DNA from: Bacteroidota bacterium
Lineage (GTDB): Bacteria; Bacteroidota; Bacteroidia; Bacteroidales; P3
Length of the DNA: 26,307 bases
Direction of reading: 5' to 3'
NCBI GenBank assembly: GCA_030540495.1
Contig: JAUNWC010000001.1
Coordinates: 1-26,307 of the forward strand
Shown piece by piece: positions 1 through 26,307 of the stretch (its first letter is position 1; every line of letters begins with the position of its first letter). The position numbers were made by a program, and so were the translations under genes. Under the pieces are notes generated by a model, which worked only from the letters and a program-made list of their open reading frames with translations, made no database searches and was not told where the DNA came from.

Positions 1-5
1 ATCAT
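1..5 (-). other. Possible start codon of a minus-strand gene running off the left edge
   Basis: CAT at 3-5 (ATG on the minus strand) behind an A-rich leader, ~27 nt downstream of the promoter match at 32-62. The product is not visible. Confidence 0.35.
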
Positions 6-31
6 ATTTTTTTATGTTTGTATCTATGTTG

Positions 32-62
32 CAAAGGTAATCTTTTTTTTCTATTTATCAAA
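32..62 (-). promoter_or_regulatory. Bacteroidota sigma-A promoter pointing off the left edge
   Basis: On the minus strand: TTTG (62-59), 19-nt spacer, TACCTTTG (39-32). Matches the TTTG-N19-21-TAnnTTTG consensus. Confidence 0.65.
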
Positions 63-82
63 AAAAAACTTTCACAATATTT

Positions 83-1501
83 TTATAACTCAACTACTAA
101 GGCATTTTTTTCTCTATTTTGCTCTACATCCTTATTTGAAAAATTCAATATATATTTTTCACCCTCTTTGCTTAACTTTGCTTCTGCTTTGCTTCCCAAT
201 ACTTTTTTCTTTCCTATTGCTAAATCTTTGGAAAGTTCAAAAGTGTATGTATTTTGCAAATTTGTGCTATTGGACAACAATATTATAGCAAAAACTTTGT
301 CGTTATTACTCTCTGTAAAACAGATATTATTGCTTTTGTATGGTGCAATAGGGTGGGTGGAGTAAATAGCCTTAGAATTTACTCTTAACCAAGCCCCCAT
401 CTCTTTCATTCTCTCTATGGCAGGCTCGGGTATATTGCCCTCTTTGTCTGGTCCGACATTCAAAAGAAGATTTCCTCCCTTGCAAACCACATCCACAAGA
501 GTATGTATTAAGGTGTTTGTTGATTTATAATTATCATTTTTTACATAAGACCAACTATCTCCCATAGTCATACAAGTTTCCCAAGGGTAGTTCAAAGGAG
601 AGTCAGGTACGCTTTGTTCTGGTGTTCTATAATTCTCATATTTTCCTCCCACGCTCCTATCCACTATTATCATATCCTCATTGCCTTTTCGTGCTATTTT
701 GGCAATTTTTGGCATATCTATATCTTGCACCCTTTGATAAGCACCAAGCCAAGAGCGAACCTCATCAGAGTTTATGCTCCATTGTGGTCTTATCCAACCT
801 CCGTCAAGCCACAGAATATCTATATCTCCATAGTTATGAGTTATTTCCTCTATTTGCTTATAAGTAAAATCGCAAAATCTTTGCCACTTTTCGGGGTGCT
901 TGTCTATGTTATAATTTACGTTTCTATCAGGCGTTGCCCACATTGGCGACCAATAATCTTTGTTGTGCCAATCTGCCTTAGAAAAATAAAGCCCAGTCCA
1001 AAAGCCTTTTGACCTAAAAGCCTCCACCACTTGTTTTACTATATCGTTATTTTGGTTTTGAGAGTAAGGACAATCTTTGCCACAGACGGAATAATCGGTT
1101 TGTTTTGTGTCATACATACAAAAACCATCGTGATGTTTGGAAGTAAAAACAAAATACCTCATACCACATTCCCAAGCAAGTTCTGCCCATTTGTTTGCAT
1201 CAAAATTTTTTGGGTTAAACTTCTTGTTTAATTCCCAATACCATTGTTTATAAGGCTCATACTCTACTCCTTTTCTGTCTATCCAATCTTCGTTGCAAAT
1301 AGACCAACTCTCCACCAATTCCTCTGTAGCATATATTCCCCAATGAGCAAAAAAACCAAATTTCAAATCTTGCCACTCTTTTACTCTGTTAAGTATCAGT
1401 GTATCTGTTTCTTCCTTTTGTTCTTCGGCTGTTATAATTCGTTGTCCATAAAGAAAAAGAGTGGAAACAATCATTACAAAAAAAATTATATTCTGTTTCA
1501 T
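83..1501 (-). CDS. Alpha-L-fucosidase, glycoside hydrolase family 29, with N-terminal signal peptide
   Basis: 472 aa. GH29 motifs KFGFFAHWGIY, TSKHHDGF, WLDG (nucleophile Asp), WETCMTM and KGGNLLLNVGP; hydrophobic N-terminus. Confidence 0.93.
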   Translation of the reverse strand: MKQNIIFFVMIVSTLFLYGQRIITAEEQKEETDTLILNRVKEWQDLKFGFFAHWGIYATEELVESWSICNEDWIDRKGVEYEPYKQWYWELNKKFNPKNFDANKWAELAWECGMRYFVFTSKHHDGFCMYDTKQTDYSVCGKDCPYSQNQNNDIVKQVVEAFRSKGFWTGLYFSKADWHNKDYWSPMWATPDRNVNYNIDKHPEKWQRFCDFTYKQIEEITHNYGDIDILWLDGGWIRPQWSINSDEVRSWLGAYQRVQDIDMPKIAKIARKGNEDMIIVDRSVGGKYENYRTPEQSVPDSPLNYPWETCMTMGDSWSYVKNDNYKSTNTLIHTLVDVVCKGGNLLLNVGPDKEGNIPEPAIERMKEMGAWLRVNSKAIYSTHPIAPYKSNNICFTESNNDKVFAIILLSNSTNLQNTYTFELSKDLAIGKKKVLGSKAEAKLSKEGEKYILNFSNKDVEQNREKNALVVEL

Positions 1502-1585
1502 TTTCTATTCTTTTTAAATAATCATACTGAAAATAAAACGTTAAGAAACTTTATTTTATTGCAGACTCAGTAGTCATAGCCTGCC

Positions 1586-1604
1586 TTACAGGCACAGCCT
1601 GTAA
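1586..1604. repeat. Isolated triloop hairpin of the GGC-N3-GCC family
   Basis: TTACAGGC-ACA-GCCTGTAA, a perfect 8-bp stem. Same core as hairpins at 12025-12038 and 12275-12289. Confidence 0.6.
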
Positions 1605-1638
1605 AAAAAGGAGATAAATCAAAATTTATCTCCTTTTT
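1603..1638 (-). terminator. Intrinsic terminator of purL (symmetrical, could act in both directions)
   Basis: AAAAAGGAGATAAAT-CAAA-ATTTATCTCCTTTTT, a 15-bp perfect inverted repeat ~20 nt after the purL stop. The A-run at 1603-1609 gives a U-tract on the minus strand. Confidence 0.85.
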
Positions 1639-1658
1639 ATTTATTAAGAAAATAATGG

Positions 1659-3896
1659 TTACTTGTCCATTATTTCGTTTAAAACATTGTTATATACGTG
1701 TTTGTATTGTTTGATGCTACCAAAATCTTCGTCATCTACAATAATATCTCCGTCAGTTACTTTTCCTATAGCAAGGCAAGGAATATTCTCCTTATCAAGC
1801 AAAGAAATAAAGTCGTTATACTTATCCTCGTCTATAGTAACCACTATGCGAGACTGACTTTCTCCAAATAAGAAAGAATCTAACCTTACTTCGCTATCAC
1901 TGATGATGTTAAAACCATAATTTCTATGCATAGCACTTTCTATAAGGTTCATAAACAGACCTCCATCGCTTACATCGTGAGCAGATTCTATATATCCCTT
2001 TCTTATCAATTGTTTGACAACTTGTTGCAAAGCAAATTCCTTGTCCATATCAAAATAAGGAACAGGAGAAAGTTTAACTTTACAATAGTTATAAAGATAT
2101 TCAGAAGAGTTTATATCGTCTTTGATTTCTCCCAAAAGATAAATGGTTGCTCCTTTGCGTTTGAAATCCAAAGATGTTTGATATTTCTTATCCACTGTGC
2201 CTACCATACCAATAACAGGAGAAGGCATAACTGCCTCTACTACTCCATTAATTGAGGCTTGGTTGTAGAAACTTACATTGCCTCCGGTTACAGGAGTGGA
2301 GAATTTTTTGCAAGCCTCTCCCATACCTTTTACAGCATTGACAAATTGCCAATAGGTTTCTGGTTTGTATGGATTACCAAAGTTACAGCAGTTGGTAACA
2401 GCCAAAGGCTCGCCACCCGAACAAACAATATTGCGAGCCGCCTCAGCAACTGCTATCTCTGTGCCAATGAAAGGGTCGGAATAAACATAACGAGAGTTGC
2501 AATCGCAAGTCATGGCTATACCATTTTGACAACCTTTTATATTTGCTATACCTGCGTCTGCTGGTGCGTTTGTGGTCATATTGCGAGTGCCTACCATAGA
2601 ATCATACTGCTCTATAACCCAACGTTTAGAAGCAAGATTAGGATTTTTGGTCATGGCTTGAGCAATTTTCTTGCATTCTTGCAAAGAAGGCTCTTTTAGG
2701 TCAGAAATTTTAAAATCGTGAGTATGTTTGTAATATTCTGGTTCTTTGTATTCTCTGTCGTATTGAGGAGCACCTCCTCCAAGTACAAGGGTAGAGGCAG
2801 GAACCTGTGCCACTAATTCACCCTTCCAATAGAAGTAAAGCATATCTTCGTCAATAACTTCTCCTATTTTGGCGCAATTCAAATCCCACTTCTCAAATAT
2901 CTTTTCAACCTTTTCTTCTTCACCCTTCTTTGCAACTACAAGCATGCGTTCTTGTGACTCAGACAAAAGTATTTCCCAAGCCTCAACATTTTGCTGACGC
3001 AAAGGTACTTTGCTTAAATCTATCTTCATTCCGCTACCACCTTTCTCACTCATTTCCGAAGTAGAGCAAATAATACCTGCCGCACCCATATCTTGCATAC
3101 CAACAATAGCACCACTACGTCCTAACTCCAAACTTGCCTCCAAAAGAAGTTTTTCTTGGAATGGGTCGCCTACTTGTATGGAAGGAATATCATCGGCAGA
3201 ATTTTCTGTAACATCGGCACTTGCAAAGGTTGCTCCGTGTATGCCGTCCTTACCTGTAGAAGAACCAACTATATAAACAGGATTACCCGCTCCTTTTGCC
3301 ACAGCAGAAATAAGGTCTTCTTTTTTCATTATTCCCACACTCATGGCATTAACCAAAGGATTGTTTTCAAAACATTCATCAAAGAAAACTTCACCTCCCA
3401 AAACAGGAACACCAAAAGAATTGCCATAATGAGAAATACCTTTAACAGTACCTTTGAATAAACGTTTGGCATGCTTGCTTTCCAATGAACCAAAACGCAA
3501 AGAATTTAACTGAGCAATGGGTCTTGCTCCCATAGTGAAAATATCTCTATTGATACCTCCTACACCGGTGGCAGCACCCTGAAAAGGTTCTACTGCACAA
3601 GGATGGTTATGGCTTTCTATCTTAAAAACGCATGCCCTACCATCGCCTACATCCACCATTCCGGCATTTTCTTCTCCTGGAGCCACAAGCATTTGTTTGC
3701 CTTCTTTTGGAAGTTTTTTTATCCATTTAATACTGTTTTTATATGAGGCATGCTCTGACCACATAACAGAATAAATACTAAGTTCTGTAAAATTAGGTGT
3801 TCTTCCTCCTAAATATTGTTTTATTTGCTCAAATTCCTCGTCAAGTAGCCCTAATTTGTGAGCGGTTTCCAAGGTAACTTCTTCGGTCTTTATCAT
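1659..3896 (-). CDS. purL: Phosphoribosylformylglycinamidine synthase subunit PurL (small type, FGAM synthase II)
   Basis: 745 aa. Motifs WSEHASYK, KIESHNHP, GAATGVGG, DMGAAG, SESQERM, TGGNVSFYN and HDVSDGG. No fused glutaminase domain. Confidence 0.96.
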   Translation of the reverse strand: MIKTEEVTLETAHKLGLLDEEFEQIKQYLGGRTPNFTELSIYSVMWSEHASYKNSIKWIKKLPKEGKQMLVAPGEENAGMVDVGDGRACVFKIESHNHPCAVEPFQGAATGVGGINRDIFTMGARPIAQLNSLRFGSLESKHAKRLFKGTVKGISHYGNSFGVPVLGGEVFFDECFENNPLVNAMSVGIMKKEDLISAVAKGAGNPVYIVGSSTGKDGIHGATFASADVTENSADDIPSIQVGDPFQEKLLLEASLELGRSGAIVGMQDMGAAGIICSTSEMSEKGGSGMKIDLSKVPLRQQNVEAWEILLSESQERMLVVAKKGEEEKVEKIFEKWDLNCAKIGEVIDEDMLYFYWKGELVAQVPASTLVLGGGAPQYDREYKEPEYYKHTHDFKISDLKEPSLQECKKIAQAMTKNPNLASKRWVIEQYDSMVGTRNMTTNAPADAGIANIKGCQNGIAMTCDCNSRYVYSDPFIGTEIAVAEAARNIVCSGGEPLAVTNCCNFGNPYKPETYWQFVNAVKGMGEACKKFSTPVTGGNVSFYNQASINGVVEAVMPSPVIGMVGTVDKKYQTSLDFKRKGATIYLLGEIKDDINSSEYLYNYCKVKLSPVPYFDMDKEFALQQVVKQLIRKGYIESAHDVSDGGLFMNLIESAMHRNYGFNIISDSEVRLDSFLFGESQSRIVVTIDEDKYNDFISLLDKENIPCLAIGKVTDGDIIVDDEDFGSIKQYKHVYNNVLNEIMDK

Positions 3897-3970
3897 ATCT
3901 TTTTATTTGTATTTTTTTCGTAAATATTTTTGTCTTCTCTTGCACAAGACACAATTCCTTTGAACAATTG

Positions 3971-4001
3971 CAAAAATACAAAAACTTTATATACTAACAA
4001 A
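3971..4001 (-). promoter_or_regulatory. Sigma-A promoter of purL
   Basis: On the minus strand: TTTG (4001-3998), 19 nt, TATTTTTG (3978-3971). Confidence 0.7.
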
Positions 4002-4004
4002 AAC

Positions 4005-4037
4005 TTTGTATTGATTATAAATTATTTCGTAATTTTG
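4005..4037 (+). promoter_or_regulatory. Sigma-A promoter of the TPR-folB-comEC run, back-to-back with the purL promoter
   Basis: TTTG (4005-4008), 21 nt, TAATTTTG (4030-4037). Confidence 0.7.
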
Positions 4038-4062
4038 TATGCAAATAGTATTATATAGGTTT

Positions 4063-5097
4063 ATGAAAATATTACTTTTTGTTTTAAGCATATTGATTTA
4101 TTCTATTTCCTTTGCACAAGATAGTTTGTACTCTAAGGCTTTGTTGTCTATGGAGCAACAAAAATGGTTTGAGGCAGAATATCTTTTACGCAAAGCCATA
4201 GAAAACGGGGAAGATAAATTAAAATGCTCTTACGAATTGGCTTGGACACATTATAGCAACAAAGAATTTGATAAGGCAATAGAGGTATTGACACCTTTCC
4301 TTAAAGAAGATGTTCCAAGCGATGTTTATCAACTTTTGGGCAACGCTTATGATGAAAAAGGCAATTCCTACAAAGCAGTAGATATATACCAAGAGGGATT
4401 AAGGAAATATCCAAAGGCGGGCAATTTGTTCTTAGAGATGGGCAATATAAAATACAAAGAAGGCAATTATAGACAGGCTCTTTATTGGTACGAAAAAGGA
4501 ATAGAGGCAGAACCTATGTTTGCTTCTAACTATTATAGGGCAGCAAAGGTTTTTCTTATGAGTACGGAAATGGTTTGGGGAGTTTTGTATGGGGAGATAT
4601 TTATGATATTGGAGTCAGAAACAGAAAGAAGCAAGGAGTTTTCAAAACATTTGTTTGAGTCTTATAAAGAATGTATTTTCATTGACAAGAACAAAGTCAG
4701 TGTAAATTTTAACAACGATGTAATTGTTTATTCTGATTCTTTTGAAAGAAAAAATCTTTTTCCACAAGTCTTTGATAATCTTATGCAACAAGCACTTAAA
4801 GGCAAAACTTTTCTTAACATTGCCAACTTAACTCAGGCGCGCAAGAAGTTTATTTCCTTGCTGTATAGTGAGAATAAAGATTTTGACAATCCTCTATTCA
4901 AATATCAAAAAACTTTGATAGACAATGGTCTTTTTGAGGCTTATAATTATTATTTGTTTGCCTATGGCAATACAAAGGAGAGTTCCACTTGGATAAATGC
5001 TCATAAAACACAGTGGAACAAACTTATCAAACACTTGGAAAATAACAAAATAGAACTTTCGGAGCAGAATTGTTTTACAAGATATAATATGGAATAA
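4063..5097 (+). CDS. Exported tetratricopeptide-repeat (TPR) protein of unknown function
   Basis: Start reassigned from 4039 to 4063, which gives the signal peptide MKILLFVLSILIYSISFAQ and lies downstream of the predicted TSS. TPR-like helices such as VYQLLGNAYDEKGNSYKAVDIYQEGL and LFLEMGNIKYKEGNYRQALYWYEKGI. Confidence 0.8.
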   Translation: MKILLFVLSILIYSISFAQDSLYSKALLSMEQQKWFEAEYLLRKAIENGEDKLKCSYELAWTHYSNKEFDKAIEVLTPFLKEDVPSDVYQLLGNAYDEKGNSYKAVDIYQEGLRKYPKAGNLFLEMGNIKYKEGNYRQALYWYEKGIEAEPMFASNYYRAAKVFLMSTEMVWGVLYGEIFMILESETERSKEFSKHLFESYKECIFIDKNKVSVNFNNDVIVYSDSFERKNLFPQVFDNLMQQALKGKTFLNIANLTQARKKFISLLYSENKDFDNPLFKYQKTLIDNGLFEAYNYYLFAYGNTKESSTWINAHKTQWNKLIKHLENNKIELSEQNCFTRYNME

Positions 5098-5112
5098 ATT
5101 TTTGGGAAAATT

Positions 5113-5463
5113 ATGAGCAAGATAGAAATAAAGAATATGGAGTTTTATGGCTTTCATGGTTGTTTTGAGGAAGAGAGAAAAATAGGTACGCACTTTTTGG
5201 TAGATATATCTTTTGAGACGGATAGCACTATGGCAGAGACAACCGATAACGTGGAGGATACGGTTGATTATTCTAAGGTTTATTTGTTGATAAAAGAAGA
5301 GATGCAAAAGTCTTCTCATCTCTTGGAACATATAGCAAGAAGGATAATAAATAGGGTTAAAAGAGAATTTTCTCAAATCTCCAACATAGTGGTAAATGTA
5401 AAGAAACTTAACCCTCCTGTTGGTGGCAAAATGGACTATGTGAGCGTGGAGTTATATGGTTAA
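5113..5463 (+). CDS. folB: Dihydroneopterin aldolase
   Basis: 116 aa. FYGFHGCFEEER, TVDYSKVY, LLEHIA and VKKLNPP match FolB motifs. Confidence 0.95.
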   Translation: MSKIEIKNMEFYGFHGCFEEERKIGTHFLVDISFETDSTMAETTDNVEDTVDYSKVYLLIKEEMQKSSHLLEHIARRIINRVKREFSQISNIVVNVKKLNPPVGGKMDYVSVELYG

Positions 5464-5496
5464 TTTTCCTCTATCCTTTACAAGAAAAACAAACAG

Positions 5497-6828
5497 ATGA
5501 AAAAATTTTTAGCCGATAAGCCAATAATTTTTCCTCTTGTATTTCTTATTGTTATAATAATATTGTTTGATTGCTTTTGTCCTACAATCTTTCTTCGCAA
5601 TCATTATATAAAACACTTTGACCAAAGAACTAATCTTTGCAAATATGTAATAGAAACTGCTCCCAAGCTCACAAAAGAAGGAAAACACTATGGTTATGTT
5701 GCAAATATGATTGCCATAAAAAACAATGACAAATGGACAACAACTACTGGAGAAGTTCAAATTTATCTATCCGTCAAAGATAGCAACAAGATAGATTACC
5801 CTCTTTTGAAAATGGGAGACACCATAGTGGCAAAAACCTATCTTAGACAAATAGAAAACTTTACTAATTCTTTTGATTATATCAGATATATGAAACACAA
5901 AAGAATATACCACCAAACGTTTCTAAAAGATTTCTCCATACACAGACGCAACAAAGCAACAAATATAAGATTATTGGCTTTTGATATAAATTCCAAACTA
6001 AAAAACATAATACTAAAAAGCCCTATGGAAAAGGAGAAAAAAGCCTTAGCCATTGCCATGCTTTTGGGAGATAAAACAACTTTACAAAAAGATACAAGAC
6101 AAATGTTCAATCATTCGGGCTTGGCTCATATACTTTGTGTTTCGGGCTTGCATGTGATGATTATTATTTCGTTTTTTGATTTTCTTTTGGGCTTTGTGGT
6201 CAGCAAGAATTTAAGAGGTTTTTATTTGAGAAGAATTCTTCTTGTTCTTCTTACTTGGGCTCTTGCTTTTGTGGTTGGGCTAACTCCCGCTTGTGTTAGG
6301 GTTGCGGTTATGTCTTCTTTGTTTTTGTTGGCAACTCTATCCAAAAAAGAATACGACAATATGAATATCCTTTTTGTTACCGCCTTTATTTTTCTTCTGA
6401 TAGATCCCTTACTATTATTCAATATAAGTTTTCAACTATCTTTCTTGGCTGTTTTTGGTATTTTTGCTTTCAAACCTTTTATTCTCACTCAACTAAACAA
6501 ACTCTTCTTTCTTGTTTTCAAACCTAATAGCAGAATTCAAGCAATATCTAATCCTATATTTCAAAACATATCCATTTCTCTTGCTACTCAAATTTGTTGT
6601 TTGCCAATACTTATAGTCAATTTTGGATATTTTCCTTTGTTTTTTCTTTTGGCTAATATTCTTGCCATTCCTTTGGCACAAATAATACTTGTTTCCATTA
6701 TAATTTATTTGCCTTTAAGTTCCTTGCCTTTTATTAGTATGGTTGTTTCTAAAATTCTTGATATTGAGTTGTCTCTTCTTTTGTTTATTGGTCAGCAAAC
6801 AGAAAAACTCAACAATATGTTTTTCTAA
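5497..6828 (+). CDS. comEC: ComEC/Rec2 family membrane protein (short, no metallo-beta-lactamase domain)
   Basis: 443 aa. AMLLGDK, FNHSGLAHILCVSGLHV, PACVRVAVM and SFQLSFLAV are Competence-domain motifs; multiple TM segments. Confidence 0.85.
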   Translation: MKKFLADKPIIFPLVFLIVIIILFDCFCPTIFLRNHYIKHFDQRTNLCKYVIETAPKLTKEGKHYGYVANMIAIKNNDKWTTTTGEVQIYLSVKDSNKIDYPLLKMGDTIVAKTYLRQIENFTNSFDYIRYMKHKRIYHQTFLKDFSIHRRNKATNIRLLAFDINSKLKNIILKSPMEKEKKALAIAMLLGDKTTLQKDTRQMFNHSGLAHILCVSGLHVMIIISFFDFLLGFVVSKNLRGFYLRRILLVLLTWALAFVVGLTPACVRVAVMSSLFLLATLSKKEYDNMNILFVTAFIFLLIDPLLLFNISFQLSFLAVFGIFAFKPFILTQLNKLFFLVFKPNSRIQAISNPIFQNISISLATQICCLPILIVNFGYFPLFFLLANILAIPLAQIILVSIIIYLPLSSLPFISMVVSKILDIELSLLLFIGQQTEKLNNMFF

Positions 6829-6879
6829 AATCACAATAAAATAAAATCTGATTGCGTTTATAAACAAAAAGGAAAAGAT

Positions 6880-9102
6880 ATGCGGGTGGTAAGGAAATTT
6901 GGCATTTTTTTATTGCTTGTGCTTGCTTTATCAAACATTGTCGCACAAGATACATTGCAAAGAAAAAAAGTTGCTCTTGTTCTCTCGGGCGGAGGAGCAA
7001 AGGGCAGTGCTCATATAGGTGCATTGAAAATTATAGAGCAAGCCGGCATACCAATAGATATGATTGTAGGCACATCTATGGGAGCGTTGATGGGAGGTTT
7101 GTATTCCATAGGCTATACTGCCGATATGTTAGATTCTTTGGTGAGAGTACAGGATTGGTCTTTTTTACTTTCCGATAGAGTGGATAACAAGGAACAATAT
7201 CTTTTGCAAAGAAAAAGAGGGAGTACCTATATTGGCTCTGTTGATGTTAATCATATAGGTAGATTTGCTTTGGGTAAGCCAGGCTTTATCAAAGGAAAAA
7301 ATCTTGCAAATCTTTTCTCTAAACTTACCTTAGGCTACCATGATAGCATAGATTTCAACTCTCTTCCTATTGCTTTTGCTTGTGTTGCTACTAATATGGT
7401 AGATTTTTCAGAAGTAGATTTTCATTCGGGCAATTTAGCAACGGCTATGCGAGCCTCTATGAGTATTCCTGCAGTTTTTACTCCCGTAAAATTGGGTGAT
7501 AAGATTTTGGTGGATGGAGGATTAAAAAACAATTTTCCTGTGGATATAGCCAAACAAATGGGAGCAGACATTATTATAGGCGTTACTGTACAAGATATGA
7601 ACAATCGCAAAGCAGAGGACTTTAATTCAACTCTTACCATAATCAATCAACTTATGGACGTAAATACAACGGCAAAGTTTGAAGAGAATAAAAATATGTG
7701 CGATGTTTTTATTCGTGTAAATGTGGAGGGATATTCTGCCGCAAGTTTCAATGCTCAGGCAATAGACACTCTTGTACAGAGAGGAGAAGACGCTGCAAGA
7801 ACTCATTTGCAAGAAATACTTGATTTAAAACAACAATTGGGTATGTCCTTGGATTCTATGGCAGAAAGAATTACTCCCTATCGTATGCTTAACCAAAAAA
7901 TAAGAATGAAGATAGGAGAAGTTACATTTAATCATATAGAGAAAAGAGACGAAGATTATTTGAGAGAAAGGTTCAATCTTAACAACAATGCTACCACCAC
8001 CTTGGATACCATAGAAAAGGCAATGACCTCTCTTAGAAGCACTTTGTTCTATAATGATGCATCTTATCAAATCAAATACTTAAAAAATGGTTATGGAATA
8101 GATATATCAAGCGAGGGAAAGAAAACGGCAGAATTGTTTTTGGGTATAAGATTTGACAACGAAGAGCAAGTATCCATGCAAGTGGAAGGAGAGGCTCCTG
8201 TTAATTTCTTGTTTCCTATGATGTTGAAAACCACTTTGCGCTTGGGTAAAAGGAGTATGTTCAATGTACAATCTAATTTTGATATTTGGAGAATGTATTC
8301 CGTAAATTTGTCTTATATGTTTAGACATCAGGATTTGAATATTTATTACCATGCCGACAGAGACCTTAATCCCGACTATCAACAACATCAAGTCAATTTC
8401 TCCTTTGCCAATGTAAATCTTAGAAACTTTCTTCTTAATGCTTTTTTGCGATGGGATTATTTTATGTATTCTAATTTGTTGTACGGCAAGAAGTCAAACG
8501 CTGTTTATTTGCCCACCTCCCATCTTTGGTCTTATCATATCAAAATAGGATTTGACGACAGAGATAAGGAATATTTTGCCACTATGGGAGGAATTCGTTA
8601 TATGGAATATGCTTTATATACAGATAATTTTTATCAATACAACGAGCATGCTCCGTTGCATACTTTTTCCTATAAATTTATGGAAACCTTTGATTTAAAG
8701 CATAATTGGTTTTTCTCTCCTATGTTCTATGGAAGAAGTATTTATGGTGAAGATATGCCAACAGTACTTTCCAACTGCATAGGTGGAGAATATTTTTCTC
8801 ACTATGTAGAACAACAACTTCCTTTTGCCGGAGTGGATAACTTGGAGATAATAGAAAAAAACTTTATTGCCTTAGATTTGCAATTAAGAAAACAATTATG
8901 GAAAAACAATTATTTTACTTTTGCTTATGCTATGGGATATAAGGATGATAAACTTCAACATTTGTTCTCCTCTTCTCCTCTTTGGGGCGTAAGGCTTTCT
9001 TATAGTTACAACTCTATTATAGGTCCGGTGGGAGCCTCTATGGGCTACTCCAACAGAACAAAAGAGCCATATCTTTTTATAAATATAGGTTATGAATTCT
9101 AA
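6880..9102 (+). CDS. Patatin-like phospholipase fused to a POTRA/Omp85-like barrel (PlpD-like, type Vd architecture)
   Basis: 740 aa. Signal peptide; GGGAKG, GTSMG (catalytic Ser) and DGG motifs; C-terminal beta-strands ending INIGYEF. Confidence 0.88.
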   Translation: MRVVRKFGIFLLLVLALSNIVAQDTLQRKKVALVLSGGGAKGSAHIGALKIIEQAGIPIDMIVGTSMGALMGGLYSIGYTADMLDSLVRVQDWSFLLSDRVDNKEQYLLQRKRGSTYIGSVDVNHIGRFALGKPGFIKGKNLANLFSKLTLGYHDSIDFNSLPIAFACVATNMVDFSEVDFHSGNLATAMRASMSIPAVFTPVKLGDKILVDGGLKNNFPVDIAKQMGADIIIGVTVQDMNNRKAEDFNSTLTIINQLMDVNTTAKFEENKNMCDVFIRVNVEGYSAASFNAQAIDTLVQRGEDAARTHLQEILDLKQQLGMSLDSMAERITPYRMLNQKIRMKIGEVTFNHIEKRDEDYLRERFNLNNNATTTLDTIEKAMTSLRSTLFYNDASYQIKYLKNGYGIDISSEGKKTAELFLGIRFDNEEQVSMQVEGEAPVNFLFPMMLKTTLRLGKRSMFNVQSNFDIWRMYSVNLSYMFRHQDLNIYYHADRDLNPDYQQHQVNFSFANVNLRNFLLNAFLRWDYFMYSNLLYGKKSNAVYLPTSHLWSYHIKIGFDDRDKEYFATMGGIRYMEYALYTDNFYQYNEHAPLHTFSYKFMETFDLKHNWFFSPMFYGRSIYGEDMPTVLSNCIGGEYFSHYVEQQLPFAGVDNLEIIEKNFIALDLQLRKQLWKNNYFTFAYAMGYKDDKLQHLFSSSPLWGVRLSYSYNSIIGPVGASMGYSNRTKEPYLFINIGYEF

Positions 9103-9122
9103 TTTTCCCACAAATATAGAAA

Positions 9123-9155
9123 TGCAAAAAAAACATAATATTTATATTTTTTGCA
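9123..9155 (+). terminator. Weak AT-rich hairpin after the patatin gene, possible terminator
   Basis: TGCAAAAAA (9123-9131) pairs with TTTTTTGCA (9147-9155). Low GC and a large loop. Confidence 0.3.
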
Positions 9156-9220
9156 ATAAAACAATATCTTCGTAGTCCTATATAAATAATTGTAATTTAG
9201 TTAGCAAAACAAGGTAGTAA

Positions 9221-9240
9221 AATACCTAAAAGTAGGTATT
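9221..9240. promoter_or_regulatory. Perfect inverted repeat, candidate operator
   Basis: AATACCTA-AAAG-TAGGTATT overlaps the expected -33 position of the promoter below. Confidence 0.4.
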
Positions 9241-9269
9241 GTAGCATAAAAGAAAGAGTAGTAACTTTG
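9238..9269 (+). promoter_or_regulatory. Sigma-A promoter of the beta-barrel gene
   Basis: TAACTTTG at 9262-9269, with a degenerate ATTG at 9238-9241 (20-nt spacer). Confidence 0.6.
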
Positions 9270-9335
9270 CAAAATAAAAGAAGTAATAACACTAAGAAAT
9301 TTAAAATTGATTTATTAATATAAAATGTTTAAGAA

Positions 9336-10001
9336 ATGAAAAGATTTTTAGTAATGACTATGATGGTCGTAATAATAGCTATAAGTGGCTATTCACAAGA
9401 AAGTAATGTAAAACGTCATAATTTTGGTATAGGAATCTCCTCCTCCTTATCCTCTTCTACAAATAAATTCTTAAAACACATTGGCAATAATACTTTTGAA
9501 GGAAATTTCGGCAAGATAGATAAGAATTTTGATTTAAACCTATCGTTTCTTTACGAATACAATGTTAGCAAAAATATAACCATAGGAGTGGCTCCCACAT
9601 ACAGAGAGAGCAGGGCTGAAATTAATTATCAATATGAAAGTAGCCTGTTTGGAGAAACAACAGAGACTATCTATGATATAGAAGTTCCTTTGTTTGTAGA
9701 TTACAAATTTTCAGTAATGGAAAAGAACAAGTTGTTTGCCGGAGTAGGTTTTTCGGGCTTGTTTAATATAAACACCGATTCAGAGGAAATTGCAACAAAA
9801 AATACATTCTCTCCTTATATGCTTTTCCGTTTGGGATTTGATGTCTATGGAAAACACAGAATACAATTTCTTATGCAATATAGATGTAACCTTTCGGCAA
9901 ATACTTATTATAATGGCATAGATTACAATATGTTCCCTCATATACAAAAAGAGTATTTTAAAGTAAATACTTTTGATGTAGGAGTAAATTTCTTTTTCTA
10001 A
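9336..10001 (+). CDS. Outer-membrane beta-barrel (porin-like) protein
   Basis: 221 aa. Signal peptide, amphipathic strands (LSFLYEYN, IEVPLFVDYKF) and a C-terminal Phe (FDVGVNFFF). Confidence 0.75.
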   Translation: MKRFLVMTMMVVIIAISGYSQESNVKRHNFGIGISSSLSSSTNKFLKHIGNNTFEGNFGKIDKNFDLNLSFLYEYNVSKNITIGVAPTYRESRAEINYQYESSLFGETTETIYDIEVPLFVDYKFSVMEKNKLFAGVGFSGLFNINTDSEEIATKNTFSPYMLFRLGFDVYGKHRIQFLMQYRCNLSANTYYNGIDYNMFPHIQKEYFKVNTFDVGVNFFF

Positions 10002-10013
10002 AAAGAGAAAAGT

Positions 10014-10126
10014 ATAAGTATTATAAGTTAGCATAGGTTACAGCCACAGGCTGTTTTATAGGACGCATAAGCGTATGACATAATTTAAGTTTTCTTACAC
10101 TCCTATCTTAACCTATGCTAACTTAT
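10014..10126. repeat. Extragenic palindromic element, copy A (REP/REPIN- or MITE-like)
   Basis: Perfect 18-bp inverted repeat ATAAGTTAGCATAGGTTA (10023-10040) / TAACCTATGCTAACTTAT (10109-10126). It encloses the small hairpins ACAGCC-ACA-GGCTGT and ACGC-ATAA-GCGT. Confidence 0.8.
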
Positions 10127-10156
10127 TTTAACCCATTCCCAAAAAATAAAAATTAC

Positions 10157-10175
10157 AATTTTTTGTCAAAAAATT
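10157..10175. promoter_or_regulatory. Inverted repeat abutting the tnaA -33 box, candidate regulator site
   Basis: AATTTTTTG-T-CAAAAAATT. Perfect but low complexity. Confidence 0.3.
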
Positions 10176-10206
10176 TGGTAGTTATAAGTATTTTGTTATA
10201 AATTTG
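10174..10206 (+). promoter_or_regulatory. Sigma-A promoter of tnaA
   Basis: TTTG (10174-10177), 21 nt, TAAATTTG (10199-10206). Predicted TSS ~10213, giving a ~185-nt leader. Confidence 0.75.
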
Positions 10207-10231
10207 CAAAAAAGGATAATCATTATATCTG

Positions 10232-10306
10232 ATGGAAGAAAAATTACATATAAGCGTAACTAATCCCTATTTGAATATAAAGAAAAGGGATAGTTTCTTT
10301 ATGTAA
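10232..10306 (+). CDS. Putative 24-aa leader peptide MEEKLHISVTNPYLNIKKRDSFFM upstream of tnaA
   Basis: Hand-translated ATG...TAA, not in the ORF track. Lies within the predicted leader, with a local resemblance to E. coli TnaC. The start context is weak (C at -3). Confidence 0.35.
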   Translation: MEEKLHISVTNPYLNIKKRDSFFM

Positions 10307-10350
10307 TCTTTCTGAGGGCTAAGGCATACTCTGTCTTAGTTTTCTTTATT
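10237..10350 (+). promoter_or_regulatory. Structured tnaA leader: long hairpin plus terminator-like hairpin (candidate attenuator)
   Basis: 10237-10250 pairs with 10300-10313 (13/14). 10259-10268 pairs with 10286-10294 (one bulge). CTAAGGCA-TACTC-TGTCTTAG (10319-10339) is followed by TTTTCTTTATTTT. Confidence 0.5.
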
Positions 10351-10397
10351 TTCAATTAAGACAATTTTTTCTTTATTAATCATAAAAATTTTTTATT

Positions 10398-11774
10398 ATG
10401 GAATTACCATTTGCAGAAAGTTGGAAAATTAAAATGGTGGAACCTATAAGAAAATCCACTAAAGAACAAAGAGAACAATGGCTTAAAGAAGCCCATTACA
10501 ATGTATTTCAATTGAAGAGTGAGCAGGTTTATATTGACCTTTTGACAGACTCTGGAACAGGAGCAATGTCTCAGGAGCAATGGGCTGCTATGATGTTAGG
10601 AGATGAATCATACGCTGGAGCAACCTCGTTCTATAAATTTGAAAGTACAATAAAAAGAATTTTTGGTTTGGATTATGTTATTCCTACCCACCAAGGTCGT
10701 GCTGCAGAAAATGTTTTGTTTTCTTATCTTGTAAAAGAAGGTAACGTTATTCCTGGCAATGCTCACTTTGACACAACCAAAGGACATATAGAATCTCGTC
10801 ATGCTTTTGCTATAGACGTAACCATACCTGAGGCTAATGATACTCAACTTGAATTGCCTTTTAAGGGAAATGTTTCCATAGAGTTGTTGAAAAAAGTGTT
10901 GGAAGAGAATAAAGGCAACGTACCTTTCTTTGTGCTTACAGTAACCAACAATACTAAGGGCGGACAACCTGTAAGTATGCAAAACATAAAAGAAACTTGT
11001 GAGGTTTGTCATTCTTACAATGTTCCTGTGGTTATGGACTCTGCTCGTTTTGCCGAAAATGCTTATTTTATCAAAACAAGAGAGGAGGGATACAAAGAAA
11101 AGACAATAAAAGAAATTGTTAAGGAAATGTATTCATACGTTGATGCTGCCACAATGTCTTGCAAAAAAGATGCAATAGTAAATATGGGAGGATTTATTGC
11201 TATGCGTAACAAAGAATGGTATGAGGGTTGTAAATTGTTCTGCATACCTTTTGAGGGTTATGTAACATATGGCGGTTTGAACGGCAGAGACCTTAATGCT
11301 ATAGCAGTAGGTTTGGACGAGAATACAGAGTTTGATATGCTTGAAACTCGTATTAAGCAAGTTGAGTATTTAGCAAAGAAACTTGACGAATATGGCATAC
11401 CTTACCAAAGACCTGCAGGCGGACATGCTATATTTGTGGATGCAGATAGAGTTTTAGACCAAATACCAAAGGAGGAATTTCCAGGACAAACTCTTACTTG
11501 TGAATTGTATTTGGAGGCAGGAATACGTGCTTGCGAAATAGGATATATGCTTGCCGACAGAGACCCTGTAACAAGAGAGAATCGTTTTGGAGGAATGGAT
11601 TTGCTTAGACTTTGCATACCAAGGAGAGTTTATACCAACAACCATATGGATGTAATTGCCGCTGCTTTGAAAAATGTTTATGACCGCAGACACGAAATCA
11701 AAAGAGGCGTTGCCATAGAGTGGGAAGCACCTTTGATGAGACACTTTACCGTCCAACTAAAAAGATTAGGATAA
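10398..11774 (+). CDS. tnaA: Tryptophanase (tryptophan indole-lyase, PLP-dependent)
   Basis: 458 aa. IDLLTDSGT, GDESYAG, PTHQGRAAE and MSCKKD (PLP Lys). Residues that distinguish tryptophanase from tyrosine phenol-lyase are the tryptophanase type: FDTT (Asp), CEIG (Ile) and RHFT (His). Confidence 0.95.
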   Translation: MELPFAESWKIKMVEPIRKSTKEQREQWLKEAHYNVFQLKSEQVYIDLLTDSGTGAMSQEQWAAMMLGDESYAGATSFYKFESTIKRIFGLDYVIPTHQGRAAENVLFSYLVKEGNVIPGNAHFDTTKGHIESRHAFAIDVTIPEANDTQLELPFKGNVSIELLKKVLEENKGNVPFFVLTVTNNTKGGQPVSMQNIKETCEVCHSYNVPVVMDSARFAENAYFIKTREEGYKEKTIKEIVKEMYSYVDAATMSCKKDAIVNMGGFIAMRNKEWYEGCKLFCIPFEGYVTYGGLNGRDLNAIAVGLDENTEFDMLETRIKQVEYLAKKLDEYGIPYQRPAGGHAIFVDADRVLDQIPKEEFPGQTLTCELYLEAGIRACEIGYMLADRDPVTRENRFGGMDLLRLCIPRRVYTNNHMDVIAAALKNVYDRRHEIKRGVAIEWEAPLMRHFTVQLKRLG

Positions 11775-11795
11775 TATTTATTTTAAACTACTTAC

Positions 11796-11835
11796 AATAA
11801 GTGGCAAGTTCAAAGAACTTGCCACTTATTTCTTT
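11796..11835 (+). terminator. Intrinsic terminator of tnaA
   Basis: AATAAGTGGCAAGTTC-AAA-GAACTTGCCACTTATT, a 16-bp perfect stem followed by TCTTT, ~20 nt after the stop. Confidence 0.88.
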
Positions 11836-11838
11836 GAT

Positions 11839-12095
11839 ATAAGTTTTATAAGTTGTAATAGGTTAGCATAGGTTGGAGGCTAAGCCTCCTATAAGTTAGC
11901 ATAAGTTGTAATAAGTTAGTATAGGAGGCAAAGCCGTTATATTTTACTATACGCTTATGTGTCTCCTATAATAACCTATGCTAACTTATAGGAGCCAAAG
12001 GCTCCAACTTATAATAACCTATTAGGAGGCACAGCCTCAAACCTACCGTAACCTATTACAACCTATAAAACAACCTGTGGTTGCAACTTATAAAA
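11839..12095. repeat. Extragenic palindromic element, copy B (~257 bp nested inverted repeat)
   Basis: 11843-11874 vs 12040-12071 match 28/32 as an inverted repeat. 11886-11907 vs 11973-11994 match 21/22. 11844-11855 vs 12084-12095 match 12/12. Built from 10-bp-phased ATA(A/G)GTT units and triloop hairpins. Confidence 0.85.
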
Positions 12096-12132
12096 GAAAA
12101 ATGGACAACTCTTTTCCAAAGAGTTGTCCATT
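12091..12132 (-). terminator. Intrinsic terminator of the T9SS adhesin gene
   Basis: AATGGACAACTCTTT-TCC-AAAGAGTTGTCCATT, a 15-bp perfect stem. TAAAAGAAA on its left gives a U-tract on the minus strand. Confidence 0.85.
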
Positions 12133-12151
12133 AAAATTTAGTTTATCGTTT

Positions 12152-12289
12152 GGGCTATGCCCTATAAAATCACCCTGTGGGTGCAGCCTGAGGCTGTTCT
12201 ATAAAACGCTTAAGCGTATGTATTTTATAATGCTTTGCCCGTAGAAAACCTCTTAAATGGCTCTGCCCTATAAGACAGGCTAAGCCTGT
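12152..12289. repeat. Chain of small hairpins related to copies A and B (copy C)
   Basis: GGGC-TAT-GCCC, CACCC-TGT-GGGTG, CAGCC-TGA-GGCTG, ACGC-TTAA-GCGT and ACAGGC-TAA-GCCTGT. 12184-12220 closely resembles 10041-10077. Confidence 0.75.
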
Positions 12290-15200
12290 TTGATAAGTTT
12301 TTCTGTTCTTATAGTATTAGCAGTTTGTACTCTTATGTAATAAACTCCGCTTGCAAGATTGTCTGTCTCTACTTCCATAGAATCAACACCTTGTGGTAGA
12401 ACCTTAGAAGAAATTACTCTTCCTTGTTGGTCGGTGATGATTATGGTTGCTTGCTCGTTTAAGCCATTGACTTTCAAAGTTGCATTAGCCTTTGTAGGGT
12501 TAGGGTATAGACTTATGGTTAAGCCCTCTGCTATTTCTGCTATGCCAGAGTTTGCTACAAGAGTTAGGTTATATACTTGGTCGCAACCATACTCGTCCTC
12601 TTCTGTTACGGAGTAAGAGCCGTAAGCCGTGTAGGTTTCGCCGTGGTAAGTATAAGGGAACTCGCTTGAAGAAAGTGTAACCTCTTCGTTTATAGGAGTG
12701 TTCTCTGGTCTAACATAAAGGTTTATTCTAAAGTTAGTATCGCAATCTCCGTTTTGTCCCTCAACTGTAAGATAATACAAATCTGTTGTAGTGTAAGTTT
12801 GTCCGCGGAAGGTAAAACTTTCTCCGAAACAAATAGTATCTTCTACTGTTGCAATAACTGTGGTGCAAGGCTCATCTTCATCCACAAGGGTTGTGAAATA
12901 TTGCTCTGAGCCATAAACTGTTCCGTTGGCTGTGGTTACAAATGCTTTGTACATATAATAAGTATTTGCAGTTAAGCCACTTAGATTATAAGTGAATGTA
13001 TTGCCTGCATCGGTAGAAGTTACTTGAGTATAAGTACCTCCGTAAGCAGTTTTCCACTCAAAACCTTTGGCGGTTATGGTTTGGTTGCCCGCTGAGGTTA
13101 CCTCTCCGTTAAGAGTAACAGAAGTTTGAGCAACAGAAGTTGCTGCATTGGTTACTACTGTTGGGTTGATAGGGTCGGAGGTTGTGTTGCCCTCGTTACT
13201 AATAACCACATTGTCCAAATATACTCCATAACCATCGTGGCAAGCGGCAACAAATGCTATTTGATAAGTTGTGCTTGTGTTAGGTAGGTCTATGCTATTT
13301 GACTGAGAAGTAGATTTGGTTATGTTTTGTTCTGACATGCTTGGTCCGTGAGCGGCTAATAATGTCCATTCTCCCGTTGCACTTGTTCTATAATAAACAT
13401 ATAGAGAATCCTCACTTGTGTTCCAACTACAAGTCTCATATTCGTAAGAAAGATTTGGAGTGGTAAGCGTGGTCATATCCAATACTGGAGAAATCAAACG
13501 AGTAGAACCTGTGGTATAGTGTCTGTAAGCAACGTGGTTGTTTGTAGAATAATCATAGGATATTTCCCAATTTGTTATACCAGATACGGTTTGACTTGTC
13601 CAACAACCCAAATTACTTGTAGTCAATGTTTCAAAATCCTCTGTATAAGGAAAGTCTGTAATAGCAGAACACTCTGTGCGGAAAGTAGTAACATCTGAAG
13701 TCAATTCTACTCCGTCCTCGCAAATAGCCTTAATATATAGGCTGTATTCTGAGGAATGGTTAAGGTCGGTAATTGTTGCATTCCAAGAATTTGCTCCTGT
13801 TGTAGAAGGAACGGCTGTGGCTTGAGTATATTCACTTTCGGAGTTTAGTTTGTAGTAGATTTCAAAATCATCACCTGAGGAAGTCCAACTAACATTTGCT
13901 TGGTCGGCACTTGCAGTTACTGTTACGTTATCTGGACGCGTGCAAGAAGGAATAAGGTTCAAAGTTACATCATCCACATGCATAATAGTATTGGAGTAAG
14001 AAGAAGAATTCTTTATAGCAATATAAGAACCTGTGCCTGTGTAAGAAGATAAATCTACTTCATAGAACGTGTATTCAGTATTCAAAGTCATGGAAGAAAC
14101 CTCAGTGAAAGTTGTAGCGTCCATAGGATTTGTCATAACTCCTACTGATAATGTAGCAGTGTAATTATAAGGTCCTCTTGCAAAGAAGGAAAGTTGCAAA
14201 GTGTTTATAGGCAAAGCCTCAGTATCTATTTGAGGAAGTACTCCTATATCTCCGCTATTGCCATAGTATAATGAATAAGAACCATAGTGAGCATAAGATG
14301 AGTTATAAGAATATGGATATCCTATGCTTGGTCTTTGCCAACAAGCAGGCAATTCATTGTATAGAGTTCCGGCAGTGTTGTTTGTCTCAAAGTCCCAAGT
14401 TTGAGGAACATCGCTAATCAAAGCACAAGCGGTGGTAAATTGGAAAGTTTCTGAAGCATATGTATTGTTATCTGAGGTGCAAAGGTAAGAAACATACCAA
14501 TCATAAGTGGTGCTTGCCTCTAAGCCTGAAAGAGTATAAACTCCTGTTGCATCAAGATAAGCATTCTCTATGGAGTCAAAGTCAGTAGCAGAAGTCTCCT
14601 TGTAATGAATAGTTATGGCTGTTGCTGTTGGACCATTCCATTTAAGGTCTATACTTGAAGCAGTAGGGTTGATAGCAAGCAAGGATGTTGGAGCAGAGCA
14701 ATCAGGTAGTTCTTCTACTTTTACATCATCAAGATACCATAACCAATAAGCATTGTTGACAACATGACGGAAAGCAATATATCCTGTCTCTGCCTCTCCC
14801 AAATCTACTTGGTCAAAATTCACTCTGTATTTGTGCCAAGTAGTATCTCCATTAAGAGTAGCGGTGCTAACAGAATCTACCATAATAAATGTACTTGCAT
14901 CTGTTGGGTCGGTTACATAACCTATTTCCAAACGACCAGAAGAAGTGGTAATGCTCTCTGGTTTTGTCCAAAATTCAACAGAAAGTTGATTTAACTCAGT
15001 GCTAAATTCTGGCAAAACAGCAATGGTTGGAGTTGCTATCTGTGAATAGAAGTCCATACCTTTGGAAGATACATGACCGCTATAACTTGAAGTATTTACA
15101 CAAGGGAAAGTTTTTCCGTTTTCTGTTCTGCTATTGATAAATGACCAGCAAACAGGTCTTGCATACTGTTCTATTTCTTCAAAGTCCATTGTATAAGGTA

Positions 15201-16293
15201 TATCAAAAGGAACACATCCTGTGGTAAAGGTATGAATTACAGAGGAGGATTCGCTATTATCATTGCAAACGGTGGCAACATAGTATTGATAAGTTGTTGC
15301 ACCTTCAAGGTTGTTTAGTGTATAAACGCCATTGGTCAATGTTGCTTCATCTACAGAATATTCTACGTCGTCTCCGTCAGTAATTTTTTTGTAATAAACT
15401 TTGAAACTCTCGTCTCCATCATAACTCCAAGTAAGGTCTACGCTTGTAGCAGTAGCATTGCTATAAGAGATATTTGTAGGCTCCAAGCAAGTTGGAATTT
15501 GATTTATTCTAAGGTCGTCTAATAGATATTCGCCATTATTATAAGCGTATTCTCCACCTAAGCCCAAGTATCTTACAGCAATATAATAGGAGTTACCTGT
15601 GTAAGTAAAGTTGTTGAAATCTATGGTTTGCAAAGAATAGGTTGTTGTTATAGAATCTTGTAGAATACTTTTTAGAGAAACAAAGGTATTTATATTATTA
15701 GGGTCTGTCATAACGCCTACCTCTATATTACCAAATTGATAATTAGTGCTGCCGTAATAGGTGGTAGAGTATTTTCTAAGTTGGAATTGCAAACGAGTTT
15801 GCTCTATATCTAAATCAACCTTAGGAGCAACAACCATCATAGGAGTTACACTGCTTCCACCTATAACCAACATGGTATTAGGAGAGTAAGCATAATTTGC
15901 ATTAGTATATACCTCAGGGTAATAAGTCCATTCCCAATAATTATAAGACCTACTTTCTGAGGCAATTGTCCAACAATTTAATACAGAATTATCTTCAAAA
16001 TCTACAAAATAAGGAACATCTACAGTGCTACAAAGAGTAGAAACTGTAATGCTTCTGTACATAGCATCAGTTATATTCTCACAATCAGGTGCTATTTCTA
16101 TAATATACTCTGTGTTTTCTGATAAATCTGTTATTGTTGCAGTGGAGTTTGTTACCTCTACATTGTCAGTACTCCAATCTTGTGGTGTTTCAGTATCGGT
16201 TGTTTTATAACGAACAGCGTAGTTGTTATTGTTGCCAACCCAAGAAAGAGATATGCTGTTAGCAGTCTTAGAAGTAACAGTTATTTGTTGCAC
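12280..16293 (-). CDS. C-terminal fragment of the split adhesin: four FN3+adhesin-like units, an extra FN3-like domain, two small Cys modules and a T9SS type A CTD
   Basis: ISLYPNPT...IITDQQGR...LASGVYYIRV...EKLIK is a T9SS CTD. The GTG start has no signal peptide. Confidence 0.6.
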   Translation of the reverse strand: MQQITVTSKTANSISLSWVGNNNNYAVRYKTTDTETPQDWSTDNVEVTNSTATITDLSENTEYIIEIAPDCENITDAMYRSITVSTLCSTVDVPYFVDFEDNSVLNCWTIASESRSYNYWEWTYYPEVYTNANYAYSPNTMLVIGGSSVTPMMVVAPKVDLDIEQTRLQFQLRKYSTTYYGSTNYQFGNIEVGVMTDPNNINTFVSLKSILQDSITTTYSLQTIDFNNFTYTGNSYYIAVRYLGLGGEYAYNNGEYLLDDLRINQIPTCLEPTNISYSNATATSVDLTWSYDGDESFKVYYKKITDGDDVEYSVDEATLTNGVYTLNNLEGATTYQYYVATVCNDNSESSSVIHTFTTGCVPFDIPYTMDFEEIEQYARPVCWSFINSRTENGKTFPCVNTSSYSGHVSSKGMDFYSQIATPTIAVLPEFSTELNQLSVEFWTKPESITTSSGRLEIGYVTDPTDASTFIMVDSVSTATLNGDTTWHKYRVNFDQVDLGEAETGYIAFRHVVNNAYWLWYLDDVKVEELPDCSAPTSLLAINPTASSIDLKWNGPTATAITIHYKETSATDFDSIENAYLDATGVYTLSGLEASTTYDWYVSYLCTSDNNTYASETFQFTTACALISDVPQTWDFETNNTAGTLYNELPACWQRPSIGYPYSYNSSYAHYGSYSLYYGNSGDIGVLPQIDTEALPINTLQLSFFARGPYNYTATLSVGVMTNPMDATTFTEVSSMTLNTEYTFYEVDLSSYTGTGSYIAIKNSSSYSNTIMHVDDVTLNLIPSCTRPDNVTVTASADQANVSWTSSGDDFEIYYKLNSESEYTQATAVPSTTGANSWNATITDLNHSSEYSLYIKAICEDGVELTSDVTTFRTECSAITDFPYTEDFETLTTSNLGCWTSQTVSGITNWEISYDYSTNNHVAYRHYTTGSTRLISPVLDMTTLTTPNLSYEYETCSWNTSEDSLYVYYRTSATGEWTLLAAHGPSMSEQNITKSTSQSNSIDLPNTSTTYQIAFVAACHDGYGVYLDNVVISNEGNTTSDPINPTVVTNAATSVAQTSVTLNGEVTSAGNQTITAKGFEWKTAYGGTYTQVTSTDAGNTFTYNLSGLTANTYYMYKAFVTTANGTVYGSEQYFTTLVDEDEPCTTVIATVEDTICFGESFTFRGQTYTTTDLYYLTVEGQNGDCDTNFRINLYVRPENTPINEEVTLSSSEFPYTYHGETYTAYGSYSVTEEDEYGCDQVYNLTLVANSGIAEIAEGLTISLYPNPTKANATLKVNGLNEQATIIITDQQGRVISSKVLPQGVDSMEVETDNLASGVYYIRVQTANTIRTEKLIKQA

Positions 16294-16314
16294 AGGAGGA
16301 CAATCTGGTATGGT

Positions 16315-18408
16315 TTACAAAACCATATTATCCACATAGCAATAAGGATAATCTCCTGTTAGTCTAAGAGCGATACGAGTACCTGTACTTGCCTCAGTAG
16401 TATAAGAGGAGAACATAGCAGTTTTTTCCTCAAAAGAAGAAGATAAATTAAAACTTGCCAAAGAAACAAAGGAAGTAGCAGCATTGTTAATATCAGTAAT
16501 AACGCCTACTTCTAAGTTGGTAGCATCGGAACCTCTCTTTGCTTGGAATCTAAGTTGCAAAGTGCTTATAGGCAATGTTTCCCAATCTATTACTGGAAGT
16601 ATGGTAATATTGGAAGTACCTGTCATATATAAACTTTGATATCCATCAACGGCAGCATTTTCTGAAAGATAAGCACCTGAATAGAAACTATTAAGAGTTT
16701 TTGCCCAACAAGGAGGCAAACCTGTGTCAGAGTCAGCAGATTCTTCAAAACCCCAGGTGTGAGGTACTGTGGTCAAAGCAGCACATTCTGTTACAAACGT
16801 ACTTACTTCACTATGAAGACTATCTCCTTCTGAGCAAATAACACTTACATAATAAGTATATTCTGTTGCAGGAGTTAAGTCACTTAGTGTAACGCTGTGA
16901 TTGTTTTCTGAGGAGGTTACCTCTGAGATGATTGTGTATTCTTCATCTGTGGAGGATTTGTAATGAACAACAAAATCTTCTCCTGTAGAAGTCCAATTGA
17001 TAGTAGCCGAGGTGGAAGCAGGGGTAACTGCTATTTGTCCCGGACGAGAACATTCTTGTACAGTATTTACTGTAACATCATCCACAAACCAATAACGATT
17101 GGAACCAGTAGAACGATAGGCAAAAGCAATACGAGGCAAAGTGCCTTCTTCTATTGTTATACCACTAAAAGAAACTTCGTACAAATGATAATCATTGTCT
17201 CCTATGTCTGCTGCTGTTATGCTCTGCATTGCAACAAAAGTAGTTGTATCTGCTATATCTTTTATATAACCAACAGAAAAAATGCCAGACAAACCATCTT
17301 CTCTACGAGTGTAGAAAGATATTTGCAAAGAGTCTAAACGTGTTTCAAAAGCAGGAAGCACAGCAAAGGAATTATTACTACCCGCTCTAAATTCTATACT
17401 ATTTTGACCTCCGTGAGCATAATACTGCATACTGGTAACTTGTGGATAAGAGGTAGCATAAGGATTTATAACATTCCAGCAGTTTGGCAAACTTCCCGAA
17501 GTATTGTCTTCGAAATTTCTTACCCAAGGAAGGTTTGTTATGCTTTCGCATGGAGTGGTAAAGGATATTTCTCTGTATAAAGATTGTTCGTTGTTTCCAC
17601 AATCTACTTTAACTCTAAATTTATAGGTTGTGTTTGCGTCCAAATTCTCAATAGTAACGTTTGCATCAGAAGTACTCTCATCGTTTGACCACGAGTTTGC
17701 TGAGGCTTTTTTGTAAGAATAATAGAAAGTTGCTCCATTTCTTTCTGGCCAAGAGAAAGTAGCAGAGGAGGAAGTAATATTAGAAGAAGTTAATGAGGCA
17801 ACTCTTGTACAAGGAGCCTGAGCAGAAATACTAAGTTTTACATCAGGGTAGAAATTGTTAACAGTACTAACCGTTAAATCTGACAAAACTATTGGACTAT
17901 AGTCATAAGAATCACTTAAAGAACGACCCGTACCAGAAGTTGATTGCCAAGTACCCGCAGCATGGTAACTATTGGTATAATCCTCTATACCAATAACCAA
18001 GTTGTTTGTTCCTTCGTATTGAAATGGAGTGTCAAGTGTTATTTGCGACCATTGACCTCCAACAACAGACCAAGTGCCATCATAAACCAAGGTAAAATCA
18101 TTTGCAGGCAAAGCATCTTGGCGAGAAGCAAAAGAACTTAATGATGTGGTTGCCATATAAACCTTTATGCTTCTTGTGGTACTAACAGTTGCGTCTGTAT
18201 TTCTAAAACTTATAGCACTAATGTAACCTGTGGAAGTTATCTCACTTGAGAGATAGATAGTTTGAGACGCTCCATAAAGGTAAAATAAATTGTGAGGAAC
18301 ATCTTGGTTTTCACTATAGTTATTACTGCCTATAGTAACCTCTGTTTGCGACCAGGTGCTAACGCTCATCAAGAGAGCCATTAGCATAAGGAGTAAACTT
18401 TTCTTCAT
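16315..18408 (-). CDS. N-terminal fragment of the split adhesin: signal peptide, N-terminal beta domain and two FN3+adhesin-like units
   Basis: Signal peptide MKKSLLLMLMALLMSVSTWSQ; FN3 signatures (ATFSW...LDANTTYKFRV; ATINW...LTPATEYTYYV). Confidence 0.7.
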   Translation of the reverse strand: MKKSLLLMLMALLMSVSTWSQTEVTIGSNNYSENQDVPHNLFYLYGASQTIYLSSEITSTGYISAISFRNTDATVSTTRSIKVYMATTSLSSFASRQDALPANDFTLVYDGTWSVVGGQWSQITLDTPFQYEGTNNLVIGIEDYTNSYHAAGTWQSTSGTGRSLSDSYDYSPIVLSDLTVSTVNNFYPDVKLSISAQAPCTRVASLTSSNITSSSATFSWPERNGATFYYSYKKASANSWSNDESTSDANVTIENLDANTTYKFRVKVDCGNNEQSLYREISFTTPCESITNLPWVRNFEDNTSGSLPNCWNVINPYATSYPQVTSMQYYAHGGQNSIEFRAGSNNSFAVLPAFETRLDSLQISFYTRREDGLSGIFSVGYIKDIADTTTFVAMQSITAADIGDNDYHLYEVSFSGITIEEGTLPRIAFAYRSTGSNRYWFVDDVTVNTVQECSRPGQIAVTPASTSATINWTSTGEDFVVHYKSSTDEEYTIISEVTSSENNHSVTLSDLTPATEYTYYVSVICSEGDSLHSEVSTFVTECAALTTVPHTWGFEESADSDTGLPPCWAKTLNSFYSGAYLSENAAVDGYQSLYMTGTSNITILPVIDWETLPISTLQLRFQAKRGSDATNLEVGVITDINNAATSFVSLASFNLSSSFEEKTAMFSSYTTEASTGTRIALRLTGDYPYCYVDNMVL

Positions 18409-18475
18409 TTGTGTGTTAATTTTTTTAATAAGGTTTGTAATTTGATTTAATTATAATTATTATTTTAAACGCTGG

Positions 18476-18507
18476 CAAATTTATATATAATTTTCTAATT
18501 CACCAAA
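18476..18507 (-). promoter_or_regulatory. Sigma-A promoter of the adhesin gene
   Basis: On the minus strand: TTTG (18507-18504), 20 nt, TAAATTTG (18483-18476). Confidence 0.72.
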
Positions 18508-18665
18508 TTTTGAACCAAATTTTTTATTTTCCCAATACAAAGTAAGACAGAGAAATATGCCTTTTGTTTTAATTATAACTAACTATGTTGTTTAAAAAAT
18601 TATGTGAAAATTTTTTTGATGAAAAATAAGTTTTTTTATAATGAATTTATACAAATTTATTTTAA

Positions 18666-18673
18666 TAATTTTG
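18666..18673 (+). promoter_or_regulatory. -7 element of the promoter for the lipid kinase run
   Basis: TAATTTTG, 67 nt upstream of the ATG at 18741. No clear -33 TTTG. Confidence 0.5.
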
Positions 18674-18740
18674 CAACATAGAAGAAAATAAGTTGCATAA
18701 TGGTCGGTCAGTCTATAATGTTTTGTAAAGAAGAGTTTGT

Positions 18741-19709
18741 ATGAAAGAAAAAATATTGTTTATAATCAACCCTGTCTCTGGCATAGGCAAACAAAAAACT
18801 GTGGAGCAAGCCATAGAAACACACTTGGATAAAAAAAAATATAATTATAATATAGCCTATACACAATATCCTCACCACGCTACCACAATAAGCAAAGAGG
18901 CTGTGCAAGAGGGTTATTCCATAGTAGTGGCAGTAGGAGGAGACGGGTCTATAAACGATTGTGTCAGAGGACTAATAAACACAAAAATCAAACTTGGAAT
19001 TATTCCTGCGGGTAGTGGCAATGGTTTGGCTCGTTGTTTGCACATACCCTTAGAGGTAACCAAAGCCATAGAGGTTATTAATCTTAACAACAACCTAAGA
19101 ATAGACACCATTAATCTTAACGACAGACCATACGCCTCAGTGGCAGGAGTGGGCTTTGATGCTTTGATAGCAAAGGAATTTACGGGCAGTAAGATACGTG
19201 GATTTCAGACCTATTTGAAACTTGTGCTTAAAGACTATCTAAACTATAAACCAAAGAAATATACCCTTATTGTGGATGGAATAGAAATAGAAAGAGAGGC
19301 TCTTTTTATTTCTTTTATGAATTCTAATCAGTTTGGTTACAATGCTATTATTGCTCCCAAAGCCTCGCTTAACGATGGGCTTTTGGACGTGGTGGTGGTA
19401 AAGAAACCTCCTATCATATTGGCTCCTTTTGTTGTGCAGATGATGTTTTTTCACAAAATGGACAAATCTCCATATGTAGAGACCTTTAGAGCCAAAGAAG
19501 TAGAAGTAAAAAATTTTGAAGACGGCATTCTAAACCTTGACGGCGAGGGAATAGAGTATAAGGAAAAGAGTTTGAAATTTTGTGTAGAGCCAAACGACCT
19601 AAACGTAATAGTACCAGACAAGAAAAACAAACAACCTTTCCTTAGCGAGAAAAAAATACTTGATTTAATAAAAAGCATAATATATGAGTTGCCAAAGAAA
19701 GAAGAATAA
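18741..19709 (+). CDS. Diacylglycerol kinase family lipid kinase (YegS/BmrU-like)
   Basis: 322 aa. Motifs NPVSG, GGDGS, PAGSGNGLAR and LDGE. Confidence 0.92.
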   Translation: MKEKILFIINPVSGIGKQKTVEQAIETHLDKKKYNYNIAYTQYPHHATTISKEAVQEGYSIVVAVGGDGSINDCVRGLINTKIKLGIIPAGSGNGLARCLHIPLEVTKAIEVINLNNNLRIDTINLNDRPYASVAGVGFDALIAKEFTGSKIRGFQTYLKLVLKDYLNYKPKKYTLIVDGIEIEREALFISFMNSNQFGYNAIIAPKASLNDGLLDVVVVKKPPIILAPFVVQMMFFHKMDKSPYVETFRAKEVEVKNFEDGILNLDGEGIEYKEKSLKFCVEPNDLNVIVPDKKNKQPFLSEKKILDLIKSIIYELPKKEE

Positions 19710-20031
19710 GGAGAATATTATAGTATATTCCACCGACCCGGATTTTGTTTATTTTCAAGAACAGGAACAAGAGCCACAAACACTTGAAAAAGAGAAACAA
19801 AACCTAAAAATATTTTTGGATAAGAAACAACGGGCAGGCAAAAAAGTTACTATTATTAGTAATTTCATAGGCAAGCAAGATGACCTTGTAGATTTGTCTA
19901 AGGTGTTGAAAACCAAATGTAGTGTTGGAGGAAGTGTAAAAGAAGGGGAGATTATCTTGCAAGGAGATTTTAGAGAAAAAGTTTTTGAAATACTTACAAA
20001 TTTAGGTTATAGGGCTAAGTTGATAAAATAA
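19684..20031 (+). CDS. SUI1/eIF1 family translation initiation factor (YciH-like)
   Basis: 115 aa. IVYSTDPDF, RAGKKVTII, LKTKCSVGGSVKEGEIILQGDFR. Overlaps the upstream gene by 26 nt. Confidence 0.92.
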   Translation: MSCQRKKNKENIIVYSTDPDFVYFQEQEQEPQTLEKEKQNLKIFLDKKQRAGKKVTIISNFIGKQDDLVDLSKVLKTKCSVGGSVKEGEIILQGDFREKVFEILTNLGYRAKLIK

Positions 20032-20061
20032 TAAACAAAAGAGTAAAAAAAAGAAAATACA

Positions 20062-20934
20062 ATGAAAACTATATTGATAACCGGAGCCAACGGACAACTT
20101 GGAATGAGTATTAGGAAAATAAGCAAAAACTATGATTTTGACTTTATTTTTACTGATTACGAAGAATTGGATATTACCAACAAAGAAGCCCTTGAGTTAT
20201 TTTTCTCTCAGAACAATATTTCTTTTGTAATAAACACTGCTGCCTATACCGCTGTGGATAAGGCAGAGCAAGAAAAGGAAAAATGCTCTTTGGTTAATGA
20301 TTATGCGGTGGAGAATCTTGCCAAAGTTTGTCAAAGTAATGGTACTTTCTTTATACACGTTTCCACTGACTATGTTTTTGATGGTAAAACTTGTCGTCCA
20401 TACTTCCCAGAGGATAAGCCTCAGCCTATTAACGTTTATGGGCAAAGCAAATTGGAAGGAGAAAACAAAGCCTTGTCTTTTTGTGAAAACTCCATAGTGG
20501 TTCGCACAAGCGGAGTATATAGTGAGTTTGGCAAAAATTTTGTAAAAACCATGCTCAATCTTTGTGCCGAAAAACCAGAATTAAGAGTTGTTTATGACCA
20601 AGTAATGTCGCCTTGCTATGCTACGGATTTGGCAGAATGTCTTATGGATATAGTAACGAAGATAAGCAAAGAAGGTATGCCAAAAAAGGAGTATAGGCTT
20701 TTGCATTATAGCAACGAAGGAATATTGTCATGGTATGATTTTGCAAAGAAAATAAACGACTTGGCAAATCTAAAATGCAAGATAATCCCTATTTTGGCAA
20801 AGGACTATCCAACTCTTGCTGTGCGTCCTAATTTCTCGGTTTTGGATAAGGGGCTGACAAAGGAATATTTAAACAAAAGTATTGCTCATTGGGAAGATGC
20901 TCTAAAAGAATGTTTAAAACACCTAATTTCTTAG
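20062..20934 (+). CDS. rfbD: dTDP-4-dehydrorhamnose reductase
   Basis: 290 aa. GANGQLG, AAYTAVDKAE, STDYVFDG, YGQSKLEGE (YxxxK) and a C-terminal RP motif. Confidence 0.94.
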   Translation: MKTILITGANGQLGMSIRKISKNYDFDFIFTDYEELDITNKEALELFFSQNNISFVINTAAYTAVDKAEQEKEKCSLVNDYAVENLAKVCQSNGTFFIHVSTDYVFDGKTCRPYFPEDKPQPINVYGQSKLEGENKALSFCENSIVVRTSGVYSEFGKNFVKTMLNLCAEKPELRVVYDQVMSPCYATDLAECLMDIVTKISKEGMPKKEYRLLHYSNEGILSWYDFAKKINDLANLKCKIIPILAKDYPTLAVRPNFSVLDKGLTKEYLNKSIAHWEDALKECLKHLIS

Positions 20935-20942
20935 CAAAAAAA

Positions 20943-21530
20943 ATGAAAACAATAAGAAAAATATCTTTGGTTCTTGTTGTTTTGTGTTTGTTGGCAAGTT
21001 GTAGTAATGTTAAGCGTATCAACAAGCCTACTCCTGCTAACTCTCGCACAAGGACAGTAACAAAAGAGACTCGCAACACATCTTCCACAACTACCAAAAG
21101 AGAGAAAGAGATGACAAATAGCGATATTTATGCCTCGTCTATGAAAGAATTAAAACAATATGGCTCCAACCTTACAGATTATTGTATTTCTTGGGTTGGC
21201 ACTCCATATAAAGCCGGTGGTACAACAAAGCAGGGAGTGGATTGCTCGGGCTTTGTGTGTGCTGTTTATAAGGATATGTATGATATACAACTCTCAAGAC
21301 GCAGTGCTGATATGACAAAGGATGTTACCATACTAAGTAGCAAAAACAGAATGAAAGAAGGTGACCTTATATTTTTTGGTAAAGGAAGAATTAACCATGT
21401 AGGAATATTTATAAGAGGCGATAAGTTTATACATGCCTCTTCGTCCAAGGGTGTTATTGTTTCTTCCTTAGAAGAAAAGTATTGGAAAGAGAATTATAAT
21501 TCTTGTGGTCATCATCCAAAAAGAAAATAA
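20943..21530 (+). CDS. NlpC/P60 (C40) peptidoglycan endopeptidase lipoprotein, Spr/MepS-like
   Basis: Start reassigned to 20943, giving a lipoprotein signal ending LASC. GTPYKAGG, GVDCSGFV (Cys), HVGIF (His) and FIHASS. Confidence 0.92.
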   Translation: MKTIRKISLVLVVLCLLASCSNVKRINKPTPANSRTRTVTKETRNTSSTTTKREKEMTNSDIYASSMKELKQYGSNLTDYCISWVGTPYKAGGTTKQGVDCSGFVCAVYKDMYDIQLSRRSADMTKDVTILSSKNRMKEGDLIFFGKGRINHVGIFIRGDKFIHASSSKGVIVSSLEEKYWKENYNSCGHHPKRK

Positions 21531-21553
21531 TTTTTTTAGATAAATAGTTGTTT

Positions 21554-23050
21554 ATGAAGTTTTTTTTATTTGATTCCTCTTCTCCTTTATTATTCACTCA
21601 AACTATTTTCTGGGTGTTTCTTTTGGTGGTGTTAGTGTTTTTTGGTTTGCTAAAAAATAAAATCAAACTTTCTCACCTTTGGTTATTGTTGGTTAGTTAC
21701 TTTTTTTATTATAAGTCTTCGGGCAACTTTGTTGTTTTGTTGCTAAGCGTCACGTTTATAACTTTTATTTTTGCAAGGCTGCTACCCAAGATAACCTCTA
21801 AACCACTAAAAAGAACCTTACTTTTTTTTGGTATTCTATTGGATGCTTCTTTTTTGCTTTATTTCAAATATACATATTTCTTTGTAGATACCATTAATCA
21901 GGTTTGGAAAACCAATTTTGTTGCTGTGGATTATCTTTCTTTGTTTGTCAATAATAGTTTTGGCACCAATTTCTCTGTGGATAAGATAATTCTCCCTGTT
22001 GGTATATCTTTCTTTACTTTTCAAGCCATAAGTTATTTGGCAGATGTTTATAAAGAAAAAATTGACACAAAAACATCTTTCTGGGATTTTGCTTTTTATC
22101 TTAGTTTCTTTCCTCAACTTGTAGCAGGACCTATTGTAAGGGCAGAGAACTTTTTGCCTCAACTCAAAAAACCTTATTCTCTTTCCAAACAAGATTTTAA
22201 TAAAGCCTTCTTTCTTATACTCAATGGTTTGATAAAAAAGATTTTTGTCTCAGATTATATTTCTATAAACTTTGTGGATAGAGTTTTCTCTTCTCCTGAT
22301 ACTTTTAGCGGAGTGGAAAATCTTTTAGCCTCATACGGCTATACCTTACAAATATATTGCGATTTTAGTGGTTATACTGATATAGCCATAGCCATCTCTC
22401 TTTTGTTTGGTTTTCGTTTGCCAAAGAACTTTAATTCACCATATAAGGCTGTGAATATTACTGATTTTTGGCATAGGTGGCATATTTCTTTATCCACTTG
22501 GCTAAGAGATTATATTTACATACCGCTTGGTGGCAATCGCAAAGGCAAAATAAGACAATACATCAATTTACTTACTACTATGCTTATAGGAGGTTTTTGG
22601 CACGGAGCAAATATAAAATTTGTCTTTTGGGGCTTTTGTCATGGAGTTTTACTTATCTTGGATAAGTTACTTAATATGATGGTAAAACCTTTGCAAAACA
22701 ATAAGATATACAGAATTTTTTCTGCTATAATATGTTTTCACCTTGTGGCAGTTCTTTGGATATTCTTTCGTGCAGATAGTTTTGAGTTAGCAACAACGGT
22801 TTTACAAAAGATTTTTTCTCTTAACCCTAATGCTTTCTTGCCTGTTATTCTTGCCTATTGGAAACCTTTGAGTATAATACTTTTTGCTATGATTATTCAC
22901 ATTTTGCCACAAAAAGCAAAGGACTTTATAAGAAACATTTTCTATCGCTCTCCTTTGTTCCTAAAGATAATTTATGCTTTGATAGTGGTGTTTGTTCTTT
23001 CTCAGGTAAAAAGTGCAAGCATACAACCTTTTATTTACTTTCAGTTCTAA
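21554..23050 (+). CDS. MBOAT family O-acyltransferase (AlgI/DltB/PatA-like)
   Basis: Motifs LPVGISFFTFQAISY, FFPQLVAGPIVRA, YCDFSGYTDIA, FWHRWHISLSTWLRDYIYIPLGG and GFWHGA. ATG at 21554. Confidence 0.93.
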   Translation: MKFFLFDSSSPLLFTQTIFWVFLLVVLVFFGLLKNKIKLSHLWLLLVSYFFYYKSSGNFVVLLLSVTFITFIFARLLPKITSKPLKRTLLFFGILLDASFLLYFKYTYFFVDTINQVWKTNFVAVDYLSLFVNNSFGTNFSVDKIILPVGISFFTFQAISYLADVYKEKIDTKTSFWDFAFYLSFFPQLVAGPIVRAENFLPQLKKPYSLSKQDFNKAFFLILNGLIKKIFVSDYISINFVDRVFSSPDTFSGVENLLASYGYTLQIYCDFSGYTDIAIAISLLFGFRLPKNFNSPYKAVNITDFWHRWHISLSTWLRDYIYIPLGGNRKGKIRQYINLLTTMLIGGFWHGANIKFVFWGFCHGVLLILDKLLNMMVKPLQNNKIYRIFSAIICFHLVAVLWIFFRADSFELATTVLQKIFSLNPNAFLPVILAYWKPLSIILFAMIIHILPQKAKDFIRNIFYRSPLFLKIIYALIVVFVLSQVKSASIQPFIYFQF

Positions 23051-23070
23051 GAAAAGCAAAGGATTTGCTT
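23051..23070. terminator. Short hairpin between convergent genes, possible terminator
   Basis: AAGCAAA-GGA-TTTGCTT in the 33-nt gap between the MBOAT and LRR stops. Confidence 0.45.
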
Positions 23071-23083
23071 AGGCTATAACTAC

Positions 23084-23587
23084 TTATTTTCTGCTTCCAC
23101 AATTGCAAGGGTGGTCTTTGCGTATGCGAGCCTTTGGGAAAAGTTTTTTGATAGCCTTTTGTTCCGAGCGAGTCATCTGTATAGCCCTAATATCAAGATA
23201 TTTAAGGTTAGTATTCTTATAACTTTCGTCAAATTCTCTTATACTATTATCCCAAAGTATAAGAGTATCTAAGGGCAGGGAGGCGAGTTCTTTGGGCAAG
23301 TAAGAGAGCATATTTTGAGCAGCGTTCAAGTAATGCAATTGTTTTAACTCTGCTATTTCTTTGGGTATATGGTCTATATAGTTGCGAGAAATGTCTAAGC
23401 GTTGCAAATTGCTCAAACTCAATATTTCCAAAGGAAATTCTTTAAGGTTTTGTTTTTTTAGTATAAGTGTGGTAACGCTATCTTTGTTCTGCAAAGCCTC
23501 TTGTATGTTATAACAAGTAAGCCCCTGTGCATATGCATACAAAGAGAGCAAACTCAAAAAACAATTAAGCAAGCACCTTCTTAGCAT
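23084..23587 (-). CDS. Small exported leucine-rich-repeat protein
   Basis: 167 aa. Signal peptide and about four LxxLxLxxN repeats (LQRLDISRNYI, LHYLNAAQNML, LDTLILWDNSI); C-terminal HPCNCG. Confidence 0.82.
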   Translation of the reverse strand: MLRRCLLNCFLSLLSLYAYAQGLTCYNIQEALQNKDSVTTLILKKQNLKEFPLEILSLSNLQRLDISRNYIDHIPKEIAELKQLHYLNAAQNMLSYLPKELASLPLDTLILWDNSIREFDESYKNTNLKYLDIRAIQMTRSEQKAIKKLFPKARIRKDHPCNCGSRK

Positions 23588-24494
23588 TTTCTATATCTAT
23601 TTTCATTTGACCTATAAGCAAAGATTTGTCTTCAAATTTTCTTTCTTCCCTAAGATAATCCACAAAAAACAACCTTATGTTTTCGTTATATATCTCTTCG
23701 TTGAAATCAAAGATAAAGGTTTCTATACTCCTATCCTTTCTTTCAAAGGTTGGTCTTGTGCCTATGTTGGTTACACTATTGTATAACCGATTTTTGTATA
23801 AAACTCTTGTGGCATAGACTCCATTTTTTGGTACAATTTTCTTTGTGGGTATTTGTATGTTTGCTGTTGGAAAGCCCAAACTCCTACCTATTTGATAGCC
23901 TTTTGTTATGTTAGAATAGATGGAAAACTCCTCTTCTAACATTTTATTTGCCAAAACTATATTGCCATTTTTTATTGCTTTGCGTATGGCAGAGGAGGAT
24001 ATTTCTATTTCCTGCTCATACATTGTGTTTTTGTCTTGTATTATTTGAGTAGAGAGATATTTTCCTTCGCTTATAATTTCCTTAAATTCAGTGTTATTTG
24101 GGTTGCCAAAACTATTATCATAACCCAAAACCAAGGCTTTGAGAATTGTTTTCTTTTGCAGTATGTTTAGAAATTCTTTTGGACTGATTTTTGCAAATTC
24201 TTTGGTAAAGAATACTTCAAAGATATAATCCACTCCTTGTTCGGCTATTTTGTTATAACGCTCCTGCTTGCTTTGAATTAACTCTATAGGGTTTTGCTCT
24301 TGCTTGCTATCCAAAACCTCGCGAGGATGATTAGAAAAGGTTACAACCACACTTTTTGCTCCAAAATTCTGAGCCCTTTGTCTCAAATCTTGCAACATAA
24401 ACTTATGCCCCTTATGCACTCCATCAAACATTCCTATAGTAACCACACAAGGAAAAGGCAAAAAAATTATATCATCTAAGTTTAGTATTTCCAA
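23565..24494 (-). CDS. ribF: Bifunctional riboflavin kinase / FAD synthetase
   Basis: 309 aa. GMFDGVHKGH, ISSSAIR, GRSLGFPTAN, GVYAT, NIGTRPTF and LREERKF. Confidence 0.95.
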   Translation of the reverse strand: MEILNLDDIIFLPFPCVVTIGMFDGVHKGHKFMLQDLRQRAQNFGAKSVVVTFSNHPREVLDSKQEQNPIELIQSKQERYNKIAEQGVDYIFEVFFTKEFAKISPKEFLNILQKKTILKALVLGYDNSFGNPNNTEFKEIISEGKYLSTQIIQDKNTMYEQEIEISSSAIRKAIKNGNIVLANKMLEEEFSIYSNITKGYQIGRSLGFPTANIQIPTKKIVPKNGVYATRVLYKNRLYNSVTNIGTRPTFERKDRSIETFIFDFNEEIYNENIRLFFVDYLREERKFEDKSLLIGQMKIDIENAKKVLA

Positions 24495-24507
24495 AGTTTT
24501 ATTTGTT

Positions 24508-26208
24508 TTATAGGTTTAGAGTTTTCAAATATTCTGTGCATTCCTCAAAGTTTTTAAAGGTATTTTCCTCTGGCACCACATCGGGAATAAGATTAGTCTC
24601 TTTCAACATATACATAGGTTGAGGTTGTATTATGGTCATTAGAACTTTTACTCCTGTTTCTTGCAAATCTTTTATAGCCGTTTCCATAGCATACAAGCCA
24701 GATTGGTCCATAAAACTAACCAAACGCATACGTATAATAACCACCTTTGCCTCCTTTGGTACATCGTGCATAACCTCTTGAAAACGTGTTATGGAACCAA
24801 AAAATATAGGACCATTTAGTCGTTGTATGTATATCTTGTGTTTTATGTTCTCGGGGATACCTTTCTCGTCGGACCAAGGAGATTCTTTGTCAAAATGTTG
24901 CAACTCTTGAGAAGAATAAGACCCTTCTACCAAATCTCCTGCTCTTTTCATAAACAAAACGCAAGCAATAATCATACCCAAGCCTACAGCGGTCAATAAA
25001 TCTACAAAAACCGTAACCACCAACACAACCACAAGCACAAAAGCATCAGAAACAGGTATTTTGAATAAATCTTTTAGCCCCTTAAAATCAATTATTCCCC
25101 AGCCCACAGTGATAAGAATACCAGCCAAAACAGATAAAGGCACATATTTAACCAAAGAGCCAAGCCCCAAAAGGATGGAAAGCAAAAGCAAAGAGTGAAT
25201 CATTCCACTGAGTTTTGTTCTTCCTCCGCTTTTTACATTAACAACTGTTCTCATGGTTGCTCCCGCTCCTGCCAAACCACAGAAAAACCCTGCTACCATA
25301 TTGCCAATGCCTTGTCCTATAAGTTCTTGATTAGAGTTGTGTTTGGTTTTTGTAATATTGTCTGCTACCACAGAGGTTAATAAAGTATCTATACTACCCA
25401 AACCGGCAAGAGTAAGTCCGGGTATTATGCTTGTTTTCAAAACAGATAACCAGTCAATACCTGCAAGGCTAACTCCCTCTTTGGCAAAAAATGGCATAGG
25501 CAAACCAGAAGGAATCGCTCCTATAACAAGTTTGTCGTCCATATCAAAAAACAAAGAAACTATTGTCATAACCACCAATGCTACAAGAGTGGAAGGAATT
25601 TTTTTTGTCAAAAGAGGAAAAACCTGTATAATAACTATTGTACCTATTCCAAGAACAAGAGCAGAAAAAGAAATTCCGTTCATTATCATGGAAGGAAACT
25701 TTGCCACCATATCCACCACCAACACAGGAGATTTCAAACCTATCAAAGGGTAGATTTGTTGCAAAATAATAATTATACCTATACCACTCATAAAACCAGA
25801 AAGGACAGGATAAGGAATATATCTTACGTATTTTCCTATTTTTATAATACCAAACAACACTTGAAACAAACCACAAAACAACCCTGCCATAGACATGGAA
25901 ATCAATACGGTAGAAATATTGCCTGAGGACATTGACCACGCTGCTGAAACCAAAGAGGCGGTTATAACGGTCATAGGTCCAGTAGGACCACTAATCTGAG
26001 AAGGTGTGCCTCCAAACATAGCAGCAAAAAAGCCCAACATTGTTGCTCCTATCAATCCTGCTAAGGCTCCAAGCGAAGAAGCAGAAGGAGAATCTATACC
26101 ACCAAAGGCTTGAATACCAAAAGCCAAAGCCAAAGGCAAAGCAACAATTCCCGCTGTGAGACCTCCGAAGATATCTCCTTTTATATTGTTTGTAGTTATA
26201 AATGCCAT
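24508..26208 (-). CDS. SulP (SLC26) family inorganic anion transporter with C-terminal STAS domain
   Basis: 566 aa. GDIFGGLTAGIVALPLALAFG, ISGPTGP, NQELIGQGIGN, GAGATMRT and STAS-like GPIFFGS / FMDQSG. Confidence 0.93.
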   Translation of the reverse strand: MAFITTNNIKGDIFGGLTAGIVALPLALAFGIQAFGGIDSPSASSLGALAGLIGATMLGFFAAMFGGTPSQISGPTGPMTVITASLVSAAWSMSSGNISTVLISMSMAGLFCGLFQVLFGIIKIGKYVRYIPYPVLSGFMSGIGIIIILQQIYPLIGLKSPVLVVDMVAKFPSMIMNGISFSALVLGIGTIVIIQVFPLLTKKIPSTLVALVVMTIVSLFFDMDDKLVIGAIPSGLPMPFFAKEGVSLAGIDWLSVLKTSIIPGLTLAGLGSIDTLLTSVVADNITKTKHNSNQELIGQGIGNMVAGFFCGLAGAGATMRTVVNVKSGGRTKLSGMIHSLLLLSILLGLGSLVKYVPLSVLAGILITVGWGIIDFKGLKDLFKIPVSDAFVLVVVLVVTVFVDLLTAVGLGMIIACVLFMKRAGDLVEGSYSSQELQHFDKESPWSDEKGIPENIKHKIYIQRLNGPIFFGSITRFQEVMHDVPKEAKVVIIRMRLVSFMDQSGLYAMETAIKDLQETGVKVLMTIIQPQPMYMLKETNLIPDVVPEENTFKNFEECTEYLKTLNL

Positions 26209-26248
26209 AATATTTTATTTTAAATAATAAGTTAAATTTTTAAAGTTG

Positions 26249-26256
26249 CAAAATTA
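26249..26256 (-). promoter_or_regulatory. -7 element of the promoter for SulP-ribF-LRR
   Basis: TAATTTTG on the minus strand, 40 nt upstream of the SulP ATG. No clear -33 box. Confidence 0.55.
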
Positions 26257-26307
26257 GTAATTTATTTAAATGTTACTTCTTTATAAACGTTTTCTTTTTT
26301 TGAAAGG

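Follow-up and report, generated by a model that had tools for sequence, protein, structure and literature searches.

A conserved leader ORF upstream of tryptophanase in Bacteroidales, a candidate arrest peptide with no detectable sequence relationship to TnaC

SpeFL senses ornithine and stalls at its stop codon with ornithine lodged between the nascent chain and the exit tunnel, and the stalled ribosome prevents premature termination. This arrest peptide is encoded upstream of speF (cited in PMC8429421, ref. 23). For tryptophanase, the corresponding system is TnaC, the leader peptide of the enterobacterial tnaCAB operon (Pfam PF08053), which has 24 aa in Escherichia coli (b3707). Trp12, Ile15, and Asp16 line the L-Trp pocket of TnaC, arrest requires Trp12, Asp16, and Pro24, and it is abolished by any substitution of Trp12 and also by D16E (PMC8429421). 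A preliminary description of the locus studied here had named the same three required residues and had quoted a TnaC sequence that proved identical to that in NC_000913.3, which we took as the reference. In the literature that we searched, coverage of which was incomplete, we found no account of tnaA regulation outside Proteobacteria and, in keeping with the preliminary description, no paper on a tnaA leader peptide from Bacteroidota. Neither Pfam nor NCBIfam holds a model for the leader peptide that we describe, which belongs to an apparently undescribed Bacteroidales family with a ten-residue core.

The leader ORF and tnaA in the window

The DNA analyzed (the window) is a stretch of 26,307 nt from a Bacteroidota bacterium (assembly GCA_030540495.1, contig JAUNWC010000001.1). 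Its tnaA gene (positions 10398 to 11774, forward strand) encodes a tryptophanase of 458 aa that matches Pfam Beta_elim_lyase (E = 1.4e-81) and scores 904 bits on NCBIfam model NF053783 for tryptophanase TnaA, whose cut-off is 750, and much less on the model for tyrosine phenol-lyase. Translation and coordinates confirmed the upstream ORF first noticed by eye: it occupies positions 10232 to 10306 on the forward strand, consists of 24 codons plus TAA, and ends 91 nt before the tnaA start. The encoded peptide, P0001, has F-F-M as its C-terminal end and contains no Trp codon. A ten-codon core, Y13-L-N-I-K-K-R-D-S-F22 (10268 to 10297, forward strand), is conserved at the peptide level among relatives, and the codon for its last residue, F22, lies at 10295 to 10297.

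Upstream of the ORF, a −33 element, TTTG (10174 to 10177), and, 21 nt 3′ of it, a −7 box, TAAATTTG (TAnnTTTG; 10199 to 10206), can be read from the forward strand. Both belong to the established Bacteroidota promoter consensus, and they fit the start of transcription near 10213 that had been proposed for this locus. The −7 box and the core are 61 nt apart.

Folding of the 188-nt leader gives −40.5 kcal/mol, with a z score of −3.5 relative to shuffled sequences. A terminator-like hairpin with a 13-bp stem and a 5-nt loop (10314 to 10344, forward strand; dG, −13.6 kcal/mol) begins 7 nt past the leader stop codon, is found in both the minimum free energy (MFE) and centroid folds of the leader, and is followed directly by the T-rich tract TTTATTTTCA (10345 to 10354, forward strand). 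A smaller hairpin (10266 to 10292) lies within the core, where the pyrimidine-rich P-Y-L codons pair with the purine-rich K-R-D codons. An Rfam scan of positions 9000 to 12500 at an E value of ≤10 returned only noise, with no riboswitch or known leader. On the 3′ side, tnaA is followed by a predicted terminator with a 16-bp stem and a T run (11796 to 11830, forward strand) and by a second strong terminator-like hairpin on the reverse strand (12100 to 12132); the presence of such hairpins on both strands marks tnaA as an insulated single-gene unit, and in the window the gene is monocistronic. The upstream neighbors, a 740-aa patatin-like phospholipase fused to an Omp85-type barrel (6880 to 9102, forward strand) and a small outer-membrane beta-barrel protein (9336 to 10001, forward strand), are unrelated to tnaA.

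Conservation of the peptide and extent of the family

A survey of the regions upstream of tnaA orthologues for a conserved uORF had been suggested when the ORF was first noticed. We picked the tnaA loci of 40 relatives on TnaA homology alone; of the 29 that had enough upstream sequence, 28 carry a homologous short uORF at the corresponding position, and its core reads [FY]-L-N-I-K-x-[RL]-D-x-[FY]. Two of these loci (L017 and L018) have GTG rather than ATG at the exactly homologous codon, 12 codons 5′ of the core. Among the 27 distinct core sequences in this set, identity is 81 to 84% at codon positions 1 and 2 and 47% at position 3, and it is 34 to 37% in the 30 nt flanking the core on each side. 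Pairwise codon differences among the same 27 cores comprise 1,150 that are synonymous versus 613 that change the amino acid, mostly between F and Y, I and V, or R and L. In the larger family set described below (156 loci), wobble positions are near-random, and all six Leu codons and all six Arg codons are used. Freedom at third positions and use of every Leu and Arg codon indicate that selection acts on the peptide. The uORF is a real, conserved tnaA leader ORF, far beyond chance. Outside the core the peptides diverge freely, and the LHISVT stretch of P0001 is confined to its nearest few relatives. A second match to the core pattern in the genome from which the window comes (C206:3896) was rejected as a chance occurrence; it has no Arg and no short-ORF context.

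The codons for F-L-N-I-K-K can read as a near-perfect inverted repeat, an MFE meta-profile pairs the F-L codons with those for K-x-R in roughly half the loci, and a small in-core hairpin is present in the fold of the window, all of which would suit a conserved nucleic acid element, either a palindromic operator or an RNA hairpin, rather than a peptide. This reading is contradicted by the lack of mirror covariation: nucleotides 4 and 15 of the core occur as C-G in 52 loci, C-A in 45, T-G in 23, and T-A in 26, and nucleotides 6 and 13 are complementary in just 28 of 156 loci. Conservation follows a strict three-base periodicity, relatives retain both a start codon at the corresponding position and an in-frame stop, and R-D-x-[FY], which lies outside the repeat, is equally conserved. 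The absence of covariation and the conservation of R-D-x-[FY] identify the peptide as the conserved object; we therefore dropped the palindrome or hairpin reading of the core, to which we assign an almost negligible probability, and the hairpin at 10266 to 10292, which about half of the family shares, looks, given the lack of covariation, like a by-product of the amino acid sequence.

The family set comprises at least 156 nonredundant leader-tnaA loci from many Bacteroidales families; the collection was scanned with a narrow F...F form of the core pattern, the matches to which are a sample and not a census. The search pattern imposed N, K, and D and required F or Y at the first core position; L and I were left free. 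The core Leu (position 1, counted from the aromatic residue) is nevertheless present in 145 of 156 loci and the core Ile (position 3) in 142. The preliminary description had placed a Tyr at the position equivalent to Trp12 of TnaC; this holds for the window, and the family as a whole has Phe in 125 and Tyr in 31 of the 156 loci (80% and 20%), counts that cannot by themselves exclude Trp at that position because the pattern admitted only F or Y. The core is preceded by 12 to 14 variable residues (interquartile range [IQR]), and leaders are 24 to 28 aa long. The tail that follows the core has 0 residues in 32 loci, 1 in 13, 2 in 52, 3 in 25, and up to 13 in others, so that 122 of 156 loci have 0 to 3. 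All three stop codons are used, and Trp is present in just 3 of 146 leaders. This layout, with a conserved C-proximal segment behind a variable N terminus, encoded in cis upstream, is typical of the class of ligand-sensing arrest peptides that includes TnaC, SpeFL, and the Erm leaders.

A TAnnTTTG box lies within 120 nt 5′ of the core in 133 of 154 loci (86%), at a median distance of 57 nt (IQR, 51 to 61), and inside the leader-tnaA spacer in only 10 of 154 (6%). The box being common before the core and rare in the spacer, the leader is the first element of the tnaA transcript. Spacers are short, with a median of 86 nt. In a group of loci from Odoribacter, Alistipes, and related organisms (L313 to L345), the ATG lies about 8 nt past the −7 box, compared with about 25 nt in the window, which suggests that the leader mRNA there is leaderless or nearly so; the distance from the box to the core is about the same as elsewhere despite this short gap.

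The motif was present in 38 of 77 usable loci among the 80 closest TnaA loci of the species collection and in 47 of 80 loci around a Parabacteroides TnaA. Among cultured bacteria it is carried by Odoribacter laneus, Gabonibacter massiliensis, and isolates of Parabacteroides, and it is also found in Alistipes metagenome-assembled genomes. About half of the TnaA loci examined are without the motif, including those of Porphyromonas and Tannerella and many labeled Prevotella or Muribaculaceae. At several motif-less loci (L037 to L069 and L359 to L388), a neighboring gene lies close upstream instead, which suggests a different mode of tnaA control. When 251 Bacteroidales genomes, sampled evenly, were scanned with a degenerate DNA version of the core, 134 gave a match, many more than with the reversed control; a stricter core pattern, run on about 196 genomes from elsewhere in the phylum, matched only two sites, both of which look like chance. 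Within the samples searched, the family is restricted to the order Bacteroidales.

Relationship to TnaC and to other leader peptides

Seven identities between P0001 and TnaC had been counted by eye, and the best ungapped match between the two peptides does contain seven, a number reached by 105 of 20,000 shuffled sequences (0.5%). Five of these seven fall in the nonconserved N terminus, as the preliminary description had cautioned, and only YLNI/WFNI lies within the core. The stretch that supplies most of the identities, LHISVT in P0001 and LHICVT in TnaC, is not conserved even within the genus, and the resemblance does not stand as a sign of relatedness. Scoring of the peptide against Pfam, which had been proposed with the TnaC model in mind, gave no match even at an E value of ≤10, and when all six frames of the genome were searched with PF08053 (Tna_leader) at the same threshold, two weak matches appeared elsewhere and none at 10232 to 10306. 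There was likewise no match for P0001 in NCBIfam at an E value of ≤1, no TnaC chain among PDB chains searched with phmmer and with a 70-member family profile, and no BLASTP alignment of P0001 with E. coli TnaC at an E value of ≤100. When the family was aligned with E. coli TnaC by hhalign, FLNIK was set on WFNID with a probability of 0.5%. We confirmed that P0001 lacks a Trp codon and any equivalent of Asp16 or Pro24. The position equivalent to Asp16 is Lys in 28 of 28 TnaA-selected loci with the core (in the 156-locus set it was imposed by the pattern), and no conserved Pro was found as the last sense codon among family leaders. By every sequence test applied, then, the leader is not a member of the TnaC family, and it may still work like TnaC.

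Several features are indeed shared. Like TnaC, the Bacteroidales leader is a short ORF of similar length in the transcribed 5′ leader of a tryptophanase gene, it has an inner conserved segment in which an aromatic residue is followed by x-N-I, and it does not depend on Trp codons. The aromatic residue, the Ile, and the charged residue of the core stand at i, i + 3, and i + 4, the spacing of Trp12, Ile15, and Asp16; with respect to a binding pocket, this parallel offers only a lead. We propose a further likeness, namely, that nascent chain and free amino acid together would arrest the ribosome and relieve termination. Against these likenesses stand several differences: Trp12, Asp16, and Pro24 are absent; the core ends 0 to 13 residues before any of three stop codons; spacers are short and often carry a hairpin by the core; the leader also heads operons other than tna; and the family lies, in the samples searched, within a single order. 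The variable distance from core to stop and the use of all stop codons mean that arrest cannot be tied to RF2 at UGA.

A highly diverged but true TnaC, with the same ancestry and the same Trp pocket and arrest, would account for the shared gene context, for the similar size (23 residues with F22 in the P site versus 24), for the aromatic/Ile/charged spacing, for the placement of FLNIK on WFNID, and for seven ungapped identities that few shuffles attain. However, common ancestry left no trace in the PF08053, NCBIfam, or PDB searches or in the hhalign probability, all three residues required for arrest are missing, and the N-terminal identities are not kept in relatives. Moreover, 9 residues rather than 12 separate the aromatic residue from the final conserved position, and the spacing to the stop codon is variable. 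We consider descent from TnaC quite improbable. Of the earlier suggestion that this might be a stalling leader with different chemistry, the parts that held up are the conserved leader and an anatomy that fits a nascent-peptide sensor unlike TnaC; the kinship with TnaC did not.

Other described leaders can be compared in the same way. SpeFL resembles the Bacteroidales leader as a metabolite-sensing leader peptide of a catabolic or decarboxylating amino acid enzyme; it differs in having an unrelated sequence, a different ligand, and a host from a different phylum. The classical attenuators trpL, hisL, and pheL resemble the window in that a terminator-like hairpin and a T tract come after a short leader ORF. 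Unlike them, the Bacteroidales leader has no run of regulatory codons (Trp occurs in only the 3 of 146 leaders already mentioned), conserves amino acid sequence rather than codon identity, and stands before catabolic genes, and we found no conserved terminator/antiterminator pair in the family. As read from the alignments, the anatomy fits a nascent-peptide arrest element and not a codon-starvation attenuator.

Downstream genes, RNA structure, and a proposed mechanism

About 50 short-ORF core matches were found in 250 sampled Bacteroidales genomes, and 40 of them precede TnaA. Four core leaders, in two families, precede an indolepyruvate:ferredoxin oxidoreductase (IOR)-like protein, whose best model is TIGR03336 with a score under the equivalog cut-off; two precede an NDP-forming acyl-CoA synthetase; and one precedes TrpB2 (TrpB-like; NF009057, 572 bits, above the cut-off). 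At one locus (L304:782-7700, reverse strand), the operon behind the leader opens with a gene for a fused IorA/IorB-like protein (838 aa), continues with genes for a four-helix-bundle protein and an NDP-forming acyl-CoA synthetase, and closes with a class I/II aminotransferase gene; together these make up a complete arylpyruvate route from aromatic amino acid to arylacetate plus ATP, apparently under the leader. In another genome, the leader operon runs from acyl-CoA synthetase through tyrosine phenol-lyase and an ornithine-cyclodeaminase-family protein to an IOR-like protein. Within a leader-headed operon, a single 879-aa frame (L305:2681-5320, forward strand) contains two beta-eliminating-lyase halves, the C-terminal half being a tyrosine phenol-lyase (TIGR02618, 823 bits, above the cut-off) and the N-terminal half a weak Beta_elim_lyase match; the frame may be a tandem fusion or a decayed duplicate. 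On another contig (L146; G033:C298:1-2397), two leader copies 2.2 kb apart flank an acyl-CoA-synthetase gene. The second copy lies 45 nt from the contig end, and the tnaA gene of that genome starts at another contig end (L028); the layout there is probably leader, synthetase, leader, tnaA. Judged by the assigned functions, the theme common to the downstream genes is tryptophan and aromatic-amino-acid metabolism, and it is chiefly this shared theme that points to the nature of the signal: the ligand is most likely tryptophan or aromatic amino acids.

The range of downstream genes also bears on whether the peptide acts in cis at all. Conservation at the peptide level cannot by itself separate cis from trans action, and a small protein working in trans, as an enzyme partner or modulator or as a signaling peptide, would be conserved as well. 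However, the same peptide stands ahead of four unrelated enzyme types, which makes an enzyme-specific partner unlikely. Only ten residues are conserved between a variable N terminus and a variable tail, the ORF invariably occupies the 5′ leader with a constant spacing to the promoter, and the peptide matches no Pfam or NCBIfam family. We therefore judge action in trans to be very improbable.

Family leaders are more structured than shuffled sequences (mean z = −1.44; 29% below −2). Hairpins with a dG of ≤−8 that start between −6 and +25 nt from the last core codon were found in 39% of loci versus 10% of shuffles, and those with a dG of ≤−12 in the same zone were found in 17% versus 1%. A terminator in the strict sense (a hairpin with 5 or more T in 7) was found in 16% of family loci versus 4% of shuffles. 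The hairpin by the core in the window is among the strongest in the family and comes with a T tract; in the window and its three closest relatives, a hairpin and T run lie 39 to 53 nt 5′ of tnaA (39 to 41 nt in the three relatives). With 16% of loci passing the strict test, we dropped a universal intrinsic terminator and kept the terminator for the window. Erm-like translational attenuation was likewise rejected as a general mechanism, since the tnaA start is 0.51 unpaired versus 0.47 in shuffles, and a modeled stall shifted pairing of the start region by only 0.02 on average and did not open the start.

We then imposed a ribosome footprint of −12 to +15 in folding the window. With F22 or F23 in the P site, all 13 terminator pairs of the hairpin remained intact, and with the ribosome at the stop codon, three basal pairs were removed. 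Simple occlusion of the terminator by a core-stalled ribosome is thus not predicted in the window, and no alternative helix that would displace the hairpin formed when the footprint was imposed. Surveys of terminators and of start sequestration revealed no single expression platform common to the family. The spacers are T-rich, pyrimidine-rich, and G-poor (C/G = 1.64), a likeness to TnaC and the composition expected for Rho loading. With C exceeding G in the spacers and a rho homologue encoded in the genome from which the window comes, Rho-dependent termination, as in E. coli tna, is possible. The match to rho (G000:C206:4687-6532, reverse strand) is split into two neighboring segments that lie in different frames (467 and 145 bits), which would reflect a frameshift, an assembly error, or an inserted domain.

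On the strength of the conservation and anatomy described above, we consider it reasonably probable that the uORF encodes a new cis-acting, ligand-sensing arrest peptide that belongs to a Bacteroidales-wide family; the stalling and the ligand are what we infer. Transcription would start a few bases past the −7 box, and the ribosome would translate about 13 variable residues and then the core, which would fill the upper exit tunnel with its last residue (F22 in the window) at or near the P site, about 23 residues having been made when F22 occupies that site. Because the tail can be zero, any arrest would have to occur with the last core residue at or before the P site. If a small aromatic ligand were present, most likely free L-tryptophan, the nascent chain would block peptidyl transfer or release, and the ribosome would stall. 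The stalled ribosome would in turn alter the fate of the transcript just downstream: in the window, there would be less termination at the hairpin at 10314 to 10344 and its T tract, and RNA polymerase would read into tnaA; in other family members, the stall could act via other hairpins or Rho. The sign of this regulation is assumed because most of the targets are catabolic.

Alternatively, the leader might be translated and regulatory with a peptide that senses no ligand, control being exerted by general translation status, whether through the rate of ribosome arrival or release, the supply of charged tRNA for the core, or constitutive pausing that sets basal read-through. The terminator geometry of the window is more easily reconciled with a ribosome at the stop codon than with one stalled on the core, TrpB2 and catabolic genes have the leader in common, and the family has revealed no shared expression platform with a ligand logic, each of which such control would accommodate. 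It would explain less well why ten different residues are kept as amino acids while synonymous choice is free, when starvation attenuators have runs of one codon, and why the targets are united by tryptophan and aromatic metabolism rather than by the amino acids of the core. The N terminus, moreover, is fixed at 12 to 14 residues, which suggests a tunnel-length requirement. Control by translation status alone is, in our estimation, unlikely.

Some observations also run against the ligand-sensing arrest peptide that we favor. TrpB2 should convert indole into tryptophan, which is hard to square with simple tryptophan induction, and its place behind a leader warns that expression platforms may differ; the low frequency of strict terminators in the family and the roughly half of TnaA loci that have no motif count in the same direction. 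The wider claim, that the peptides form a new tunnel-sensing arrest class unrelated to TnaC and serve as a portable switch for tryptophanase, for the aminotransferase/indolepyruvate-oxidoreductase/acyl-CoA-synthetase pathway, for tyrosine phenol-lyase, and for TrpB2, and thus as the basis of a small leader-peptide regulon, strikes us as evenly balanced.

Indole and indole-3-acetate produced by gut Bacteroidales (as in the literature on BT1492) act on host barrier function, immunity, kidney, and vascular disease. If the proposal is correct, gut and rumen Bacteroidales would sense free tryptophan or aromatic amino acids inside the ribosome tunnel, and a leader-peptide regulon would govern the production of indole and arylacetates; the arylpyruvate-pathway operons behind the leader suggest that this regulon may be wider than tnaA. 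The leader would represent a second, independent family of tunnel amino acid sensors, a rare kind of sensor rebuilt from different residues. It would also offer a way to influence how much indole the microbiota makes and, for genetic work in Bacteroidales, a compact inducible switch.

Follow-up and report, generated by a model that had tools for sequence, protein, structure and literature searches.

A proposed leader-peptide attenuator with an intrinsic terminator upstream of the tryptophanase gene of a Bacteroidales bacterium

Introduction

Can the leader of a Bacteroidales tryptophanase gene let the ribosome decide whether the gene is transcribed? Indole made by gut bacteria feeds host signalling and the formation of the uremic toxin indoxyl sulfate, and Bacteroidales are among its major producers. 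A full-text search of the literature yielded no account of a leader peptide or attenuator for tnaA of Bacteroidota and none of a TnaC-like leader outside Proteobacteria, and a 2026 paper on tnaA of Porphyromonas gingivalis names mapping of the promoter and start site as future work. The window studied here, the whole stretch of 26,307 nucleotides that was analysed from a Bacteroidota genome (contig JAUNWC010000001.1), carries a gene of this kind. The original prediction, made from the letters of the window, placed a long hairpin and a terminator-like stem in front of it, in a position suited to ribosome-controlled antitermination.

Our analysis suggests that this leader is most likely a TnaC-like switch for indole production, of a kind so far undescribed. 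In its specific form, which we hold with moderate confidence, the leader is a leader-peptide transcription attenuator of tnaA with an intrinsic terminator, and a ribosome arrested towards the end of this ORF impairs the terminator next to it, by weakening it or by steric hindrance. An arrest peptide combined with an intrinsic terminator instead of Rho would be a compact and portable induction module for Bacteroidota genetics.

The tnaA locus and its promoter

The gene in question (10398-11774, forward strand) encodes a tryptophanase of 458 amino acids, as originally supposed, and is scored at 904 bits by the NCBIfam profile NF053783 'tryptophanase TnaA' (cut-off 750). Tyrosine phenol-lyase was rejected as its identity, with TIGR02618 giving 538 bits, below the cut-off of 720.7. 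There is no tnaB downstream, the next ORF lying on the opposite strand, and the terminator scan places a terminator-like hairpin of 16 pairs after the gene (11796-11830, forward strand), which indicates that tnaA is monocistronic. A gene for a T9SS cargo protein is a neighbour of tnaA in the window and, together with the named relatives, assigns the genome to Bacteroidales.

A Bacteroidota-type promoter is predicted at 10174-10206 on the same strand, with the -33 element TTTG at 10174-10177 and the -7 box TAAATTTG at 10199-10206, in the arrangement TTTG-N21-TAAATTTG. Matches to the pattern TTTG-N17-23-TAnnTTTG number 10 in the window against 2.6 expected, the promoter block stands out as conserved in the genus-level conservation profile, and TAnnTTTG lies at most 80 nt 5' of the start of the leader ORF in 48 of the 53 loci that bear this ORF. 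Since the -7 box ends at 10206, the transcript should start about 20 nt before the leader ATG at 10232, at a predicted position of about 10212-10214. Both leader hairpins lie 3' of this predicted start, and the leader ORF and tnaA would share one transcript.

The leader ORF and its peptide family

The leader ORF (uORF; MEEKLHISVTNPYLNIKKRDSFFM) has 24 codons plus TAA and occupies 10232-10306 on the forward strand; translation puts its ATG at 10232 and corrects the start of 10233 given earlier, its stop codon is at 10304-10306, and it ends 91 nt before tnaA. Upstream regions of 122 tnaA genes, mostly from metagenome-assembled genomes, were collected for comparison, and in 57 of them, 54 distinct and all from Bacteroidales, an ORF encodes the core [F/Y]-L-N-[I/V/L]-K-x-[R/L]-D-x-[F/Y]. 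By this recurrence, the core in the window is Y13-L-N-I-K-K-R-D-S-F22, with codons at 10268-10297 (forward strand). The aromatic and Leu positions of the core had been left out of the search pattern, and there the aromatic is F or Y in 35 of 35 cases and Leu is found in 28 of 35. First and second codon positions of the core are fixed and third positions vary, giving synonymous changes; the core Leu alone is written with all of the CTN and TTR codons, with near-maximal entropy at the third position. Judged by such comparisons of sequence, the uORF is a real leader ORF conserved at the level of its peptide. The core Asn lies 14-16 codons from the start codon in most loci, and the tail after the conserved F/Y runs from 0 to 10 codons among relatives. 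No Trp codon occurs in the window uORF or anywhere in the family alignment.

A profile built from 52 homologous uORFs recovers the window uORF as the sole significant copy in its own genome (35.6 bits, E 2.4e-8). Phylum-wide spread of the peptide was not found in 400 genomes sampled evenly across Bacteroidota, which yielded one true extra match, in Bacteroidales and 5' of tnaA, plus one chance match, and hmmscan gave no Pfam or NCBIfam match to the window peptide at E <= 10, nor did 51 related peptides match either collection. A short leader devoid of the uORF is found at many tnaA genes of Bacteroidales, named Bacteroides species among them. The distribution of the module within the order is thus patchy, and the uORF plus its spacer can be regarded as an optional module inserted between promoter and gene.

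Butyricimonas is among the carriers of the uORF (loci L106 and L116). The uORF is absent from tnaA of Bacteroides fluxus, B. acidifaciens and Bacteroides sp. GD17 (loci L104, L118 and L124), and in several other Bacteroidales the promoter is only about 40-50 nt 5' of the tnaA ATG. At another locus (L038, G034:C95), the NIKxRDxF uORF is replaced by three tandem mini-ORFs of 11 codons, MQI(R/H)FLLIF(I/V)C, spaced 77 nt apart before tnaA.

Structure of the leader RNA

All of the stems first proposed, as well as the sequence TAAGACA at 10357-10363, are present in the window, and folding reproduces both hairpins. The long hairpin (10237-10313, forward strand) encloses the uORF and has outer arms AGAAAAATTACATA (10237-10250) and TATGTAATCTTTCT (10300-10313), with 13 of 14 positions paired (93% complementary), and inner arms ACTAATCCCT (10259-10268) and AGGGATAGT (10286-10294); its 3' arm includes the last sense codon and the stop codon of the uORF. 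Calculated for naked RNA at 37 C, as are all thermodynamic predictions in this work, the fold of 10225-10400 has -39.4 kcal/mol (z -4.2; 0 of 200 dinucleotide shuffles as stable), and its MFE and centroid forms alike show the long hairpin (-20.7 kcal/mol alone) and a hairpin of 13 pairs. The uORF region alone folds at -21.8 kcal/mol (z -4.4); of 1000 synonymous recodings of the peptide, 99.8% are less stable (mean -12.4, sd 2.9).

Excess structure in the uORF recurs among the relatives. Across 47 loci, uORFs compared with their own synonymous recodings have a mean z of -1.16, with 30% below -2, and the 5' part of a uORF pairs with its own stop region at -8.64 kcal/mol vs -7.50 kcal/mol with those of other loci, a difference reached by 1 of 2000 permutations; related loci are non-independent, so that these and the other statistics on recurrence of structure overstate significance. 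It is very improbable, in our judgement, that the stems arose by chance in a leader that is AT-rich and of low complexity, and have no function. Codons rich in A (AAAGAAAA) and T runs do pair readily, several alternative A/T pairings exist and the exact helices are not conserved, but chance would have to account for z values of -4.2 to -4.4 against dinucleotide shuffles, a place in the top 0.2% of synonymous recodings and the excess structure that dozens of homologous leaders show at the same two sites.

Conservation of the exact hairpins, with covariation, was not borne out. RNAalifold returned 0 consensus pairs on nine aligned uORFs, so that classical covariation cannot be claimed. Projected onto the same alignment, the window structure leaves 60.8% of cells paired, with 72.6% in the inner helix and 50% in the outer helix, and it has a covariation score of 0.213 vs 0.156, which is reached by 2 of 500 shuffles. 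Within the genus, nucleotide conservation is restricted to the promoter, the uORF core, where it has a period of 3 nt, and the AT-rich segment ahead of the tnaA ATG.

These results also bear on the suggestion that the stems are a riboswitch or a protein-binding RNA acting independently of the uORF. The strong predicted structure and the covariation score just given speak for such an RNA. However, a cmscan of 9900-10500 gave only chance-level matches to Rfam families even at E <= 10, the terminator hairpin shows no sequence conservation within the genus, RNAalifold finds no pairs, and it is the frame, the start codon and the peptide that are conserved. This part of the original prediction was accordingly dropped, and we consider such an RNA scarcely credible, the least probable of the readings discussed here.

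The second hairpin as an intrinsic terminator

The second hairpin, CTAAGGCA-TACTC-TGTCTTAG at 10319-10339, can be extended to 10314-10344 and is followed by a T-rich run at 10340-10353, so that the terminator-like element as a whole spans 10314-10353 on the forward strand. Under its strict criteria, the consensus terminator scan reports 10314-10344 with 13 pairs, 4 of them G-C, and a loop of 5, followed by TTTATTTTCA. The extended 13-bp stem has an energy of -13.6 kcal/mol and is followed by TTTATTTT, and the 8-bp core stem has -7.1 kcal/mol and runs directly into TTTTCTTTA. A G+C-containing stem-loop with an immediate U run, the form of an intrinsic terminator, is what 10314-10344 presents; the terminator-like nature claimed for it earlier is upheld, and it differs from the Rho-based arrangement of E. 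coli. Termination would fall at about 10345-10352.

Hairpins at this position are common among the relatives. A hairpin of -5 kcal/mol or lower that starts between -15 and +10 nt of the uORF stop occurs in 33 of 54 loci vs 8.6 +/- 2.6 in shuffles, and at a threshold of -9 kcal/mol the figures are 18 loci vs 3.1; the 60 nt 3' of the stop have a mean fold z of -1.6. Strict terminator-like sites are found in the spacer between uORF and tnaA at 9 of 54 loci, vs 0.6 in shuffles and 0 in the reverse complement. The T run is less general. At least 5 T in the 8 nt after the first hairpin were counted in 11 of 37 loci against a background of 18% (p = 0.055), and at least 6 T in 19% vs 6%. Only about 20-30% of the homologous uORF-end hairpins have such a run, that of the window being the clearest, so that intrinsic termination cannot be the output of the family as a whole. 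It is plausible that intrinsic termination is the output in this window and in a minority of the relatives.

The scarcity of T runs is the first argument for a different reading, in which the arrest peptide is regulatory and its output is something other than intrinsic termination: the hairpin would be a mechanical barrier or pause element that helps to hold the ribosome or RNA polymerase, or the stalled ribosome would block Rho or an RNase, and the T run would be incidental to an AT-rich spacer. The first hairpin of the relatives starts a median of 13 nt after the conserved F/Y codon whatever the length of the tail, and a spacing of 13 nt is where downstream structures impede the ribosome, as known from frameshift stimulators. 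The spacer between uORF and tnaA is 51% T (46 of 91 nt), and a rho gene is encoded in the same genome, which keeps the Rho route available. Against this stand the strict terminator criteria under which the window hairpin is reported, the excess of such sites over shuffles and of runs of at least 6 T over background, and the RNA right after the uORF, which is structured and C-poor (15% C) and hence a poor loading site for Rho. We regard a barrier or Rho-based output as rather unlikely, though it deserves serious consideration.

The rho gene itself (contig C206:4687-6532, minus strand) was matched in two adjacent frames, covering profile positions 5-145 and 150-414; such a split suggests a frameshift, the insertion of a domain or a fault in the assembly.

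Ribosome geometry and alternative pairings

How might a ribosome on the uORF act on the attenuator's terminator? Established toeprint geometry predicts that a ribosome whose A site is on the stop codon, with its P site at 10301, would cover the RNA to about 10316, and the uORF stop is 7 nt from the extended stem and 12 nt from the stem core. Such a ribosome would keep hold of the long hairpin's 3' arm, but of the extended terminator it would melt no more than the base, which is rich in G-U pairs. Folds with a ribosome mask at four positions keep the terminator, and its 8-bp core persists whether the ribosome stands at the stop or on F22. No upstream antiterminator appears in the masked folds.

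The original prediction had also proposed two mutually exclusive folds, with the 3' arm of the terminator pairing instead with TAAGACA. The alternative pairing does exist: the arm at 10332-10341 finds a second partner, AATTAAGACA (10354-10363), at -7.8 kcal/mol, and with TTTTTT (the T run at 10365-10370) and a second copy of TTTTCTTTAT following, this element (10354-10376, forward strand) forms a second, weaker terminator-like hairpin. The duplex with the downstream partner reaches -10.2 kcal/mol in the window, the strongest of 37 loci, and these loci show a weak trend towards such partners (own -4.94 vs cross -3.89 kcal/mol; 3 of 2000 permutations). Mutual exclusion did not hold, since TAAGACA is transcribed after the T run and cannot compete before termination, and as an antiterminator it was rejected on these kinetic grounds. 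With the 8-bp core persisting in the masked folds and TAAGACA lying beyond the point of termination, simple occlusion of the terminator by the ribosome is unproven. What stands of ribosome-controlled antitermination is the Bacteroidota promoter upstream, the conserved uORF and the recurrence of a hairpin at its end; the persistence of the core in the masked folds counts against it.

Arrest at the peptide motif would fit the median spacing of 13 nt, the hairpin then lying just at the front of the ribosome. The window hairpin is at the far end of the range of distances from F/Y codon to hairpin, and an arrest placed by the motif would here leave the ribosome short of the terminator.

The failure of the masked folds to reveal an antiterminator would also suit a simpler function, in which the hairpin and T run would act constitutively, as a partial terminator or an insulator, the hairpin of the uORF would do no more than limit translation of the leader, no ligand switch would exist, and the peptide would be kept for another reason, such as a constitutive pause that sets basal read-through. 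The uORF has neither Trp codons nor the hallmark residues of TnaC, and many Bacteroidales tnaA genes, those of B. fluxus and B. acidifaciens included, have no uORF at all. It is nevertheless hard to explain, without a sequence-specific role of the nascent peptide, a core of ten residues that is found across families, varies synonymously and occurs only before tnaA; moreover, induction by substrate is the rule for tryptophanase in the systems studied (PMC3902921). A purely constitutive element is thus improbable.

Comparison with known leaders

E. coli TnaC (MNILHICVTSKWFNIDNKIVDHRP) and the window uORF are both 24-codon ORFs directly 5' of tnaA, and the window peptide shares with TnaC the residues LHI-VT and an aromatic-hydrophobic-Asn-Ile stretch at nearly the same distance from the N terminus (K-W12-F-N-I in E. 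coli, P-Y13-L-N-I in the window). The W12-P24 spacing is fixed in TnaC, whereas the distance from core to stop varies among the relatives of the window uORF. Cryo-EM has shown that helix alpha-1 of TnaC (residues 11-15, K-W-F-N-I) and D16 make up the Trp pocket, with N14 contacting A2058 (PMC8429421), and Trp12, Asp16 and the C-terminal Pro24 are functionally essential (PMC8429421; PMC10941005). In contrast, the window peptide has Tyr13 (Phe or Tyr in relatives), Lys17 and Met24 at the three positions, and a C-terminal Pro is absent from the whole uORF family alignment. The expected logic is shared, in that holding a ribosome where the leader ORF ends allows transcription of tnaA (PMC3902921; PMC8429421), but the spacer here is a structured hairpin with a T run, where E. 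coli has a boxA/rut site for Rho, and tnaA of the window lacks tnaB.

Homology searches separate the two peptides. Run over the whole genome, PF08053 (Tna_leader) did not match the uORF and gave only chance matches elsewhere; none of 51 homologous uORF peptides matches it, hhalign of the uORF family against the E. coli TnaC sequence alone gave a probability of 0.8%, and BLASTP of the window peptide against E. coli TnaC produced no alignment. By position the uORF does correspond to TnaC, as a short ORF immediately 5' of tnaA at 54 distinct loci. Membership of the TnaC family (PF08053 / TIGR02616) was rejected after the profile and hallmark-residue tests had failed, and the uORF at most works like TnaC from outside that family. 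In Proteus vulgaris, TnaC arrests at a sense codon, Lys33, so that arrest need not occur at the stop (PMC3902921). Arrest at a sense codon would fit the variable tails of 0-10 codons seen here, although the P. vulgaris peptide is a TnaC of the W/D/P type with Rho-dependent termination.

Attenuators of the trpL type likewise combine a promoter, a short leader ORF, hairpins and an intrinsic terminator before the gene, and in them a leader hairpin can shut off re-initiation. The Bacteroid-trp motif (Rfam RF01692) is a leader-peptide attenuator. A list in PMC2864571 gives this motif by name. Unlike the trpL type, the window uORF has no codons for a regulatory amino acid (no Trp), no mutually exclusive terminator and antiterminator folds were found here, the peptide sequence itself is conserved, and tnaA is a catabolic gene that would be turned on by excess and not by scarcity. 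In pyrBI-type attenuators, a closely following ribosome prevents formation of the terminator hairpin, and the leader ORF runs through the terminator. The window leader resembles these in having no antiterminator, so that the presence of a ribosome beside the terminator would decide the outcome, but its ORF ends ahead of the terminator, 7 nt from the extended stem and 12 nt from the core. Attenuation by ribosome proximity, of the pyrBI kind, is treated in PMC5021804.

A short conserved leader peptide with hairpins is also found in translational attenuation of the erm/cat type. Here, however, the tnaA start region is already unstructured: the final 60 nt 5' of tnaA have a mean fold of only -2.1 kcal/mol across 54 loci (z +0.4), and a ribosome parked at the uORF end leaves the predicted accessibility of the start unchanged (0.531 vs 0.533; 53 loci). 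Translational attenuation of the erm type was rejected on this result.

A model for the tnaA leader

We infer the arrest itself, its ligand and the way in which it would defeat the terminator, and the attenuator can be pictured as follows. Transcription would begin about 20 nt 5' of the 24-codon leader ORF, and the first ribosome would load before synthesis of the RNA is complete. The nascent core YLNIKKRDSF, which resembles the tryptophan-binding helix of TnaC, would hold this ribosome near the 3' end of the ORF, the trigger probably being free L-tryptophan. If no arrest takes place, the ribosome would depart, the long hairpin at 10237-10313 would close over the ORF and block re-initiation, and the hairpin at 10314-10344 with its T run would stop transcription before tnaA. 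If arrest does take place, the parked ribosome would keep the long hairpin open, abut the base of the terminator and partly melt it, and RNA polymerase would continue into tnaA.

A broader proposal, which we advance only tentatively, is that Bacteroidales evolved their own small-molecule-sensing arrest peptide independently of enterobacterial TnaC. The core [F/Y]-L-N-I-K-x-R-D-x-[F/Y] would rebuild in the exit tunnel an aromatic-x-Asn-Ile pocket like that of TnaC helix alpha-1, and it would act with the hairpin that encloses the ORF and with a second one at the front of the arrested ribosome, a hairpin that in this window would be a true intrinsic terminator. If true, a ribosome-plus-RNA switch undescribed to date would determine how much indole the Bacteroidales of gut and rumen release, and a second, unrelated peptide family controlling tryptophanase would be a natural experiment on the sensing of small molecules by nascent chain and tunnel.

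Other sequence features of the region

The sequence TTTCTTTAT occurs three times in the leader (10294-10302, 10341-10349 and 10368-10376), each copy complementary to the Ile-Lys-Lys codons ATAAAGAAA at 10277-10285, and the uORF core (10268-10286) and the T-run region (10340-10358) show 89% complementarity across 19 nt. This repeated complementarity of TTTCTTTAT may be a chance effect of low complexity. The AT-rich block TTATTAATCATAAAAA... before the tnaA ATG (10374-10397, forward strand), unstructured and conserved in the genus-level profile, is presumably an SD-less Bacteroidota translation initiation region, and could possibly be an operator. Further upstream, a perfect 18-nt inverted repeat, ATAAGTTAGCATAGGTTA (10023-10040) and TAACCTATGCTAACTTAT (10109-10126), with arms 68 nt apart, lies 5' of the tnaA promoter and 3' of the upstream ORF, which ends at 10001, and may be the terminator of the upstream gene or a copy of the window's palindromic repeat family.

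Follow-up and report, generated by a model that had tools for sequence, protein, structure and literature searches.

We found that the palindromic element at positions 11839-12095 (E2) of the DNA analyzed here is, with a probability of about 0.75, a copy of a lineage-restricted, non-coding mosaic repeat family comparable in general type to REP/BIME, BOX, and MITE-like repeats. The window, by which we mean the whole 26,307-nt stretch under study, is contig C265 of the genome G000, a MAG of 1.81 Mb in 348 contigs with a G+C content of 34.6% and a completeness of 89.7%. The initial annotation of this DNA had suspected an unnamed REP- or MITE-like family. Such a family is indeed spread over the genome at about 193 loci and shows presence/absence polymorphism between sister species, and it is thus not confined to the locus at which it was noticed.

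Direct inspection of E2 matched the earlier description of a 257-bp nested palindrome built from helically phased 10-mers and hairpins. The palindrome is real and lies far above chance, as a genome-wide pattern search illustrates: a 17-mer comprising two units has 254 matches in G000, while its reversed control has 0. The previously given arm matches (28/32, 21/22, and 12/12) agree broadly with our inverted-repeat search, which returned arms of 58 nt (83% complementary), 49 nt (86%), 30 nt (80%), and 17 nt (94%). While the arms of the proposed nested palindrome stood, its centre did not, as it turned out to be a conserved asymmetric module that lies outside the palindrome. In E2, this centre is composed of a tetraloop hairpin with a 4-bp stem, an A-rich linker, and a short G+C-rich hairpin, and it is closed by a short inverted repeat. 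The cores of the left arm follow each other at 10 bp except for the first two, which are 9 bp apart, and they come in two variants that differ at position 4 (A or G), one found at 11839-11845 and the other at 11858-11864. The location between two convergent terminators was borne out, with terminator-like hairpins and T-runs on both sides of E2. The adhesin gene on the right encodes fn3 and Por_Secre_tail domains. The coordinates of all features are compiled in Table 1.

Table 1. Repeat modules and bounding terminator-like hairpins in the window
Feature	Position	Strand	Description
Solitary hairpin module	1588-1602	.	second stem class; in the gap of two minus-strand genes
E1, short copy	10013-10126	+	two units per arm, one hairpin, forward centre; centre match 10057-10116, E 2.9e-5
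Terminator-like hairpin with T-run	11796-11830	+	end of the tryptophanase gene (10398-11774); 16-bp stem, 3-nt loop, T-rich tail; 100% complementary
E2, left arm	11839-11917	+	seven exact 7-nt cores with 3-nt spacers (10-bp units), one hairpin in a spacer slot
E2, left-arm hairpin module	11875-11889	.	15 nt; perfect 6-bp G+C-rich stem, 3-nt loop
E2, centre module	11911-11979	-	asymmetric, reverse orientation; by-eye alignment of ~60 centres; nhmmer E 1.6e-16
E2, right arm	11973-12091	-	seven exact reverse-complement units plus degenerate ones
E2, right-arm hairpin modules	11991-12005; 12025-12038; 12071-12083		12025-12038 imperfect, one pair short
Terminator-like hairpin with T-run	12100-12132	-	of the minus-strand T9SS adhesin gene (12280-16293); right boundary of E2
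E3, arm-less mosaic	12152-12290	+	hairpin and centre-type modules like those of E2; module matches at 12153, 12171, 12206, 12259, 12275

The hairpin at the end of the tryptophanase gene marks the left boundary of E2 and is not part of the repeat itself. When folded as DNA, positions 11832-12100 reached -62 kcal/mol compared to -23.7 ± 3.3 kcal/mol for shuffled sequences (z -11.7), and the same stretch folded as RNA reached -109 kcal/mol (z -11.0); none of 200 shuffles folded as well. DNA and RNA alike are predicted to form a single long branched hairpin. Across the 68 whole copies that are internal to contigs in G000, the median z of the predicted fold was -10, and z fell below -4 in 66 of them.

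In G000, we identified 251 arms with at least three exact units each, 1160 units in total, and 131 matches to an nhmmer profile of the centre, 116 of which adjoin unit arrays. Merging arrays and centres gave 193 loci, which together account for about 1.4% of the assembly. Because elements were identified by exact cores, their counts are lower bounds, and with 129 of the 696 contig ends located no more than 300 bp from a locus, the true number of loci is higher; genes were called by a longest-ORF rule. Whole copies span 61-413 bp, have a centre of about 50 nt, and always follow the order plus-arm, centre, minus-arm. For 115 arms, no partner arm with at least three units is present; in 83 cases a contig end is no more than 250 bp away, and these arms thus mostly belong to copies that the assembly truncated. 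Doubled centres occur in some copies, others have no arms, and the units, the two hairpin types, and the sub-modules of the centre occur in many orders.

The helical phasing of about 10 bp proposed for E2 holds throughout the family: 614 successive spacings were exactly 10 bp, followed by 20 bp with 63 cases. The latter class corresponds to one degenerate unit in between, and spacings of 23-25 bp to a hairpin in the spacer slot. In order to avoid ascertainment bias, we derived unit conservation from units located between two exact units (n = 346). Positions 2, 3, 5, 6, and 7 of the 7-nt core are 95-99% conserved, position 1 is 87% conserved, and position 4 is a purine, while the three spacer positions reach only 67, 55, and 42%. 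This sharp difference between core and spacer suggests that the core is read by a protein. The commonest spacer accounts for 38% of cases and follows itself 16 times where 28.8 are expected, an alternation that suggests a loose 20-bp dimer. Identical neighbouring spacers were likewise scarcer than in shuffles (22 vs 47 ± 5.6), which argues against arrays that are fresh products of slippage; such an origin by 10-bp or 20-bp slippage was rejected, with identical spacers below the shuffles at lag 1 and at lag 2. We propose that perfect neighbouring repeats are lost by slippage.

These unit data bear on the tentative possibility that the elements form a protein-binding lattice used by the host. 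In such a lattice, the cores would be tandem head-to-tail sites, one each helical turn, for instance for a winged-helix or nucleoid-associated protein, and the elements would act as boundaries or insulators between transcription units; a selfish origin would be compatible with this role. Conserved cores, the strict 10-bp period, and the avoidance of identical neighbours would all be in line with it, as would the finding that elements bracket transcription units as well as a second repeat, F2, and that units stay intact when orthologous copies are fully remodelled (see below). However, no candidate protein emerged, the 19 congeners devoid of elements imply that any function is dispensable, copy number differs twenty-fold among the carriers, and unit numbers are highly variable, from 3 to 13 per arm and unmatched within a copy. 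In addition, concerted evolution via recombination between copies could equally keep the cores uniform.

Perfect hairpins with a 6-bp stem are concentrated in the family, with 198 in 56 kb of element DNA compared to 41 in the remaining 1.75 Mb. Of the 198 perfect hairpins in or around elements, 192 fall into four stem classes with 65, 65, 31, and 31 perfect copies, between which a G:C pair is swapped for C:G in a compensated manner; the left-arm hairpin of E2 belongs to one of these. No rule was found that links the stem class or position of a hairpin to one side of the centre. The numbers of units in paired arms correlate (r = 0.53). The arms are not a true co-evolving palindrome, as an arm is no closer to its own partner (similarity 0.495) than to the arms of other copies (0.506), its own partner having a median rank of 37 out of 67. 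The elements may form a cruciform in view of their strong predicted fold potential, yet their arms do not co-evolve.

The loci of the family are intergenic and located at the edges of transcription units, chiefly right after stop codons and between convergent genes. An element was present in 17 of 93 convergent gaps, compared to 25 of the 1068 remaining gaps (odds ratio 9.3, p = 3e-9). At gene 3' ends, the median distance from the stop codon to the element is 18 nt, whereas a median of 119 nt separates the element from a downstream start codon. Out of 55 gene-end sides, the stop codon itself lies inside the element in 11, and a separate terminator-like hairpin precedes the element in only 13. 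Read inward, 246 of the 251 arms contain stops in all three frames, compared to 120 when read outward; this follows from a stop triplet in the core in combination with the 10-bp period. The genes between paired elements encode housekeeping functions, such as shikimate kinase, ribosomal proteins, TrkA, proton pyrophosphatase, and aconitase, as well as tryptophanase in the window. With only such ordinary genes present, we discarded the idea that paired elements enclose cargo genes.

Copies that abut a stop codon and are transcribed together with the gene in front of them would yield a stable hairpin at the 3' end, in the manner of REP sequences (PMC3184786), and by this analogy they probably end up as stable hairpins in 3' untranslated regions. 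E2 is situated outside both terminators, and without read-through this role would be inapplicable to it. As an explanation of the family, an action at the RNA level, in which the co-transcribed hairpin stabilizes the mRNA 3' end or aids termination, as for REP/BIME and SPRITE, or in which the centre encodes a small RNA, appears unlikely to us. The short distance to the stop codon and the scarcity of separate terminators are consistent with it, and so are the strong predicted RNA folds, the compensated stem variants, and one site (C78) at which the element occupies the position of the relatives' terminator. The position of E2 points the other way, and the hairpin formed by a whole element has a T-run on its 5' side and an A-run on its 3' side, which is the opposite of an intrinsic terminator. 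Moreover, the arms do not co-vary, and the orientation of the centre is not associated with the strand of the neighbouring genes (p = 0.13-0.27), on which ground the centre was rejected as a promoter or sRNA tied to these genes. A search of Rfam 15 returned no family at gathering score, only spurious matches to hairpin models of plant and animal miRNA precursors with 20-43 bits, where 60-180 bits are needed.

Among 22 genomes of the genus, the two-unit 17-mer was found 254 times in G000, 83 times in G004, and 13 times in G016, and it was absent from the other 19. The centre module is restricted to the same three carriers. At six loci, the three carriers are mutually closer than any is to the element-free relative G015. 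The family probably had a single origin in the ancestor of G000, G004, and G016. The copies in G004 and G016 are mostly mosaics of hairpins and centres with few 10-bp units, and the expansion of the arrays thus took place mainly in the lineage of the window. A sample of 399 genomes from 148 families of the order, with two candidates scored per genome, revealed no member of the family, and plasmid and phage collections yielded no match either. A three-unit pattern searched against public genome contigs was swamped by chance matches; the carriers it returned were the public MAGs CAZVEO01 and CAZITO01, both labelled uncultured Bacteroidaceae. None of 80 metagenome tnaA loci contained an element, the best tryptophanase match there having 86% identity and none stemming from a conspecific strain, and an exact look-up of the tryptophanase protein for conspecific contigs yielded no record.

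Comparison of orthologous sites revealed both gain or loss and remodelling of copies. At the C78 site, the element of G000 directly follows the stop codon, while G004 and G015 have ordinary terminators, and presence or absence thus differs between sister species. The modular growth that had been postulated from E2 is consistent with the size differences at shared sites: 3' of the left C96 gene, a length of 388 bp in G000 compares with about 130 bp in G016, and G004 has a mini-palindrome of about 45 bp at this site. The site upstream of the tryptophanase leader and promoter is occupied in both G000 and G004, by elements that differ in module order; a remnant is found there in G016, and nothing in G015. 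Downstream of tryptophanase, where E2 is located, no element is present in the relatives, in which the next gene also differs. Individual units are intact even though orthologous copies are wholly remodelled between species whose genes are about 80-86% identical.

Elements also coincide with breaks in gene order. At five of six tested loci, the genes flanking the G000 element are not adjacent in relatives. Only 1 of 13 gene pairs separated by an element kept its adjacency in G015, compared to 104 of 177 other pairs (p = 3e-4), and the difference persisted when controls were limited to gaps of at least 60 bp (p = 0.014) or at least 100 bp (p = 0.049); this test was based on 370 kb, or a fifth, of the G015 genome. 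The signal is confounded, because element-free convergent gaps are also seldom conserved (1/14). The left flank of the G000 element at C96 matches one element-bearing locus of G016, and the right flank matches another. Such a split is expected from recombination between two copies, which would also account for the chimeric arms.

Taken together, we propose that copies of this mosaic repeat family are reshuffled through recombination with each other at the conserved cores, which would explain the chimeric arms, the unique module orders, and the synteny breaks, and that the family would persist since insertions at gene ends are tolerated. The 7-nt core is probably still read by a sequence-specific protein, which could be a recombinase, a transposase, or a host DNA-binding protein. 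How new copies arise can only be inferred, as no enzyme or binding protein was found.

It is improbable that the elements are classical MITEs, i.e. deletion derivatives of an insertion sequence (IS) whose arms are terminal inverted repeats with several transposase sites and whose trans-acting transposase was missed in the MAGs. Some transposons carry subterminal binding sites that resemble the inverted arms of repeated cores described here. Small size, lack of coding capacity, extensive base pairing, and high copy number (61-413 bp, median z -10, ~193 loci) would fit such a derivation, as would the patchy presence in the genus with empty sites and the frequent loss of IS elements from MAGs. 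A target preference could explain why the 5 nt beyond the outermost unit are rich in T. However, we detected no target-site duplication, the longest direct word shared by a copy's own flanks being 5.85 nt compared to 5.78 nt for flanks of different copies; a 2-bp duplication might have escaped detection, because the element ends are fuzzy. Near-identical whole copies are absent from G000 as well, where the best pair is 89% identical over 190 nt and the median best match is 72%. The arms of 3 to 13 units, which are unmatched within a copy, and the housekeeping genes between elements further argue against a MITE. None of the five genomes checked contained an IS110 or DDE_Tnp_1 transposase, and the single rve (IS3-like) gene, present in G000 only, is located on a 1.6-kb contig without units and does not adjoin an element. 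With neither duplications nor near-identical copies nor a matching IS, the suggested MITE-like nature thus did not hold in its classical form; since the MAG is fragmented, with breaks perhaps at the youngest copies, the lack of near-identical copies and of an IS may in part be an effect of the assembly.

Mobilization of hairpins by an HUH (RAYT/IS200-like) nuclease, as put forward in the initial annotation, found no support. In such a REPIN-type system, pairs of hairpins would be mobilized in trans by a RAYT transposase (Y1 HUH, IS200-like), and the many short G+C-rich hairpins, their inverted arrangement with the potential for a long hairpin, and their extragenic location with a bias for convergent gaps are reminiscent of it. 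Pfam Y1_Tnp was absent from all 22 genus genomes at E <= 0.001, including the carriers G004 (100% complete) and G016 (98%), and with it any Y1 gene that could be flanked by units, while 6 of 14 control genomes gave matches. The reading thus fails its defining test. Hairpins are furthermore only one module here, and the bulk of the element is an array of 10-bp units, which REPINs do not have; we consider this origin very improbable. Loss of the hairpin nuclease SbcD was tried as a permissive cause and rejected, as no above-cut-off match was obtained in the three carriers, nor in 13 of the 19 non-carriers. An artefact of assembly or binning has a negligible probability: although the MAG is fragmented and repeats lie near many contig ends, E2 is flanked by intact genes and located 11.8 kb into the longest contig, 68 whole copies are contig-internal, and three independently assembled genomes contain the family and share orthologous sites.

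The mosaic repeat family resembles several known systems. REP/BIME sequences of Enterobacteriaceae and Pseudomonas have been linked to recombination, mRNA 3' ends, and protein binding (PMC3184786). They share with the present family hundreds of extragenic copies, mosaics of G+C-rich stem-loops, and a bias for convergent gaps, and the mosaic make-up, the location at gene ends, and the synteny breaks observed here match this picture. In contrast, the family has no sequence relation to REP/BIME, comes without a RAYT, is restricted to three species of one genus, and consists mostly of a phased array of 10-bp units, which BIMEs do not possess. The enterobacterial PU/REP sequences that characterize the E. 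coli BIME family are missing, and the architecture is a BIME-like mosaic.

The BOX elements of pneumococci consist of boxA, a variable number of boxB modules, and boxC, span 67-637 bp, and were judged parasitic with a slow turnover (PMC3049150). A variable number of tandem modules, a wide size range (67-637 vs 61-413 bp), and an enrichment in convergent gaps are common to both, as are size variation per site between genomes and restriction to close relatives. BOX elements have distinct non-palindromic end modules and reported TIRs and TSDs (PMC3049150), while we found no TSD, and the variable module here forms both inverted arms around a constant central part. In Porphyromonas gingivalis, the BrickBuilt MITE is present in 19 copies, in each of which a leader and a tail with small inverted ends enclose one direct array of 23-nt units, and promoter activity has been reported for its segments (PMC4596501). 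BrickBuilt and the present family occur in the same order, are intergenic, species-restricted, and non-coding, and contain a tandem array of short units; with regard to promoter activity, a promoter-like motif is found here in the associated repeat F2. The two inverted arrays of 10-nt units around a centre and the ~190 loci set the family apart from BrickBuilt as described. Our literature search on MITEs in Bacteroidales retrieved only the work on P. gingivalis.

Cyanobacterial STRR sequences are simple direct runs of heptamers without a conserved centre, hairpin modules, or an obligatory inverted partner; like the present family, they are intergenic, lineage-specific tandem arrays of very short units in many copies. 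Overall, the family belongs to none of REP/BIME, BOX, and BrickBuilt and is distinguished by two inverted, phased 10-bp arrays around a constant asymmetric centre. It is a variant of the known class of mosaic intergenic repeats, for which the REPIN/RAYT reading is unsupported.

These repeats make up more than 1% of a small gut-type Bacteroidales genome and break short-read assembly. They are found at almost every tested break in gene order with sister species, and by often providing the stop codon or replacing the terminator of the relatives, they shape both genome structure and gene ends. With its sharply conserved 7-nt core repeated every 10 bp, its lack of co-evolution between arms, and the absence of a recognizable transposase, the family lends itself to studying how repeats emerge and are maintained without a RAYT or an IS. 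An HMM of centre and unit would improve the annotation and scaffolding of the carrier MAGs.

The palindromic elements are accompanied by the second repeat, F2, which is non-coding and about 400 nt long and of which G004 and G016 each contain at least 31 copies. The 14 to about 30 copies in G000 are for the most part incomplete, being truncated at a contig end or no more than a few hundred bases away from one, and no other genus genome contains F2. In G004, a palindromic element nearly always lies alongside F2, usually on both sides. F2 comprises a promoter-like motif that fits the Bacteroidetes promoter consensus. It further contains an 11-nt palindrome in three copies and a 15-bp stem, after which the 3' arm of the stem is repeated ahead of a T-run. 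Double changes preserve the stem in the copy from G016, and two small loops are found in either orientation, depending on the copy. No Rfam match was obtained for F2. Seven of nine copies are oriented towards the next gene, and these downstream genes are mutually unrelated. Solo palindromes may be leftovers of recombination between two elements that flanked F2. A rather improbable extension of our model would be that the phased arrays are a working lattice of binding sites for a protein of the clade and that palindrome-F2-palindrome is a portable, transposase-free unit, which spreads and rearranges the chromosome through recombination at the cores and insulates transcription units.

Beyond E2, the window contains further members of the mosaic repeat family. 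E1 separates an OMP gene (9336-10001) from the tryptophanase promoter and leader. E3 is tied to E2 by direct and inverted repeat matches. It is located directly after the adhesin stop codon and inside the adhesin terminator and is thus probably part of the adhesin 3' untranslated region.

A second dispersed repeat, F2, was recognized as a non-coding sequence of ~400 nt (alignment A1 of its copies), and copies were detected in no genomes other than the three that carry the palindromic elements, namely G000, the genome of the window, and its congeners G004 and G016. F2 is present in at least 31 copies in G004 and in at least 31 in G016, while the number in G000 lies between 14 and ~30, the majority of these copies being cut at contig ends. 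Usually, a palindromic element is located on either side of F2. Within the repeat we found three 11-nt palindromes, a 15-bp stem that covaries and has a T-run downstream, and a promoter-like motif that matches the Bacteroidetes promoter consensus; F2 is often oriented towards the next gene.

Two small hairpin loops of F2 (A1 columns ~209-216 and ~309-316) are found in either orientation from copy to copy, the loop between the short inverted arms being flipped. A similar pattern is seen for the triloops of the element hairpins, which form reverse-complement pairs with near-equal counts across the genome. Additionally, each hairpin stem class comprises two variants that are equally numerous genome-wide (65 versus 65 and 31 versus 31), the variants of one class differing by a compensated G:C to C:G swap. 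We looked for a positional rule behind these equal stem-variant counts and found none that explains them; the equality may be due to chance.

The only transposase found is IS3-like and has an rve domain; it is encoded by two ORFs (92 and 271 aa) on a 1.6-kb contig of G000, and this pair is absent from the other two carriers, G004 and G016, as well as from the congeners G015 and G021. Among the 22 genomes of the genus, only 6 encode a full SbcD scoring above the cut-off of the NCBIfam model sbcd, and all three repeat carriers lack one.

In the window, the gene adjoining both E2, the palindromic element next to the tryptophanase gene tnaA, and E3, an arm-less mosaic, encodes a protein of 1337 aa that contains fn3 repeats and a C-terminal T9SS sorting domain. 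Its stop codon is overlapped by E3.

Locations of the genes and repeats described here.
Feature	Genome	Location	Strand
1337-aa protein gene	G000	window 12280-16293	minus
F2 example	G004	L003:1691-2190	
F2 example	G000	C179:1-251	
F2 example	G000	C57:1-154	
F2 example	G000	C218:2-174	
IS3-like ORF pair	G000	C160:306-1450	
Repeat-spacer array	G000	C120:9160-11174	
His-codon stretch	G021	L092	
His-codon stretch	G002	L093	
His-codon stretch	G019	L094	
His-codon stretch	G010	L095	

Elsewhere in G000, ~27 copies of a ~36-nt repeat are separated by unique spacers of ~30 nt, an arrangement that looks like a CRISPR array. In four relatives, a conserved stretch of ~33 nt lies ~200-260 nt downstream of tnaA; it includes three His codons in a row, and a hairpin and a T-run come after it. 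The arrangement resembles an attenuator preceded by a leader peptide rich in His.
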